IMG/VR virus record: IMGVR_UViG_3300046660_000488
Location: 372,001 to 436,000 of that record
DNA: 64,000 nucleotides
Reading direction: 5' to 3' (one strand)
The notes under the pieces were generated by a model. That model worked only from the letters and a program-made list of their open reading frames with translations, searched no databases and was not told where the DNA came from. Below are positions 1 to 64,000 of the stretch, in pieces. Position 1 is the first letter of the stretch, and every line of letters starts with the position of its first letter. A program made the translations under genes and the position numbers.

Positions 1-654
1 ATGGAAACCGTTGGCCTCTACGTCGGCTCGTTCGATCCGGTGACCCTTGGACACCTCGACATCGTCAGCAAAGCGATGAAGACCTTCGACAAGGTCATCG
101 TCGGCAAGGGCTTCAACCCGAAGAAAAAACAATCCCTCCTGCATCCGGGCGTCGCAGCGGCTATGATCGCCCACGCCGCCAGAGAAGCGCTTGGCGTCGA
201 ATTCGACACGCGAATCGCCAAGGGTGGTGAGATCGGCGAGGGCAAGGTCATCATCCGACATGACCGCAAGGACAAGCGATATCCCTCCACCGAGCAATAC
301 CCTCGCGAAAACCTGCATCCGGCCTACACGTCGCTGGACGGCCGCCTGCACATCGGTGTCTACGAGGACGACATTTCGGCCTACGCAAAGCGCATGGGCG
401 CCACCCATCTGGTGCGGGGCCTTCGGCAGGTCAGCGATTTCAACGACGAATTCACCCTGCACGGGGTGATGCGCGAGATTTCGCCTGAACTGATCCCGAT
501 CCACATCATCTGCGACGCCAAATTCCTGCACGTCTCGTCGAGCACGGTGCGTGAACTGGCCAAGCTCGGCTACAACGACAACCTCGACTGGCTGGTTACA
601 CCCACGGTCAAGGACATGGTGATCGACTGCACGGCGTCGGTGCTGCGCTGGTGA
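1..654 (+). CDS. coaD: phosphopantetheine adenylyltransferase with an internal insertion
   Basis: Motifs GSFDPVTLGH, LVRGLR..DF..E and VSSSTVRE; 217 aa against about 160 aa for a typical CoaD. Confidence 0.88.
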   Translation: METVGLYVGSFDPVTLGHLDIVSKAMKTFDKVIVGKGFNPKKKQSLLHPGVAAAMIAHAAREALGVEFDTRIAKGGEIGEGKVIIRHDRKDKRYPSTEQYPRENLHPAYTSLDGRLHIGVYEDDISAYAKRMGATHLVRGLRQVSDFNDEFTLHGVMREISPELIPIHIICDAKFLHVSSSTVRELAKLGYNDNLDWLVTPTVKDMVIDCTASVLRW

Positions 655-917
655 TCCATCGCGGCTTGCATACGCGAGAGCGGCAGGAGTCCAAGGGCTG
701 GAAGAGCATCGCGTGGTGCTCCACGCCGGTCTATGCCGGGACAACCATGGTTGGCCGGGACGTGGAAGGCGGTGGCTGGTTCCGCACTTTCCAGAAGGGT
801 GGCATGCTGTTCTACTACCACGGGGTCGATGACCACGGTGGCCCGTTCGACGGCGGACCCTGCAAAACCAGAGCCGCCGCCGCGCGGCTGGCGTCTCGCC
901 TGTTTATGAAAACTTGA
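651..917 (+). CDS. hypothetical protein
   Basis: Start overlaps the coaD stop (GTGA). Confidence 0.5.
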   Translation: MIHRGLHTRERQESKGWKSIAWCSTPVYAGTTMVGRDVEGGGWFRTFQKGGMLFYYHGVDDHGGPFDGGPCKTRAAAARLASRLFMKT

Positions 918-1134
918 CCACAAGCCTGATGCCATACTGATCGTCGGTCGGAGGATCGCGCATCAAGCTGATCCGCGCGTTGGTCGGCTTTTGGGGCGGC
1001 GGCAGGTTCGCCACGTGGCGCTGTATGGCTTTCGTGACGAATGCGACGACGTTGATGCCATAGTGACGCTCAGCGTCCTCAACGGCTTCGGATGTGATCT
1101 GGAACGTGACGCCGTCTACGGTGTGTGTTTGCAT
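904..1134 (-). CDS. small protein with a segment resembling the gp23 capsid P-domain
   Basis: AGGAG RBS; ITSEAVEDAERHYGINV resembles gp23 WTFEAAQDA..HGIDV. Confidence 0.55.
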   Translation of the reverse strand: MQTHTVDGVTFQITSEAVEDAERHYGINVVAFVTKAIQRHVANLPPPQKPTNARISLMRDPPTDDQYGIRLVVKFS

Positions 1135-1148
1135 GGTGCTCTCCTACG

Positions 1149-1173
1149 AAAAAGGGAGGGCCGAAGCCCTCCC
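1149..1173 (-). terminator. intrinsic terminator after thyX
   Basis: GGGAGGGC-TTCG-GCCCTCCC-TTTTT on the minus strand. Confidence 0.8.
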
Positions 1174-1178
1174 GATCC

Positions 1179-2276
1179 TTATTTCTTCTTCTTGGTCTTG
1201 CCGATTTGAACAGGCGGTGTCTGGGGCGCGGTGTTGACCAGCAACTCAACCGCCTTGGGAAGGATTTCTTCCTCAAGCCTCTTGCTGGCGGCGGCCATCG
1301 ACTTGGTCAGTTCGCCGTAGGCGGGAAGGCCCCATTGCGTCGCGAATTCGCGAAGCTCACGGGGCGACATTTCGTACTTGTCGGCGAAGGCCTTATCCGA
1401 GCCCGCTTCAAGAAGCGCGTCGGTCCACCAGACCTTCGGCGCGCTCGGGCACGCCAGCAGGGCCTTCAGCAGCGAAGTCTCCATCCGCGAGTTGTGGGTC
1501 GCTTGGCGGATGTAATCCTCGAAAGCCTGAACCGACTCGGGGAACAGCGGCTGGATCAGGTCATAGATCGCGTTGGCGACGTCGCGGATTTCCCGCTGAG
1601 CATGCGGGTCCATACGCAGACGCAGAAGGTGGAACAGGTTGTGGAGGTCTTGCTTCCAGTACAGTTCCGTGTAGTTGCCGGTCGGTAGGATCGTGCGGGC
1701 CAGTTCGCGAGCGATGCCGCCGAAATCGTCGCTCAGCAGCGGGTCGGCTGGATCATACGGATCGCACCAGACATCGCGCTTGTTTTCTCCGCGATCACCA
1801 AGCAGGGCCTTGTAGATGTCGTAGGACGTGCGATTGGCTTGCTCGATCATCCAACGAACGCCGGTCTTATCCTCGTCCGAGAGGTCACCGGAGCGGCCCT
1901 GTTTGTTGTCCTTGGACTGGGGCGCGATGTAATCGGGCTCGGGCATGTAGAATTCGTCGGTCATGACCGAGTAACGACCCGAGTACTCGTTCAGGCTGGC
2001 CGTGCGGTGACGGATCAGTTGGCGAGCAATGAAGATCGGGAGCTTGATGTGCAGCTTGACTTCGCACATTTCGAACGGCGAGGTGTGGTGGGCGCGCATC
2101 AGATAGCGGAGCAGGCCGCGATCTTCGCTGACCGACTTCGTGCCGTCGCCGTAGGAGGTCCGGGCCGCCTGCACGACGGCATAATCCGAGCCCATGTGGT
2201 CGATCAGCCCCACGAAGCCATGGTCGAGCACGGGGACGTACTTGGGGTCGTTGATAACGTCAGCTTGCTTCGTCAT
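1179..2276 (-). CDS. thyX: flavin-dependent thymidylate synthase
   Basis: ThyX motif RHRTASLNEYSGRY, plus HTSPFE and HAQREIR. Confidence 0.96.
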   Translation of the reverse strand: MTKQADVINDPKYVPVLDHGFVGLIDHMGSDYAVVQAARTSYGDGTKSVSEDRGLLRYLMRAHHTSPFEMCEVKLHIKLPIFIARQLIRHRTASLNEYSGRYSVMTDEFYMPEPDYIAPQSKDNKQGRSGDLSDEDKTGVRWMIEQANRTSYDIYKALLGDRGENKRDVWCDPYDPADPLLSDDFGGIARELARTILPTGNYTELYWKQDLHNLFHLLRLRMDPHAQREIRDVANAIYDLIQPLFPESVQAFEDYIRQATHNSRMETSLLKALLACPSAPKVWWTDALLEAGSDKAFADKYEMSPRELREFATQWGLPAYGELTKSMAAASKRLEEEILPKAVELLVNTAPQTPPVQIGKTKKKK

Positions 2277-2425
2277 GTGTTTTTGCTATGCTCTAAGTAT
2301 TGGATAAACAAATCGGGATACTCTTCGCCGGTGACACGGATGCCATTGCGGAAGAGATAAAATGCTTCCCTTGATACCAATCCCCGAAATTCGTCGCCAT
2401 TAATTTCGAGGACCGGGGTCAGCAC
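2273..2425 (-). CDS. hypothetical protein (start uncertain)
   Basis: Fills the gap in a minus-strand operon and overlaps the thyX start. Confidence 0.4.
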   Translation of the reverse strand: MLTPVLEINGDEFRGLVSREAFYLFRNGIRVTGEEYPDLFIQYLEHSKNT

Positions 2426-2441
2426 GATGTCGGCGACTCCG

Positions 2442-2741
2442 TCAGGTTTCCTCGCCACCGCAGTCCTCGCTGGAGTCGCATTCTGGCCATGGAACGTCCG
2501 CGCCGTCCTTGAACAGCCAGTTGAACTCGGAATAGCGGGTCTGTTTCTCACCGGCCGCCTTCAACAGGCTTTCACCAAGGGCGCGGGCGGCGTTGGTGGT
2601 CAGGCTGACCTTGGCGGTGACGTCGCCGCTGCGGACCTTCATCCAGACGTAATCGTCGGAAGCTTCGACCACGGCCACGGTTTGCCACGGCGCTGGGCCG
2701 CTGGAATAGAACTCGGCGATCTTGATTGCATCATCACTCAT
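2442..2741 (-). CDS. hypothetical protein
   Basis: Operon packing and codon usage. Confidence 0.65.
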   Translation of the reverse strand: MSDDAIKIAEFYSSGPAPWQTVAVVEASDDYVWMKVRSGDVTAKVSLTTNAARALGESLLKAAGEKQTRYSEFNWLFKDGADVPWPECDSSEDCGGEET

Positions 2742-2745
2742 GGGG

Positions 2746-2946
2746 TCACGCCTTCACGGGGAAGGGTTCGACGCGCCACTGCCACGTGCTGGCCACGGAG
2801 GTCTTGCCGTTGTTGATCATGCTGTTGACGTAGGCTCGGGCCGACGTCTCGTTGTCGTAGACCTCAACGATCTCGTACTTGGCGGCGCCGCCGACCACGT
2901 AGGTTTCGCGGGACACGATCCATGCGATTTGTCCGGCGAAACTCAT
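2746..2946 (-). CDS. hypothetical protein
   Basis: ATGA overlap with the upstream ORF. Confidence 0.6.
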   Translation of the reverse strand: MSFAGQIAWIVSRETYVVGGAAKYEIVEVYDNETSARAYVNSMINNGKTSVASTWQWRVEPFPVKA

Positions 2947-3131
2947 GCGGAGGCTCCCTTGACGCCCCACATCACGGCTTCTTCCAGCTTGGTGATGGCC
3001 AGCGCGTACTCACGGGACTTGGGCAGTCCGGCGAACAGGGCGATGAATTCTTCGCCTTGGTCCTTGATCTTGGCGATCAGGGCAATCTCGTCTTCCGTCA
3101 GTTGACGGTATTCTTTGCGTGTTGCTGTCAT
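2943..3131 (-). CDS. Acb2/Tad1-like cyclic-nucleotide sponge (anti-defence)
   Basis: YRQLTEDEIALIAKIKDQG is Acb2-like and SREYALAITKLEEAVMW is Tad1-like. Confidence 0.65.
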   Translation of the reverse strand: MTATRKEYRQLTEDEIALIAKIKDQGEEFIALFAGLPKSREYALAITKLEEAVMWGVKGASA

Positions 3132-3412
3132 TAGAAAATATCATTTGAGTTGGAAATCGCCGCAAAACGGCGCTCAGCTTCGTCGTCGCTGAGTTTGATG
3201 AACATGCAGAAGCGCTTCCACTCGGAAGCCAAGGTCGGATTGTCCGCGATGAGCTTCTGTAGCTCTTCCCAGTACTTCGCCTTTGTCTCGGCTAATTTGA
3301 TGCGATCCTGAAGACCGTCGATAATTTTCCCAAGTCTACTAACATCATCGTTCAATTTTGTAATGCAAGCAGCTTGTGCTTCGATCATACGCTGATCTGC
3401 GGTCCGATACAT
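3131..3412 (-). CDS. coiled-coil hypothetical protein
   Basis: Coupled to the next ORF; GAGGTG RBS. Confidence 0.65.
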   Translation of the reverse strand: MYRTADQRMIEAQAACITKLNDDVSRLGKIIDGLQDRIKLAETKAKYWEELQKLIADNPTLASEWKRFCMFIKLSDDEAERRFAAISNSNDIF

Positions 3413-3468
3413 AGAAAAACACCTCTGATACTACAAGAGTACCAGAGGTGGAAAGTATAGTCTATTTT

Positions 3469-3741
3469 TTAGCTGAGTTGTTTCTTGTGGTCGATCAGCT
3501 TGAACATTTCGCTGATCTTCACGTACATCGCATGACGGAGGCGGTCGGTATCGAGCTTGAGCCTCGCGGAACGAAGGCGGCGATCAGGCCCGGTCAAGAA
3601 ATCCTGAAGCTCTTGGCCCTTCAGGTAGGTCTTGTTGCCGCGCTCGTCTACGATCTCTGCCTCGATGATGTACTGAGGGTCGATTTCCTCTACATCAAGG
3701 TCTCTGATGATGTCGTTGATAAGCGCCGCTGGATTGATCAT
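3469..3741 (-). CDS. hypothetical protein (late)
   Basis: AAGGAG RBS; TAAATA at 3762-3767. Confidence 0.7.
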   Translation of the reverse strand: MINPAALINDIIRDLDVEEIDPQYIIEAEIVDERGNKTYLKGQELQDFLTGPDRRLRSARLKLDTDRLRHAMYVKISEMFKLIDHKKQLS

Positions 3742-3778
3742 GGGGTAATCTCCTTACTTGGTATTTACCCTATTCGGA

Positions 3779-4045
3779 CTAATTAAGCGATCCGTTTGTC
3801 TTCATGTGAGCAGCATGTTCAAGGGCTGCGAGGATCACCGCCGCAGCCTTGATCAGGTCTTCTTCAAACGCCTCAGCCTGTGGCTTAGTGTGCTTCCTCG
3901 AAGAGCCCCGAAGACAGTAACTTGCCGCAATGGCGAGCCAGTCATTCGGGGTATTCTTCGTGTCCCACTCCGAGCCGGGCAGGTTGAACTGACGCTCGCG
4001 CTCCGCGAGGATTTCAGCGATGATTTCCTCGCGGCGCGCGGTCAT
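3779..4045 (-). CDS. MazG-like all-alpha NTP pyrophosphatase-like protein
   Basis: Pattern EILAERERQ...NDW...EEDLIKAAAV..AALE. Confidence 0.55.
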   Translation of the reverse strand: MTARREEIIAEILAERERQFNLPGSEWDTKNTPNDWLAIAASYCLRGSSRKHTKPQAEAFEEDLIKAAAVILAALEHAAHMKTNGSLN

Positions 4046-4046
4046 C

Positions 4047-4877
4047 TTACTTCGACGCCTTGCGGGGGCGGGTCGCCTTCACCGGCACTTCCACGACAGC
4101 TTCGGCGGCCTTGCGGGTCCGAGTTGCCTTGGCGGGTGCGGATTGAGCCACCGGCGCGGTCTGGGCGACGCGCTTGGTCGGCGCCGCGCGTTCCGGCTGC
4201 GGACGCAGTTGGGGTGCGTACTCGTAGGCCTTCTCGCGCTTCTGCTGGGCGGCGAATTCCAGATCGGACGCTTCCATCAGCAGGTTGTTGGCGATGCCGA
4301 CCGCACGTTCGTTCACGCCAGCGCGTTGGTTCTGGGCGTGCGGGTTGAACTTGTCAGCTTCTTCGTACTGCTGGGCGCGGGCCTTGGGGGCGACTTGCGC
4401 GTACAGGCTACCGACCGGGTCGATCTCGGGTTCCGGCTCAGCGACGGGATAGCCCTCGAAGCCTTCGTAGATCGACATGGCGTCGCCGTTGTAGCTCGGG
4501 GCGACCGGCTCTTCGGGGATGTAACGGCCCATCTTCTCCAGCACTTCGCGGAGCGGGAAGCTGCGCGACGGAAGCGGGAGCATCGACACTTGGTCGATGT
4601 GGATGGGTTGCAGCAGGTTGTTGTGGTGCAGGAACTTCAGCACGCTCAGCGTGCCGTCCGGCATCATCCGGGCGTCCAGAACCGTACCGAGGTCGGTGGC
4701 GGCTTGGCCTTCGCGGCTTTGCAGGATTTGCATCATGTACTGCTGGAAGCGATCCGGCAGGCTGTCAGTGGAAACCACCAGAGCGTGGTCTTCGCGCTGG
4801 GGGATTTGCATGAAGATGACCGCGTAGCGCTGGTCAGTCCGGGCGTGGCGTGCGACGTGTCGCAGAGGTGTAGACAT
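4047..4877 (-). CDS. conserved jumbo-phage hypothetical protein with a basic tail
   Basis: Long ORF, GGAG RBS, typical codon usage. Confidence 0.75.
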   Translation of the reverse strand: MSTPLRHVARHARTDQRYAVIFMQIPQREDHALVVSTDSLPDRFQQYMMQILQSREGQAATDLGTVLDARMMPDGTLSVLKFLHHNNLLQPIHIDQVSMLPLPSRSFPLREVLEKMGRYIPEEPVAPSYNGDAMSIYEGFEGYPVAEPEPEIDPVGSLYAQVAPKARAQQYEEADKFNPHAQNQRAGVNERAVGIANNLLMEASDLEFAAQQKREKAYEYAPQLRPQPERAAPTKRVAQTAPVAQSAPAKATRTRKAAEAVVEVPVKATRPRKASK

Positions 4878-4901
4878 TGTTACTCCGTAATTGGGTAAAG
4901 T

Positions 4902-5156
4902 TTAGGCTTCCGGCGTTTCGTCGCCCGCAACCGTAGTTGCGGCTTCAGCGGCTTGCTGCGCTTCAACGTATTCGATGAAGTCGAGAAGACGGCGACGGTG
5001 ACGCTGGACTTGCTCGATGTTCGACCAACCCTTCAGTGCACCTTCCCCCACAAGATGATCAATGATCTGTAGGGAGTGCTTCATGTCCTGAAGCTCCAGC
5101 GAGGGAGCGACTTCTTCAGAATCGTCGAGGTGGTCGGTTTGAGCAATATCGGTCAT
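4902..5156 (-). CDS. hypothetical protein
   Basis: ORF downstream of the late motif at 5253-5258. Confidence 0.7.
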   Translation of the reverse strand: MTDIAQTDHLDDSEEVAPSLELQDMKHSLQIIDHLVGEGALKGWSNIEQVQRHRRRLLDFIEYVEAQQAAEAATTVAGDETPEA

Positions 5157-5321
5157 AGTATGAGGACTCCAAATGGGATTACCACACAGTACACTTATGG
5201 TTAAATCTGGGTCAATATTTCTGAATGACTCCGCACTTAACTGGTGACGAAGTATTTATCAGCGGCCTTTTCTTCCGGCCAAATAAGGCTCGAAAAGGCG
5301 CTCAGCTTGAAAATGGGCAAT

Positions 5322-5352
5322 AAAAAAGCCCCGATCCATCGGGACCGGGGCT
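5322..5352 (-). terminator. intrinsic terminator after the HNH gene
   Basis: AGCCCCG...CGGGGCT stem followed by a T run on the minus strand. Confidence 0.75.
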
Positions 5353-5355
5353 GGA

Positions 5356-5940
5356 TCACGCCGCGAGGCGGATCACATTGTTCTTATTCTTCCGAGGCTT
5401 AACGATCACGTTGTCCTCCGGCCATGACAGGTACGGAACCCATGCGGCCTCGGGGATCGTGATCGGGAACTCCCGCCGCTTGGCCACAAGGTCGTAGTAC
5501 GACGGCTTGTAGGCGGGGAAATTCGGCCTGATCCTGACGTTGTTGCCCTTCTTGTTGTTGCAGGGCTTGCACGACGTGATCGCGTTCGTCCACGTGATCT
5601 GGCCGCCCAACGACTTGGGGAAGATGTGGTCGAGCGACAGCCGGTCCTCGTTCGTGAACTGCTCGTTGCAGTACGCGCACGTGTAGCGGTCACGCAGGAA
5701 GATGTTGTCCTTGTTGCAGACGACCTCACGCTCGAAGGGCTCGTAGCGCTTCTGCATGATGATCGACGGAACCATGAACTCCTGTGACGGAGTATGGACC
5801 ACCCAGTCCTCGTAGTACTCGACTACGTTGACCGATCCGACGTGGATGCAGCGCATCGCGTCTTGCCAGATCATAGTGGACAAAGGAAGGACGGTCGGCA
5901 GACCATCCGCTTGCAAGACTAGAACGTCCCCCGTTCTCAT
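5356..5940 (-). CDS. HNH endonuclease (McrA-like)
   Basis: RDRYTCAYC...SLDHIFPKSLGG..W.N...CKPCNNKKGN. Confidence 0.92.
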   Translation of the reverse strand: MRTGDVLVLQADGLPTVLPLSTMIWQDAMRCIHVGSVNVVEYYEDWVVHTPSQEFMVPSIIMQKRYEPFEREVVCNKDNIFLRDRYTCAYCNEQFTNEDRLSLDHIFPKSLGGQITWTNAITSCKPCNNKKGNNVRIRPNFPAYKPSYYDLVAKRREFPITIPEAAWVPYLSWPEDNVIVKPRKNKNNVIRLAA

Positions 5941-5995
5941 ATTAGCCTCCTGTGCTTCCGGGGTTATTTAGGACCCCGGAAATTGCTCTCGGAGT

Positions 5996-7219
5996 CTAAT
6001 GGCGGGTGAAATTCTCCAACTTGAGACCTTCTGGCGACCAGCGCAGATCAACGGACGACAGATAGCCGCCCTTACCGGCGCCCGTGTCCATAAACACGGC
6101 TTGCCCACCGGCTGCGTTGGTTTCAACGACCGGCTTAATCATCGAGCGTGCGTCATGGCCAACGAACACGGACATGTTCGAGGGAATGGCGTCGATCCAG
6201 CTATAGGTTCGGGGAGGACGATCAGGCCCTCCCAAACGTTGAGTGGGAGCGGCCGTCATATCGAACTCACCGAACAGGGAATACGTTTCCATGTTCTTGT
6301 GGTCCTGATCTGAGCCCCATGCGGACGGGTGAACCGCCGCGTGGGTAAAGTAGGTGTTATTTAGTCCCAAGCGATAAGGAGAACGAGCAACCAGCCCCCG
6401 GAACCTTGCCATCCATCGTTCCCGGCTGGCGGGACTGAGGTGAGAAAGCGCGGTTGTGGTAACCTTGTTACCTTCGCTTAATTTCATTATATGCCTCGAA
6501 CGCTCGGGTTGGTCAATCCATCGGGCGATCTTTCGCTCATGGTTTCCCAAAATTAGTTCCCCGTTTCCCCGCATCACGACCCGGTAAACCTCTTCCGCGC
6601 ATTCAATCGGCTGAGGCCCGTAGTCGATCACATCACCCAGAAAAATGATGAAGTGGCGGCGGTCACGCGCCCAGTCGATTGCCGAAAGCAAGGACTGGTA
6701 CATGCCGTGGATGTCGCCTATCACGGTGATTCCATTGAACCTTTCCTTGATAGACGCGATGTCGTTCGTCTTGAGTCGGTAAACCGGATCAACCACCGCC
6801 GCGCTCATATCGACCACGTTGGCAACTCCGTCACCCTTCATGAAATCCTTCGACGCTGACGTGAACCGTTGGCGAGCCACCGGATCGGCGTCAATGTCGT
6901 CGTACACCAGATAGAATACCGGAACACCGGAATTCACGCCGATATTGGTCAGCCCCATCCGGCCGTCCCTGCGGACGTTGGCGGCGCTGACCACCACGCG
7001 CTCACCCAGCCGAAGCTTGGTCTCCACCCGGCGGTGCAACTCGGAGAAGACGATGCCGTCGAGGTCTCGACGGTTCTCATCCCCCACCAGTTCATGCCGG
7101 ATAGCGTTGGCGCTGACGATCTCATAGTCGGGGAAAGCCTCCCGCACACGCGCGTCATTGTAGTGGGCGTTCGGACCCACGGTAATGACCAGCGAATGGA
7201 GTGGAATCAGTTTCCTCAT
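5996..7219 (-). CDS. Pnkp-like protein: degenerate kinase domain plus metallophosphoesterase
   Basis: Phosphoesterase motifs GDIHG, GDVIDYG, GNHE and GH; the N-terminal kinase-like domain lacks the P-loop GKS. Confidence 0.8.
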   Translation of the reverse strand: MRKLIPLHSLVITVGPNAHYNDARVREAFPDYEIVSANAIRHELVGDENRRDLDGIVFSELHRRVETKLRLGERVVVSAANVRRDGRMGLTNIGVNSGVPVFYLVYDDIDADPVARQRFTSASKDFMKGDGVANVVDMSAAVVDPVYRLKTNDIASIKERFNGITVIGDIHGMYQSLLSAIDWARDRRHFIIFLGDVIDYGPQPIECAEEVYRVVMRGNGELILGNHERKIARWIDQPERSRHIMKLSEGNKVTTTALSHLSPASRERWMARFRGLVARSPYRLGLNNTYFTHAAVHPSAWGSDQDHKNMETYSLFGEFDMTAAPTQRLGGPDRPPRTYSWIDAIPSNMSVFVGHDARSMIKPVVETNAAGGQAVFMDTGAGKGGYLSSVDLRWSPEGLKLENFTRH

Positions 7220-7273
7220 CTTCGCAGTGTAGTTTAGATCAGCATTTTAAGTCAAAATCCTCGTATAGGTGGG

Positions 7274-7301
7274 TTGACATGAAGCAGAGTTCGTATAGAA
7301 T
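7274..7301 (+). promoter_or_regulatory. sigma70-type early promoter
   Basis: TTGACA-16-TAGAAT. Confidence 0.7.
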
Positions 7302-7332
7302 GCTCCTACGTTCAACAACACGAGGGCCACAC

Positions 7333-7749
7333 ATGACCGACCTGATCATTCAAGACGAGCGCGTGGCCCAACTGGAAAAGCAACTGCGCGGCGCGCAAGA
7401 GACCTACGAAGGCGCCAAGGCGACCTTCATGGAGCGTTTCGAAAAGACCCCGGTCTACGCCTTCGAGTGGGCTGACACCGTCATGTCGGCCGCCGTCACC
7501 GCCAAGCTGCACAACGAATTCGCCGACAGCATCATCGCCAACCAAGAAGGCGACAAGCCGCTGTCCTACGAAGAAATCATCGCCTTCATCACCCGCGACC
7601 TGACGGACCGGGTCCTGCGCGGCGCCGAGAGCCCCAAGCAATCGACAAGCTCGACGCAGAACCTGCTGGCCCAATTCGAATTGTCCGCCGCCGCCAAGCT
7701 GCTGAAGCGCATCACCACCTTCTGGTCGCAGTCGGCGACCTACGGCTAA
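7333..7749 (+). CDS. hypothetical early protein
   Basis: GAGGG RBS downstream of the promoter. Confidence 0.75.
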   Translation: MTDLIIQDERVAQLEKQLRGAQETYEGAKATFMERFEKTPVYAFEWADTVMSAAVTAKLHNEFADSIIANQEGDKPLSYEEIIAFITRDLTDRVLRGAESPKQSTSSTQNLLAQFELSAAAKLLKRITTFWSQSATYG

Positions 7750-7792
7750 TCCGCTCCCTGAACCGATCAACCGCAGCTTCACGGAGGACCAC

Positions 7793-8092
7793 ATGGCCGA
7801 CTATCGTAAGACGAAGATGATCCACCCGGATGCCGACGTGCACAGCGCCAAGAACCCGTGCTCGTGCTGCGGCCGGAAAATGGCGGAAGCCAATCGCCGC
7901 TACTTCGTCCACATGATCGACGGCGGCTCCAACGTCCTGCATCCGGACGACTACGAGGCCTACATGGCTGATGAAGCCGTGAACAAGAGTGGTGAAATGG
8001 GCCTGCACCCGGTCGGCAACACCTGCGCGAAGAAGAAATTCGGTGCGTTCGCCGCCCTGATCGACACCGACACGTGGACGCGGGTGAAGTGA
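7793..8092 (+). CDS. hypothetical protein, possibly Zn-binding
   Basis: GGAGG RBS; CSCCGRK and HPVGNTCAKK. Confidence 0.75.
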   Translation: MADYRKTKMIHPDADVHSAKNPCSCCGRKMAEANRRYFVHMIDGGSNVLHPDDYEAYMADEAVNKSGEMGLHPVGNTCAKKKFGAFAALIDTDTWTRVK

Positions 8093-8277
8093 CCCGCCGC
8101 GTCGCATCCTACCGTGCGGCGATCTTTTGGATCGCCCGCAACGACGACACGACCTTTCTGGACGTGACGCCCCTGATCGGATCGGTCAGTGTGGCTCTGG
8201 TCGCCGACCTGTTCGGCCGGACTGACGAAGAGGTCATCGCCGACCTCCGTAAAGAGGTTTCCAAACTTGACCGATAA
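8089..8277 (+). CDS. hypothetical phage protein
   Basis: GTGA overlap; SYRAAIFWIARNDD...VALVADLFG. Confidence 0.65.
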   Translation: MTRRVASYRAAIFWIARNDDTTFLDVTPLIGSVSVALVADLFGRTDEEVIADLRKEVSKLDR

Positions 8278-8830
8278 ACCTGTGTTCACCCCGACCCTGC
8301 CCAGCAAGGTCAAGAACCGCAACATCAAGCTTGAGGTCGCTCCGGATCGCTATGCGAGGCTGGAGACCATGGCGGCCGAATGCGGAATTTCCCTGAAGGA
8401 ATTGCTTCGGCAGTTCGTCGATTTCGGCGTCGCGCACTATCAGCCGCCGACCAAGCCCATCGAGCGCCGCAGTGTCGGGCGCCCCGTGGAGCCAAAGACC
8501 TACGTGCCAGCGCCTTACATGGCCGACCTGCTGGCCGACGTGTACTCGGGGAAAATCCTGCACGTCTCGCAATTGGAGAATGCCCAGATCGACCGATTCA
8601 TCGATCTCGCGGTCCATGACCTCGCCAAGCGGTGGTCCAATTCCGACACGCCAGAAGGTGGGATCGACGCTCTGGAGCAAACCGACCACATCATCAGCTT
8701 CGTCCAACGCAATTTCCAGCAGGACGTTCTGCGAAGGTTCATCACAAGGCTGAAGGAACGGATGGTTCTGGACGCTGACTTGATGCCGACCTACAAGGGG
8801 CTCATCCGCGAGCTTGGGCTAATCGACTAA
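8267..8830 (+). CDS. ribbon-helix-helix (CopG-like) DNA-binding protein
   Basis: NIKLEVAPDRYARLETMAAECGISLKELLRQFVD; TTG start after AGAGG. Confidence 0.6.
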   Translation: MTDKPVFTPTLPSKVKNRNIKLEVAPDRYARLETMAAECGISLKELLRQFVDFGVAHYQPPTKPIERRSVGRPVEPKTYVPAPYMADLLADVYSGKILHVSQLENAQIDRFIDLAVHDLAKRWSNSDTPEGGIDALEQTDHIISFVQRNFQQDVLRRFITRLKERMVLDADLMPTYKGLIRELGLID

Positions 8831-8857
8831 CACAGCCCGAAAATATGGTAAACAAAA

Positions 8858-9577
8858 ATGGGGTCCAGTACACTGGACCTCATGAAAACCTATGCGATTT
8901 ACCTAGACCTCGACGGGGTCATGGCCGATTACGACGCCGGAATTCGGCGCTTCGGCTTCACGCCCGATCCGGCGCTTAACCGGTCGGCCCACCTTCTTCC
9001 CGGCTCTAAGAGCGAGAAGAAGCGGGAAATGTACGAGGCCATCAAGGGCAAGCATTTCTACGATGAACTGCCCTTCCTGCCCGGCGCGATCCAACTCTAC
9101 GACTACGTCAAGGACGCGGACCCAATCATCCTGACTGCTGCTCCGAAATTTGGCGCCGGTGAGGATGACTACTATCTGAACCCCTACTGGCTGGGCGCTG
9201 CGTTCCACAAGCGCAACTGGGTCGAGACCCGGTTGATCCCGGCCGCAGAGAGCTTTAGCGACGGCAAGCTCTACAATCCTGACAACCTGTCGGATGAGGT
9301 GTTGGTTCAGAAAGCCATCGACTGGATCGACAGCGAGGAAGTGTCGCTGCGCTCAGCCATCGACGACACGCGGTTCATCTGCACGACGTCGGCGCGGAAA
9401 CAGGAATTCATCAACCGCAAGCACAGCATCCATCAAATCCTGATCGACGACCGTGGCGACAACATCGACCGCTGGGAAGCCGCAGGCGGCATCGGCATCT
9501 GCTACACGACGTTCGAGGACGCCAAATCCCAACTCGACGACATCATGTTCCACGACCCGGCCAACTTCAACCAATAG
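8858..9577 (+). CDS. HAD-family 5'(3')-deoxyribonucleotidase
   Basis: YLDLDGVMAD, ILTA, LIDDR..N...W..AGG.GI. Confidence 0.85.
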   Translation: MGSSTLDLMKTYAIYLDLDGVMADYDAGIRRFGFTPDPALNRSAHLLPGSKSEKKREMYEAIKGKHFYDELPFLPGAIQLYDYVKDADPIILTAAPKFGAGEDDYYLNPYWLGAAFHKRNWVETRLIPAAESFSDGKLYNPDNLSDEVLVQKAIDWIDSEEVSLRSAIDDTRFICTTSARKQEFINRKHSIHQILIDDRGDNIDRWEAAGGIGICYTTFEDAKSQLDDIMFHDPANFNQ

Positions 9578-9642
9578 TACGAAACTCGTTGACGAGTTGC
9601 ATTGCGCGTGCAAAGCTCCACCATCAACATGGAGACTTGCAC

Positions 9643-10548
9643 GTGATCAACCCGCAGGAAGTCGAAGCGATATTGATGGACAGTCTGAGCCCGACCGGGG
9701 TTCTGGTCCAAGGCGTGATGCGGACGTTCGGCATCGACCTCGACAAGCTGGAGAAGCACCGCCAGACCTACAAGGACTGGATCGCGCAGCTTCCCACTGA
9801 ATTCCTGTCGGAGAAAGAAGGCGGCGGGGGCGGCTACTCGATGCTGAACCTCTGCGTCACCAAGGACGGCGAACTATGGACCGGTATGCAGTCCACCACG
9901 GACCTGCTGTTCGTCGGCGCCGCCGCTCTGGGCTTGGCCACCTATCTGATGCCGCGCGAAATGTGGCGGATGCTTCCGGGCTCGATGCCCTACATGGTCT
10001 TCACCACGGAAGACCCGAACCCCGACTCCATCGAACGCAAGTACATGATGCACCGGATGCTTCCGGACGGCGGCAAGGTTCGCCTGTGCATCGACGCCAA
10101 GGCGCCGCCGACGAAGGAAGAATTGGATGTCGCCTTCACCTACGTCCTGTCGGCGCTGTCACCATACGCCAATTGGACGTTGCAGGTGATGGAGGCCAAA
10201 GACCCGCTGGACGGCCGCGATGCGACTGTCATGAAGGTCTACACGCCCGATAACGCCAGCGACCTGATGCAGTACAAGCTGGGCGACGGTGACCAACCGG
10301 CCGAAATCCTGACGGTCGGAACGCGGGAAGAGATCGCCAAGGTCCCGCAGAAAATGATCATGTTGCAACAGACCGGCGTCGAAGATGGTCCGCGCGTCCA
10401 GAAGAGCCGCTACGACAGCCTGTTCGTGACCCTGATGTACGGCGACGGGGCGCGCCAGCGTCTGCACGGCGAAATGGGTGACCTGACGGTCTACCTGCCG
10501 GTCAAGAAGACGGTCCAAGCTCCGGAAGTCCAGCCTGAAGCTTCTTGA
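9643..10548 (+). CDS. two-domain hypothetical protein
   Basis: GGAG RBS and GTG start; GGGYSMLNLCVTKDGELWTG motif. Confidence 0.7.
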   Translation: MINPQEVEAILMDSLSPTGVLVQGVMRTFGIDLDKLEKHRQTYKDWIAQLPTEFLSEKEGGGGGYSMLNLCVTKDGELWTGMQSTTDLLFVGAAALGLATYLMPREMWRMLPGSMPYMVFTTEDPNPDSIERKYMMHRMLPDGGKVRLCIDAKAPPTKEELDVAFTYVLSALSPYANWTLQVMEAKDPLDGRDATVMKVYTPDNASDLMQYKLGDGDQPAEILTVGTREEIAKVPQKMIMLQQTGVEDGPRVQKSRYDSLFVTLMYGDGARQRLHGEMGDLTVYLPVKKTVQAPEVQPEAS

Positions 10549-10741
10549 CGTGCTCGTAGACCTCGTCGAGGTTCTTCTGCGCGCCGAGAACTTGCCGCTC
10601 TAGGGCGGCAAGCTCGAATTTCAGCAGGTCGTTGACACCCCGCACCTTGGCCATGTTGACCTTCAGTTCGGCGTTCTCCTTCTCGGAGGCGTCGAGCCTC
10701 GCCTGAAGGCGAGTCAGCGGGGTGTCGAGTTTGTGGGTCAT
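10502..10741 (-). CDS. coiled-coil hypothetical protein
   Basis: Operon position and heptad pattern. Confidence 0.6.
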   Translation of the reverse strand: MTHKLDTPLTRLQARLDASEKENAELKVNMAKVRGVNDLLKFELAALERQVLGAQKNLDEVYEHVKKLQAGLPELGPSS

Positions 10742-10747
10742 TGACCG

Positions 10748-11065
10748 TTACCCATGGTAATCGTCCATGTCGTCCACGAACTCGCCGCACTCTTCGTCGA
10801 AAACAGGATCGTCGTCATCGTCAAGCAACTCCGTCGCCTGATCGGCCATCAGGTTGGCGTTGTGCTCGTCCACCAGCTTGGTGGCGAACGATACCGCGTC
10901 ATCCAGCGTCAGGAAGGCGTCCGACGCCACGCGGAAGACGATCTGCGACGGAACACCGTCGAGGGCGTCTACGCGGGCCACGGGGACGTAAAAGCGGCCG
11001 TCTTCTCGGGTGACCGGATTGCCGACCGTCAGGAATTCCAGCACGAAAGCTTCGTCCAGCATCAC
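10748..11065 (-). CDS. hypothetical protein with an acidic tail
   Basis: Coupled to the upstream ORF. Confidence 0.65.
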   Translation of the reverse strand: MMLDEAFVLEFLTVGNPVTREDGRFYVPVARVDALDGVPSQIVFRVASDAFLTLDDAVSFATKLVDEHNANLMADQATELLDDDDDPVFDEECGEFVDDMDDYHG

Positions 11066-11508
11066 GCCACCGCCTTCTTGTTCTTCGAGCCCGGCGGGCG
11101 ACCACGGCGACGCGGCGCCATCGGCGTGCCGTCTTCGTTCAGCATCGGCTCAGGGACCTTCTTCTTGACGCCTGTGCCCGGCTTGCGGCCACGGCGCTTG
11201 CCCTGCGGCACGGCCTCGCCGAACGTGTCCATGCCGTAGATCGAGCCGATGGTTTGCAGGGTCATGCCGTCGATCTTGCGGACCTGATCGCCCATGATCA
11301 CGCGCGGCGAACCGTCGATGGTCGAGATCGTATCGAACTGAACCCGACCGGCCTTCTCGTAGACCTTCAGGCCGACGAGCGTAAAGGTCCCGACGCCACG
11401 CGCCAGCGGCGCGCCCGACAGGTCCACGCCCTTGTAGACGGCCTCGATTTCGGTGTTCTTGTGGATGATGCCGGTCTCAGTGAGCTTCCGAATGAGTGCA
11501 ATGTTCAC
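11062..11508 (-). CDS. AT-hook-containing DNA-binding protein
   Basis: KRRGRKP and RRRGRPPGSKNK. Confidence 0.7.
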   Translation of the reverse strand: MNIALIRKLTETGIIHKNTEIEAVYKGVDLSGAPLARGVGTFTLVGLKVYEKAGRVQFDTISTIDGSPRVIMGDQVRKIDGMTLQTIGSIYGMDTFGEAVPQGKRRGRKPGTGVKKKVPEPMLNEDGTPMAPRRRGRPPGSKNKKAVA

Positions 11509-12167
11509 GAAACAATCTCTTCTCGAAGAATGGATTTTGAAATGGAGGTAATCAAATCGTTGACACCCATCATGGCGACCATGATGTCGGTCTCAGAGTT
11601 CAAAAATAGGTTTGGGGAGTCGTCTCCAGTGAGCCAGCAAGTATCGGTGTTGTTCCGGCTCAGGAGGTAGACGTCGAACCAGTCATAAAATTCTGACCAG
11701 TCCTCTGGCGTAAAGGATCGTTTGAATTCGATCTTGTAGCGATACTTGCTCCAATAGAGCATGTCGGTGATTTCAGTCTTGATCTTACTCTTGCGGGACT
11801 TCTTGAGATAGTCGATCTCCGCTAGAGATTGCGGTCGGCTCACCTGCCGAACGTGCTTGAGATTGGAGGCGACGAACCGCTTTGCGGTCTCCGCGTCCAC
11901 GAAGAAAAAGCTGTAGCTGTGCTTGGTATTGTCGCGGACCTTCCAGTCGGAAGGCTCGCCGCTCAGGGTTTCAGTGCGGCGTTTCAGGAACCGCTTCTTG
12001 GCCTTGTCGAACGCCGCGCGCAGTACGTATGCGTCAGGCGGTGCCATGCCATCGCAGTTAGGGGGAACGACGCCGTGGTTCACGGTCACTCTGAACGGGT
12101 ACTTCCCCCAGAACAGATTCGTGATGGGCGTATAGTTCACCCCACGGTGAACGTCAAACGAGTCCAT
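11505..12167 (-). CDS. hypothetical protein
   Basis: Coupled ORF with LFWGKYPF and LYWSKYRY internal repeats. Confidence 0.7.
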   Translation of the reverse strand: MDSFDVHRGVNYTPITNLFWGKYPFRVTVNHGVVPPNCDGMAPPDAYVLRAAFDKAKKRFLKRRTETLSGEPSDWKVRDNTKHSYSFFFVDAETAKRFVASNLKHVRQVSRPQSLAEIDYLKKSRKSKIKTEITDMLYWSKYRYKIEFKRSFTPEDWSEFYDWFDVYLLSRNNTDTCWLTGDDSPNLFLNSETDIMVAMMGVNDLITSISKSILREEIVS

Positions 12168-12275
12168 AAAATGCGCTCAAGTATAAGTAGAACAATACAC
12201 AAGTCTCTGCTCCTGAAATTACGAGCAGAGGGCACTGGGGTTGCTGGACGAAAATTTCCCAGCAACCCCTATACT

Positions 12276-14555
12276 TTACACGTTGATAACCACGTTGTCA
12301 TCAACAATCGCGATGTTCGCATCGCCGCCGTTTTCCAGAGAACCGATCACGATCAACTTGGAAAGAGGCTTGGCGACATTGTCGGACAGGACGCGCTTGA
12401 GCGGTCGAGCGCCCATGAGCGGGTCGTAGCCCTTGTCGCCCAGCCAGTCCAAGGCCTCTTGCGTGAACGACAGATTGACGTTTCGCAGGGAGGCCATTTC
12501 CTGAAGCTGGCGAACGAACTTGGCCACGATGTGCAGCATGTTCGCCTTGTCCAGCCTGTCGAAGCGGATGTGGGCGTCCAGACGGTTCATGAACTCCGGG
12601 GTGAAGAACGCCTTGATCGCGGCGGTATCGCCGCCGACGTTCTCTTGCGATCCGAAACCGATCCGGTTCTTGGCCCGATCACGCGCCCCGGCATTCGAGG
12701 TCATGATCAGATGGATGTACCGGCAGTCGATGGTCTTGTTCGACGAGTCGGTGAACGAACCATTGTCCATGATCTGGAGGAAGATGTTCAGGACGTCCGG
12801 GTGAGCTTTCTCGATCTCATCCAGCAGCACCACGCAATGAGGCGTGTCGCTGACGCTCTGGGACAGCAGGCCAGCCTGATCCGAGTAGCCGACATAGCCG
12901 GGAGGGGCGCCGATCAGCCTGCTGACCGTGTGCTTCTCCATGTACTCGGACATGTCGATCCGGATGAGAGGCAGGTTGTAGACGTCCGCGAAGACCTTGG
13001 TGACTTCGGTCTTACCCACGCCGGTCGGGCCGGTGAACAGGTAGGCTCCAGCCGTCTTGTGGTTCTCACGCAGGCCAGCCTTGCTCAGGTAGATCGCGTC
13101 GATCAGGGCGGTGATCGCCGCTTCCTGCCCGAAGACGTTGGCGCGCATCTGCTCGTCGAGACGGATGATGCGTTCCTTGTCGCCCTCGGCCATTTTCTTC
13201 GGCGGGATTTTGGCGATCTGCTCAACTTCGGCCTCGATCTCTTCGACCGTGATCAGACCCTTGCGCTCGACACCTTCCTTCAGGACGTTCTGGGACGCGC
13301 CAGCGCAGTCGATCAGGTCGATGGCCTTGTCGGGCAGGAGCTTGCCGCTGATGTAACGGTGCGACAGGTCAACGGCCGCCACGAGGGCTTCGTCCGTGAA
13401 TTCGACGTTGTGGAAGGTCGAGTAATAGGGCGCGAGGCCGCGCAGGATGTCCTTGGCGTCGTCCAGCGACGGTTCGAACACATCCACCTTGCCGAATCGG
13501 CGAACGAGTGCCGTGTCCTTCTCGAAGTGCTTGTGGAACTCTGACGACGTCGTCGAGCCCATGCAGCGCAGCGTGCCCTTGGCCAGAGCAGGCTTCAGGA
13601 GGTTGGCCGCGTCCATCGTGCCGCTGTTGCCAGCCCCGGCGCCCATGATCATATGGATTTCGTCGATGAACAGGATCGACTTGGGCTTCAGTTCAAGGGC
13701 GTTGATGACTTGCTTCATCCGCTCTTCGAAATCACCGCGATAGCGAGCGCCAGCCACCAGAGCGGCCAGATCAAGCGCATAGACGGTCGAGTCCAGCAGG
13801 ATGGCCGGAACCTCGGAGCGAACGATCTTCAGGGCCAGACCTTCGGCGATGGCCGTCTTGCCAACACCCGGTTCACCCACCAGCAGCGGGTTGTTCTTCG
13901 TCCGGCGGGCGAGGATTTTGACGACGGAGTCCACTTCCTTCGTCCGGCCGATCAGCGGGTCGATGCTCTTGGTGTTGGCCCGCTCATTCAGGTTGACCGT
14001 GTAAAGCGCCAGAATGGAGTCGGCATCAGCTTCGGTCGTCGGCTTGGGCGGCGCCGTGGTCGGCTCGTCACCAGACATGATATGGCGTGCAAGACCGATG
14101 GTCGGCTTCTTGCCGTGCGACATGAAGCGCATCAGGGCCAGCGGATCGACGCCGAACTTTTGCAGGATCACGACCGCGTAACTGTCCTCCATCTTGGAGC
14201 CAGCCAGTTGCAGCAGGACATCCAGAGGGGTGACGTCAGGATCGGTGTGGGCGGCCTTCTTGCCGGTCGCGTTGAACACCAGTTCATTGGCGCGCGGGCT
14301 CGGCTCCGGCTCTTCGTCGCTGGCAGGAATGAGGCCTTCGGAGTAGAACGACTCCAACTCTTCCTGAATGCCCTCGACGTCGATCTTCATCCCTTCAAGG
14401 GCGGAGACCACATCTTCCTGCTCCAGAAGCGACGACAGCAGGTGTTCGAGGGTGATGAAAGCATGTCTGCGTTCGGTGGCGATTCGTCTAGCCCGAAGAA
14501 ACATCGCGGCTGTACGCTCAGTTTGAGCGCTATTCTCAGGCAAATCACTCATCAA
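12276..14555 (-). CDS. clpA: ATP-dependent Clp protease ATP-binding subunit ClpA
   Basis: Two AAA+ modules ([16 protein letters not shown]), [12 protein letters not shown], an IGF ClpP-docking loop and no ClpB middle domain. Confidence 0.95.
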
Positions 14556-14562
14556 AAATACC

Positions 14563-15057
14563 TTATCTACGCAATGTCTTACCTCCCGATCCTTTGGCCC
14601 TCGATAATACGAGGCGGGAGACGAGAGACACGAACGTCACCCCGTTCAGGTGGTCCGTCTCATGAAGGTAGCAGCGTGCGTCGAGATTGGCAAACATTTC
14701 GTTTACCAAATTTCCGGCCGCGTCCTGATAGCGCACCTCGGCGGTGATCGGCCGGGATACCTTCAGGAAAAGGCCGGGGAAGCTCAGGCAACCCTCATCA
14801 TCCTTGGCCTTGGTCTCGGAGACCGACAGGATTTCCGGGTTGAAGACGCCGATCTGGCGGCCGTCGCTCGTCTCCATGACGAACATGCGGTAGGGCAGGT
14901 TGACTTGCGGAGCGGCCAGACCGATGCCGCGCTCGCGCTTCATCGTAGACAGCATTTCGCCCACCAACCATTTCGGGTCGGCGGGCGGATTTTCGAAGTC
15001 GAAGGGAGGGGTGGGCTCCGACAGGATGGGGTGTGAATCGGGTACGAGGGTGAACAT
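14563..15057 (-). CDS. def: peptide deformylase
   Basis: GIGLAAPQV, EGCLSFP, HETDHLNG. Confidence 0.96.
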   Translation of the reverse strand: MFTLVPDSHPILSEPTPPFDFENPPADPKWLVGEMLSTMKRERGIGLAAPQVNLPYRMFVMETSDGRQIGVFNPEILSVSETKAKDDEGCLSFPGLFLKVSRPITAEVRYQDAAGNLVNEMFANLDARCYLHETDHLNGVTFVSLVSRLVLSRAKGSGGKTLRR

Positions 15058-15683
15058 TACAGTCTGGAGCGGATGATCTCGTGCATGACTTCGATCCCAG
15101 CGACCTTCAGGTCGTTGCAGGCTTTGGCGTCGCCCATCGAGACGATGTCGCGAAGCGAGGCGTGGATCAAGTAGGTTTCGGTGAACATCAGGCCGCGAAC
15201 CTGCGAAGCCCGCTCGTAGGAGATCATCCCCGGCGCCGTGCCCTCGCGGACAGTGATGTTGTGGCCAAGGCGGCTCATTTCGATGCCGAAGTCGCGGTTG
15301 GCCTTGATGCAGGCCTCTTGGTTGACCGGCGCGCCACGGTTCACAGCGCCACGACCCAGTTCACCGGCCTTGATCCTGTTGGAGACGTTGGCACACAATT
15401 GGGTCACGCAGCGGCTGTTGACGGCCGAGCCGACGATCTGAGCCATCTGGCTGAGGTCTTGAACGTTGGGGTCGAGGCCCTGATAGGTCGGCGAGACATA
15501 GCGCGTCTGGCCGTTGGCCATGCGCTGCTGATATTGATACTGCGGATACGGACGATCCTGCTGGCGGGTCTGCGGGCCATTGACGGCCGCCACCGCGTCG
15601 CGGGTCACGCTTGGATCGAACTGCTGGGCGTTCGCGCTCGAAGCGAACAGGACAGCGGCGATAGCAAGACCGGCGAGACGCAA
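15057..15683 (-). CDS. secreted/periplasmic hypothetical protein
   Basis: Signal peptide MRLAGLAIAAVLFASSANA; GGAGG RBS. Confidence 0.7.
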   Translation of the reverse strand: MRLAGLAIAAVLFASSANAQQFDPSVTRDAVAAVNGPQTRQQDRPYPQYQYQQRMANGQTRYVSPTYQGLDPNVQDLSQMAQIVGSAVNSRCVTQLCANVSNRIKAGELGRGAVNRGAPVNQEACIKANRDFGIEMSRLGHNITVREGTAPGMISYERASQVRGLMFTETYLIHASLRDIVSMGDAKACNDLKVAGIEVMHEIIRSRL

Positions 15684-15711
15684 GGTGACCTCCAGAGCAA
15701 TTTCGATTTGG

Positions 15712-16596
15712 CTACGTAGCAGAGTTTTGCTTCTCTTGCAAGTCTTTTACTTGCAAAAGCAGGCCTTTTTGCTCGTCCGTCAAGTCCTTGGGGACCGTGA
15801 TGTTGATGACCGCAAAGAGATCACCACGCTCACCACCGCGCTCAAGGTCCGGCAGACCGTAGCCGCTGATCCTCACCGACGACCCTGACACCTTGGTCGG
15901 AACGCCGAAATAAAGCTCTTCGCCCTCCAGCGTCACGATCTTGGCCGCGCCGCTGATCATCAGTTCAAGGGCATCCACGTCAACGCGGGCATGCAGGTTC
16001 GCGCCGTTGCGCTCGAACGCACGATGCGGCTTGACCCTTACCGTCAGGTAAAGGTCTCCAGCCTTGCCGCTCACCCAGTTCCCCATGCCCGGAACACGCA
16101 GCCGCGTACCGTGGTGAATGCCCGGTGGGATTTTCACGTTCAGGGTCTTGGCCGTTTCGAGGCCGGGATCGACCTCGATGTTCACGTTGGCCCCATTCAG
16201 TACCGAAATCAGGTCGATATCGACGGCGGCTTGCCGGTCCATCATCTGGCGACGGATGTGTTCGTCTTGGCGCCTGAAAATTTCCCGATAGCGATCCGCG
16301 AACGGGTTGTTGTCGTCGAACGCGAATTCCTGCCACCAGCCGCCCGCCGCGTCGGCGTTGCGGAAACCGTTCGGGCCATGCGGGTTCTGGCTGAAAGGGC
16401 TCGACGCCTGCTTCCACTCATTGCGCTTGGCCTGCGTGGCGATTTTCTCGTAAGCGGCTGAAATCTCTTTGAAACGAGCGTCGTCACCCCCGTTGCGATC
16501 CGGGTGATGTTCCTTGGCCAGCTTGCGGTAGGCCGACTTGATCTCGTCGTCGGTGGCGGTCTCTGCGACGCCAAGGGTGGTGAAGGGATTGCTCAT
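15712..16596 (-). CDS. dnaJ: DnaJ/CbpA-type J-domain chaperone without a Zn finger
   Basis: J-domain with HPD and a DnaJ C-terminal domain (GDLYL, GDLFA). Confidence 0.9.
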   Translation of the reverse strand: MSNPFTTLGVAETATDDEIKSAYRKLAKEHHPDRNGGDDARFKEISAAYEKIATQAKRNEWKQASSPFSQNPHGPNGFRNADAAGGWWQEFAFDDNNPFADRYREIFRRQDEHIRRQMMDRQAAVDIDLISVLNGANVNIEVDPGLETAKTLNVKIPPGIHHGTRLRVPGMGNWVSGKAGDLYLTVRVKPHRAFERNGANLHARVDVDALELMISGAAKIVTLEGEELYFGVPTKVSGSSVRISGYGLPDLERGGERGDLFAVINITVPKDLTDEQKGLLLQVKDLQEKQNSAT

Positions 16597-16672
16597 TAAC
16601 GAAATTATAACCCAATGGTAAGCCTAAAGCAGTAAAATCCAGCTTTAAGGCCAAGTATTTAGGGCCATCCCA

Positions 16673-16700
16673 TTGACATTGCGGGAATCTATAGTAGGAT
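16673..16700 (+). promoter_or_regulatory. sigma70-type promoter, back to back with a minus-strand late motif at 16656-16661
   Basis: TTGACA-16-TAGGAT. Confidence 0.6.
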
Positions 16701-16731
16701 TACTTTGTTGAAACGGTAGGAGACAGCACAC

Positions 16732-17157
16732 ATGACGAAACTGGTAAAACGGTTGGCCATCGACGCCCTGCTCGCCTACCTGTTCTATCGGTTCAGCCGC
16801 GTGGTGTTCGTCGTCGTCCTGTTTTTCGCGGCCATCTTTGGCTATGGCGTGATCAGTAGCGCGTGGTCTGATTTCCGCGCCCATGGCGGCGGCGAGCAAA
16901 TCGACCCTGCAACGGCCGCTTCATTCAGCTACAACACCGACGTCAACAACAGCCAAGTGAACTGGACCTTCCGCAACACGTCGGATCGCGTTTTGGGTTC
17001 GGTCGAGATTGCATGCGTGGCCAATGGCACGGAGACCCTGTTCTTGGCGGGCGACTATGTCGCTCCGGGCCAAGAGGTCAGCGGCGCCAAATACAACTCG
17101 ACCTTCGGCTATGACACGCGGTGTCACCTCGCCGATGCGAGACTGTACGACAAGTGA
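16732..17157 (+). CDS. membrane-anchored hypothetical protein
   Basis: AGGAG RBS, hydrophobic N-terminus, beta-rich C-terminal domain. Confidence 0.7.
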   Translation: MTKLVKRLAIDALLAYLFYRFSRVVFVVVLFFAAIFGYGVISSAWSDFRAHGGGEQIDPATAASFSYNTDVNNSQVNWTFRNTSDRVLGSVEIACVANGTETLFLAGDYVAPGQEVSGAKYNSTFGYDTRCHLADARLYDK

Positions 17158-17160
17158 CTG

Positions 17161-17860
17161 ATCAGGCGGGCTTGCCCGCCTGATGGTTTGGATGACACAC
17201 TCGCTATCGCTCGCTGGCTGTCATCCAAACCGATTTGACTGTCCTTCCTTGAGACAGTTTCTTTCCTTGTATCCTAGATTTATGTTGCATTTCTCTCCCC
17301 CTACCACAAGCAATCCCCCGTAAAGGGGGACTGACTTGCGGTAAAGGGAGAAGTGCAGACGATCCTGAGTTCGTAGTTGCTCAACCCGTGGCGTACCGCG
17401 TCTATAGCGGGGCTGGCGGTTCTCCTGTACCAGCTTGTTGCACACGTTATCTCGATCCGACCCACCTGAAGGTGGTCGAGTTGCGTCTTGACCGGTGGAT
17501 GTGCCTTTCGGCGCTTTCATCCCCGAGACGTGCTTGACGGGTGGTCGTGTGTGATCTGAACGGTTATGGCTCCCTCTCGGGGCCAATCTTACAGACCTCG
17601 CCGGTTGAGAGACGGGTCCGCACGGATAGTTGTCAAACGCGAGACATAGCTATCCTCTTTCATAAAAAGCCTTTCGTGGACCAAATTCTGGTTCACCAAG
17701 CGGCTGTGACGGGATATGCTCGCCGTGGGGCTTTCACCCGCGTGGCAATCCGACCTACTTGTTCGGTGCGCTCCTGACGTTCCGGTCCGTTGATCCCGGT
17801 TGGTCGGTTGGGCTGGGCTACCCGATACTTACTGCCCTGCGCGTATAGCTGTAAGTTGGA
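17161..17860 (+). ncRNA. candidate large structured non-coding RNA (or structured origin region)
   Basis: No credible ORF; at least ten hairpins and a multibranch junction; G.U pairs consistently on the + strand. Confidence 0.55.
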
Positions 17861-17877
17861 CAATAGAATCATAACGT

Positions 17878-18318
17878 GTGCTGAGTCAAAATGAATCGGT
17901 GGTTGCATTGAACTTAGATGTTTGGCGGTTCCAAGATGACCGGCTGGTCATGGTGCTGACGCCGATCAATTCGGACGGCGGCAATGATCGTGCGATTTAC
18001 ACGCCGGGCACTCCAGAATCCGAAGCGTTCAAGTTGCTGCGCGATGACACGATGTCGAAAAGGCATACCATCCTCTTGGTGGCCGACTGCATCGTTGAGG
18101 GTATTTTCAAGTTCAGTCTTTTCAAGACGGTGGCGCCATGGACGCCGGACGCGGACGTCAGGCTGCGCGAGAATTCGATCCTGACCGAATTCTTCGAAAG
18201 ATGCCCGGCGACCCGCATGGAGAAAATGCAGCACGTTCCGGGTGTTGACGCTTCGACTGAATTGAACATCTACATCCGGATAGAAGACCTGATGTTCCTG
18301 CGGATGATGTACTCATGA
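17878..18318 (+). CDS. paralogue family protein 1
   Basis: ENSILTEFFERCPATR...YIRIEDLMFLRMMYS. Confidence 0.75.
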   Translation: MLSQNESVVALNLDVWRFQDDRLVMVLTPINSDGGNDRAIYTPGTPESEAFKLLRDDTMSKRHTILLVADCIVEGIFKFSLFKTVAPWTPDADVRLRENSILTEFFERCPATRMEKMQHVPGVDASTELNIYIRIEDLMFLRMMYS

Positions 18319-18731
18319 AACTCGACGTCTGGAGTTTTCACGAAGGACTGCTGAACCTCGTCATCACGCCGATGCCCAAGGGCGTCAGCCATAGTTTGGC
18401 AGACGGACGTCGCACATGGCCGCCATCGACGTCGGCGTGGTGTATCGCGTTCAATAAATTCCAAGCCGACGCCCGCAAAGATAACCGCGCCATCACCCTC
18501 GTGACCGTGACCATCGAGGACGGCGTGTACGAATTCGCCGTGGCCAATATGGCGGAGCCTCGCTCGGGCTGGGCGATCCAGAACAACTCCATGCTGTCGG
18601 AATTCTTCGAGCGATGCCCGGCGGCTCGAACCAAGGTCGTGAACCTTCACCCTGACATTGCGGACGCCACCCGGACGCTGGTCTACATCCGGCAAGAAGA
18701 CTTGATGTTCCTGCGGATGCTCTACGCATGA
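18315..18731 (+). CDS. paralogue family protein 2
   Basis: NNSMLSEFFERCPAAR...YIRQEDLMFLRMLYA. Confidence 0.8.
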   Translation: MKLDVWSFHEGLLNLVITPMPKGVSHSLADGRRTWPPSTSAWCIAFNKFQADARKDNRAITLVTVTIEDGVYEFAVANMAEPRSGWAIQNNSMLSEFFERCPAARTKVVNLHPDIADATRTLVYIRQEDLMFLRMLYA

Positions 18732-19156
18732 CCAGCAAGCCTGCGACGCTCTGGACCCTGTTCGGTGGAAAGTTGGTTCTCGCGGTCAGGCCTGAAGGCT
18801 GGGGCGGCGTCCTCACGTTCGTGATCGGCAACGACAAGAGAGACGAATGTCGGTTGTTGTTCAAGCAGGAACCGACGCCAAGGGGTTCGCCATATGTCTT
18901 CAAGCTATGGTACGGGGCGCGCCACCAAGGTGACCCCGATTTGCGCGGCGTTGAGTATGTCAAATATGTGCTTGATGATTTCCTAGCGGTGTGCCCACGG
19001 TCTCGCGTTTACGAAGTGAAGCCGGAGCCCGTGCCATCGGTCCCCAACCAGCATGGCTTTCTGCCGGTTGGGCCGAATTGGAACGACCAGTCTATCGGGA
19101 CCTTCCTCGAAGTGGCGACTCTGGCCGACCTGACTGTCCTTCGGATGATGGACTAA
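18728..19156 (+). CDS. paralogue family protein 3 (diverged)
   Basis: VLDDFLAVCPRSR...ADLTVLRMMD. Confidence 0.7.
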   Translation: MTSKPATLWTLFGGKLVLAVRPEGWGGVLTFVIGNDKRDECRLLFKQEPTPRGSPYVFKLWYGARHQGDPDLRGVEYVKYVLDDFLAVCPRSRVYEVKPEPVPSVPNQHGFLPVGPNWNDQSIGTFLEVATLADLTVLRMMD

Positions 19157-19208
19157 TATTTTGCAGGCTAAATAAGGTCGCACTTTTTCGCACAGGAGCG
19201 ACCTAAAA

Positions 19209-19385
19209 ATGGCTAAAATTCAAGAAGAACTGGTGGTGATCCGCCTGAGCCGTCTCGTCAAGGACGATCAGAAACTGAGCGCCACCATCACGGGTGAAGA
19301 CTTCATCCCGAGCATGGAAGCCGTCGTGGCTGAACTGGCTGGCGCTGGCGTGCTGGTCGAAGTCGAGCGGGCGCCCACAGAGTGA
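19209..19385 (+). CDS. small late protein of 58 aa (MAKIQEELVVIRLSRLVKD...), absent from the ORF track
   Basis: TAAATA at 19169-19174, AGGAG RBS, strong codon bias. Confidence 0.75.
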   Translation: MAKIQEELVVIRLSRLVKDDQKLSATITGEDFIPSMEAVVAELAGAGVLVEVERAPTE

Positions 19386-19585
19386 TCCGCAGGTCACCCA
19401 CCGTCTATAGTCTGGAAGGCCTGATCAAAACGGTGACGGGTCCAGATCAGTCCCAAACGGGCCTTCCGGACGGACGGTGGGTTCCCACACGGCCAGTTCG
19501 TCTAGGAGGCTTACGGGAACGCCTCTATGCCGGATGGCTTGTCTTTTCGGGTCGAGCGGACGCGGTTGAATGGCCGGGCCAGTGA
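19382..19585 (+). CDS. hypothetical phage protein
   Basis: GTGA coupling; WVPTRP...RLYAGWLVFSGRADAV. Confidence 0.6.
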   Translation: MIRRSPTVYSLEGLIKTVTGPDQSQTGLPDGRWVPTRPVRLGGLRERLYAGWLVFSGRADAVEWPGQ

Positions 19586-20189
19586 GCACCTTCGGGAATT
19601 CCTGACAGGCCCTGACCCGGTTTTCCAGATTACGGACGTACTCTTGCCACATGAAGCTTCGGCTGGCGAGGTCCGGATAGTTCTGGTCGAAATAGAACCC
19701 GATGAGCCGGAAGACTTCCTGAAAGAGGAAGTCGCGTGACTTGGCGGTTCGGGCCAGCATGAATTTCGACAGGACAGCTTCGTCCATCAGCGCTTCGAGA
19801 TAGGCATGATGCTTGGCCTCGTGGACGAAGATATGCCGCTGATGCTTGGCGTGCGGAAAGCGCTCGATGTATTTCCCGATGGCCTGTTTTTCGCACAGGT
19901 GGGCGGCCAAGAAAAACATGAAGTAGGTCAGCGGCATAGGCACTGACCGAATGAACACGAAGGTGTTCTCCACCCCGTCTTGCGAGAAGGTTTCCGCGAC
20001 CGGGGTTTCCCAATCCATCATCGACATGACGCAGCCGCGATTAAGCTCGGCGCGCGGAGGGATGATCGTTTCCTTGAAATGGAACAGGCCGTCGAAGTTC
20101 ATCGGCCCATGGGTGATGAAATTCGTCAGAGAAGCAGCTTCGGCTGGCTCGTTGGGGAGCCTCGTGGCGAATTTTTCTTCAATACTCAT
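19425..20189 (-). CDS. hypothetical protein
   Basis: ATG overlaps the end of the NTase gene; the 3' end overlaps a convergent ORF. Confidence 0.6.
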   Translation of the reverse strand: MSIEEKFATRLPNEPAEAASLTNFITHGPMNFDGLFHFKETIIPPRAELNRGCVMSMMDWETPVAETFSQDGVENTFVFIRSVPMPLTYFMFFLAAHLCEKQAIGKYIERFPHAKHQRHIFVHEAKHHAYLEALMDEAVLSKFMLARTAKSRDFLFQEVFRLIGFYFDQNYPDLASRSFMWQEYVRNLENRVRACQEFPKVLTGPAIQPRPLDPKRQAIRHRGVPVSLLDELAVWEPTVRPEGPFGTDLDPSPF

Positions 20190-20925
20190 CGAGATCGTCC
20201 AACCATGTGCCGTCTTTGCTGGGGCCACCCAAGTAGATGACGCTCTGAGAGATCGCCATCCCGTCCGCGCCGTAGAAGGTCGAGAGCAGGCTGGGGTCGG
20301 GCTCAAACCCCATCATCAGGTATTTCGCCACCCGGAATGGGCGCGGCGTATGCGGCTTGTTCGGGCAACGCAGGCGCCGAGCGGCCAGATCGGCGGCCGT
20401 GTCGTCGTGCATGATAATCTCGCGTCCGTCCGTCAGCAGCATGCAGGCCGAAAAGTCGAAGTGGTTCAAAAGCTCGTCGGCCGTTTCGTATCGTGACCGG
20501 GTCACGAACTGGACGGTGACCGCAGCGCCGGTGAGCATGCTTGAAAGGCGCGCCCCGCCGCCGAACGGCGTCGGTTCGTATCGGCCTTGCAGCATCGGGC
20601 TGACGTAGCCTTCTGGGATGTCTTTCGGTGGAAAGACGTAATCTGCCGCCGCGTCTTTCGGCCGGTGGAGCCCCCGCACGATCATCGGTTCGTCCATGAC
20701 GAAATACGGACCCTTGCCCGGAAATTTGCTGTCTTCGACTTCGCGCCGATCCGGTGGGAAGAACAGGTCGATGTCAGAGTAGCCGAAATCGGTGGCGTTC
20801 TCGTAAAGCAGCCGGGCGGCGCTCCCCGCGACCCACGGTCCGGTGTCCAGATTCACGAAGCCAAGGTGCTCGCGAATGAAGCGAGCGATGGGGTGGTCCG
20901 GGTTAGGGACCGCAATGCGCTGCAT
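20179..20925 (-). CDS. Pol-beta-family nucleotidyltransferase (CCA/poly(A) polymerase head-like)
   Basis: WVAGSAAR...SDIDLFF and FDFSAC. Confidence 0.75.
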   Translation of the reverse strand: MQRIAVPNPDHPIARFIREHLGFVNLDTGPWVAGSAARLLYENATDFGYSDIDLFFPPDRREVEDSKFPGKGPYFVMDEPMIVRGLHRPKDAAADYVFPPKDIPEGYVSPMLQGRYEPTPFGGGARLSSMLTGAAVTVQFVTRSRYETADELLNHFDFSACMLLTDGREIIMHDDTAADLAARRLRCPNKPHTPRPFRVAKYLMMGFEPDPSLLSTFYGADGMAISQSVIYLGGPSKDGTWLDDLDEY

Positions 20926-21032
20926 AATGGGTTCAGACGAAATATGGTTTACGAGAATTGACCCTTTGGTATGCCCGGAGGCTCGGGGTGTCAACCGGCT
21001 AAATACCCACACGGATTAGGAGTGGGGACGCA

Positions 21033-21440
21033 ATGAGCCGGAAGAGTGTCTTGATCATCAGCACCAGCACGCGGGCTGAAGAGATCGACGTGACGGGAAA
21101 TCCGGTGAGGATCGACAATCTATACTCGTCCTCCGAGTATATGATGACCTTTGCTATTGCATCCAGTGCTTTCATGGGCCGCGTTGTGCTTGAGGGTTCC
21201 ATTATGAACTCTCCGGGCGAGAACGACTGGGCGACGATCTATCTGACCCCGGAAGGATTCATCGACTACCCCAAGACCGGTCAGCAAGGTCGCGAGACGT
21301 CCACTTTGGGCTTCACCGTCAAGGGCCGGTACACGTGGGTTCGAGCAAAAGTGCTGCGATCCCACCTCATTTCGACAGTAGCAACAAGCCTTCAGGTAGC
21401 AACGTACGGCGCTATCGACCGCATTTTGCTCAACCTCTAA
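21033..21440 (+). CDS. late, probably virion, protein
   Basis: TAAATA at 21000; GRYTWVRAKV beta-sandwich pattern. Confidence 0.65.
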   Translation: MSRKSVLIISTSTRAEEIDVTGNPVRIDNLYSSSEYMMTFAIASSAFMGRVVLEGSIMNSPGENDWATIYLTPEGFIDYPKTGQQGRETSTLGFTVKGRYTWVRAKVLRSHLISTVATSLQVATYGAIDRILLNL

Positions 21441-21500
21441 GAATTCAGTCCCAACTGTCCTTGGAGTCATAAATAACCAGAATATTTGGGGAGTTATACA

Positions 21501-23423
21501 ATGCCTTCAGTTGGTAGCAGCCGCGTCAAGACGTCCGGCCGTGGTGAGATCGAGTACTCGCAGGATTCTGCAACAAGCAATGGCGCGACGACCGCTGCTG
21601 TTTCGACCCCTGTTGATGAGCCGATCCTGTCGGTTGTCGGCGAGAACGTCGGTGGTGGCCTTGGCCTCTTCAACGGCGTCAACGGCTCCGACCATGTGGT
21701 CATGGAGTTCAAGACCCTCAAGGCAGGCGCGGGCATCGCGATTGTCAACGACGGTCTGTCCCTGACCATCCGCGCCACCGGCAATGCGACCGGCAACGGC
21801 GGCACGATCATCGGCGACGGCTTCGACATCCAGCTTGGCGACATCGCCAACAAGGGTGACGGCTCGTGGGCGCCGGGCGCCGTGGACCTGACGGACTCGA
21901 CCCCGATGTCCGAAGCCATCGACGAGATCAACGAACTGCTCGGCCTGTTGATCCCCGCAGCCCCGCCCGCTTTCCCCAACGGCACGCTGACGATCATCAA
22001 CACCGCTGGCAACTCGCCGCGTCTGGCCGCTGGCTTCACCAGCCACGTCACGGGTCAGGGCACGCCGGTCGCGGGCGATGCTGTCGCGCGCATCACGACC
22101 ACGGGCGTCAGCACCAACACCCTCAACGACGTCGGCCCGGCTAACCGTGGCAAGATTCAGCTTCTGCTGAACGACGGTTTCGTCGGCGAGCGCACGCTGA
22201 CGGAGAACAGCGACAACGGCAACTACGGCGGCCTGATCATTTCCGACGAGAAGGACTTCCCGGTCGATAAGCCCGGTTTCTGGAAGTCGCTCGACGTTGC
22301 TGGCACGGCCGTCCCGGTCGCCCAAGGCCTCAACAAGGTCCGCATCAACCACACCAACGCTGGCACGACGGCCAACACGCTGTTCGTCCGCGACGACATG
22401 ACGGCTTCGCCGTCCATCCCGACTGGCTCGGTTGCTCTCCAGACGCTGGGTACAGTCGCCTATTCGTCGGGCATCCCGCACTTCGGCCAAGGCGGCGTCC
22501 TGACGGTTGGCGGCTCGATCACCAATCTGGCTGGCCAGACCTACTACGGCGGCAACGATCCGCTGACGATCACCGGCACGAACACGGTCACGACGGCTCA
22601 AGCCTTCAGCTACACTTCGCTCGGCATCACCACCCCGATCCCGGCACAGACGACGTCTGCGACCGCGACGACCGGCGTGGCTGTCAGCATCGACGGCACG
22701 ACCCATTCGTCGGGCGTCATCCAAGCCGTGGCCAAGAACGTCAACGGACAAACGGCTCCGACGACGCTGTCGCAGTCGATCATTCTGGTCAAGCGCGGCG
22801 TCGCCGCCTCGAACCGTCTGGACGAACTGAACGTCCCGGTCATCAATCTGGGCACGGTCCCCAACGCCAATTACGCCACGCGCACTCTGATCGCCGCCAA
22901 CGCCGACCGTCCGGCTGGCGCTACGGCCAACTGGGACGCCACGGCGGCTCTGGCCAGCTACGAAGCCGCAGTCTGGGCTGGCGCTCTGGGTCACTGCCAA
23001 GTCGATTTCACCAGCGGTTACCTGCCGCAGGGTCCGAATTACTCGCAGGGCCGCAGCGGCGCTCAGTACGCGACCTTCACGTTCAACCGCGCCTCGGTCT
23101 CCAATTTCCGCATCAACGTCGTCGGCACGTACGCAGGAGTTTGGGTGAAGCTTCCGGGCGTCTCCGACAACTCGGCGATCTCTCCGAACGCCACGAACGG
23201 CTGGTGGGACGCCACCAAGGCTTACGCCGGTGCTGGTGTCCCCGGCAACTCGTCGGACTCGCTGGCTGGCTGCGTCGTCGGCACGCCGATGGGCGGAACT
23301 TCCGGCGCCTATCAGATCACTTTTGGTCCTCAGTCTTCGACGAACGCGACCTCGAACCAGATCATTGTCCGTATTCGTCTGAACGCTGGGCAAGTCATTA
23401 CTTCGCTCAATTTCTCTAACTAA
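21501..23423 (+). CDS. virion fibre/appendage-associated protein A
   Basis: Late motif at 21470; Gly/Thr/Asn-rich; paralogue of 41334-43148. Confidence 0.7.
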   Translation: MPSVGSSRVKTSGRGEIEYSQDSATSNGATTAAVSTPVDEPILSVVGENVGGGLGLFNGVNGSDHVVMEFKTLKAGAGIAIVNDGLSLTIRATGNATGNGGTIIGDGFDIQLGDIANKGDGSWAPGAVDLTDSTPMSEAIDEINELLGLLIPAAPPAFPNGTLTIINTAGNSPRLAAGFTSHVTGQGTPVAGDAVARITTTGVSTNTLNDVGPANRGKIQLLLNDGFVGERTLTENSDNGNYGGLIISDEKDFPVDKPGFWKSLDVAGTAVPVAQGLNKVRINHTNAGTTANTLFVRDDMTASPSIPTGSVALQTLGTVAYSSGIPHFGQGGVLTVGGSITNLAGQTYYGGNDPLTITGTNTVTTAQAFSYTSLGITTPIPAQTTSATATTGVAVSIDGTTHSSGVIQAVAKNVNGQTAPTTLSQSIILVKRGVAASNRLDELNVPVINLGTVPNANYATRTLIAANADRPAGATANWDATAALASYEAAVWAGALGHCQVDFTSGYLPQGPNYSQGRSGAQYATFTFNRASVSNFRINVVGTYAGVWVKLPGVSDNSAISPNATNGWWDATKAYAGAGVPGNSSDSLAGCVVGTPMGGTSGAYQITFGPQSSTNATSNQIIVRIRLNAGQVITSLNFSN

Positions 23424-23435
23424 GGGTAATACTTC

Positions 23436-26400
23436 ATGGCCATTTCAGATTCTGACAAGATTGATTTCCTCTGGAAGAAGGTTATCTTTGGTGTTACCAA
23501 GACGGCGTCGGGCACCATCAAGCTCGGCTCGAACGAAAGCGTCACGTCGCCGTTCCCCGTCGATCCGGATAACATCTGGAGCGAAGCCAGCCTGATTCCG
23601 GACACGCCGCCGACTTCGACGACCGCTCAGGTCCGTCGTTATTTCGGTGTGACCCGCGTTCACATGACGGTGGACCCGACCTCGCCGCCTAACCAGACTT
23701 GGTTCGCGACGTCGGCCTATCCGGACATCACCAGCCGCCTGACGGATTTCATCAATCCGGGCATCTTCGGCGCTGGCTATCTGGTTCAAGCCTTCATCGG
23801 CGACCCGAACACGGGTCCGGCCGCTCGTATCTTCCCTGACGCTGCTGGCGAAGAATTCGTCTTCGACTATGCGGCCGGTGTCCTGAACTTCGTCAATGCT
23901 GTCCCGGCATCGCGCGCGGCGACCGTTGGCCAAGGCACGGTCTCGGTTTCTGGCAACGGCATCTACATCCAAGCCTACCGTTACGTCGGCGCCAAGGGCG
24001 GCGGCGGTTCGGGTGGTGGCTCGGGCTTCGTCGCCAAGGCTGGCGACACCATGACCGGAACGCTGGCGTTCAACGGCATCGACGACGCTCTCTTCCTGAA
24101 GGAAGACGCTGCGAACGGCACGCAATGGGGTGCTGGCGTGGTTGGCACGGACCTGCGCGTCTTCGCCGCCGACATCGCTAACTCGGCCATCAGCTTTGGT
24201 CACCGCGCCGCCAACACCGGCGTCTTCCGCGAAGACCTCCGCATCGACGCAAACGGCGTTGTGACGGTCGGTGGAGCCGACGACGGCTTCGTCACGACCA
24301 ACGACGGCAACCGCATCGTTCTGGGCCACGTGGATGCCAACGGCTTCGTCACTGAGAACATGGTCATCGAGGCCAACGGCGTCGTCTACATCGACGGCTA
24401 CATGGTCTACCACGAAGGCAACCTGAACCTGAACGGTGGCCTGACCCCGTCTGGTGTGTCGCCGGGCGCCTACACCAACGCCAACATCACGGTTGACGTC
24501 TACGGCCGCGTCACAGTCGCCGCCAACGGCACGGGCGGTGGTGGTTCCTCGGGCACGGTCACGTCGGTTGCGGCAACGGGATCGGCTGACATCGCCGTCA
24601 CTGGTTCGCCGATCACCACGGCTGGTACGCTTGCCTTCGCTCTGTCCAACACGGCGGTCACACCGGGCACGTATACGAAGGTCACGGTTGACGCCAAGGG
24701 CCGCGCCACGGCTGGCACGAACCTGAGCAGCAGCGACGTCACCACGGCGCTGGGCTTCACTCCGCTCCAGACGGTCACCAACGCAGCCGTCGTCTCGGCG
24801 CTCGGCTATCAGCCGCTGGCGACCAACCAGACGATCACGGTCACGGGCGACGCTACGGGCTCGGGCGCTACTTCGATTGCCCTGACCCTCGCCAACACCG
24901 GCGTCGCTGCTTCGACCTACTCGCTCCCCACGGTCACCGTGGACAGCAAGGGGCGCGTCATCAACATCCAGAACGGCTCGGCTGTCACCAGCGTGGGCGT
25001 CACCGGTTCGGCCGACATCACGGCGACCGGCGGACCGATCACGTCGGCTGGCTCGATCTCTCTGGCCCTGTCCGACAAGCTGGGTGTAACGCCGGGCACG
25101 TACAGCCTGACCACGATCACCGTTGACCAGAAGGGCCGCATCACTGCGATCTCGAACGGTTCGGCCGGTGGTACTGGCACGGTCACGTCGGTCGGCCTGA
25201 CCGGCTCCCCGGCCATCACGGTCACGGGCTCGACGATCACCACGAGCGGTTCGTTCGCGGTCGATCTGTCGAACACGGGCGTCACGGCCCAGACCTACAC
25301 CAATCCCGTCGTCACGGTCGATGTGAAGGGTCGCGTCACTGCGATTTCGAACGGCTCGGCTGGCGGCACGGGAACTGTCACCTCGGTTGGAGCCACGGGT
25401 TCGGCCGACATCACCGTGGGTGGTGGTCCGATCACCAACTCGGGCACGCTGACCTTTGCTCTGTCGAACACGACGGTTTCGCCGGGCGTCTTCACCAAGG
25501 TCACGGTCGATGCCAAGGGCCGCGTAACGACGGGCGCGTTTCTGTCGAGCGCCGACGTCACCACGGCGCTGGGCTTCACACCGATCTCGACCAACCAGTC
25601 GATCACCGTCTCTGGTGACGCCACCGGTTCGGGCACAACGGCGATCACTCTGGCTCTGGCCAACACGGGCGTAACGGCTCAAACCTACGTCAACCCGACC
25701 ATCACGGTCGATGCCAAGGGCCGTGTCCTGACCGCTTCGAACGGAACGGGTTCGGCTGGCACGGTCACGTCGGTTGCTGCTACCGGCACGGCTGACATCA
25801 CGGTCACCGGTTCGCCGATCACGACGACCGGAACTTTGGCTTTCGCGCTGTCCAACACGGCGGTCACGCCGGGCACGTACACGAAGGTCACCGTGGACGC
25901 CAAGGGTCGCGCGACTGCTGGCGCCCAACTGACCAACACCGACGTCACCACGGCTCTGGGCTTCACTCCGCTGTCCACCGTCACCAACGCGGCCGTCGTC
26001 TCGGCTCTGGGCTATCAACCGCTCCAGCACAACGAAGCGATCACGGCTTCGGGAGACGTCACGGGTTCGGGTACGACGGCGATTGCACTGACGCTGGCCA
26101 ACTCGGGTGTCACGGCTGGATCGTACACCAACGCCAACATCACGGTTGACGCCAAAGGCCGCGTGACTGCGGTCGCCAACGGCGTGGCTGGTGGTGGCGG
26201 CGGTGGTTCGGTTTCGGTCAGCAAGGGTGGCACGCAAGTCGTAGCCACGGCCACCAACCTCAACTTCACGGGTAACAGCGTGACGGTGACGGACGGCGGC
26301 GCTGGCGTGGCCAACATCGCAGTCGATGACCGCGTCGAGTACGTCTACTTCCAATACACCTCGGGCAACGGCGGCACGTTCGCGAACAACACCGATTGCA

Positions 26401-26720
26401 TTCTGGCCAAGACCAGCGGCGTCACGGTCACCATCCTCGACGGAACCAACTCCATCGTGAAGTTCACCTTCACGGGTCGTCCGTTCCCGCCGGGTGGTAT
26501 TGCCGTCATGGGTCAAGCGTATTCGACCAACGAGTTCCTGTACAAGAACGTCGATGGCACGTTCGCTACCAGCAAGATCACCGGCGGCGGCACGGCGGCT
26601 GCTCCGACGTTCTTCGGTACGTTCTCCGAATACACGATCCAGCTTCGCATGACCGACACCGGCACTTCGGGCGCTGGTCTGGGCCAACGCGCGCGCGCTG
26701 CAATCATCTTCAAGTTCTAA
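23436..26720 (+). CDS. long tail-fibre-like protein B with repeated TVDAKGRVT modules
   Basis: KAGDTMTG motif and many GTYTKVTVDAKGR fibre repeats. Confidence 0.8.
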   Translation: MAISDSDKIDFLWKKVIFGVTKTASGTIKLGSNESVTSPFPVDPDNIWSEASLIPDTPPTSTTAQVRRYFGVTRVHMTVDPTSPPNQTWFATSAYPDITSRLTDFINPGIFGAGYLVQAFIGDPNTGPAARIFPDAAGEEFVFDYAAGVLNFVNAVPASRAATVGQGTVSVSGNGIYIQAYRYVGAKGGGGSGGGSGFVAKAGDTMTGTLAFNGIDDALFLKEDAANGTQWGAGVVGTDLRVFAADIANSAISFGHRAANTGVFREDLRIDANGVVTVGGADDGFVTTNDGNRIVLGHVDANGFVTENMVIEANGVVYIDGYMVYHEGNLNLNGGLTPSGVSPGAYTNANITVDVYGRVTVAANGTGGGGSSGTVTSVAATGSADIAVTGSPITTAGTLAFALSNTAVTPGTYTKVTVDAKGRATAGTNLSSSDVTTALGFTPLQTVTNAAVVSALGYQPLATNQTITVTGDATGSGATSIALTLANTGVAASTYSLPTVTVDSKGRVINIQNGSAVTSVGVTGSADITATGGPITSAGSISLALSDKLGVTPGTYSLTTITVDQKGRITAISNGSAGGTGTVTSVGLTGSPAITVTGSTITTSGSFAVDLSNTGVTAQTYTNPVVTVDVKGRVTAISNGSAGGTGTVTSVGATGSADITVGGGPITNSGTLTFALSNTTVSPGVFTKVTVDAKGRVTTGAFLSSADVTTALGFTPISTNQSITVSGDATGSGTTAITLALANTGVTAQTYVNPTITVDAKGRVLTASNGTGSAGTVTSVAATGTADITVTGSPITTTGTLAFALSNTAVTPGTYTKVTVDAKGRATAGAQLTNTDVTTALGFTPLSTVTNAAVVSALGYQPLQHNEAITASGDVTGSGTTAIALTLANSGVTAGSYTNANITVDAKGRVTAVANGVAGGGGGGSVSVSKGGTQVVATATNLNFTGNSVTVTDGGAGVANIAVDDRVEYVYFQYTSGNGGTFANNTDCILAKTSGVTVTILDGTNSIVKFTFTGRPFPPGGIAVMGQAYSTNEFLYKNVDGTFATSKITGGGTAAAPTFFGTFSEYTIQLRMTDTGTSGAGLGQRARAAIIFKF
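24440..26190 (+). repeat. imperfect tandem repeats encoding fibre modules
   Basis: Recurring GTVTSVAATG.ADITVTG.PITT.GTL.FALSNT.VTPG.YTKVTVDAKGR units. Confidence 0.85.
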
Positions 26721-26729
26721 GGAAAATCC

Positions 26730-28700
26730 ATGCGTTACGTCGATCTCCCCGCAAAAGTCCTTTCCGGAAGCGTATCTGCCATCACTGGTCTCGGTGCTTG
26801 GCCGTACGACGACGGGACGGGCGACCCGTTCTGGGTGGGGGGATCGACGCCCAAGGACTACCGCTGGCGGATGACCATGACGGTCGTCAATCAACAGCAC
26901 TCCAGCTACAAGACCCGTCGTCCTTATTACTACACTGGTATGGATGTCTCGGTTGGTGATTACGTCGCCGACCGTGAAGAAGGCATCTGCGTCAAGGTCA
27001 CTGCTGTTATCAGCAAGACGGATACGTCGGTCGTCTGTGAAGTTGAAGACGTTCTGCGCTACAATACGTTCCGTTTCCAAGGCGGAACGGGTGTCGGCAT
27101 TTTCCGTATCCCTTCGGAAGTCATCGTTTTCTCGCTGAACGAAGAAGGCCTCCCGGTCGTCGATCCGGTCCCCACGGTCGGCGTCGGTCCCAATTTCTTC
27201 CCCAACGTCATGTCCCGCTTCCAGAACATCGAGGCGGACGCCAATTTCCCGTTGGCCAAGGACAATCACGGATTTGAGCAGAACGACCTGATCTCTGCTG
27301 ATCCGAACAATAACACCTTCGTAAAGACCGACAGTGGCCACCCATACATTGTCGGCACGGTGTCGTTCAACGGCGCTGGCCCAAACACCTTCTTCATCAA
27401 CCCGATCCAGAAGGTCTTGGACAACATGGACTCGCTGATCGGCGACGTTGGTGAGGTCATCTACGCTGACCCAAACGTCGCTGGTGGATACTCCACGGTC
27501 GGCACTGTTCCGGTCATGATCAAGCTGCGGAACAACACGCAGTCGCAAACGGTGGGATCGGTGTTCGGCCCCACGTCCCCGGCCGGAACCGCCTTCAAGC
27601 TGAACGGCGTGCTGGTGACGATGTCGGCTGGAACGCTGACGGAATGCCAAAGCCTGATCAACAACACGACGGCCACGCACGGCATCGTCGCCTCCACTAT
27701 CTCGTCTCCCGTGGTCGCCCAGTCCAACCCGGCTGACTGCGTGAATGGCGAACCGGCTTTCCTGTCCACTGGTGCTCAGGCAACGATCAACGGTGTACTC
27801 GTCACCTTCAACACCACGACTGTAGGTCAGGCGACCTATGGTTCGGCCTATGCGCTTGAAGAAGACATGGCCACGGACATCAACGCGGCCAATATCCCCA
27901 ATGTCGTCGCCACGACGGCAGGCAATAAGCTGGTCCTGACCAACTCGGCTGGCGGGTCGATCACGATTGTCAACGTCGCGGCGGACACCGGCGGCAACCA
28001 GTTCGCTGGCCCGGCTTCCGCGTCTGGCGTTCCTTTGGCCACGACGTCTGGTGCTGGCGGCTCGGCCCTGAAGCTGACGGCGCCGGATGCTCGCGCCATC
28101 GACATCTACGACCAGACGGGCACGTTCTCGGAAGATTTCGGCATCGTGAGCGCAGAGAACGGCACGAAGGCCGCCGCGCTCTATATCGAGCAGGGCATTC
28201 GCGAAGCCTCGACTTATGTGGTCGCCAACATTCCGGCACGTGACGCGCTGGACGCGACGTTCGGTGACCAGTGCTTTGTTCAGGACGCCGGTAATGGCGA
28301 GTGGGCTCATTACATCCGCACGCTCGACAACTCGTGGGTCAAGCTCTCGGATGCTGACTCGTCAGTCACGGACGCTCAGTCGGTTGAAATCGAAGTCGAG
28401 TTCAACAGTGCGACAAACGGTCTCATCCACACGATCTCGTCGGGCCGCCGCGTCAGTTTCGTGACCGTCACCGTAGTCACGCCGTTCAACGGCACGGCTC
28501 CGACCATCGCTGTGGGCGACGCTGGAAGCAACTCGCGCCTGATGACTGCGGATCAGAACGATCTGACCACCATCGCAGATTACTCAACTACACCCAGCTA
28601 TACCTATAGTAATTCAGGGTCGGATACCGACATTGAGTATTACTTTGACCCCGGAAACTCTACTTCCGGAAAAGCTGTCATTGCAATCACTTATACCTAA
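26730..28700 (+). CDS. virion structural protein C
   Basis: AAGGA RBS; C-terminal domain shared with 40239-41318. Confidence 0.7.
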   Translation: MRYVDLPAKVLSGSVSAITGLGAWPYDDGTGDPFWVGGSTPKDYRWRMTMTVVNQQHSSYKTRRPYYYTGMDVSVGDYVADREEGICVKVTAVISKTDTSVVCEVEDVLRYNTFRFQGGTGVGIFRIPSEVIVFSLNEEGLPVVDPVPTVGVGPNFFPNVMSRFQNIEADANFPLAKDNHGFEQNDLISADPNNNTFVKTDSGHPYIVGTVSFNGAGPNTFFINPIQKVLDNMDSLIGDVGEVIYADPNVAGGYSTVGTVPVMIKLRNNTQSQTVGSVFGPTSPAGTAFKLNGVLVTMSAGTLTECQSLINNTTATHGIVASTISSPVVAQSNPADCVNGEPAFLSTGAQATINGVLVTFNTTTVGQATYGSAYALEEDMATDINAANIPNVVATTAGNKLVLTNSAGGSITIVNVAADTGGNQFAGPASASGVPLATTSGAGGSALKLTAPDARAIDIYDQTGTFSEDFGIVSAENGTKAAALYIEQGIREASTYVVANIPARDALDATFGDQCFVQDAGNGEWAHYIRTLDNSWVKLSDADSSVTDAQSVEIEVEFNSATNGLIHTISSGRRVSFVTVTVVTPFNGTAPTIAVGDAGSNSRLMTADQNDLTTIADYSTTPSYTYSNSGSDTDIEYYFDPGNSTSGKAVIAITYT

Positions 28701-28797
28701 ATTCTCCTGAGTACTTGCTAAATACTTCGCTTCCCGTGAACGGCCTTAAGCAAGCTGCACGAGGACAATTTGTTTCACCTATAGGAGACTACAACAT

Positions 28798-31700
28798 ATG
28801 GCTAATATCAAGAATTTTGGTATGGTTGGTGTTGGCACTGACGTGCAATTCGGCAAGGGCGGGGCTCGCCTCGTTCAGTCGGAAGGCACATTTGCTGCGA
28901 AGAATGCGACGGGCAATGCCTTCGTTCGCTTCCAAATCGCAGAAGGTGTCGATGCTGGCGATGCTGTCACGGTTCAACAGCTTACGAATGCTGTTTCCAC
29001 CGTCGCCAATGCTTCCACTGCACTCCAGACCGAAATCGACGCCATCGAAACCGGCGCCGGTCTGAACTCGGACGGCACGTACACGGCTCCGGTCGGTTCT
29101 GCCTATCTGGCCAACGCAACCTCGCTGAAGGACGCTTCGGCTCTTCTCGACACCGCTCTGGCTGCTGAAGTCGCTGCTCGCACGGCTGCGGATTCGGCTC
29201 TGTCGAACGCTGTCGCCAACGTCGCGGCCAACGCCACGTCGATGCAATCCGAAATCGACCTGATCGAAACTTCGGTCGGTCTGGGCACGGACGGTTCGCT
29301 GACTCTGGCTGACGGCAACTACCTCGCAGCCGCCAACTCGCTGGTTCAAGCTGTCGAAATCCTCGACGGCGCTATCGGCAACGTTTCGGTCGTCGCCAAC
29401 CTCGCCAACACCAAGGCCGACGCTGCTCAAGCCGACGCCACGCAAGCCCTGTCGGACGCTGCTAACGCCGCTGCTGACGTCGCTCTGCTGGACGGCCGTG
29501 TTGACACGCTGGAAATCACGACCGTTGCTCAAGGCAACTCGATTGTCGCGCTGACCAGCGATCTGGCCAACACCAACGCCAACGCCGTCACCCTGACGGC
29601 TCGCGTCGATGCTCTGGAAAACGACTCGGCCACGGCTAACGCCCTTGCCGAACTGGCTCAAGACATTTCCGACGAAGCCAACGCTCGCGTTGCCGCTGAC
29701 CTCGTTCTGTCGAACGCCATCGTTCAAGAAACCTCGGACCGCGCCAACGCCGTTGCCGCTGAAGCCAACGCTCGTACGCTCGCCGATGGCGTTCTGACGA
29801 CCGCGATTGCTCAGGAAGTTTCGGACCGCGCCAACGCCGTTGCCGCTGAAGCCAATGCCCGTACGCTCGCCGATGGCGTGCTGACGAGCGATCTGGCCAA
29901 CGCTGTCGCCGCACACGACGCTCTGGCCGCCAACGCCATCGTGAAGGACGGTTCGGTCGCTATGACCGGCGCTCTGAACCTCGGCAACAACGTCATCCAT
30001 AACGTCGCCAACCCGGTTGACGATAACGATGCTGCAAACAAGCTGTTCGTCACGACCCTCGTTGGAACTCTGGGCAACGCTTTCAACTACGTTGGATCGC
30101 TGCCGGAAATCTTCGCGACCTTCCCGGTTACCGGTGATGGTTCGCTTGCAACGCCGTACGATCTGTCTGATCTTCCGCCGGAAGGCCAGAACGCCGGTGA
30201 TTACTACAAGGTCACGGAAGAAGGCTACTATCAGGTTGGCGCCAACGCTGCCGTTCTGTTCGAAGAAAACGACGGTCTGGTCTTCAACGCCATCGGTGAC
30301 ATCGACAAGATCGACAACCAATCGTCGGTCGTGTTCGGTACGGCTGGTGAAATCGAAGTTGCTGGTAGCCCGTCCACGGGCTTCACCGTTAGCATCGACG
30401 ACGCTTACACCGCTGCTCGTCAACTGGAAGTCTCCAACGAAGCCAACGCCCGCGCCGCCGCCGACAGCCTGCTGTCGAACGCCATCGTGCAAGAAGCCTC
30501 GGACCGCGCTGCTGCTGACCTGACCCTCTCGAACGCCATCGTTCAAGAAGCGTCGGATCGCGCCAACGCTGTTACGGCTGAAGCCAACGCCCGCACCGCT
30601 GCTGACGCTGTTCTGACCTCGGCTATCGCTCAGGAAGTCTCGGATCGCGCCAACGCTGTTACGGCTGAAGCCAATGCCCGCACGACTGCTGACGCTGCTC
30701 TGACCTCGGCTATCGCCAACACGGACGCCAACGCCGTCACCCTGACGCTGCGCGTTGACGCTCTGGAAGACGAAGTCGCCAACGCTCTGGGTAACACCAC
30801 GGCTCTGGAAGCTCGCGTTGACACTCTGGAAGCCAACTCGGTCGCCTTCGACGCTCACTTCGTTTCGACGGACGCGAACGTTGCGGCTCTGGCCAACACG
30901 GTCGCCAACACGGTCGCCGATATCGCTGACCTGCAAGCTGAAGACGTTCTGATCAACGGCAACGTTTCGACCCTCACGGGCCGCGTTGACGCTGTTGAGA
31001 TCGCTGCTGCTGCTCTGGCCAACGCTGTCGCGAACAACACGGCCAACATCGTCACCCTGCAATCCGACCTGCTCGACCTGCAAGACGAAGTTGACGCCAT
31101 CGAAGCTGGCGCGGGTCTGAACTCGGACGGCACGTACGCTGCGAACGCCACGGCGAACTACATCGCCAACGCGACCTCGCTGGCCGACGCCGACGACCTG
31201 ATCGACGCCGCCATCAAGACGGTCGCCGACGAACTGGCCAACCTGTCGCAAGACACGATCAAGACTGCCGACAGCCTGAACTCCGTTCACGTTGCTGACA
31301 ACTCGGTCGAATTCAAGCTGAACGTCGGCAACGCCGCTCAGTCGGTTGGTACGATCATCGCTGGTCCGGATGCTGACTCCAACTTCCAATTCGATCTCTC
31401 CGCTGCTGGCGAAGTCATTCTGCGCGCCCAAGGCGAGCCGACCGACGTTGACCTGCGTCTGGCTGGTCAGGGTGCTGGTCACGTCATCATCGGCGAAACC
31501 GGCGTTGGTGTGATCCAAGCTGACGATGGCTACGACATGACCGTCGCTGGCGGCGTGGGTGGCGGTAACCTCAACCTGTACGGCTCGACCGTCGTGGTTG
31601 GTGGCGAAGACACCACTGCCGTCGCGAAGTTCAACAGCATCGCCAATGCTACGGCGTTCGCCGAAGTCACCAACGGCACGAACAGCGTCGAATTCAGCGT

Positions 31701-32175
31701 TGATGGCGTCGCCACCAACCTTGACCTCGTGTTCGCTCCGAAGGGTGCTGGCAACGTTAGCGTCTCGAACGCTCGCGTGATGAACCTCGGCAACGCCGTC
31801 GCTTCGACGGACGCTGCTACGCTGGGTCAAGTCGCATCGGCTGTCGCTGCTTCCGAAATCGGCCACGTCAAGACGCTGGTCGCTACGGTAACGGAAACGA
31901 ACGGCACGGTCGATCTGGGTGCAATCACTGGTACGGTCCTGCGCGTTCGCGTGCTGGTCACCGGTGCTTTCGCCACGGGTACGATCACGGTTGGTTCGGC
32001 TGAAGGTTCGGCTAACGAACTGGCAGGCGCTGCTGACATCGACGAAGCCTCGGCCGGTATCTACATCGTGGAAACCGCCAAGGATTACGTCGCTGGCACG
32101 ATCCAAGCCACCGTCGCTGGCGCTACGCCGGGCGTTGGTTCGGCCAAGGTCTACGTCGAATATCTGGTGGGCTAA
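28798..32175 (+). CDS. long Ala/Asn-rich coiled-coil fibre protein D
   Basis: Late motif at 28719; AGGAG RBS; EANARTAAD repeats and DAVT..Q/DAAT..Q neck motifs. Confidence 0.75.
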   Translation: MANIKNFGMVGVGTDVQFGKGGARLVQSEGTFAAKNATGNAFVRFQIAEGVDAGDAVTVQQLTNAVSTVANASTALQTEIDAIETGAGLNSDGTYTAPVGSAYLANATSLKDASALLDTALAAEVAARTAADSALSNAVANVAANATSMQSEIDLIETSVGLGTDGSLTLADGNYLAAANSLVQAVEILDGAIGNVSVVANLANTKADAAQADATQALSDAANAAADVALLDGRVDTLEITTVAQGNSIVALTSDLANTNANAVTLTARVDALENDSATANALAELAQDISDEANARVAADLVLSNAIVQETSDRANAVAAEANARTLADGVLTTAIAQEVSDRANAVAAEANARTLADGVLTSDLANAVAAHDALAANAIVKDGSVAMTGALNLGNNVIHNVANPVDDNDAANKLFVTTLVGTLGNAFNYVGSLPEIFATFPVTGDGSLATPYDLSDLPPEGQNAGDYYKVTEEGYYQVGANAAVLFEENDGLVFNAIGDIDKIDNQSSVVFGTAGEIEVAGSPSTGFTVSIDDAYTAARQLEVSNEANARAAADSLLSNAIVQEASDRAAADLTLSNAIVQEASDRANAVTAEANARTAADAVLTSAIAQEVSDRANAVTAEANARTTADAALTSAIANTDANAVTLTLRVDALEDEVANALGNTTALEARVDTLEANSVAFDAHFVSTDANVAALANTVANTVADIADLQAEDVLINGNVSTLTGRVDAVEIAAAALANAVANNTANIVTLQSDLLDLQDEVDAIEAGAGLNSDGTYAANATANYIANATSLADADDLIDAAIKTVADELANLSQDTIKTADSLNSVHVADNSVEFKLNVGNAAQSVGTIIAGPDADSNFQFDLSAAGEVILRAQGEPTDVDLRLAGQGAGHVIIGETGVGVIQADDGYDMTVAGGVGGGNLNLYGSTVVVGGEDTTAVAKFNSIANATAFAEVTNGTNSVEFSVDGVATNLDLVFAPKGAGNVSVSNARVMNLGNAVASTDAATLGQVASAVAASEIGHVKTLVATVTETNGTVDLGAITGTVLRVRVLVTGAFATGTITVGSAEGSANELAGAADIDEASAGIYIVETAKDYVAGTIQATVAGATPGVGSAKVYVEYLVG
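29660..30720 (+). repeat. two clusters of ~87-bp (29-aa) coiled-coil repeats
   Basis: IVQE.SDRANAV.AEANART.AD..L units on both sides of a globular insert. Confidence 0.75.
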
Positions 32176-32182
32176 CCCACGG

Positions 32183-32208
32183 GAGGGGGACTTCGGTCCC
32201 CCTCTTTT
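32183..32208 (+). terminator. intrinsic terminator, with a second hairpin at 32223-32252
   Basis: GAGGGGGAC-TTCG-GTCCCCCTC-TTTT. Confidence 0.85.
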
Positions 32209-32300
32209 CGACGACAATCATGGAAGGGCGGGGGCTTCGGTTCCCGCCCTTTCTTGTATCCAGATTTTGCCTAAATATTCAATCATCCAGTTGGTGTATC

Positions 32301-32930
32301 ATGAGCGAACCAGTCAACATCCATCGTTATGTCAAGATCGTTGTCAAAGACGAGCTTCCCAAGGAAATCTTGGGTGATTGGTTCCGCGCGGTCAAGAAGA
32401 CTGTCCCGAGCGGCGTCATGACGACGATTCAAACGACGGCCCAAGAAGGCCTGCGCTCGGCCGTGATGGTTCACCGCTCCGGCGGCGAGGACAATGCCTA
32501 CATCATCCCGATGACACGCGACCTGTCGGATGGTGAAATCGAACCGGCTGTCGAGCAATTCTCCAGCCAGCATCCTGATCTCGATTTCGAGATCGAAGTC
32601 TCATCCTCGGAAGTCGCCAATGCCAGCGACAAGCCGAAGGTCGAAATCCCTGACGAAAGCTTCTCCAACCTGTGCGTGGCTTGGGCCAAGAAACAGCACG
32701 AAGACTGGTTCAAGGATCGCACCGACGCCGGGTGGCGCTATGGCATCAACATGAGTGTCAATCAGAAGACGCACCCTCTGCTCCGCCCGTGGCACGAACT
32801 GCCGGACAAGTACCGGAACGTCAACTACGATCAGCCTCAGAACCTGCTCGATCTGCTCAACGATCAGGGTTACGCGGTGATCTCGAAGACCGAACTCGAC
32901 AGCCTGCTGAATCTGGTTCGCGGTCGCTGA
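32301..32930 (+). CDS. RyR-domain protein
   Basis: HEDWFKDRTDAGWRYG...KTHPLLRPWHELP; late motif at 32272. Confidence 0.8.
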   Translation: MSEPVNIHRYVKIVVKDELPKEILGDWFRAVKKTVPSGVMTTIQTTAQEGLRSAVMVHRSGGEDNAYIIPMTRDLSDGEIEPAVEQFSSQHPDLDFEIEVSSSEVANASDKPKVEIPDESFSNLCVAWAKKQHEDWFKDRTDAGWRYGINMSVNQKTHPLLRPWHELPDKYRNVNYDQPQNLLDLLNDQGYAVISKTELDSLLNLVRGR

Positions 32931-32956
32931 TTTTTATTGCCAAGCCTGTATGGTTA

Positions 32957-33238
32957 ATGGATTATCAGTCCATGGCAATCGGACTTATCACAATTTGGCT
33001 GGGTGTGGCGGCGTGGCTTTGGGTCCACTGCAAGCTGACGCTCGACGACGCCGAAAATGTGGAAGATGTCCCCCAGCGCTCAATTCCCGGTGCGCTGCTG
33101 TGGCCGTGGTTCTTTTTGATTTCATTGACCAATTTTTTCATCACGTGGTCTTCGGCCCTCGTGAACCATTTCAAGGCGAAGCTATATGACGAACACGGTG
33201 CAGATCATCGAAGCCCTCGAAGCGACGACGAAACGTAA
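32957..33238 (+). CDS. small membrane protein
   Basis: Two hydrophobic segments with ALLWPWF. Confidence 0.55.
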   Translation: MDYQSMAIGLITIWLGVAAWLWVHCKLTLDDAENVEDVPQRSIPGALLWPWFFLISLTNFFITWSSALVNHFKAKLYDEHGADHRSPRSDDET

Positions 33239-34568
33239 CGAGAAGGAACAAATCCTCACCGCCGCATTTATGGATGGTGAACGAGATTTTTTCACTGCTG
33301 CAAAACTGGCATACGACATTCTGGTCACCTTCGGCGTCAAGAAGGTCGCCGAGATCGATCCGGAAGCTGAAGACGTAGGCGGCGACTATTCGTTCGTGGA
33401 TTTCCTGTCGCTGGCCGCCAAGTTGCGCGCCCGTGAACTGACGGGTCACGCGGCGCGCGACGCGATCCACGAGGCCGCCAACCGCAGCAACGTGAAGACG
33501 TGGAACACGTTCTACCGCCGCATCCTGCTGAAGGATTTCAAGTGCGGCGTGGACACCTCCACGATCAACAAGGTGCTCAAGGCCATCGCCAAGAGCACGC
33601 ACCTCGCGGAAGCGTCCGACTTCATCATCCCGGTGTTCTCGTGCCAGTTGGCCAAGGACGGCGCCGATCCGGACAACGCCAAGCACGTGACCGGCCGCAA
33701 GATGCTGGACATCAAGCTGGACGGCGTCCGTCTGCTGACCGTGCTCGACAAAGAGCAGGGCACGATCACCCAGTACACCCGCAACGGCAAGGTCAACGAG
33801 AATTTCACGGAAATCCGTGAGAGCCTTCAGGCCATGATGGACTACCTGCCGGGCTCGGTGGTTATCGACGGTGAAGTCGTCGCCAAGTCGTTCCAAGACC
33901 TGATGCGTCACGTCAACCGTCGCACGGATGTGGACACGTCTGCCGCCCGGCTGGCCGTGTTCGACATGATCCCGCTGGAAGACTTCCGCGCGGGCATCTG
34001 CACGACGCCGCAGGAAATCCGCCACACGGTTCTGGCCGATCTGGACGCCGAAGGCTTGTTCAAGAAATTCACCAACGGCATCGTCTACGTGATCCCCAAG
34101 GTGACCGTCGATCTGGACACGGTCGAGGGCCAAAAGACCTACGCCGAGTTCAACAAGGCCGCCATCGAAGCGGGCTACGAGGGCGTGATGCTGAAGGACC
34201 CGGACGCGCCGTACGAGACGCGCCGCACCAAGGCGTGGCTGAAGGTCAAGCCGTTCATCGAAGTCAGCCTAACCGTGGTTGGCGTCGAGGTCGGCAAGGA
34301 AGACGGCAAGCGCAAGGGCCTGCTGGGCGCCATCGTCTGTGAGGGCTACGACGACGGCAAGTTCATCAAGTCCAATGTCGGGAGCGGATTCACCGATGCT
34401 CAGGTCAAGGAATACTGGGAAGACCAGTCCTTGGTCATGGGCATGGTGGTCGAGATTCGCGCCGACTGTCTGACCCAAGACGAGGACAGCACCGGCACGA
34501 ACAATTACTCGCTGCGGTTCCCGCGATTCAAGGGCTTCCGGGGTACGGTTCCGGGTGAAAAGCTCTAA
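33186..34568 (+). CDS. lig: ATP-dependent DNA ligase
   Basis: KLDGVR, DGEV, EGVMLK, WLKVKP, SLRFPRF. Confidence 0.95.
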   Translation: MTNTVQIIEALEATTKRNEKEQILTAAFMDGERDFFTAAKLAYDILVTFGVKKVAEIDPEAEDVGGDYSFVDFLSLAAKLRARELTGHAARDAIHEAANRSNVKTWNTFYRRILLKDFKCGVDTSTINKVLKAIAKSTHLAEASDFIIPVFSCQLAKDGADPDNAKHVTGRKMLDIKLDGVRLLTVLDKEQGTITQYTRNGKVNENFTEIRESLQAMMDYLPGSVVIDGEVVAKSFQDLMRHVNRRTDVDTSAARLAVFDMIPLEDFRAGICTTPQEIRHTVLADLDAEGLFKKFTNGIVYVIPKVTVDLDTVEGQKTYAEFNKAAIEAGYEGVMLKDPDAPYETRRTKAWLKVKPFIEVSLTVVGVEVGKEDGKRKGLLGAIVCEGYDDGKFIKSNVGSGFTDAQVKEYWEDQSLVMGMVVEIRADCLTQDEDSTGTNNYSLRFPRFKGFRGTVPGEKL

Positions 34569-34593
34569 CCACACTAGCAGAGAGCGGGGGCTG

Positions 34594-34980
34594 ATGACGC
34601 GCATCACCCCCGCGTTCGACACGCTTGCGTGCGGCTTCGTGCTACGGGACCGCCTGAACAAGATCGGCTATGAGCACTGGTCGCATTTTCTGCCCCGAGA
34701 ATGGACTATCGACCAGTCGCCGCCCTACGCGGTTGTGGTATCCGGCAATCTGTATGAAGCCGAAGAAGTGCTCGTGCGGAACAACGTAGTCCTGAAACCA
34801 TGGACAGCGATCAATTACCAGTGGGAGGTACGGCCCGACATCCAGTTCACGGTCAACGGCGTTCCGCAAGGGCCTGTGAGCTATTTGGATAAGGTAGCGA
34901 TCATCGCATCCAACTTGGAAGACCTCACCAAAATACGACTTTTCACCGACCTCAGCTTTGTTGAAATGCCATATAAATAG
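34594..34980 (+). CDS. hypothetical protein
   Basis: ORF between ligase and hydrolase with a C-terminal EDLTKIRLF motif. Confidence 0.6.
   Translation: MTRITPAFDTLACGFVLRDRLNKIGYEHWSHFLPREWTIDQSPPYAVVVSGNLYEAEEVLVRNNVVLKPWTAINYQWEVRPDIQFTVNGVPQGPVSYLDKVAIIASNLEDLTKIRLFTDLSFVEMPYK
34972..34979 (+). promoter_or_regulatory. T4-type late promoter TATAAATA (core TAAATA recurs at about 19 sites)
   Basis: TAAATA on + at 19169, 21000, 21470, 28719, 32272, 34974, 50099, 50178, 53675, 56876, 61061, 63213 and on - at 3762, 5253, 5965, 16656, 36954, 43176, 44700, each upstream of a gene in GC-rich DNA. Confidence 0.85.
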
Positions 34981-34983
34981 TGT

Positions 34984-35631
34984 ATGCGTATCAACGAACT
35001 ATTCACCGAAGAACATCTTGACGAGGGTATTCGCAAGAGCCTTGGTGCTGCGGTATTGGGTGGAGCGTTGCTTGCAACCCCGGTCGGGCAACTCGCCAAC
35101 GACCAGATCAAAAACTCAGGTCCCGCACCCCGCGACGTAGCTGTGCTCGCCCAGACGATCTGGGCTGAAGCTCGCAGCCATGGCGTTGAGGGCATGAATG
35201 CGGTTGGCCATGTCATCAAGAACCGCGTCGATGCCGACAAGGGCATGTTCGGCCACGGCCTGACTGGCGTGGTCAAGAAAGATAAGCAGTTCTCTTGCTG
35301 GAATGTAGGCGATCCTAACCGCGACCGCGTCAAGGCTATGATGGACATCGAGACTGCGATCCGGAATCAGGAATCTCCGGTAGAAGGCAAAGACTTCAAC
35401 GAGTGGTATGCCAAATTCCAGCAGACTCGGGATTTCACCGACTACAAGGCATGGCGTAATGCGTTCAAGGTTGCTCGCGACATCCTTGACAATCGCTCCA
35501 AAGACCCGACAAACGGCGCGGTCTACTACCATACTACAGGCGTACACCCGTACTGGGCAGACAAGATGATCCCGGTCGGCCAAGTTGCCAGTCATATCTT
35601 CTACCAACTACCTCAAAAGAAGTTGACATAG
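34984..35631 (+). CDS. SleB/CwlJ-type cell wall hydrolase
   Basis: TIWAEARS..GM.AVGHVIKNRV, KQFSCWN, DPTNGAVYYH, HIFY. Confidence 0.9.
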   Translation: MRINELFTEEHLDEGIRKSLGAAVLGGALLATPVGQLANDQIKNSGPAPRDVAVLAQTIWAEARSHGVEGMNAVGHVIKNRVDADKGMFGHGLTGVVKKDKQFSCWNVGDPNRDRVKAMMDIETAIRNQESPVEGKDFNEWYAKFQQTRDFTDYKAWRNAFKVARDILDNRSKDPTNGAVYYHTTGVHPYWADKMIPVGQVASHIFYQLPQKKLT

Positions 35632-35705
35632 CAGACATGCTGTGATCTACGTCCCTCGATCAATGTTAGGCGGCCGGTAGCCGTCCCATTTGGAGAAACG
35701 ATTTC

Positions 35706-36308
35706 ATGGACCATTCGCCTTTCCTCGTCACCCGCGAGCAACGTGTCGCCCTCTACATCGACGGACCCAACCTCCACGCCGCGTTCAAGACCGGCACGTT
35801 CGATGTGGACTACAAGAAGCTTCTCGCGCATTTCGAGGTCGGTGATGAACGCGGACCGTTCTGTCGCCTGATCCGCGCCAATTACTTCACCGCCATCAAC
35901 GACGTCGCCTCGGAATACTCGACGGTCAAGCCGCTCGTGGACTGGCTGAGCGCCAACGGCTACGTGGTGCACACCAAGCCGATCCGAGAAGTCCTGAGCG
36001 GCGACGGAACCCGCAAGCAAGTCCGCGCCAGCGTTGCTCCCGATCTGGCGGCGATGCTGATGCGTGATGCGTTCGCCAAGAACATCGACCACGCCATCAT
36101 CTTCTCGGGCGACGTGGACATGCTCCCGGCCGTCCGCGAAGCTCAGGCCTACGGCGTCCGCGTCACCTGCATGACGTCCAAGCCGAGCATGTCGGTCGAT
36201 CTGCGCGGGCAGGTGGATCGCTTCCTCGACCTGCACGACAAGGACGGCGTGTTCGAGAACCTGATCGGCAAGCCGCCGAACACTCCGGCCAGCCGCCGCC
36301 AAGCCTAA
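35706..36308 (+). CDS. NYN/LabA-domain (PIN-fold) protein
   Basis: YIDGPNL, SGDVD, LR.QVD.F.DL. Confidence 0.85.
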   Translation: MDHSPFLVTREQRVALYIDGPNLHAAFKTGTFDVDYKKLLAHFEVGDERGPFCRLIRANYFTAINDVASEYSTVKPLVDWLSANGYVVHTKPIREVLSGDGTRKQVRASVAPDLAAMLMRDAFAKNIDHAIIFSGDVDMLPAVREAQAYGVRVTCMTSKPSMSVDLRGQVDRFLDLHDKDGVFENLIGKPPNTPASRRQA

Positions 36309-36312
36309 GCGG

Positions 36313-36945
36313 TCAGAGCCACTTCACGGTTGCATCGCCTTCGTGTGCGTGATCCCAAACGAACCACGCGAAGGCGATCATCCCTGAATTCTTCATCTTC
36401 TCGCCGTTCCGCGTCATCGTGAGGCGCTTGGAGAAGACGTAGACGCGCTTCAGGGGCGTAGCCTCGAACATCTTCTTGCGCTTGCCGCCCTCCAGAAACT
36501 GGAGCTTGCAGAGCATCGCGACCTTGCCGCGATTGTCGGCCGTCATTTCCAACGATTTCCAGATGAACTCTTCAGCCAGCTTGAACGGCGGGTTCGTGAT
36601 GATGTTCGTCGGGTTGACCGCGATGTCGTGGGCCGGGAATTCCTTCAGGAAGTCGCGATCTCCAACGCCGTAGTTGCGGTAATTCAGGTCGGTGGATTTG
36701 ACCGTGTGCCCATGCGCTTCCAGCACCCGGCTGATGGCGCCGTCACCGCATGCCGGTTCCCAGATCGAGCCCGTGAAGGTCTCGTGGGCCAGCAAGGCTT
36801 CCGTCGCCTCCGGCGGCGTGGGGTAGAAATCGTCATCCGGTCGGCCAGCAGACGTCCCAACTAGACTTTGCGCGCGCTTGAGCTTGGCGTCGATGGTTTG
36901 GGTAATGAAATGGTCGTAGGCTTCGGGAGGGAGTTCGTCATTCAT
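36313..36945 (-). CDS. orphan amino-DNA methyltransferase
   Basis: DFYPTP, WEPACGDG, ITNPPF. Confidence 0.88.
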   Translation of the reverse strand: MNDELPPEAYDHFITQTIDAKLKRAQSLVGTSAGRPDDDFYPTPPEATEALLAHETFTGSIWEPACGDGAISRVLEAHGHTVKSTDLNYRNYGVGDRDFLKEFPAHDIAVNPTNIITNPPFKLAEEFIWKSLEMTADNRGKVAMLCKLQFLEGGKRKKMFEATPLKRVYVFSKRLTMTRNGEKMKNSGMIAFAWFVWDHAHEGDATVKWL

Positions 36946-36975
36946 GATGACGGTATTTAGTGCCGACTTTATTCT

Positions 36976-38496
36976 TTACTTGCTGTCAATCATTTTCTCA
37001 AGCATCGCGCTGACGCGACCAAGAACGACCTTCTCCCAGCTTTCACCGTCTTGCTGGTGGATGATGTGCATGGTCGGATACCACGGAGAATCGTCCCGAT
37101 TATCGAGCCAGCGCCAGCAGCCGTCAAACCGCGACAGCATCCACACCGGCTTACCCAGCGCACCCGCGAGGTGAGCCCCGGCCGTGTCCACGGTGATCAG
37201 CAAGTCCAGCCCGGCGATCCATTTGGCGGCGTACAGGAAGTCGCAGTCCGGCCCGGCCAGCACGTTCTGGAAATAGTGGTCTTGGTCGTCCGGGTCGTAT
37301 TGCAGGTTGACGAAGTCGATCTGGCGTTCGAGGCCGAGCATGAGGTTAAGCATCGTCCCTTTGGGGATCGAGCGTTTCTCGTCGATGGCCTGAAGCTCGG
37401 GGTTGCCCGGCCGCGCTTGCCCCGCCCAGATCAGCCCGACGCGCAGCTTGTGGCCGTCTCCATTCACCACGTCGGGAACGCTGAGGTACGGCGCCGGAGG
37501 TATGGACTTGAGGGTCGTGTTGAACAGGCGCGGCGCGCTCAGCATCGGCAACTCGAAATCGTAGTCGCCGACCTCGTCGCGGCTGGTGACCACCGGCAGA
37601 CCAAGGGTCTCGAACAAGGCCTTCAGCGTCCACGGCACGAGGATCGTCACCTTCCCGGCGTGCTCGGCCAGCAGCGGCGCGTAGCGAACAAACTGGATGC
37701 TGTCGCCGAAGCCTTGTTCGTGGCAGAACAGAACGTGCTTGTCCTTCGCGTCGGCGAGCGACGGCAGGAACGGCTTGACGAATTCCGTGCGGCTATTGGC
37801 CGACATCGCGCATTCCCAGCGGCGCTCGTAAAGCTCCCAGCCTTCCCCGAAATGGCCGAAGCGCAGGCGGTGGGTAGCCCGGTTGAAGTCAAGCTCGGGA
37901 CTGTTGATCGGAAGCTTGGCCAGACTGTCGAACATCTGGAGCGCGGTTTTGTACTCGCCCCGGTCGGAGTGGGTCACGGCCCGGTTCAGATTGATCCGCA
38001 CGAAGGCGTCGAGATTGCCTGAGCCCAAGACGGTCAGGGCATGCTCGTAGCCTTCCAGCGCCGCGTCCAGATAACCGAGCCGCCGCTGGGCGTTGGCATG
38101 GTGGAAAGCGTATTCCCAGTTTTCGGGCTCGCGGTTGGTGGCGACGTGGTAGTGCTCTTCGGCGCCGTGCAGGTGGCCGAGCGCCGAACGGACGTGGCCG
38201 ATCATGAAATTGACCGCCGGATGGTCCGGGCATTCCTCGTCGGCCGCGTCGATCAGCGATTCCGCCAGTTTCAATTGGCCAGCGTCGAGCAGCGCCGACA
38301 TGCTGTTGCAGAACCACGCTGGTGCGGGAGATACGGACACGGCCGCCAGCAGCAGGGTGAAGGCCTCGTCATACCGCCCGAGCGCCACGAGGGACAGGCC
38401 GGTCACGTGCATGGTCTCGGCGGCAGACGCACCAGCCTGAAGCACGGCGTCGTGCCGACCGGCGAAATAGTCCTGCCAAACTGGATTGGTACTCAT
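36976..38496 (-). CDS. TPR protein fused to a GT9-like glycosyltransferase
   Basis: TPRs, then EQGFGDSIQFVRY, VGLIWAG, LDLLITVDT..AHLAGALG, WRW...SPWYPT. Confidence 0.88.
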   Translation of the reverse strand: MSTNPVWQDYFAGRHDAVLQAGASAAETMHVTGLSLVALGRYDEAFTLLLAAVSVSPAPAWFCNSMSALLDAGQLKLAESLIDAADEECPDHPAVNFMIGHVRSALGHLHGAEEHYHVATNREPENWEYAFHHANAQRRLGYLDAALEGYEHALTVLGSGNLDAFVRINLNRAVTHSDRGEYKTALQMFDSLAKLPINSPELDFNRATHRLRFGHFGEGWELYERRWECAMSANSRTEFVKPFLPSLADAKDKHVLFCHEQGFGDSIQFVRYAPLLAEHAGKVTILVPWTLKALFETLGLPVVTSRDEVGDYDFELPMLSAPRLFNTTLKSIPPAPYLSVPDVVNGDGHKLRVGLIWAGQARPGNPELQAIDEKRSIPKGTMLNLMLGLERQIDFVNLQYDPDDQDHYFQNVLAGPDCDFLYAAKWIAGLDLLITVDTAGAHLAGALGKPVWMLSRFDGCWRWLDNRDDSPWYPTMHIIHQQDGESWEKVVLGRVSAMLEKMIDSK

Positions 38497-38526
38497 CCGC
38501 GCATTTTAGCGCAGAGGGAGTCTGGT

Positions 38527-38769
38527 TTACCAGACCTTTTTGTCCTTGACGCATTTCGGGCAGAATTGGCGGTCGTCGCGCTTGCTGATCTTCCAGCCGC
38601 GCGCTTGGACCTGCCCGACGCATTCGCGTTCGGTCTGTCCGGTGGCTTGCGCGAAACCGCCGCTGCGGTCGCCGGGGGTGATGGCCGAGCACACGAACAG
38701 GCTCTCGCCGCCGGATGACTCCGTGCTGTTGGTGCAGTAGACGTCGATGGAGTAGCAGCCGACCAGCAT
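38527..38769 (-). CDS. small Zn-finger-like protein
   Basis: ARGW.......FCPKC; coupled to the upstream ORF. Confidence 0.65.
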   Translation of the reverse strand: MLVGCYSIDVYCTNSTESSGGESLFVCSAITPGDRSGGFAQATGQTERECVGQVQARGWKISKRDDRQFCPKCVKDKKVW

Positions 38770-39143
38770 TAGATCAAACGCTCCCCAACCAGCAGCAGGG
38801 CATCTTCCCGCGCTTCTTCGATCTCAGCGTCGGACCACGTGACCTTGCCGGTGATTTCGCAGTCGCCCACGCGCCAGATCACGCCGCAGACGCCCGAACC
38901 GGTGACGTACTGGGCTTCCTCGCGGGTGCACCACACCAGACGTTTCTTGTCCGGGCCGTGGCGACCGTTGCCAGATTGCTCGTCTTCGAGCCAGATTTCG
39001 TAGGAGAAGCGCTCCAAGAACGGAGCGTCGGCGGCAGGCGCGACCAGATCGGGCAGGGCCTTCATCCAGCCGCTAACCCGGTACGTGCCCGACAGGCTTT
39101 CCGAGTTGGTGGAGCGGATGATGTCGCCTACGTCCGGGGCCAT
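38769..39143 (-). CDS. hypothetical early protein
   Basis: AGGAG RBS; promoter at 39172-39199. Confidence 0.7.
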   Translation of the reverse strand: MAPDVGDIIRSTNSESLSGTYRVSGWMKALPDLVAPAADAPFLERFSYEIWLEDEQSGNGRHGPDKKRLVWCTREEAQYVTGSGVCGVIWRVGDCEITGKVTWSDAEIEEAREDALLLVGERLI

Positions 39144-39171
39144 GTGGTCTCCTGTCGCCGTTGAGAAGTGC

Positions 39172-39199
39172 AGATTAGCACACTCTACTTTGATTGCAA
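39172..39199 (-). promoter_or_regulatory. early promoter
   Basis: TTGCAA-16-TAATCT; near copy at 39743-39770. Confidence 0.65.
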
Positions 39200-39207
39200 G
39201 CGAATAC

Positions 39208-39714
39208 TTAGACCTGTTGCGGGATGATTGCCTTCATCAGCTTGGCTTCGAGCCACATCGGGTCGGAGGTGTTGACGCAGACATGCTGTTCCTTGCCTTC
39301 GATGACGACGACCGCGCGGAACAGCAGGGTATAGTTGATCCGCATGCCGCTCATGCCCGAACCGCCGCCGACGTAGGCTTGGGTGTTCGACATGTTGTTG
39401 ATGGAGACGTTGAACGTCGAGACGCCGGAGACTTGGACCTCGTAGGCCGTGTCGATAACGCGCATCATCTGGCGAATCTTCGCCTTGTTGTACTCCGGCA
39501 GTTGCTTGCCGTTCCAGCTATCCATGTAGCCGTCGCGCTTCAGTTTCTTCAGCGTCTTGCGCGTGTGGACCAGCGCGTCGCGCAGCAGGGTCTTGCGATA
39601 GTACTTGCCGTCAACCCCGGCCATGGCCATGTCTCGCGAGACCCGCGTTCCGATGGCGATCTTCGGCATCGGGATTTCGTAGACGGGGCCGGTAGGACGA
39701 TCAGGGTGGGTCAA
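39208..39714 (-). CDS. hypothetical early protein
   Basis: AGGAG RBS and TTG start downstream of a promoter. Confidence 0.65.
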   Translation of the reverse strand: MTHPDRPTGPVYEIPMPKIAIGTRVSRDMAMAGVDGKYYRKTLLRDALVHTRKTLKKLKRDGYMDSWNGKQLPEYNKAKIRQMMRVIDTAYEVQVSGVSTFNVSINNMSNTQAYVGGGSGMSGMRINYTLLFRAVVVIEGKEQHVCVNTSDPMWLEAKLMKAIIPQQV

Positions 39715-39742
39715 GCGAGGTCTCCTGCGTTTCAACAAGCAC

Positions 39743-39770
39743 AGACTATCACACTCTACTTGCTTTGCAA
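39743..39770 (-). promoter_or_regulatory. early promoter
   Basis: TTGCAA-16-TAGTCT; shares AAGTAGAGTGTG with the 39172 promoter. Confidence 0.65.
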
Positions 39771-39801
39771 GCAGATTCTGAAGCACAGATGGAGAAAGTT
39801 G

Positions 39802-40122
39802 CTACTCGGCGGTGACCGCAGCCAAGGTTTCGGACAGGACCGCCGCTTGGCGCTTGTTGTGGGTGAGCTTGGCGTGCTTGATCTCTTGGTTGCAGATCGT
39901 CAGCGAATGCTGGAGCTTGGCGACGGCGGCCTTGGCCTCAGCTTCGGTGAGGCCATCGAGCAGCAGCCAGTCGGCCTTGCGGGTCGCCGGAGCAGCGTCT
40001 TCGTGCTCGGGCTTGCTGATAAACGTCACCGACTTGTCGGTTTTCTTGACCAGAATGGCGGAGAAGGTGGGCTTGTCGAGGAAGTGGAGGTGTTGCAGGA
40101 TCGCCCAGTTGCGTTCGGTCAT
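39802..40122 (-). CDS. hypothetical early protein
   Basis: GAGGAG RBS; promoter TTGACA-16-TATGAT at 40155-40182. Confidence 0.7.
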   Translation of the reverse strand: MTERNWAILQHLHFLDKPTFSAILVKKTDKSVTFISKPEHEDAAPATRKADWLLLDGLTEAEAKAAVAKLQHSLTICNQEIKHAKLTHNKRQAAVLSETLAAVTAE

Positions 40123-40185
40123 GATGATCTCCTCAACTTCATTTCGAGAAAGGCATCATAGCACAGTTAGTATAGGTGTCAAGCA

Positions 40186-40213
40186 AAAGCCCCCGGAATT
40201 GCTTCCGAGGGCT
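40186..40213 (-). terminator. intrinsic terminator after the minus-strand fibre cassette
   Basis: Imperfect GC stem followed by TTTT on the minus strand. Confidence 0.6.
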
Positions 40214-40238
40214 CCACTTACTCGATACTGTGTTACGC

Positions 40239-41318
40239 TTAGGCGTAGGTGATGACCACGTTGGCCGTACCGACCGTCGCCGCGCCGGTGACGTAGATCG
40301 CGATGTCCGTTTCAGCACCCGTGGGGAACTGGTAGATCGGAGTCGTGACATACGAACCAGCGCCTTGCAGGTCGTTTTGGTCCGCGCCCATCAGGCGGGC
40401 GTTGTCGCCAGCGTCACCGACGCTGATGGCGATGTCGCCGTCGAAATCGGCCGTGACTTCAACCGAAACCTCAACCACGCGAGCGCCGTTGCCGACCTTG
40501 CCCAGAGAGATCGTGCCGGTCGAAGCAGCGGTGATGGCCACCTTGGTCGTCAGGTTGTCGGAACGAGCCGAATCCTGAGTGGCGACCAGACGCCAAGCCG
40601 TGCCGTCGTACAGGTAGTCAGCGTATTCGCCAGCCGCAGCGTCGGTCGGGATGCCGCTCGCGTCGATGACGTGAACGAAATCGCCAGCACCCGGCGTGAG
40701 GCTATCGCGAGCCGCGATATCGGCGACGACCGAAGACTTGGTCGCCGAAGCACCCTTGGCGCCGATGTACTTGTAGACTTCGATGTAGACGCCGTTCGAG
40801 GCGACGGAGAACGTGCCCGTACCGATGGTCGCAGCCTTACCGCTCGGGATCGTGCCCGTGAAGTTCAGAACGCCAGAGATATAGTCGTAGACGTACTCTT
40901 CGCCAGTCGTGTCGGGGAAGATACGAGCAGCGTTGCCGCTGTTCGGGTCGCCCAGATAGACCTTGACGAGATAGCCGGAACCGAACGTCGTCGGAACGAA
41001 GTCGATCAGGCGCGAGCCCGTGTCGTTGTAGGTCGCCGTGGCCAGCCACGTCTGGTTGGACGGGGCGGTCGGGTCCATCGTCATACGGATGCGCGAGGCG
41101 CCCGTGTACAGTTGGATCGTGGCCGTGGTCGAAACAGGCGGCAGGGTAGGGATCGCAGTCGAATCCGATTGTGCCCAGATGTTCGCCGAATAGACCGGCG
41201 TGGGCGAAGCAATCGTTTCGTTCGAACCAGCCTTGTTAGCGGCCGATGCTGTCTTCGAAGTACCGAAGATTACCTTCTTCCAAAGGAAGTCAAGCTTTTC
41301 GCTGTCAGAAATTGCCAT
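40239..41318 (-). CDS. virion protein B' (N-terminus of B plus C-terminus of C)
   Basis: MAISDSEKLDFLWKKVIFG as in 23436; VVADIAARD...RLMGADQNDL as in 26730. Confidence 0.75.
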   Translation of the reverse strand: MAISDSEKLDFLWKKVIFGTSKTASAANKAGSNETIASPTPVYSANIWAQSDSTAIPTLPPVSTTATIQLYTGASRIRMTMDPTAPSNQTWLATATYNDTGSRLIDFVPTTFGSGYLVKVYLGDPNSGNAARIFPDTTGEEYVYDYISGVLNFTGTIPSGKAATIGTGTFSVASNGVYIEVYKYIGAKGASATKSSVVADIAARDSLTPGAGDFVHVIDASGIPTDAAAGEYADYLYDGTAWRLVATQDSARSDNLTTKVAITAASTGTISLGKVGNGARVVEVSVEVTADFDGDIAISVGDAGDNARLMGADQNDLQGAGSYVTTPIYQFPTGAETDIAIYVTGAATVGTANVVITYA

Positions 41319-41333
41319 GATGCTTATCCTTCC

Positions 41334-43148
41334 TTAGTTGCTGAAGCTGAGTGCGGTGATGGCTTGGCCAGCGTTCAGGCGGAAGCGCACGAGGATTTCA
41401 TTCCCCGTTGCCGACGTCGAAGAAGCCGTACCGAAGGTCATTTGGAACGAGCCAGTGGCGCCGCTCATGACCGTACCCGACGCACAGCCAGCGACGGTGT
41501 CGCCAGCTTCACCGGGGATACCGGCGCCGTCATAGGGTGCGAAACCGTTCCACCAAACGCCGCCCAGCGAGTTCGGCTGAGCCGTCGAAACGCCCGGAAG
41601 AGCGATCCAGCAGCCAGCGTACGTGCCGGTGACGTTGATCTTGAACTGCGAGAGAGCCGTACGGGCGAACGAGAACGTCACGTACTGGACTGCATCGCGG
41701 CCCGAGAGGTTCGGACCAACCGGCAGATAACCGGTCGAGTAGTTGGTTTGGTCAGCCTTCAGGATACCGCCGACGACAGCCGCTTCGTGAGCAGCCAGCG
41801 CAGCCGTAGCGTCCCAAGCGACAGTCGAGGCGTTCGGGGTGTTGCCCGTGCCCTTGCTGACGCGGATGGCGTTGTTCGCGTTCGGCGAAGAGCCCAGACC
41901 CGAGACCGGGATGGACAGTTCGTCAACCTTCGAAGCAGCCGCGACGCCGCGCTTGACCAGAACGATGTTGCTGGTCAGGTTCGTTGCCGTGCTGGAGCCG
42001 TTGACGTTTTTGGCGACGGCCGTGAGAGCGCCCATGCCATGCGTCGCGCCGTCCACGTTGATCGTCACCGGCGTGATGGCCGTGGCGGTCGTGGTGTTGG
42101 CGGCGAACGGGGTCGAGAGACCCATGTTCGTGTAGGTGAAGGTCTGCGACGAGATCACCGAGTTGGCGCCCGAGACGACGACCGGGTCAGAACCACCGTA
42201 GTAGGTTTGGCCCGACAGGTTCGACATCGACAGACCAACAGTCAGCGTGCCCGACGTGTTGTAGTGCGGAACCGACGACGAGTAGGCGACCGTACCGGCA
42301 CTGGCCTGAGCCAGCGACGTTGCGGTGATCGCCGGAACGGCCGTGACGTTGTCGCGAACGAGGAAGACATCCGAAGTCGTGCCCGAACCGGTGTGGTTCA
42401 GCTTGATCTTGTTGATGCCGGTGCTCGTGGCGCCGCCAGTGATCTGGATGTCAACCGACTTCCAGAAACCCGGCGTAGCGACCGGGAAGTCTTTCTGATC
42501 GGAAATGACCAGACCCGAGAACGTGCCAGCGTCGCCCGTACCCGTGAGGGTCTTGGAGCCGACGACAGTGCCGTTCAGCAGGAATTGGACCGTGCCCGAA
42601 TTGCCCGGACCCATGTCGTTGAAGACGTTCGAGTTGACGGCAGCGATAGTGCGGGTGACCGCGCTACCAGCCGACAGGCCCGAGCCACCGCCCGAAGCGT
42701 CAGCAGCACCGGTGGCGAGCAGCGGAGTGCTACCCGAGGTGTTGGCGACGGTCAGAGCGTTCGCGTTCGGGAACGACGGCGGCGATGCCGGGACCAGAAG
42801 GCCCAGAATTTCGTTCAGACGGTCAACTGCTTCCGAGACCGGAGTCGCGTCAGACAGTGAGACGGCGCCCGGCGTCCACGAGCCATCGCCATTGACGGCG
42901 ACGTTGCCCAGCGGGACGTGGAAACCGTCGTTAGCAGCAACCGCGTTGGACACGAAGGTCGTAACTTGACCCAGTGTGACAACGTCGGTGTCGCTTACGG
43001 CGTTAGCAGCACGCATAACGGCCAGACCTGCGTCTGCCGCGTTGCGAACTTCGACAACACCACCGTTCACTTTGAGGCGAGGACCCGCCTTACCAAACTG
43101 AACGTTGGTGCCTACGCCTGTAAGCCCAAAGTTTTTAATTTCAGCCAT
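41334..43148 (-). CDS. virion protein A' (N-terminus of D plus body of A)
   Basis: MAEIKNFGLTGVGTNVQFGK as in 28798; GDGSW.PGAV...RLNAGQ.IT.L.FSN as in 21501; late motif at 43176. Confidence 0.75.
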   Translation of the reverse strand: MAEIKNFGLTGVGTNVQFGKAGPRLKVNGGVVEVRNAADAGLAVMRAANAVSDTDVVTLGQVTTFVSNAVAANDGFHVPLGNVAVNGDGSWTPGAVSLSDATPVSEAVDRLNEILGLLVPASPPSFPNANALTVANTSGSTPLLATGAADASGGGSGLSAGSAVTRTIAAVNSNVFNDMGPGNSGTVQFLLNGTVVGSKTLTGTGDAGTFSGLVISDQKDFPVATPGFWKSVDIQITGGATSTGINKIKLNHTGSGTTSDVFLVRDNVTAVPAITATSLAQASAGTVAYSSSVPHYNTSGTLTVGLSMSNLSGQTYYGGSDPVVVSGANSVISSQTFTYTNMGLSTPFAANTTTATAITPVTINVDGATHGMGALTAVAKNVNGSSTATNLTSNIVLVKRGVAAASKVDELSIPVSGLGSSPNANNAIRVSKGTGNTPNASTVAWDATAALAAHEAAVVGGILKADQTNYSTGYLPVGPNLSGRDAVQYVTFSFARTALSQFKINVTGTYAGCWIALPGVSTAQPNSLGGVWWNGFAPYDGAGIPGEAGDTVAGCASGTVMSGATGSFQMTFGTASSTSATGNEILVRFRLNAGQAITALSFSN

Positions 43149-43263
43149 TGCAATCTCCCAAGAAAATGCCTCGGGTATTTAGGCAGTGGCCAGCTATGTT
43201 CTCGTATAGCTTAAATGTTTTTGAAGTTAAACCTGACGTTATTACTTCGTCGGGTGGCCGACG

Positions 43264-43578
43264 CTATTCCAGATACTTTTCGATAATCTCGGAATACTTG
43301 CCATCGAGCTTCATGCAGAACACCAACCAGCCTTTGTTCCAGACTGGACGTGGGTTTTCGGAGATCGTTTCGACGATCTTGGGGAAGTCCTGAAGGATGA
43401 ACAGGACATCGTCGGCCATGGCGATAGCCGAGTTGACAATGTGGTTGGTGTCGATCTGCGCGTCGAAGATGTTCGGGATTTGCCCGACCCAGACCGCCCG
43501 CGCCACAGGCGACATGCTGACGATCTCAGCGCGCATTTCTGCACGCTGAGCAGTCGTCAAATGACCGATCCGGTTCAT
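43264..43578 (-). CDS. hypothetical protein
   Basis: ATGA coupling with the upstream ORF. Confidence 0.6.
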   Translation of the reverse strand: MNRIGHLTTAQRAEMRAEIVSMSPVARAVWVGQIPNIFDAQIDTNHIVNSAIAMADDVLFILQDFPKIVETISENPRPVWNKGWLVFCMKLDGKYSEIIEKYLE

Positions 43579-44381
43579 GCCTTCGGCTTGGCTCTCGACT
43601 TGCGGGGCTTGCGCGGCGCCTTGCCCTGCTCTTCGATCTGGGCCTTCACGGCTTCCATCGCCGCGCAGGCGGCTTCCCATTGGCCGCTTTCGATCAGACG
43701 GCGCTTGGCGTTGGCTGCGGCCTGTTCCATCGTGATCGTCGGCTTGCCGTCTTCGACCGCTTTCTTGGCGGCGGCGTGCTTGTAGTCGAGGGCTTCGTTG
43801 GTCAGGCGGTGCAGACGTTCAGTCGCCTTCGCGTCCAGCATCACTTCGTCCCAGTGGCCGTACTTGGAGTGGCGGCCCATGATATAGCCGAGACCCAGAC
43901 CCAGACGCTTCCAGAAGCCGGTGGCCAGATTGCTCAGGTAGGGCTTCAGGTAGAAATCGCCATCGACTGGGTCGAGCACGAATTTGAACACGTGGTCATC
44001 GCTGTGACATTCGCACTCGAAGTATTCGGTCTTGGTGTCCTCGTCGTCGAACGCCTCGTGGTCCTTGTCGCAGTGGGCAAGGCCAGTGTTGGGATCGGCC
44101 AAGGCGTCAGAGGTGTCGTGCGTCTCCAAAGCCTTGTGGATGGCGATGGTGGCGTCGATGATCGAGGTCTGAAACTCGGGGGTGAGTTCGGTGTAGGCCT
44201 TGTCGCGGATTTGTCCGGCGAGGACTTCCAGCGGAATGGCGGCTTCGACGAGCGCCCGGCGGCCGGAGCGGACTTCAGCGACCAAGAGAAGCATCAGTTG
44301 GGTCATGCCCGTCTCGTCCGGCTCTGACAGCTTGTCGCGGCAGATGCGGTCGAGGTCGTCCAGAAGTTTTTGCGTGAACAT
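43575..44381 (-). CDS. hypothetical protein
   Basis: AGGA RBS; FECECHSDDH...FWKRL...YIMG..SKYGHWDE phage motif. Confidence 0.7.
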   Translation of the reverse strand: MFTQKLLDDLDRICRDKLSEPDETGMTQLMLLLVAEVRSGRRALVEAAIPLEVLAGQIRDKAYTELTPEFQTSIIDATIAIHKALETHDTSDALADPNTGLAHCDKDHEAFDDEDTKTEYFECECHSDDHVFKFVLDPVDGDFYLKPYLSNLATGFWKRLGLGLGYIMGRHSKYGHWDEVMLDAKATERLHRLTNEALDYKHAAAKKAVEDGKPTITMEQAAANAKRRLIESGQWEAACAAMEAVKAQIEEQGKAPRKPRKSRAKPKA

Positions 44382-44400
44382 GAAATGTCCTAAAAAATGA

Positions 44401-44695
44401 AGGGGGAGCTTTCTGTTGACAGGCAAGCCCCGAAGGACCGGCTCCCTAACCCCGGAACCATCACCGCTTACGCGGCGACAGCGTAGTCCATGGCAACGTT
44501 GTCGTTGGCATTTACAATTGTGAACTGATCGTCGGCCGTGTCTTGCCGGATATCTCGCAAACCCTTTACCGCCGCGAATCGATGCTGGTCACCCCCACTT
44601 AGAAACCCATCGCGGACGATGGGCTTGTATGGTGGAGGTGCGGGGAATCGCACCCCGGTCTTCATCGGCTTATTACAGTCTGGTCATCAATATCG
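44401..44695 (-). ncRNA. ssrA: circularly permuted (two-piece) tmRNA with tag ANDNVAMDYAVAA
   Basis: Acceptor piece ends CCGGGG-TGCGATT-CCCCG-CACCTCCACCA at 44630; 33-nt intervening hairpin; coding piece starts GGGGGTGA at 44596; G3.U70 pair; tag stop at 44468. Confidence 0.93.
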
Positions 44696-44730
44696 TCTGT
44701 ATTTAAGCATGGTTTACCAAATGGCACAAG

Positions 44731-45192
44731 CTAAATCGAATTCTCGTCCATTTTGGTGATCCGCTTGGCGGCCAAGGACTTTTTGCGTTCCTTTTCCGAC
44801 TGGTGCGCGCGGTACACAATGCACGGACCCATCCAGCCATATGGCCCCACGAACAGTGCGGTGATCAGCCACCAGTCTTGGTTTTTAACGAACCACGGGA
44901 TGTGGTGCGTGACCGTCAGCATGCCCAGCGTACCGAAGAACACGAGCAGCAGAAAAGTCGGGCCGAACGTGATGATCTCAGACCTGATCCACCGGCGCCG
45001 AGCATCTTGTTCGTCCGGGGTCACCAGCAGACCAAGCTCGTCTTCCAGCATGGCCTGTCGTTCGGCCATCGCGCAGACCTTCTTGAACCAGTGGCGGTCG
45101 TTGATGCCAATGGGGCACGGTCCGGTCTCCGGCGTCCACGAGACGAAATCGGCGACGATCTTCTGAGCCCGGTCGGCCACCACGGGTTTCAT
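44731..45192 (-). CDS. membrane protein
   Basis: Two hydrophobic segments; ATGA overlap with serS. Confidence 0.65.
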   Translation of the reverse strand: MKPVVADRAQKIVADFVSWTPETGPCPIGINDRHWFKKVCAMAERQAMLEDELGLLVTPDEQDARRRWIRSEIITFGPTFLLLVFFGTLGMLTVTHHIPWFVKNQDWWLITALFVGPYGWMGPCIVYRAHQSEKERKKSLAAKRITKMDENSI

Positions 45193-46466
45193 CGGATGAC
45201 TTCCAACCCGTTCATGTAGGGTTGCAGGACGCGGGGCACGCGGATCGAGCCATCCTCGTTCTGGTAATTCTCCATGACGGCGACCAGCGTGCGGCCGACC
45301 GCCAACCCCGAACCGTTGAAGGTCCGCAGGTAACGGTTCTTGCCACCGTCGCTGGGCTTGTAGCGGGCGTTCATCCGCCGGGATTGGAATTGCCCGAAGT
45401 CCGACACGCTCGAAATTTCGCGGTAGGTCTCTTGGCTCGGAATCCAAACCTCGATGTCGATGGTCTTGGCGGCCGAGAAGCCGGTGTCGCCGCCGCACAG
45501 CAGTACCGTGCGGAACGAAAGCTCCAGAGCGCCCAAGATGCCTTGGGCGTTGATCAGGATGAAGTTGTGCTCGTTCGCCGTTGCGCTGTCAGTTATCGAG
45601 ACCAACTCGACCTTGTAGAATTGGTGCTGGCGAATCAGGCCGCGCGTGTCACGTCCGGCCGAACCCGCCTCGGCGCGGAAGCATGGCGTCAGAGCCACGT
45701 AGCGCAGGGGAAGCTGATCCTCGGGGATGATCTTGTCGCGGACAAGGTTGGTGATCGAAACCTCGGCGGTCGGGATCAGCCAGTGATCCGACTCCGGAAT
45801 GTGGAACAGGTCGTCCTTGAATTTTGGAAGCTGGCCGGTCCCGATCAGAGCGTTGGCGTGGACCATCAGCGGAGGATTGACCTCCATGAAGCCGTTCATG
45901 GCGTGGCGGTCGAGCATGAATTGGCCAAGCGCCCGTTCGAGACGCGCCAGCGGACCCTTGGTCACGCAGAACCGGGCGCCGCTCATTTCAGCCGCCGCCT
46001 CGAAATCCATCATGCCGAGATTTTCACCCAGCGTGACGTGGTCCTTGGGTGTGAACGAGAAATTCGGGCGAAGTAATGGGAAGTCAGAGATCACCTTGTT
46101 GTGGCTCTCGTCCACGCCGATGGGCACACCAACGTCCAGCATGTTCGGGATACGCAGCAAGGTTTCTTGAACTTGCTCGTGCAGCTTGCGCTCGTTGGCC
46201 GTGGAATCCGAGAGGAAGCCCTTCAGCGCGGTCATCGACTCAATCGCCCGCTGGCGCTCGATGCCTTGAAGCGTTGGGATGCGGGCAGATTCCTCGTTGC
46301 GCTGCTGAAGCAGGCTTTCGGAATTTTGAATGGCCTTGCGGTGCTGCTGGTCCAGATCGACCAGCGTGTTGATCAGTACCGAAGCTTCGGCGTGGGTCAT
46401 CCCCTTCCGGCCAAGCTCGCTGATGACAGCATGCGGGTTGTCGCGGACGAATTTCAGATCAAGCAT
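45189..46466 (-). CDS. serS: seryl-tRNA synthetase
   Basis: N-terminal coiled coil, LIPTAEV, FRAEAGSAGRDTRGLIRQHQF, EISS, NGSGLAVGR. Confidence 0.97.
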   Translation of the reverse strand: MLDLKFVRDNPHAVISELGRKGMTHAEASVLINTLVDLDQQHRKAIQNSESLLQQRNEESARIPTLQGIERQRAIESMTALKGFLSDSTANERKLHEQVQETLLRIPNMLDVGVPIGVDESHNKVISDFPLLRPNFSFTPKDHVTLGENLGMMDFEAAAEMSGARFCVTKGPLARLERALGQFMLDRHAMNGFMEVNPPLMVHANALIGTGQLPKFKDDLFHIPESDHWLIPTAEVSITNLVRDKIIPEDQLPLRYVALTPCFRAEAGSAGRDTRGLIRQHQFYKVELVSITDSATANEHNFILINAQGILGALELSFRTVLLCGGDTGFSAAKTIDIEVWIPSQETYREISSVSDFGQFQSRRMNARYKPSDGGKNRYLRTFNGSGLAVGRTLVAVMENYQNEDGSIRVPRVLQPYMNGLEVIR

Positions 46467-46527
46467 ATGGCCGGGCCTTTTTACGAGGCCCGACCATAGG
46501 GATGTGACTAATTTTCGTCAACCAGAA

Positions 46528-46636
46528 TTGCTGGACATTTGCCGGACATCGCCGGACATGGATCAGCTAGTTAAGTCATTGATTTTTATGAGGGTGGCTC
46601 TGGCATCCGAACATTTGCTGGACATTTGCTGGACAT
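46528..46636. repeat. two triplets of 11-bp TTGCYGGACAT repeats around an IHF-consensus site
   Basis: Repeats at 46528, 46539, 46550 and about 46604, 46615, 46626; AATCAATGACTTA on the minus strand at 46572-46584. Confidence 0.7.
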
Positions 46637-46845
46637 CAACCCAGCAAGTGCTCGATGACGCTACCAAAGACCCCGGAGTCGGGATCAGAATTATGTGGTG
46701 GATGCGCGTTTCTCGCCTTGACCTCTTCCACTTCATCTGGAGAGACAAGGACCATCCGGCCGGGGTATTTGAGCCACGTGTGGCCGTCAGCAACCCATAG
46801 GGTCTCAGAAACCCAAACCATGCCGTCTTCGTCGGGTTCCATCAT
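46636..46845 (-). CDS. hypothetical protein
   Basis: Overlaps the stop of the MazG gene. Confidence 0.5.
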   Translation of the reverse strand: MMEPDEDGMVWVSETLWVADGHTWLKYPGRMVLVSPDEVEEVKARNAHPPHNSDPDSGVFGSVIEHLLG

Positions 46846-47795
46846 TTCAGGCCGACCAGCCAAGCGGCATCGTGCGAAATCCGGGTGTCGAAGATCGAGA
46901 ATTCCGTGATGGTCTTGGGGACCTCGAAGCCGATGCCACGCAGTTGGGTCGCGATGTTCTCACAGCTTCCCTTGAACCTTTCGTACGTGCCGTCGTATTT
47001 CCGGTAGGTGACCATCATGACGTAGGTGTCGTCGCTGATTTTCTTGAAGGCATTCCGTGAGACGTGGGCGTCGAGATCGTAGGCGGCGGCGCGAAGGCCT
47101 TCGATCCGGTCGTCGCTGACCACCACGTTGAAGTGGGCCTCAAAATAGCACGCCGGGGGCATCGCCTGACGACTGTGGCTATTGGACGGAGCCGCCGGAT
47201 GCCACGGAACAGTCTCGATTTTCTGGCGGGCCACGTTATAGCCGCGTTCGACCAGATCATCCTTGATCCGGCTCACTTCAAGGAACGCCGAGCGGTTGTC
47301 GCCCATGTGGACCGACGAGGTCTGGGCGTCGAGCATAACGGTCTCGCCATGTTGGTTGTGCAGGTCGATCAGCAGCGGCTTGACGCCGATCTCCGCGCAG
47401 TCGGCCTTGTACTGCTCGATGTTCAGGCCACCCTCGCCCGGCGAGACGGTGACGTGGATTTCGTAGGGGAGCGGGTAGGTGACGTCGCGCTCGCGGGTCT
47501 GAAGTTCGTCCCAGTACTGGGCCTTCTTCATCATCATCGACCCGATGTCGTCGTGGCTGTAGCCCAACTGGTAGGCGACACTCAGCGCGCAGAGGATGAC
47601 GTCGGCCGTCTCTTCAAGGATGCGCTCGGAGGTGACGAACCGGTGGGTCGTGGTCGGCACGTTGTCGAAGGGCAGGACGGCCTTGGCCAGTTCGCCGACT
47701 TCTTCAGCCGTCTTCAGGGCCTTTTCGGTCAGGGTCTTCTTATCCTTGGCGGACAGCGCGGCGATATAGTCGAAAATCTCGGGTTTCATGACCAC
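46842..47795 (-). CDS. MazG pyrophosphohydrolase fused to a C-terminal domain
   Basis: KTAEEVGELA...EETADV; C-terminal YEIHVTV, RQKIETVPWHP, YFEAH. Confidence 0.8.
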   Translation of the reverse strand: MVMKPEIFDYIAALSAKDKKTLTEKALKTAEEVGELAKAVLPFDNVPTTTHRFVTSERILEETADVILCALSVAYQLGYSHDDIGSMMMKKAQYWDELQTRERDVTYPLPYEIHVTVSPGEGGLNIEQYKADCAEIGVKPLLIDLHNQHGETVMLDAQTSSVHMGDNRSAFLEVSRIKDDLVERGYNVARQKIETVPWHPAAPSNSHSRQAMPPACYFEAHFNVVVSDDRIEGLRAAAYDLDAHVSRNAFKKISDDTYVMMVTYRKYDGTYERFKGSCENIATQLRGIGFEVPKTITEFSIFDTRISHDAAWLVGLK

Positions 47796-48067
47796 CTCAA
47801 TTTGAAAAGTGTGAATTTACTCAAATCGTCTGAACTGAATTCAATAGTTGTGTCTTGCATCATGCGAAACTGGTCTGTGTACGTATAGTACACTGCATGA
47901 TACTTGAAGTTGTTCTCTTCGGACCATTCTTTGAATTCTTCGGTGAGTTCAAGCTTGACGCCGAGTTCTGTCGTAATGGACAGGCCATTGGCGCGATGAA
48001 CCGGAGCGGCAACCAGCGTCGCTACGTCCGGGCCAACTTTCATCCTGAATTTTCCGCGAACGCTCAT
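47786..48067 (-). CDS. hypothetical protein with a C-terminal F.LRW motif
   Basis: IEFSSDDLSKFTLFKLRWS. Confidence 0.6.
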   Translation of the reverse strand: MSVRGKFRMKVGPDVATLVAAPVHRANGLSITTELGVKLELTEEFKEWSEENNFKYHAVYYTYTDQFRMMQDTTIEFSSDDLSKFTLFKLRWS

Positions 48068-48121
48068 CGGCCGGGTCCTATTTGGTTTACCAACCTACCC
48101 CGACCGGAAATTAGCGCGCAA

Positions 48122-48832
48122 TTAACTTGACTGCGGACCGGTTGGGTCTGCGTTGGTGTAATCGCTGAACTGGGTCGGATCGTCGGAGACGGGTTGGTCC
48201 TCGTCGCTGATGAACAGCCAGCCAAAATCCTCGCCCTGCGACGCTTGGTAGTCGTCCACGGCATTGGCCACCGCACCATTGGCCACCGCGTCGAGCACGA
48301 TCAGCGAGATCGGGTCGTAGAGCATGGCTTGCAGGCTGGTCGCTTCGCTCAGGGTCGCCGACACATTCAAGGCGTTGGCAAAGCTGACGCGCTCCGTGGT
48401 CATCAGGTCTTCGACATCGTCGGCCAGCGCCAGCAGGGCATTGGCGGTCGAGGGAAGACCATCGGCCGCGACCTGCACGTTGGCGATGATCGCGTTGGCT
48501 TCGCCGAGCAGAGAGCCGAAGAAATCGCCCAACGCATTGGCCGAGTCGTGGACGTTCAATTCGCCGTTGGCCATCAGCACGCCGGTGTAGGCGCCGTAGA
48601 TGTCCATGTTGGCCGACAGGTTGGTCAACTGGGTGCTGAGGTGCGAGGACAGTTCGTAGAAGGCGCCGCCGGGCACGGTGGTCTCGGCCACATTGTTGGC
48701 GGTCGCGCCGGTCAGGGTTCCGAGCTTGCTGACGATGGTGCTGACGGCCGTGTTAGCCCGGTCCGGCAGGCTGTTGTCCAGCGCGGTTCCGTTCATCAGG
48801 GCGATGTAGAAAGCCTTCTGCGTCTCATCCAT
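48122..48832 (-). CDS. Ala/Asn-rich helical protein, probably baseplate-associated
   Basis: Directly follows the PAAR-like gene. Confidence 0.6.
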   Translation of the reverse strand: MDETQKAFYIALMNGTALDNSLPDRANTAVSTIVSKLGTLTGATANNVAETTVPGGAFYELSSHLSTQLTNLSANMDIYGAYTGVLMANGELNVHDSANALGDFFGSLLGEANAIIANVQVAADGLPSTANALLALADDVEDLMTTERVSFANALNVSATLSEATSLQAMLYDPISLIVLDAVANGAVANAVDDYQASQGEDFGWLFISDEDQPVSDDPTQFSDYTNADPTGPQSS

Positions 48833-48834
48833 GG

Positions 48835-49647
48835 TCAGCGCATCTTCTTCAGGCCGGAGACATAGTTGCCGTTGGTCACGGCGGTGAGGACTTGCTTGCG
48901 GTTACCGGTGCGGTTGAAGCTACCGTGCAGCCACGGGCGGTTGCCCAAGTACTCAAGGATGAATTGATCGTAGCAGACGTTGTCCTTGATCCATTTCGCA
49001 CGGACCCAGTACTCATCGTCGCTGATGTTCAGGAACTGCACGTCGGCGGCCATGCCGCGCTCATGCTGGCTCTTCGACGAACCGGCCCGGAAGCCAGACG
49101 TGATGATCATGTTCCGGCGGCCGTATCGGGCGGCCAGAGGTTCGAGGTAATTCGTGCACATCCCTTTGAGGTTGCACACGATCTGAGCCACGGTCAGGCC
49201 ATGCTGGGCGACGACGCCTTGACGGCTGATGGCCGTGCCGACCGTCACGTCTGACAGCTTGAAATTCGGGGATAGCTGCAAGCTGTATGGGACCGTGCCG
49301 CGAATGTTCGCGCAGTCGGCTGGTAGCGGACCCGTGTTGTTCGTCACGAGGTCGTCGGTGGCCAGCGGCGATCCGGCCGATCCCGTCAGCGAGTTCGAGC
49401 GGGCGCGCTCCATCGCGGTGGGCGAACGGCCATAGACCGGGGGATAGACGGCCAGCCCGTCATCCGACTCGGGATCATCATCCTCGGAGCCGAGATCACG
49501 TTCGTCATAGATGACGACCTGACCGTTGATCGAATAGCTGATCGAAGGCGATCCCGTCGCCGGGTCGGTGAACATGCTGCTCGCGCCGGTGACGATCTTG
49601 TCGCCCTTCGCGGTCAGACTTCCAACTCTGGCAACGGGAAAAGCCAT
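48835..49647 (-). CDS. PAAR-like N-terminus fused to peptidase M15
   Basis: PVARVGS...IVTGASSMF; LSPNF.L, ITSGFR, SQHERGMAAD, WLH.S. Confidence 0.8.
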   Translation of the reverse strand: MAFPVARVGSLTAKGDKIVTGASSMFTDPATGSPSISYSINGQVVIYDERDLGSEDDDPESDDGLAVYPPVYGRSPTAMERARSNSLTGSAGSPLATDDLVTNNTGPLPADCANIRGTVPYSLQLSPNFKLSDVTVGTAISRQGVVAQHGLTVAQIVCNLKGMCTNYLEPLAARYGRRNMIITSGFRAGSSKSQHERGMAADVQFLNISDDEYWVRAKWIKDNVCYDQFILEYLGNRPWLHGSFNRTGNRKQVLTAVTNGNYVSGLKKMR

Positions 49648-49648
49648 T

Positions 49649-49981
49649 TTAGACGATCAGGCCCGACTTGGGCGGCGTCACGATGGACGACGTCGCTTGG
49701 ATGTAGGCGTCCTTGATGTCCTGACGCGGCGCGGCCGGGGCCACGAGCACGTTGGCCTTGTAGAACACGGCCTTGTCGTTGTTGGCGACCGTGGTCATGA
49801 ACGGGCCAAAGCCCAGCGACGGCTGTCCAGTTTCCGGGTGAGCTTGCAGACCGCAAAGCACCGGCTTGCCGATGACGAGTTGAGTGTCGGTATCCGAAAT
49901 CAGTTTTCCGACGATTTCCTCGCCTGTGCTGATGCGGAAGCAAACAACGTCGCCCTCGCCAGCTTTCTTCTCGATGATCAT
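49649..49981 (-). CDS. Sm-like fold phage protein
   Basis: VCFRISTGEEIVGKL...AYIQATSSIVTP. Confidence 0.6.
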   Translation of the reverse strand: MIIEKKAGEGDVVCFRISTGEEIVGKLISDTDTQLVIGKPVLCGLQAHPETGQPSLGFGPFMTTVANNDKAVFYKANVLVAPAAPRQDIKDAYIQATSSIVTPPKSGLIV

Positions 49982-50215
49982 GAGGGGAATTCTCCAAAAT
50001 ATACGCCATCATAGCACTCGGCGACGGCGTTCTCAATTTCCACATTTCGTAAAGTCTATTTATTTCGGCCGTGGAGCAAGTATCCGGCCGCTATGGGGTA
50101 AATACACAACTTAAGCCTTGCCACGCTATCCTTCTGATAACGCCTATGTTTACGGGAGGAGATAGACGGCCTCGCGCTAAATACTCAAAAGACGTTTTCT
50201 CGGAGGTCTTACTTA

Positions 50216-53152
50216 ATGGCTACTCTCGTTTCGCCGGGCGTCGATGTTCAAATCATCGACGAATCCTTCTACAGCAGCGCTGGTCCCGGTACGGTCCCGC
50301 TGATCATCATCGCGACTGCTGCAAACAAGACTGCGGCTTCGGGCGGTACGGCTCCGTACACGATCCCGTCGATGGCAGGCTCGCTCTATCTGGCCACTTC
50401 GCAGCGCGAACTGGTTCAAAACTACGGCGTCCCGACTTTCCAGACCGTGCAAGGCACGCCTGTTCAAGGTTCGGAACTCAACGAATACGGCTTGGATGCT
50501 GCGTACAAGTTCCTCGGCATCAGCAACCGCGCTTATGTGCTGCGCGCTGACATCGACCTTGCTGCTCTGCAACCGTCCACGACGGCGCCGGTCGGCAACC
50601 CTCTGCCGGGCACTTACTGGTTCGACCTGAGCGAGACTTCGTTCGGTGTGTTCCAGTCGTCGGGCAACGCCAATCCGGGTCTGGCTTGGTCCACCCAACC
50701 TGTCCTGATCGCTGCTGAAGGCAACGTTGTCCCCGATGGCGACACCGATGTCCCGAACCCGGCGTTCGGCAACGACGGCGACTTCGCCGTGGTCGTCACC
50801 ATGTCGGACAACCTGATCTACGAAAAGATCGACGGTGCTTGGTATCAAACCGGTTCCGACGAGTGGGCCGCTAAGCGCCCGACGACGATCACCGGCCGCA
50901 CGACGCCGAACAACATCATGACGACGGACACCATCGTCATCACGAGCGACGGCCAGCAATACACGGTCGCCTTCGACACGACCCTCGACCTCGGCGGCAA
51001 TGCCGTCGTCGGCACGGGCGCGCTGGACGAAGTCGTCGCCAACATCAACGCCGCCGCTATCCCGAACGTCGTCGCGACCAACACGAACGACGCTCTGGTC
51101 ATCAAGGACACGACCGGCGCCGACATCACCATCGGCAACGGCGCTGGCACTCCGCTGACCACGCTGGGCATCGTTCCGAACCTGTACCGTGGCGTGAAGG
51201 TCTACTTCACCAACAACGCCCAGTACCCGGCTAACTCGGCGACGGGTTCGGTCTGGATCAAGGGTTCGATCCCGAACAAGGGCGCTCTGTGGAAGATTAA
51301 GCTGTGGAGCAACACCGGTGGCTGGACCACGGTTGCTGCACCGTTCTACGCCTTCAACTCGTCCCTGAACGACGGCGTCGCCTCGAAGGACCAAGCCGCC
51401 ACGGCCGCCTTCGGCACTCCGCTGATCGGCACGGTCTATGTTGGCTTCGACGCCGACACCGGCGTGCAGCAACTGCGTCGCTGGAGCGGCCTGCGCTGGG
51501 AAAACCTGAGCTACGAAGCTGGTACGGTTCCGCCGACCACCGCTCCGGCCTCGGGCACGTACTGGTACAACGCTGATTTCCGCGCCGACATCATGTACGG
51601 CGACGGCACGCAGTGGGTTGGCTACAAGCGCAAGTACACCGAAACGGACCCGGAAGGCGTTCTGTTCGCGGGCACGGCGCCGCTGTATCAGTCGGACGGC
51701 ACTGAACTGGTCGATAACGACCTGTGGGTCGATACGAGCGACCTCGAAAACTATCCGATGCTGTATCGCTATGACGCGACCGCAGTCCGTTGGAACCTGA
51801 TCGACAAGACCGACCAGACGACGCCGTTCGGTATCGCCTTCGCCGACGCTCGTCAGAACTCGGGAACCAATTACACCGGCAACCCGAACCCCGGCACGTA
51901 CGCCTACAACTCGGAAGAAGCCGCCGACATGCTGGCGTCCAATTTCGTCGATCCTGACGCTCCGGATGCCCGCACGTATCCGGACGGCATCCTGATGTTC
52001 AACACCCGCTACGCGACGTACAACGTCAAGGAATGGATGCCGAACTACTTCAAGCGTGGTGGTTTCGACGAGAACACCGACTACACGATCACCGACTACC
52101 ACAACAGCGGTAGCGCTGGCCTGTTCCCGGCTCTGGCTTCGGCTGGCCGTTGGGTCACGGCTTCGGGCAACAAGGCTGACGGCACGCCGTACATGGGCCG
52201 CAAGGCTCAGCGTCTGATGATCGTTCGCGCCATGGCCGAAATGATCGCTCAGAACGAAGATATCCGTTCGGAATTGGTCTACTTCAACCTCATCGCGGCT
52301 CCGGGTTATCCGGAACTGATGGATGAAATGGTCGCGCTGAACACCGACCAGAAGGAAGTGGCGTTCGTCGTTGGCGACACCCCGATCCGTCTGGCTCCGG
52401 GTGGCACGACTGTCTCGGCTTGGGCTGGCAACACGAAGAACGCACCGTCCACGGGCGAAGACGGTCTGACCGTCGCCAACCCGTACGTCGGCGTCTACTA
52501 CCCGTGGGGTCTGGGAACCGACCTGAGCGGCAACGAAGTGATGATCCCGCCGTCCACGATGGCGCTGAACACCATCGCGTACAACGACCAAGTTGCATAC
52601 CAGTGGTATGCTCCGGCTGGTTACCGTCGCGGTCTGGTCACGAATGCTTCGTCGGTGGGTTACCTCACCAGCGAAGGCGAATTCAAGCCGGTCATCCTCA
52701 ACCAAGGACAGCGCGACGTCCTGTACAGCAACAAGATCAACCCGATTGCCTACATTCCGGGTCGTGGTCTGGTTGTTTACGGTCAGAAGACGCTGCACAG
52801 CACGACTACCGCGCTGGACCGCATCAACGTTGCCCGTCTGTCGAACTACCTCAAGTACAACCTCGACAACATCGTCAAGCCGTTCCTCTTCGAACAGAAC
52901 GACGAACAGACCCGCTCTTCCGCACAGGCGACTGTCGAGAGCTTCCTGAACGGTCTGGTCGGTCTGCGCGCACTGGAAGACTACGTGGTTCTCTGCGACG
53001 AATCGAACAACACGCCGACTCGCCGCGACCGCAATGAACTCTGGATCGACATCGCTATCAAGCCGCTGAAGGCCGTCGAGTTCATCTACATCCCCGTGCG
53101 AATTGTAAATTCGTCGGCGGACCTCACCGACGTTTCGACGACTTTCGTCTAA
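50216..53152 (+). CDS. contractile tail sheath protein (gp18-like)
   Basis: LVSPGV, WYAPAGYRRG, LYSNKINPI, GQKT..ALDRINVARL, FEQND, AVEFIYIP. Confidence 0.97.
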   Translation: MATLVSPGVDVQIIDESFYSSAGPGTVPLIIIATAANKTAASGGTAPYTIPSMAGSLYLATSQRELVQNYGVPTFQTVQGTPVQGSELNEYGLDAAYKFLGISNRAYVLRADIDLAALQPSTTAPVGNPLPGTYWFDLSETSFGVFQSSGNANPGLAWSTQPVLIAAEGNVVPDGDTDVPNPAFGNDGDFAVVVTMSDNLIYEKIDGAWYQTGSDEWAAKRPTTITGRTTPNNIMTTDTIVITSDGQQYTVAFDTTLDLGGNAVVGTGALDEVVANINAAAIPNVVATNTNDALVIKDTTGADITIGNGAGTPLTTLGIVPNLYRGVKVYFTNNAQYPANSATGSVWIKGSIPNKGALWKIKLWSNTGGWTTVAAPFYAFNSSLNDGVASKDQAATAAFGTPLIGTVYVGFDADTGVQQLRRWSGLRWENLSYEAGTVPPTTAPASGTYWYNADFRADIMYGDGTQWVGYKRKYTETDPEGVLFAGTAPLYQSDGTELVDNDLWVDTSDLENYPMLYRYDATAVRWNLIDKTDQTTPFGIAFADARQNSGTNYTGNPNPGTYAYNSEEAADMLASNFVDPDAPDARTYPDGILMFNTRYATYNVKEWMPNYFKRGGFDENTDYTITDYHNSGSAGLFPALASAGRWVTASGNKADGTPYMGRKAQRLMIVRAMAEMIAQNEDIRSELVYFNLIAAPGYPELMDEMVALNTDQKEVAFVVGDTPIRLAPGGTTVSAWAGNTKNAPSTGEDGLTVANPYVGVYYPWGLGTDLSGNEVMIPPSTMALNTIAYNDQVAYQWYAPAGYRRGLVTNASSVGYLTSEGEFKPVILNQGQRDVLYSNKINPIAYIPGRGLVVYGQKTLHSTTTALDRINVARLSNYLKYNLDNIVKPFLFEQNDEQTRSSAQATVESFLNGLVGLRALEDYVVLCDESNNTPTRRDRNELWIDIAIKPLKAVEFIYIPVRIVNSSADLTDVSTTFV

Positions 53153-53181
53153 GCTTCGGCTCCTTAGTACCTCCGAGAAGG

Positions 53182-53213
53182 AAGGGCGGCTCCACATTGG
53201 GGCCGCCCTTTTT
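53182..53213 (+). terminator. intrinsic terminator
   Basis: AAGGGCGGC...GCCGCCCTTTTT. Confidence 0.85.
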
Positions 53214-53215
53214 CT

Positions 53216-53632
53216 TTAGCGCCGCTCAAGAAGGTGGCGGTGAACTGCGATCACCCGGCGGGAGACCATCACCAAGGCTTCAGCCTCGGGGTCTTCTTCA
53301 TCGGCGAAGTCGTCGAGGAACGCCAACAGGTTGGAGTCAGCCGTTGCCGCCACGATGTCCAGAGCGACATCCGGGCCGATCTTGAACCGGTAATCCTGAA
53401 GAATCTGGATGACGATGGGAAGAAAGGCGCCCGCCTCTTCGGCCAGATCACGCGCGAATACCAACCCGAAATAGTTGGTGAAGAACGACTTGCTGTCGTC
53501 GGGGATTTCCGTGAGCAGGTCAACAAGCACTTCGGCGCGACGTTTGGCCTCTTCAGAGTCCATGATCTCCGTGATTTTGCGGTTTTGCTCGATGATTTCT
53601 TCGATACGAGAAGACTTGTTGTCGTCAGTCAT
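53216..53632 (-). CDS. hypothetical protein inserted between sheath and tube genes
   Basis: GGAG RBS; acidic helical ORF. Confidence 0.65.
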   Translation of the reverse strand: MTDDNKSSRIEEIIEQNRKITEIMDSEEAKRRAEVLVDLLTEIPDDSKSFFTNYFGLVFARDLAEEAGAFLPIVIQILQDYRFKIGPDVALDIVAATADSNLLAFLDDFADEEDPEAEALVMVSRRVIAVHRHLLERR

Positions 53633-53731
53633 GGGTAAATGTCTCCAGTAAACACTGACTATAACTCGCCTCCATAAATACAAGCAAGAAACGAAGCGCA
53701 TCCAGCGCCAGTATTTTTCGAGGTATACTAC

Positions 53732-54319
53732 GTGAGCACACTACAAAATATGGGTGTTCCGCTTGGCGGTGGCACTGGTCGTGGCGGTCTTCTGATGCCG
53801 AAGACCCGTCAGAAGTTCCGCGTGCGGGTCACCAATTTCGGTCCGGTCAACGGTGGTCTTGAACTGACGCAGCAAGTCGTCAGCGTCGGTCGCCCGTCCG
53901 TCTCGATGTCCGGCCAAGCCGTCCACTCGTACAACTCTATCGGCTACTACGCCGGTAAGGCCGAGTGGTCCACGCTTGATCTGACGGTTCGCGACGACAT
54001 CACCAACGCGGTCTCCAAGCTGGTGGGTCACCAGCTTCAGAAGCAAATGAACTTCTATCAGCAGACTTCTGCTGAAGCAGGTTCCAACTACAAATTCCAG
54101 ATGTTCCTTGAAACGCTGGATGGCGGCAACGACACCGTCACCGAGCAGTGGATCATCGAAGGCTGCTTCCTCGAATCGATCAACTACGGCGACTTCGCCT
54201 ACGATTCGTCGGACGCCCTGACGATCCAGATGACGGTTCGCTACGACAACGCCACGCAGCAGGGTGGCCTGATGCCGGTCAACCCGCAACTCGGCGTTGG
54301 CAAGATGGTTGGTTCCTAA
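53732..54319 (+). CDS. tail tube protein (gp19-like)
   Basis: FRVR, YYAGKAEW, VRDD, W.IEGCF, YDNA; late motif at 53675. Confidence 0.9.
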   Translation: MSTLQNMGVPLGGGTGRGGLLMPKTRQKFRVRVTNFGPVNGGLELTQQVVSVGRPSVSMSGQAVHSYNSIGYYAGKAEWSTLDLTVRDDITNAVSKLVGHQLQKQMNFYQQTSAEAGSNYKFQMFLETLDGGNDTVTEQWIIEGCFLESINYGDFAYDSSDALTIQMTVRYDNATQQGGLMPVNPQLGVGKMVGS

Positions 54320-54333
54320 GACAGTAGGACGCA

Positions 54334-55734
54334 ATGCCCGACTTCATTAAGAGTCCTCGGCAGGCGACAACGGTTTTTGGCCTTGATGGTCAGTCCGTCC
54401 CGCGCAAGAAGAGCTTGTTCTATGTCCGCTTTCGGCGGGCAGACAACGCTCAAGCGGGACGGGCTGGCTGGCAAGACAATCTGGGTTTCATGGCGAAGTC
54501 GGTTGACCGACCTTCTGTCCAGCCCCAGATTGAAGAGCTTAACCAGTACGGCAAGAAGCGCCAAGTCACCACCGGAATCAAGAATCAACCCGCGCGGATC
54601 GTGTTGTATGACACGGCCGATAGCATGGCTATGCGTATGTGGGTGGAGTACAGCCGCTGGTACTTCGGCGAATACCGCCAAGACTCAGATGCGATGTGGG
54701 ACTACGATGTCACCACAGAAGAAATGTATGGCATGGATGAGGGTTTCGGCTTCACGCTGCGGAACTCGTCGTCGGATGCTATCGACCTCAACTCGCAATT
54801 CTTCTTCGACGCACTTGAGGTCTATCAAGTCTGGGGTGGATATTTCACCCAGTTTGACCTGATCAATCCCAAGATCAGCGCGTTCGACCCCGACGAACTT
54901 GACTATTCGGTCACCGAGCCATCCACGATCAGCGTCACGCTGAACTATGAGGCGATGATCCACCAGAACGGCGCCGCGCCGCAGCCGATCTCGTCTGATC
55001 CTCTTGTCGCATCGGTGTTCGGCGGTCTGTTCAACGGCAACACGTTCGATCCCGAGGGCGCTGCGTCCTCGAAGCCGCGACACGGCTACAATTTCACCGA
55101 CAAGGATGTGGCCCCCGCGCCGCTGTCCTTCCGGAACAAGACGCTCGGCCAGATCGTGGACAGCGCTCTGCACACCGCGACCGGGTCGCAAGGCGTTGGC
55201 TCGCTGGGCATCTTCGGCAATTTCAACTTCGGCGCGGCCACCGGCGTCAACACCGGCAGTCTGGCGGGCGACATTTCGTACCTCGCCACCGGAAACCCGG
55301 CGCTGGCATCGGTGCTGAACCAGACGGTCGGCCAAGCCGCGACGTCTGCCTCTTCGCGCATCCTGTCCACGGGGTCGTCGAACGTCGTCTCCGGCTATTC
55401 GTCCAGCAAGGTCGATACGGCCAAGAGCGCCCTGCTCGGCGCGGCGACGAACGTGTCCAACAAGTACGCCAATCAGTACGTCAACAACAACCTGTTGGGC
55501 GGCGTAGTCGCCGCTGGCGTCATTGAAGGCACACCCGCCACGGATCAGGTCTCGAAGACTTCGTCCGGCCTGTCCCTGAAGAGCATGGCTCTGGCGGTCA
55601 TCAACTCCAATCGCGCTCCGGTAAGCCAGATCGGCTTCAACCAAGTGACCCAGCTTACCCCCGTCGTTGCTGACAGCAACCCGGCCGGGTTCCTTCCCGC
55701 AGGTGTTCCGGACGTGAATTTTGACGAGGATTAG
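54334..55734 (+). CDS. baseplate tube-initiator/hub protein (gp48/gp54-like)
   Basis: Tube-fold N-terminus: KSVDRP, LNQYGKKR, LINPKIS.FD, L.YE. Confidence 0.7.
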   Translation: MPDFIKSPRQATTVFGLDGQSVPRKKSLFYVRFRRADNAQAGRAGWQDNLGFMAKSVDRPSVQPQIEELNQYGKKRQVTTGIKNQPARIVLYDTADSMAMRMWVEYSRWYFGEYRQDSDAMWDYDVTTEEMYGMDEGFGFTLRNSSSDAIDLNSQFFFDALEVYQVWGGYFTQFDLINPKISAFDPDELDYSVTEPSTISVTLNYEAMIHQNGAAPQPISSDPLVASVFGGLFNGNTFDPEGAASSKPRHGYNFTDKDVAPAPLSFRNKTLGQIVDSALHTATGSQGVGSLGIFGNFNFGAATGVNTGSLAGDISYLATGNPALASVLNQTVGQAATSASSRILSTGSSNVVSGYSSSKVDTAKSALLGAATNVSNKYANQYVNNNLLGGVVAAGVIEGTPATDQVSKTSSGLSLKSMALAVINSNRAPVSQIGFNQVTQLTPVVADSNPAGFLPAGVPDVNFDED

Positions 55735-55736
55735 TA

Positions 55737-56273
55737 GTGGCCAAAAAGCCAACTATCACGACCGGTGGTGATTTCGAAGTAAAAGTGCAGGCCCACGCCA
55801 ACAAGAAGAAAACGGCGAACGGCGTCTTCACTCCCAAGAACCCCGACAAGTATCACGGCAAGCATCCGATCTCCTACCGTTCCTCATGGGAATTGCGGGT
55901 GATGATGAAGCTGGACGACCACCCGTACTATCTGGCGTGGAGTTCGGAGTCGGTGAACGTCACCTATTACCACCCCTATTACCGCAAGTGGAAGACGTAT
56001 CTCCCTGATTTCTTGGTCAAATACATGGACCGGAACGGCAAGCACCACATCGAAATGATCGAGGTCAAGCCGGTCAAGGAAAGCCCGCTCCACGACAGCA
56101 AGAAATTGCCGAACGGTAAATACCAGAAACTACGTCTGAACGAACAGACCAAAGCAATCCGCAACGTCAATGCTGCGAAGTGGCAAGCCGCCAAAGCATT
56201 CTGCGATGCCAAGGGCTGGAAGTTCGTCGTCTGGACGGAAGAAGAAATCTTTCAATGGGATGGTAGGAAATGA
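55737..56273 (+). CDS. head completion nuclease (gp4-like, TnsA-type)
   Basis: FTPKNPDKY, YRSSWE, WSSE, YLPDF, EVKP, KWQAA. Confidence 0.92.
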   Translation: MAKKPTITTGGDFEVKVQAHANKKKTANGVFTPKNPDKYHGKHPISYRSSWELRVMMKLDDHPYYLAWSSESVNVTYYHPYYRKWKTYLPDFLVKYMDRNGKHHIEMIEVKPVKESPLHDSKKLPNGKYQKLRLNEQTKAIRNVNAAKWQAAKAFCDAKGWKFVVWTEEEIFQWDGRK

Positions 56274-56872
56274 CCCGAGGAATGGAAATCATGCACAACC
56301 TTCCGAGCATGGAAGAGTTGATGGACATGGACAAGAAGGGCAAGGCCGTCGAGGTCATGCCTGAAGTCGAGATCGACGACGAAGATGGTGGGGACTTTGA
56401 ACCCAACTATGGCGACCTGTCGAATCTCCCGGCGAGCACCAGCCGGAGCGAATTGGTCATGAGCGGTATGCCGCTTCAGGATCACGACGACTCGATGGAC
56501 ACCATCCACGACGAGACCCTGAAGCACGCCCAAGACCTCATGGACTATGGCTACAGCGCCGAACCGCGCTCGCAGGCCACGCTCTTCGAGAAGGCGAACA
56601 TGCTCTACAAGACGGCTCTGGACGCCAAGGCCACGAAGATCGACGCACACCTCAAAATCCGCAAGCTGATGCTGGATCAGAAGAAACTCGAACTCGAAGA
56701 GAAAAAGCTGAACCATGAAATGGGCAACAAGACTGCCGACATGGAAGCAGAGGCCACGGTGATTTTCGACCGCAACGACATGGTCCGCAAGCTCCGCGAG
56801 GACGCCAAGCGCGAACGTCTGGAAGCGGGCGTTCCGGAATGGACTCCGGAACCCGACGACGGTTCTGACTAA
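56270..56872 (+). CDS. possible terminase small subunit
   Basis: Helical coiled coil ending in DRND; position after gp4. Confidence 0.4.
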   Translation: MTRGMEIMHNLPSMEELMDMDKKGKAVEVMPEVEIDDEDGGDFEPNYGDLSNLPASTSRSELVMSGMPLQDHDDSMDTIHDETLKHAQDLMDYGYSAEPRSQATLFEKANMLYKTALDAKATKIDAHLKIRKLMLDQKKLELEEKKLNHEMGNKTADMEAEATVIFDRNDMVRKLREDAKRERLEAGVPEWTPEPDDGSD

Positions 56873-56911
56873 GCATAAATAGCTGGAACGCCGTTTTCGG
56901 GGATTTTACCT

Positions 56912-57691
56912 ATGAACTTCAAGCAATACGTTGACGAAGCCACGAGCTTCTACAACTACCGTATCAAGACGATCTGCATTCTCGACGACAACGCCATGGA
57001 CTGGCTTGAGCGCGTCGTGCTGAAGTATGACCCGGTGGACATCAGCAAGCCGCGCAAGCTGATGCTGCAAAAGGCTCCGCTCGATTTCACCAACGTGCCG
57101 GTCGGCTCGGAAGTGTGGATGGTCGATATTCAGACCGCCTTGCCGGTCTCGTCCTACGTCCTCCAGAAGGAACTGCAACTGGCTCTGGGCCTGCCGGAAA
57201 CGCACGTCGTCGTGCGCGGCGCCAACGATCCGGTCGAGATCGAGAACGAGCGCAAGAACGCTGAAGACGAGATCGACAAGGAAGCCGCCGCCAAGGGCAT
57301 GACCCGTGACGCTCTGCTGAACGATCCAGACTACACCGAAGCCGATCACGACACCCCGGAACTGTACGGCGACGATTACAACGGCCGCCTGCTCGGCTAT
57401 CTCCGCACGGTCCAGAAGGAACGTGAAGGCGACCAGAAGATCGACGCCCCGAACGCCAAGTTTGGCTGGCTGAACATGCCCAAGCCGGACGTCGCCGACG
57501 ACAATGGCGCCTACAACTCCGACATCGCCGGTGCACCGACCATCGGCCAGCCGGGCGATGGCCAAGACCTGCCGACCGCGCCGCAGGGCAACCTGTCGGG
57601 CCACAAGCGCACCTATCGTCGCCTGTACGGCAAGGACGGTGCTCGCTCGACGATCTCGCGCGACATGGACACGACGAAAGACCCCAAGTAA
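56912..57691 (+). CDS. late head-associated protein
   Basis: TAAATA at 56876; CTS-like N-terminus MNFKQYVDEA. Confidence 0.65.
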   Translation: MNFKQYVDEATSFYNYRIKTICILDDNAMDWLERVVLKYDPVDISKPRKLMLQKAPLDFTNVPVGSEVWMVDIQTALPVSSYVLQKELQLALGLPETHVVVRGANDPVEIENERKNAEDEIDKEAAAKGMTRDALLNDPDYTEADHDTPELYGDDYNGRLLGYLRTVQKEREGDQKIDAPNAKFGWLNMPKPDVADDNGAYNSDIAGAPTIGQPGDGQDLPTAPQGNLSGHKRTYRRLYGKDGARSTISRDMDTTKDPK

Positions 57692-58387
57692 ATGGCGAAC
57701 GTCTACGAATTCTTCGGTGGTCCGGGCAACCTGAGCAGCAGTGATCGTGATCGGTTGCTGGCGATGTTCCACGACGCCGGTATCGACGAAGACGAAATTC
57801 GTCGTGGCATCGAATTGGATCGCTCCGGATACTGGGAGATCGCAGAAGAATTTGGTGGCATCAGCGTCAACGATGCCCGCAACATGGTCCACGAGTTGAT
57901 CCACAGCCTCCGCAACGACATTGAGGAAAGCTACAACTCGATGGTCAACGAGGACGACAACGACCGCTACGGCTATGAGAGCGACACGCTGGGCAATGTC
58001 ACCGTCCGCGACGCTGAAAGCGGCCGTAGCCGCTTCCTGAAGGGCTCCATTGCGTCCAAGCTGAAGGCTATGCTTGCAGCCCATCCGTCCGGCGAGCAAA
58101 ACATCATCGCCCAGTTCATGGGTGAAGCACTCGAAGAGAGCCTGTTCTTCGAGGAAGACGACGACGATTACGCCGGTGAAGTCAACTCGACGCGCGGTAC
58201 TTACAACTTTCCGTGGACAATTGCCGGAAAACATGGTACGGCCACTGCTGATTACAGCGGTCGCGGTGACCCCGATGCAATGACTATCGTTTCCGTCCGA
58301 GACGCAAGCGGTAAGGAATTCGACGCGGAAGCCCGTGTTCTCGCTGAACTGAAGAAGCAGGCTATCGCCTTTATTGGGAACGCATGA
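57692..58387 (+). CDS. acidic hypothetical protein, probably internal head
   Basis: Late operon; repeated IEE/VNE/LEE candidate cleavage sites. Confidence 0.6.
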   Translation: MANVYEFFGGPGNLSSSDRDRLLAMFHDAGIDEDEIRRGIELDRSGYWEIAEEFGGISVNDARNMVHELIHSLRNDIEESYNSMVNEDDNDRYGYESDTLGNVTVRDAESGRSRFLKGSIASKLKAMLAAHPSGEQNIIAQFMGEALEESLFFEEDDDDYAGEVNSTRGTYNFPWTIAGKHGTATADYSGRGDPDAMTIVSVRDASGKEFDAEARVLAELKKQAIAFIGNA

Positions 58388-58929
58388 TGGACATGAGAGA
58401 CCTGTTCGAATCGTCTATCGACGATGAAGAAGACGACGGCGCGTATCACGACAACGAATCGGATCACGCTGACGCGCTTCAACGGACCGGTTTCTGGGGT
58501 TCCGCCGGTGCGGGCCTTGTCTTCTTGTCACGTCGAACCGGTCGCCTCCTGCTGGCCCACCGTTCGTCTGAAGTCGAGCAGCCCCACACGTGGGGAAACT
58601 GGGGCGGCGCTGTAGATCGCTCCGAAATGAAGAACCCGGCCGCCGCCGCCATGCGCGAGGCCCGTGAGGAAACCGGATATTCCGGAACCATCGACATCGT
58701 CCCGGCTTTCCGGTTCCAGTCGGGAAGCTTCCAGTATTTCAACTTCATCGGCGTCGTCGATAACGAATTCGCGCCGCATCGGAATTGGGAAACCCAAGGC
58801 TTTGAATGGTGCGAGTGGGGCCACTGGCCGTCACCGCTGCATTTCGGCCTCCAAGCCCTGTTCAACGACCCCGCCTCGGCGCGCACGATCAAGACCCTGA
58901 TCAGCGATTTCCGGTCGCGCCCAGCTTAA
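58384..58929 (+). CDS. NUDIX hydrolase
   Basis: Nudix box GG.....E....AAMREAREETG. Confidence 0.9.
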   Translation: MMDMRDLFESSIDDEEDDGAYHDNESDHADALQRTGFWGSAGAGLVFLSRRTGRLLLAHRSSEVEQPHTWGNWGGAVDRSEMKNPAAAAMREAREETGYSGTIDIVPAFRFQSGSFQYFNFIGVVDNEFAPHRNWETQGFEWCEWGHWPSPLHFGLQALFNDPASARTIKTLISDFRSRPA

Positions 58930-58996
58930 CCACATTTTTGGTTTGCCAGTTCAAAACTGGCTGGCTATGATCCGCCCACTCGTTTGAGGTGCGTGC

Positions 58997-59284
58997 GTGA
59001 ACCGTCAAGCTAAATCCGACCAAGCCCTGTCGTTCCAATGTCCGACATGCCAAGCGGAACCCGGCCACAAATGCCGGGATTGGCGAGGAAATTTCGTGCT
59101 TGCACACCGCCGCCGGGTGACCTTGGCGGCCGGTCAGCAGGCTTGGGACAGGCGCCCCGATCTCGACAATTACGAAGGGGCAATCGACGACTTGATTGCC
59201 AAGCTTCAAGACGTTAAAGCCGCAGGCTTCAGTCACGTGTTCATGGACAGTGGCGTAGCTCCGATTTACGCGAGGGTGCGATGA
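58997..59284 (+). CDS. Zn-finger hypothetical protein
   Basis: CPTCQAEPGHKC...H..R; GAGGTG RBS. Confidence 0.7.
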   Translation: MNRQAKSDQALSFQCPTCQAEPGHKCRDWRGNFVLAHRRRVTLAAGQQAWDRRPDLDNYEGAIDDLIAKLQDVKAAGFSHVFMDSGVAPIYARVR

Positions 59285-59658
59285 GCCGACACATGATCAT
59301 CACCGGCAAAGACGGTGATGTGGAATTCGTCTGGGACAAAGACCAAGACGACGCCGTCCGCGCCATGATCGAGAAGAAGCTGTCGGAGGGCGTGCGGTTC
59401 ATGATCCGCAAGCCGATCCTCGGCTCGGCTCTCAAGCGGACGAAGGAGATCAAGAAGGTCTCCCAACTCAAGGGCCGCAACGTGATCGCCAAGACGATCA
59501 ACGATCAAGACATTCGCGACCTGTTCACCAGCGGCAAGGTTGAAATGGCCCGCGCCGACGACAAGTGGTACGCCAAAGAGACGCCGGTCGTCTCGACCAG
59601 CGCCGACGAGATCATGAACAGCCAATCGGTCGGCCTCGCGCCCATGCGCGGGGGTTGA
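59281..59658 (+). CDS. hypothetical protein with a C-terminal GG
   Basis: GDVEFVW...PMRGG; coupled ORF. Confidence 0.7.
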   Translation: MSRHMIITGKDGDVEFVWDKDQDDAVRAMIEKKLSEGVRFMIRKPILGSALKRTKEIKKVSQLKGRNVIAKTINDQDIRDLFTSGKVEMARADDKWYAKETPVVSTSADEIMNSQSVGLAPMRGG

Positions 59659-59661
59659 TGC

Positions 59662-60858
59662 TTGGTCGCGCACGAGAATAGCTGGTTTCTCGACTGCTCC
59701 CTGATCCTCGGGGACATCGGCCCCGACACCTACTACTATTACCAGAACGTCGATCCATACACGGATGACGTGATCGGCAACTATCGCAGCCCGCCGGGCA
59801 TGGTGTTCGACACCCACGGCGATAGCCTGTCGTATCAGGCGCTCATGATGGAAGCCCGGTTCACCGAGTGGCGCGCGGCCTTCCCCAAGGCCGCGTTGGG
59901 TGTCTCCGTGTCCAGTGTCGAGACCTTCGGCCATGTCCTACAAAATCACGTCAGTGAATTGGCGATTGGCGCCGTGAACCACGGCCACCGGCGCGTCACA
60001 GCGGAGGTGCGAGAGGCCAAGCACTTCAACCAGACCACGAAGGTCATGCGGCGGGCGATGAACAGGATCGCGGCCGACCTTCAGGGCCTCGACCGTGACA
60101 CCTTGCTTCGCATCGACGCCGAGCACACGGCCTACCTGCAATCGCGCCTGTACGAGCGCCCGCAGGACGTCGAGGGCATCCCGTTTTATCAGCGAGACCT
60201 GCGGCCGATCAAGAACGCCAAGGCCTTCATTCGCCGCGAGCAGAAGCATGCGCGCAGCATCATGAAGCGCAGCATGAAATTCCTCAGCGCCCTGATCGGC
60301 GACGACGCCACGCGGATGTTCGTGAGCGGCGACCGAATCAGGATTGAGGGCCAGCATTGCGTCTACGAAATCCATCGCACCGGCCGCATGGCCTATGAGC
60401 ACGGCGGCTCCGGCCTGAAGGTGTTCACCAAGGACGAAGACATCCACCTGTGCGACATCTGCATCTACACGCCGAACGTCCCGATCTTCGATCACGTCGC
60501 TGGGATCGTCATGCACATCAAGGCTGGTGAGGAAGACAAGATTCTGGAGATCGGCAACCCCTATAATCTCAGCGAGGCCGCCAAGCAGCAGGAATGGCTC
60601 GTTCCCTACCTGCCCAAGCCTCGTGTGCCTCAGCCGCCGGTGGAACAGCCGGACCGGGATTTCATGGGCATCCGCGCGGTCCCGTACTTTGGGGACCTGC
60701 CGCAGGTCTATCGCGGCGCTGACCGCGAGCAACGTCTGAGAACCATGCGGCATCTGATCGGCCGCCACCTATATGACGACCTTGGCCTTGAGCGCTTCGC
60801 GCTGGCCGGTCGTGTTGTGAAAGAACAAAGGGCGTTGGAACGTGTACGAGTGGCTTGA
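59662..60858 (+). CDS. hypothetical protein (start uncertain)
   Basis: Long ORF with LCDICIY..PIFDHVA...EE motif. Confidence 0.7.
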   Translation: MVAHENSWFLDCSLILGDIGPDTYYYYQNVDPYTDDVIGNYRSPPGMVFDTHGDSLSYQALMMEARFTEWRAAFPKAALGVSVSSVETFGHVLQNHVSELAIGAVNHGHRRVTAEVREAKHFNQTTKVMRRAMNRIAADLQGLDRDTLLRIDAEHTAYLQSRLYERPQDVEGIPFYQRDLRPIKNAKAFIRREQKHARSIMKRSMKFLSALIGDDATRMFVSGDRIRIEGQHCVYEIHRTGRMAYEHGGSGLKVFTKDEDIHLCDICIYTPNVPIFDHVAGIVMHIKAGEEDKILEIGNPYNLSEAAKQQEWLVPYLPKPRVPQPPVEQPDRDFMGIRAVPYFGDLPQVYRGADREQRLRTMRHLIGRHLYDDLGLERFALAGRVVKEQRALERVRVA

Positions 60859-61063
60859 TCCGGTCGCCGCCATCGACGATGTTCGAGGTCTTCGCGCCGA
60901 GCTTGCATCGGTCAAAGCCCAATTGAGGGAAGCGACCTACGAGCCTCGGCGTCAGAAAATCGAAAGCGCCCGTGCCCTCCGGTTCCTTCGGGACGTCAAG
61001 GGTCACAAGTTGTCGCCTAGACAAGAAGAGATCATTGCTATGTGGGCAGACGGTGAGCCCTAA
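60842..61063 (+). CDS. hypothetical protein
   Basis: Overlapping ORF at the end of the operon. Confidence 0.55.
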   Translation: MYEWLDPVAAIDDVRGLRAELASVKAQLREATYEPRRQKIESARALRFLRDVKGHKLSPRQEEIIAMWADGEP

Positions 61064-61073
61064 ATAAGGGATC

Positions 61074-62153
61074 ATGATCCCGACGAACCCTGCATATCTG
61101 ACAAGCAAGGAATACTTGCAGGCGACCAACCAGAGCCGCAAATGGCACGAAGGCCATGCGTACAATTGGTCGCTTGATCAGATCAACAACGGGTACGGCT
61201 CGTCCAACAAAAACACCTTCCCCAAGTTGCTTGGTCGCAAGATCATCAAGGGCCTGACTTTCGAGTTCCGTCAGAAGGACGAGAGCGAGGGTCCGATGAT
61301 CGGCGTCTGGAACGAAGAGGGCCAGAAGGTCGGCGGCACGCAGGACGAATGGGGCGCCATGCTCGTCTACGTCGCCAAGGAATACCGTGGCTTCGGCCTC
61401 GGCCCCATGCTCATCAAGATCGCACGCACGCTTGAGCCGATGAAGGACTCAGGTGGATTCACCGACGCGGGCCGCAACAACCTCGTCAAGGCACACCGCG
61501 AGTTCGTCCGCGACGCTCTGAAGAACGGGACTTACACCAAGCTGGTCCGCTCGGGTCAGATGTCCATCGAGCGCGTCAAGGAGATCGTGGACAGCGCGCA
61601 CCTGTCCATGCGTCCCAAGGCCGACACGGAAGACCTCAGCAGCAAGCCGCAGGACTGGCTGCTCTACGTCGGCGGCTACGGCGACTTCATCCTCTACGAC
61701 AAGAAACTGAAGAACCTGATCGGCCGCGATGACCGCGAGCATTTCCACGACCAGATGATCAAGGGCTACGTGCTGGTCCGCGAGCCGCGCGACGGCAAGG
61801 CGATCATCGTCCGCTTCGGTGGACAGAACGACAAGTTCAAGACCTTCATGATGACCTGCGCGATCTGGTGGGCGAACAAGGAAGGCGCGACCTTCGACGT
61901 GGACCCGGAAGACGTCAAGTACGTGGACAAGCGCTTCGCCAAGGTCTCACCCAAGCACAACATGCAGGTCGGCCACACGCGTTATCGCGTCACCGTGACC
62001 GGCGAAATCCCCAATTTCAACGACTTCGCAATGGTCGAGAAGCACTGGCGTAAGCAGAACGACCAGTACGACGAGTTCAAGAATTACATGATGGACTTGG
62101 CCAACAGCATCTACCAGCCTCAGCCGGTAGTAAAGGATCGTTGGGCGGCTTAA
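61074..62153 (+). CDS. GNAT-like domain late protein
   Basis: Acetyl-CoA motif VYVAKEYRGFGLG and FTDAG; TAAATA 7 nt upstream. Confidence 0.65.
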   Translation: MIPTNPAYLTSKEYLQATNQSRKWHEGHAYNWSLDQINNGYGSSNKNTFPKLLGRKIIKGLTFEFRQKDESEGPMIGVWNEEGQKVGGTQDEWGAMLVYVAKEYRGFGLGPMLIKIARTLEPMKDSGGFTDAGRNNLVKAHREFVRDALKNGTYTKLVRSGQMSIERVKEIVDSAHLSMRPKADTEDLSSKPQDWLLYVGGYGDFILYDKKLKNLIGRDDREHFHDQMIKGYVLVREPRDGKAIIVRFGGQNDKFKTFMMTCAIWWANKEGATFDVDPEDVKYVDKRFAKVSPKHNMQVGHTRYRVTVTGEIPNFNDFAMVEKHWRKQNDQYDEFKNYMMDLANSIYQPQPVVKDRWAA

Positions 62154-62190
62154 AATCGCAGTAAATTATGTTGTGTGCTAAGTTAATAGT

Positions 62191-62670
62191 ATGCACACAA
62201 TTCTTGAAAACATTGAAGTCGATTACGAGAAAAATCGCACGGATCGCATTTCCGGCGCTTCTGCTGGGTACGCGACTATCAAACGCATCACTCAGCCGTT
62301 CGCAGAGCGGTATGCTTTGAAGATTTGGCCGGACGAAAGCCTTCATGTCAATTCCAGATTTGAAGACATCCGTGGCCAGTCGGTGAAAGACCTGATCACG
62401 ACCAAGCTGAAAGCTCGCTGGACGTTCGAAGCTGCACAGGGAGCCGCGAGCACGACCGGACTTTCCGCAGCCGACATCGAAGAAGAGATCACCGCATTGC
62501 TCTACGAATTTCTGGCCAATGAGATCATCGTGATCCGTGATCAATTGCTTTCGGAAGGAAAGATCATGTGCCCATACCTTCCGATTTCGTCGTCGTCAGT
62601 CATCATCGACCCCGAGACATTCGAGCCTGTTGTGGCATTCACAACCAAATACGCGGTGATCAACGCATGA
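62191..62670 (+). CDS. miniature gp23 (major capsid)-like protein 1
   Basis: TTKLKARWTFEAAQ...DIEEEI.A.L...LANEI and CPYLP.SSSVIIDPETFEPVVAFTTKY. Confidence 0.75.
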   Translation: MHTILENIEVDYEKNRTDRISGASAGYATIKRITQPFAERYALKIWPDESLHVNSRFEDIRGQSVKDLITTKLKARWTFEAAQGAASTTGLSAADIEEEITALLYEFLANEIIVIRDQLLSEGKIMCPYLPISSSSVIIDPETFEPVVAFTTKYAVINA

Positions 62671-63155
62671 ACATGCCCTCATCTTTCGCAACGATCCAAG
62701 TGCTCGTGGACAACTTGATGCACTACATCAAGTTCATCGCCGAAAACGGCGTCCGGACTGAACCCAACAACGCCGCCGCAGCCAACAAGCTGTCGCTGGC
62801 CTATGCCGCGCGCCATGCGGAATCGCTGTTCCCTGATCCACGTCTCTACGTGAAGGACAAGCAGGTTCAGGGCAAGGACGTCGAAATCCTCACCCACCGT
62901 TTCTCCACCATCATGGAGTTCGAGGCGTTTCAGGATGACGTCACCCGGCGCGGGGAAGCCGCAGAGACAGAATTCCTGCATCAGCTATACGACGGCCTCG
63001 TCGTCGAGACTAAGGAACTGATCGCGCGCCATGCGGCTGAAGGCAAGATCGTCTGCCCGTACATCGTCGCCGGTTCGGCTGGTCCGGTGATCAGCCCAGA
63101 GACCTTCGAACCGTACATGCCGTTCTTCATCAAGTACGCTCTGATCGACGCCTAA
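62667..63155 (+). CDS. miniature gp23-like protein 2
   Basis: FEAFQD and CPYI...VISPETFEPYMPFFIKY; paralogue of the previous gene. Confidence 0.7.
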   Translation: MNMPSSFATIQVLVDNLMHYIKFIAENGVRTEPNNAAAANKLSLAYAARHAESLFPDPRLYVKDKQVQGKDVEILTHRFSTIMEFEAFQDDVTRRGEAAETEFLHQLYDGLVVETKELIARHAAEGKIVCPYIVAGSAGPVISPETFEPYMPFFIKYALIDA

Positions 63156-63226
63156 GCAGCGATAAAGCCTGATCTAATACGACTCCTCCGCGAATAAATT
63201 GGCTTCGCCACCTAAATACTTTGTAG

Positions 63227-64000
<774 letters not shown>

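What the first reader, a model, noticed from the sequence alone, without database searches (positions are those of the whole stretch)
62191..63155. Two tandem miniature major-capsid-protein homologues beside the terminase: possible immune decoys
Seen in sequence: two ~160-aa paralogues carry two gp23 signature segments (T.KL.ARWTFEAAQ...EI and CPY.P....DP.TFEP...F.TKY) separated by only about 15 aa. Established: in T4-type MCPs these segments flank the long A-domain region, so each protein looks like an isolated P-domain that cannot build a shell. Several defence systems (CapRel-SJ46, Lit) are triggered by MCP. There is no TAAATA directly upstream of the first gene. Inference: these may be non-structural decoys for capsid sensors, assembly modulators, or inhibitors of competing phages or satellites.
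Basis: partly seen in the sequence, partly recalled or inferred. Interest (0 to 1): 0.78.

Follow-up and report, generated by a model that had tools for sequence, protein, structure and literature searches.

The report
Truncated capsid-protein paralogues in a huge phage
Two neighbouring genes of a 578-kb phage encode shortened copies of its own major capsid protein that lack the central domain needed to build a shell, and they belong to a widespread, so far unnamed family whose role (most likely molecular mimicry of the capsid protein in some conflict) is untested.

Summary
Window 62191-62670 (159 aa) and 62667-63155 (162 aa) are paralogues. They keep two segments of the phage's own 403-aa T4-type major capsid protein (MCP): the strand plus spine helix, and the P-domain hairpin. 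About 14 residues join them where the MCP has its 132-residue A-domain. An AlphaFold2 model (pLDDT 92) aligns best with HK97-fold capsid proteins.

They are not unique. A search of 1.84 billion representative proteins found about 60 clusters of such "mini-MCPs", all unnamed. These are often tandem genes or fused doubles, with one triple. About a quarter carry twin-arginine-type export signals. Some sit next to complementary MCP fragments and portal fragments.

The genes are accessory. A complete mini occurs in 2 of 11 related huge-phage genomes, and the family evolves far faster than the MCP. In this phage both proteins lack signal peptides. They probably ride on a late transcript that starts 1.1 kb upstream.

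Its functional idea (decoy, assembly modulator or competitor inhibitor) is plausible but untested, and the exported relatives do not fit a purely cytoplasmic decoy. My best guess, at about 0.35, is a soluble, non-polymerising heterodimeric mimic of the MCP.

The parts
61060..61066 (+). CTAAATA late-promoter-like motif, 7 nt before the ATG of the upstream gene. It is the likely start of a transcript covering the 359-aa gene, mini1 and mini2.
   Evidence: CTAAATA occurs 94 times in the genome (both strands); CTAAATAC occurs 44 times against about 8 expected. It mostly lies just upstream of ORF starts. No + strand terminator-like site was found in 60800-63400. Co-transcription is inferred.
61074..62153 (+). 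Upstream 359-aa gene of unknown function, with a weak GNAT-like hit. It is co-oriented and ends 38 nt before mini1.
   Evidence: PHROG 29287, E 2.5e-44, unknown function; Pfam Acetyltransf_7 below cut-off. It is not homologous to the genes upstream of TerL in Phosso or upstream of the mini pair in L209.
62191..62670 (+). mini1, a 159-aa MCP derivative without the A-domain (pI 4.9).
   Evidence: Pfam Gp23 39.9 bits. BLASTP to own MCP. AF2 pLDDT 92, pTM 0.86. VIA-align best rows are HK97-fold MCPs, with T4 gp24 at Z 6.6 over 128 aligned residues. pI.
62398..62526 (+). mini1 residues 70-112: E-loop return strand plus start of the spine helix, homologous to MCP 172-211.
   Evidence: 53% identity to own MCP. 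T4 gp23 253-307 matches the same profile positions. In the model: strand 69-78, helices 80-89 and 93-121.
62527..62568 (+). mini1 residues 113-126: end of the spine helix and the short turn that replaces the 132-residue A-domain.
   Evidence: Alignments A1, A2 and A4. The junction has the same length in mini1, mini2 and the G001 homologue. A Gly at this turn is conserved in 68% of the family.
62569..62661 (+). mini1 residues 127-157: long P-domain beta-hairpin, homologous to MCP 344-374.
   Evidence: 65% identity to own MCP. Model strands 124-139 and 146-158. These are the most conserved family positions: P128, Y129, P141, T143, F144, P146, F150, Y154.
62667..63155 (+). mini2, a 162-aa paralogue of mini1 (pI 5.2). 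Its start overlaps the mini1 stop (ATGA).
   Evidence: 33% identity to mini1, E 2e-21. Hairpin match to own MCP, E 3e-8. The family HMM covers positions 3-155. The conserved N-terminal motif lies at residues 10-16, so the 145-aa gene call starting at M18 (P0003) is probably too short.
63054..63149 (+). mini2 residues 130-161: P-domain hairpin.
   Evidence: 41% identity to MCP 344-375.
63212..63218 (+). CTAAATA late-promoter-like motif of the terminase gene.
63275..64000 (+). Large terminase subunit, N-terminal part. The gene runs off the window and is 531 aa in the genome.
   Evidence: Pfam Terminase_6N, E 7e-19. PHROG terminase large subunit, E 3.7e-127 for the full protein.

Best explanation
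What it is (confidence about 0.9). mini1 and mini2 are two translationally coupled genes of a previously unnamed family of 'mini-MCPs'. These are derivatives of the T4-type (Gp23, HK97-fold) major capsid protein of huge phages. They lost the first part of the propeptide, the first E-loop strand with its insertion, the whole A-domain and the C-terminal end. They kept two N-terminal helices, the E-loop return strand, the spine helix and the long P-domain hairpin. The shared deletion junction points to a single origin.

How it most likely works (inferred, confidence about 0.35). The two proteins form a soluble, acidic heterodimer, as suggested by the fused double-domain homologues. Without the A-domain this dimer cannot build capsomers. 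It is made together with the virion proteins. It acts as a non-polymerising mimic of the N-arm/P-domain face of unassembled MCP and occupies a partner that would otherwise bind the real MCP. The most probable partner is a host protein that senses or attacks newly made capsid protein, which would make the pair a counter-defence decoy. The genes are accessory, so the benefit would depend on the host.
For: Homology and architecture.

Fold: the AF2 model has pLDDT 92. The best VIA-align rows are HK97-fold capsid proteins. In a search of 48,161 representative chains without the Foldseek prefilter, 49 of the 50 best rows for the fused homologue are HK97-fold capsid or encapsulin proteins.

Family: 525 hits were found. 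About 60 cluster representatives of 128-264 aa match the profile in one continuous stretch across the junction.

Pairing: tandem pairs occur in this phage and in L209, L210 and L214. There are eight fused doubles and one triple. The fused double folds with pTM 0.77.

Accessory and fast-evolving: a complete mini occurs in only 2 of 11 related huge-phage genomes. None lies within 5 kb of TerL in 80 relatives. Median end branch is 1.07 for minis against 0.04-0.07 for MCPs.

Late co-expression is plausible. Neither protein has a signal peptide, and the genome holds no credible Tat substrate. A characterised capsid sensor recognises mainly the MCP P-domain. One mini cluster lies about 5 kb from an Acb1 anti-CBASS gene.
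Against: No binding partner has been shown. The one complex prediction gave no answer. Heterodimerisation is inferred only from gene order, fusions and the pTM of a fused homologue; I could not inspect the coordinates.

About a quarter of family members carry twin-arginine-type export signals (Pfam TAT_signal hits are below threshold). That places them outside the cytoplasm, where known capsid sensors do not act.

For sensors that are activated by binding, such as CapRel and Avs, a mimic might trigger rather than block. The minis do not track a particular MCP lineage. Promoter context differs among homologues: some have sigma-70-like motifs and others have no late motif. No defence or anti-defence family matches.
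Confidence: 0.35

Rival explanations
1. Assembly modulators. The mini dimer binds the phage's own MCP, scaffold or prohead protease through the retained propeptide motif, N-arm helix and P-domain. It would transiently cap or chaperone MCP, or tune nucleation, size or maturation of a very large head. Signal-bearing relatives might tether such complexes to the inner membrane.
For: The minis keep the N-terminal motif that in the MCP lies in the propeptide, conserved at 61-84% across the family. They lie in a morphogenesis region with sheath, tube, head-completion protein and TerL, with a late-type promoter upstream. Some of the best structural matches are to procapsid-state MCPs. The triple-domain homologue sits among baseplate and fibre genes.
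Against: Nine of 11 related genomes lack a complete mini, and their MCPs are 70-89% identical to this one. The function is therefore not needed for assembly as such. Divergence is very fast compared with the MCP. Many homologues lie in arrays of small accessory genes. Exported members cannot meet proheads unless export is abortive.
Confidence: 0.2
2. An exapted binding module whose present function has nothing to do with capsids. The MCP-derived fold is reused as a stable dimeric scaffold for another task. In relatives with signals this task lies in the cell envelope (for example superinfection exclusion or lysis control). In this phage it would be cytoplasmic.
For: 15 of 60 cluster representatives have twin-arginine-type signals, scattered over the tree. 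Signal-bearing and signal-less minis are paired in L210 and L214, as expected for co-export of a folded heterodimer. There are family-specific conserved positions absent from MCPs, namely the ELFP motif and the junction Gly. Genomic contexts vary.
Against: The residues conserved most strongly are the same ones conserved in MCPs. The exported clusters also hold complementary MCP fragments and a portal fragment, which suggests that likeness to virion proteins is itself the point. The two proteins of this window have no signal.
Confidence: 0.2
3. Weapons against co-infecting phages or satellites. The minis would be dominant-negative fragments that poison capsid assembly of related competitors, or sponges for satellite-encoded capsid-redirecting proteins.
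For: The distribution is accessory and patchy and the evolution is fast. The retained interfaces are those used between MCP subunits (established for HK97-fold capsids; inference here).
Against: The MCPs of this clade are so alike (70-89% identity) that a poison would hit the producer as well. No immunity partner is evident. Exported members do not fit.
Confidence: 0.12
4. Minor or decoration proteins of the virion that dock on the MCP lattice through P-domain contacts.
For: They lie next to structural genes and a late promoter. Decoration proteins such as Hoc and Soc are also dispensable and patchy (established knowledge).
Against: There is no similarity to any decoration or virion family in Pfam or PHROGs. 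Export signals in a quarter of the family are incompatible with a virion role for those members. The ribosome-binding sites look weaker than that of the MCP (sequence; a weak argument). No cultured phage with a virion proteome carries a clear member.
Confidence: 0.08
5. Functionless remnants of partial duplications of the MCP gene.
For: Other short ORFs with MCP or portal fragments are scattered in these genomes, and some contain stops.
Against: Both ORFs are intact, of matching length and translationally coupled, at only 33% identity. The family is large, with conserved positions and a confidently predicted compact fold.
Confidence: 0.03

Closest known systems
T4 gp23 / gp24 (Pfam PF07068 Gp23; HK97-fold major capsid and vertex proteins)
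   Same: There is clear sequence homology in the E-loop return strand, spine helix and P-domain hairpin (T4 gp23 253-307 and 450-479). The order of elements is collinear. The predicted fold aligns best to gp24 and other HK97-fold proteins.
   Different: The minis have no A-domain, no first E-loop strand or insertion, and no C-terminal strand. They are 159-162 aa instead of 400-520 aa. They are accessory and fast-evolving, often paired or fused, and some relatives carry export signals. gp24 is a full-length paralogue that forms the pentameric vertices; the minis cannot do that (inference).
Phage counter-defence proteins that work by mimicry or sequestration (Ocr DNA mimic; Tad/Acb2 signal sponges)
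   Same: Possible mode of action only: a small, acidic, abundant-enough phage protein that occupies a host immune component. They share the accessory, patchy and fast-evolving character.
   Different: No homology and no experimental link. The known examples mimic DNA or bind nucleotides. A decoy made from the phage's own capsid protein did not turn up in my literature searches.
Small capsid-binding proteins of satellites and phages (P4 Sid, SaPI CpmB/Ccm, PLE TcaP; decoration proteins Soc, gpD)
   Same: These are small proteins that act on HK97-fold lattices. They are candidate analogues for an assembly-modulating or decorating role.
   Different: They are unrelated in sequence and fold and are not derived from the MCP itself. 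No evidence shows that the minis bind a lattice.
T4 gp16 small terminase (by position upstream of the large terminase, about 160 aa)
   Same: Gene position and size only.
   Different: There is no terminase small-subunit match in Pfam or PHROGs, and the fold is HK97-like. The relative Phosso has an annotated small terminase near its MCP gene and no mini before TerL.

Membership tests
Pfam PF07068 Gp23 (T4-type major capsid protein) | Sequence match above the curated gathering score | tested here: met
   mini1 scores 39.9 bits against a cut-off of 24.4. mini2 alone scores 14.5 bits (below), but it is a clear paralogue of mini1.
Pfam PF07068 Gp23 (T4-type major capsid protein) | Complete HK97-fold architecture including the A-domain (profile positions about 190-315) | tested here: not met
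   Only profile positions about 147-186 and 318-354 match. 14 residues replace the 132 residues of the own MCP. The AF2 model has no A-domain. The minis are homologues of the MCP, not MCPs.
Pfam PF07068 Gp23 (T4-type major capsid protein) | Forms capsomers and is the main virion protein | not testable with these tools
   The genome has a separate full-length MCP next to a scaffold-like gene. Incapacity of the minis to form capsomers is inferred from the missing A-domain.
HK97 fold (structural class) | N-arm, spine helix and P-domain sheet superposable on solved capsid proteins | tested here: met
   T4 gp24 gives Z 6.6 with 128 of 159 residues aligned. P22, HK97 prohead, phi29 and P4 follow at Z 5-6. 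49 of the 50 best rows of a wide search with the fused homologue are HK97-fold proteins. The Z values are moderate; the sequence homology carries the argument.
Mini-MCP family (defined here) | One continuous profile match running from the strand and spine helix into the hairpin across the short junction, in a protein or domain of about 130-200 aa | tested here: met
   mini1 covers profile 1-156. mini2 covers 7-156 in its database record P0003 and positions 3-155 of the larger family model in the genome. About 60 further cluster representatives do the same.
Mini-MCP family (defined here) | Occurs as an adjacent pair or as a fused multi-domain protein | tested here: met
   The window pair has a 4-nt overlap. 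The same holds for L209, L210 and L214, eight fused doubles and one triple. The G001 homologue is single.
Twin-arginine (Tat) exported proteins | N-terminal RR motif, an uncharged h-region and an AxA-like site | tested here: not met
   mini1 and mini2 have none, and the own genome holds no credible candidate. 15 of 60 family representatives do have one by a rule-based scan. Pfam TAT_signal hits are below threshold.
Anti-defence decoys or inhibitors | Binds and neutralises a host immune sensor or effector | not testable with these tools
   No PADLOC or NCBIfam match. Only circumstantial support exists.
Small terminase subunit | Match to a small-terminase family | tested here: not met
   No such match in Pfam or PHROGs, and the predicted fold is HK97-like.
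Capsid decoration / cement proteins | Homology to a known decoration family, or presence on virions | tested here: inconclusive
   No homology was found. Virion presence cannot be tested. No clear member exists in cultured phages with proteomes.

The most novel reading that the evidence does not exclude
Huge T4-type phages may carry a repertoire of non-assembling fragments of their most conserved virion proteins. The fragment types seen are:
- the MCP N-arm/P-domain module (the minis);
- the complementary A-domain module;
- the N-arm (probably Gol-region) segment;
- a 45-residue portal motif.

These fragments stay in the cytoplasm or are exported as folded complexes by the Tat pathway. They would serve as molecular mimics that blunt or misdirect host pattern recognition of capsid and portal proteins. 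mini1 and mini2 would be the cytoplasmic, late-expressed version in this phage.
Probability: 0.2. Interest if true: 0.9.

Novelty: new variant of a known kind. Interest (0 to 1): 0.72.

Why it matters
If the family is what it seems, capsid genes of huge phages have repeatedly given rise to small, soluble, non-assembling derivatives kept as accessory genes. That offers a defined, testable set of proteins for three questions: how bacteria sense capsid proteins and how phages answer, which parts of an HK97-fold protein can fold on their own, and why a phage would export pieces of its capsid and portal to the periplasm. It also matters for annotation. These genes score as 'Gp23' and could be miscalled as capsid genes or as fragments.

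Tried and rejected
- **Word-index search:** mini1 found only itself.
- **IMG/VR pattern scan:** a scan with mini1 found nothing.
- **Cultured phages:** tblastn returned only full MCPs. The family HMM on Phosso, SCTP-2, PA5oct, XacN1 and Atu_ph07 gave only full MCPs plus two weak fragments.
- **Synteny:** there is no mini within 5 kb of TerL in 80 IMG/VR relatives. The upstream genes are not conserved.
- **Complex prediction:** mini1 plus mini2 gave no answer (single-sequence model, pLDDT under 50). It counts neither way.
- **ESM Atlas:** the stored model is poor (pLDDT 0.41) and the feature hits are uninformative.
- **Foldseek against PDB:** only the 36-residue hairpin matched, not significantly. 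HU/IHF-like rows appeared at very low probability and were rejected; the proteins are acidic.
- **Small-terminase idea:** raised by gene position and rejected.
- **Tracking of the cognate MCP:** partners in one genome do not share an MCP-similarity profile more than non-partners do (p about 0.42). Nearly all minis are closest to the huge-phage MCP type. The MCP set was biased by how it was collected.
- **Tree:** it is poorly resolved, so orthology of first and second genes could not be settled.
- **Other attempts:** Only the source rhizosphere sample holds the sequence, so I laid no reads.

Full report
**Observation.** The mini2 start overlaps the mini1 stop in ATGA. They are paralogues, 33% identical over 132 residues, E 2e-21. 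Pfam Gp23 matches mini1 above its curated cut-off (39.9 against 24.4 bits) in two stretches, and matches mini2 weakly. PHROG 138, 'major head protein', agrees. The gene that follows at 63275 is the large terminase.

**The genome.** The window is bases 372001-436000 of a 578,292-bp IMG/VR virus record with direct terminal repeats. Its GC content is 59%, and only a rhizosphere metagenome holds the sequence in full. The record has one full-length T4-type MCP of 403 aa at 336004-337215, next to a scaffold-like coiled-coil gene. Relatives by terminase and MCP are huge phages of 415-608 kb in IMG/VR, together with the cultured phages Phosso, Atu_ph07, XacN1, SCTP-2 and PA5oct. MCPs within this clade are 69-89% identical.

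**Anatomy.**
- mini1 residues 70-112 align with MCP 172-211 (53% identity), and residues 127-157 with MCP 344-374 (65% identity). Fourteen residues replace the 132 residues of the MCP's A-domain.
- mini2 shows the same hairpin match.
- In T4 gp23 the same two profile segments fall at residues 253-307 and 450-479.
- Multiple alignments suggest the minis are collinear with the MCP from its residue 37 onward. The mini N-terminus (MHTILEN) lines up with METILDN in the MCP propeptide, followed by a diverged copy of the N-arm helix. This N-terminal correspondence rests on MAFFT alignments and on the structural alignment below, not on a significant score of its own.
- The junction between spine helix and hairpin has the same length in mini1, mini2 and the one homologue in the closest relative. 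This points to a single deletion event.

**Structure.** With an alignment of 62 family members, AlphaFold2 gives a confident model of mini1: pLDDT 92, pTM 0.86. It has helices 2-18 and 24-45, a strand at 69-78, helices 80-89 and 93-121 (the spine), and a long hairpin at 124-139 and 146-158.

Foldseek finds only the hairpin, because the missing A-domain breaks the alignment. VIA-align ranks HK97-fold capsid proteins first. T4 gp24 gives Z 6.6 with 128 residues aligned over chain 13-384. P22 procapsid, HK97 prohead I and II, phi29 and P4 follow at Z 5-6.

An independent wide search used the model of a fused two-domain homologue. It returns HK97-fold capsid or encapsulin proteins in 49 of its 50 best rows out of 48,161 chains. 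The Z values are moderate, but together with the sequence homology the fold assignment is safe. The protein is an HK97-fold protein without its A-domain.

**A family, not an oddity.** A profile of mini1, mini2 and the G001 homologue was searched against 1.84 billion representative proteins and gave 525 hits. Among the best 150, about 60 cluster representatives of 128-264 aa match in one continuous stretch across the junction. Full MCPs match in two stretches far apart.
- Eight representatives are fused doubles and one is a triple.
- All that carry a source name are 'hypothetical protein'.
- Adjacent pairs recur in L209, L210 and L214. In L209 the pair has a 4-nt overlap and lies just upstream of gp32 and UvsX, as in the wider neighbourhood of this window.
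- The fused double P0004 folds with pLDDT 83 and pTM 0.77. That pTM is hard to reach unless the two domains pack in a defined way. I could not inspect the coordinates.
- The direct complex prediction for mini1 plus mini2 gave no answer.

**Accessory and fast-evolving.** The family HMM finds a complete mini in only 2 of 11 related huge-phage genomes. Those two are this one, with two copies, and its nearest relative G001, with one copy at another position. Eight of the ten relatives are at least 90% complete. No mini lies near TerL in 80 relatives. In a poorly resolved tree the minis have median end branches of 1.07 substitutions per site, against 0.04-0.07 for MCPs. Nearly all minis are closest to the huge-phage MCP type, and partners in one genome do not share a particular MCP affinity. 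This fits one origin followed by free divergence.

**The unexpected part.** Fifteen of 60 representatives start with a twin-arginine-type signal: an RR motif, an uncharged stretch and an AxA-like end. Pfam's TAT_signal model scores them below threshold.

In L210 and L214 such minis sit in clusters with other signal-bearing pieces of virion proteins. These are MCP derivatives that keep the N-arm and A-domain but lack the spine helix and hairpin (the exact complement of a mini), a piece with spine helix plus A-domain, and a 64-82-aa protein holding positions 188-234 of the T4 portal profile. Each signal-bearing mini is followed by a signal-less one. The neighbours are ribonucleotide reductase, glutaredoxin and a SegE-like endonuclease, with Acb1 about 5 kb away.

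The own genome has no credible Tat substrate, so mini1 and mini2 should be cytoplasmic. It does hold related oddities:
- a 233-aa ORF with a weak match to the spine helix and A-domain;
- two ORFs carrying the same portal motif.

**Expression.** CTAAATA is strongly over-represented: 94 sites in the genome, and 44 for CTAAATAC against about 8 expected. It lies just upstream of ORF starts, like a T4-type late promoter. One copy sits 7 nt before the ATG of the 359-aa gene at 61074, and another lies before TerL. None lies in the 38-nt gap before mini1. No sigma-70-like promoter and no + strand terminator-like site was found in 60800-63400. The minis are therefore probably late genes co-transcribed with the upstream gene; this is inferred. 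Homologues elsewhere have other upstream contexts.

**Mechanism.** Four things are shown:
- descent from the MCP;
- loss of the A-domain;
- a compact predicted fold;
- the character of the family, which is large, paired, accessory and fast-evolving.

The rest is inferred. Without the A-domain, which forms the centre of every HK97-type capsomer (established knowledge), the proteins cannot build a shell. Pairing would cover the face that normally packs on the A-domain.

Close relatives with nearly the same MCP do without these genes, so they are not needed for assembly as such. That, together with the evolutionary mode, favours a conditional conflict-type role. The most economical version is a soluble mimic of the N-arm/P-domain face of unassembled MCP that occupies a host factor. 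CapRelSJ46 is reported to recognise chiefly the P-domain of its trigger MCP (10.1101/2022.05.30.493996), so such a surface is a real immune target.

I put this at about 0.35. The exported relatives are not explained by it. A mimic may activate sensors that fire on binding. Nothing was measured. The rivals, with my estimates, are an assembly modulator (0.2), an exapted module with an unrelated, partly periplasmic function (0.2), a weapon against competitors or satellites (0.12), a minor virion protein (0.08) and junk (0.03).

**Comparison with what is known.** The minis are homologues of Gp23 but fail the family's architectural definition. They are not small terminases despite their position. 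They match no defence or anti-defence model. Literature searches for truncated capsid paralogues, capsid decoys and Tat-exported capsid proteins found nothing relevant. Absence from that library is not proof of novelty.

I rate the finding as a new variant of a known kind: a domain-loss derivative of the MCP that has become a family of its own. If the mimicry reading is right, it could turn out to be categorically new.

Noticed in passing
whole genome G000; in the window e.g. 61060-61066 and 63212-63218: CTAAATA(C) is strongly over-represented and sits upstream of ORF starts. In many cases only 4-6 nt separate it from the ATG, which would give leaderless or nearly leaderless late mRNAs. Many of these genes begin with MR(D/E)(L/F)I, suggesting a multi-copy gene family.
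   Followed up: partly
G000:C1:34508-35209 (L003:1384-2085, + strand): A 233-aa ORF with a weak Pfam Gp23 match to profile positions 158-306 (spine helix plus A-domain; 20.7 bits, below cut-off). It has the same architecture as a signal-bearing 247-aa protein in L210. It may be a second kind of MCP fragment in this phage.
   Followed up: partly
G000:C1:532381-532959 (+, 192 aa) and G000:C1:154408-154671 (-, 87 aa): Two short ORFs carry the same conserved portal motif (Portal_T4 profile 189-234; 34.5 and 16.9 bits) as the small portal-fragment proteins next to mini-MCPs in L210 and L214. The full portal is at 330544-331959.
   Followed up: partly
L210:3892-7804 and L214:4972-6977 (metagenome contigs): Clusters of four to six adjacent genes encode pieces of MCP (A-domain type, spine plus A-domain type, mini type) and of portal. 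Most have twin-arginine-type signals, and each signal-bearing mini is followed by a signal-less one. The neighbours are ribonucleotide reductase, glutaredoxin and a SegE-like GIY-YIG gene, with Acb1 about 5 kb away. I have no explanation for exporting capsid and portal pieces.
   Followed up: partly
relatives G001, G003, G004, G005, G007, G009, G010 (e.g. L090:1420-1995, L096:1486-1932, L197, L198, L200): ORFs of 137-211 aa contain only the N-arm segment of the MCP (Pfam Gp23 profile about 3-49; own MCP 57-107) fused to unrelated sequence. This is the most conserved part of the first quarter of gp23, which in T4 is described as the Gol region that binds EF-Tu (PMC3014915). I did not verify the residue correspondence.
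   Followed up: partly
L138:4296-4721 (-), L140:3367-3729 (-) and 3888-4271 (-): In two relatives, short ORFs on the opposite strand just downstream of the MCP gene carry MCP hairpin or N-arm segments.
   Followed up: no
window 62191-62667: mini1 has 51% GC against 59% for the genome and 58% for mini2.
   Followed up: no
window 62667-63155: The database gene call for mini2 (P0003, 145 aa) starts at Met18 and cuts off the N-terminal motif conserved in the family. The ATG at 62667 that overlaps the mini1 stop is the more likely start.
   Followed up: partly
window 53732-55734: A tail tube gene (195 aa) is followed by a 466-aa paralogue with a tube domain at its N-terminus. Tail sheath (978 aa) and a head-completion protein lie next to them.
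   Followed up: no
L202:3260-3751 (G000 438260-438751); L209:1605-1832; L228:2719-2913: A DUF4170 protein occurs within a few kb of mini-MCP genes in three unrelated contexts. This may be chance.
   Followed up: no
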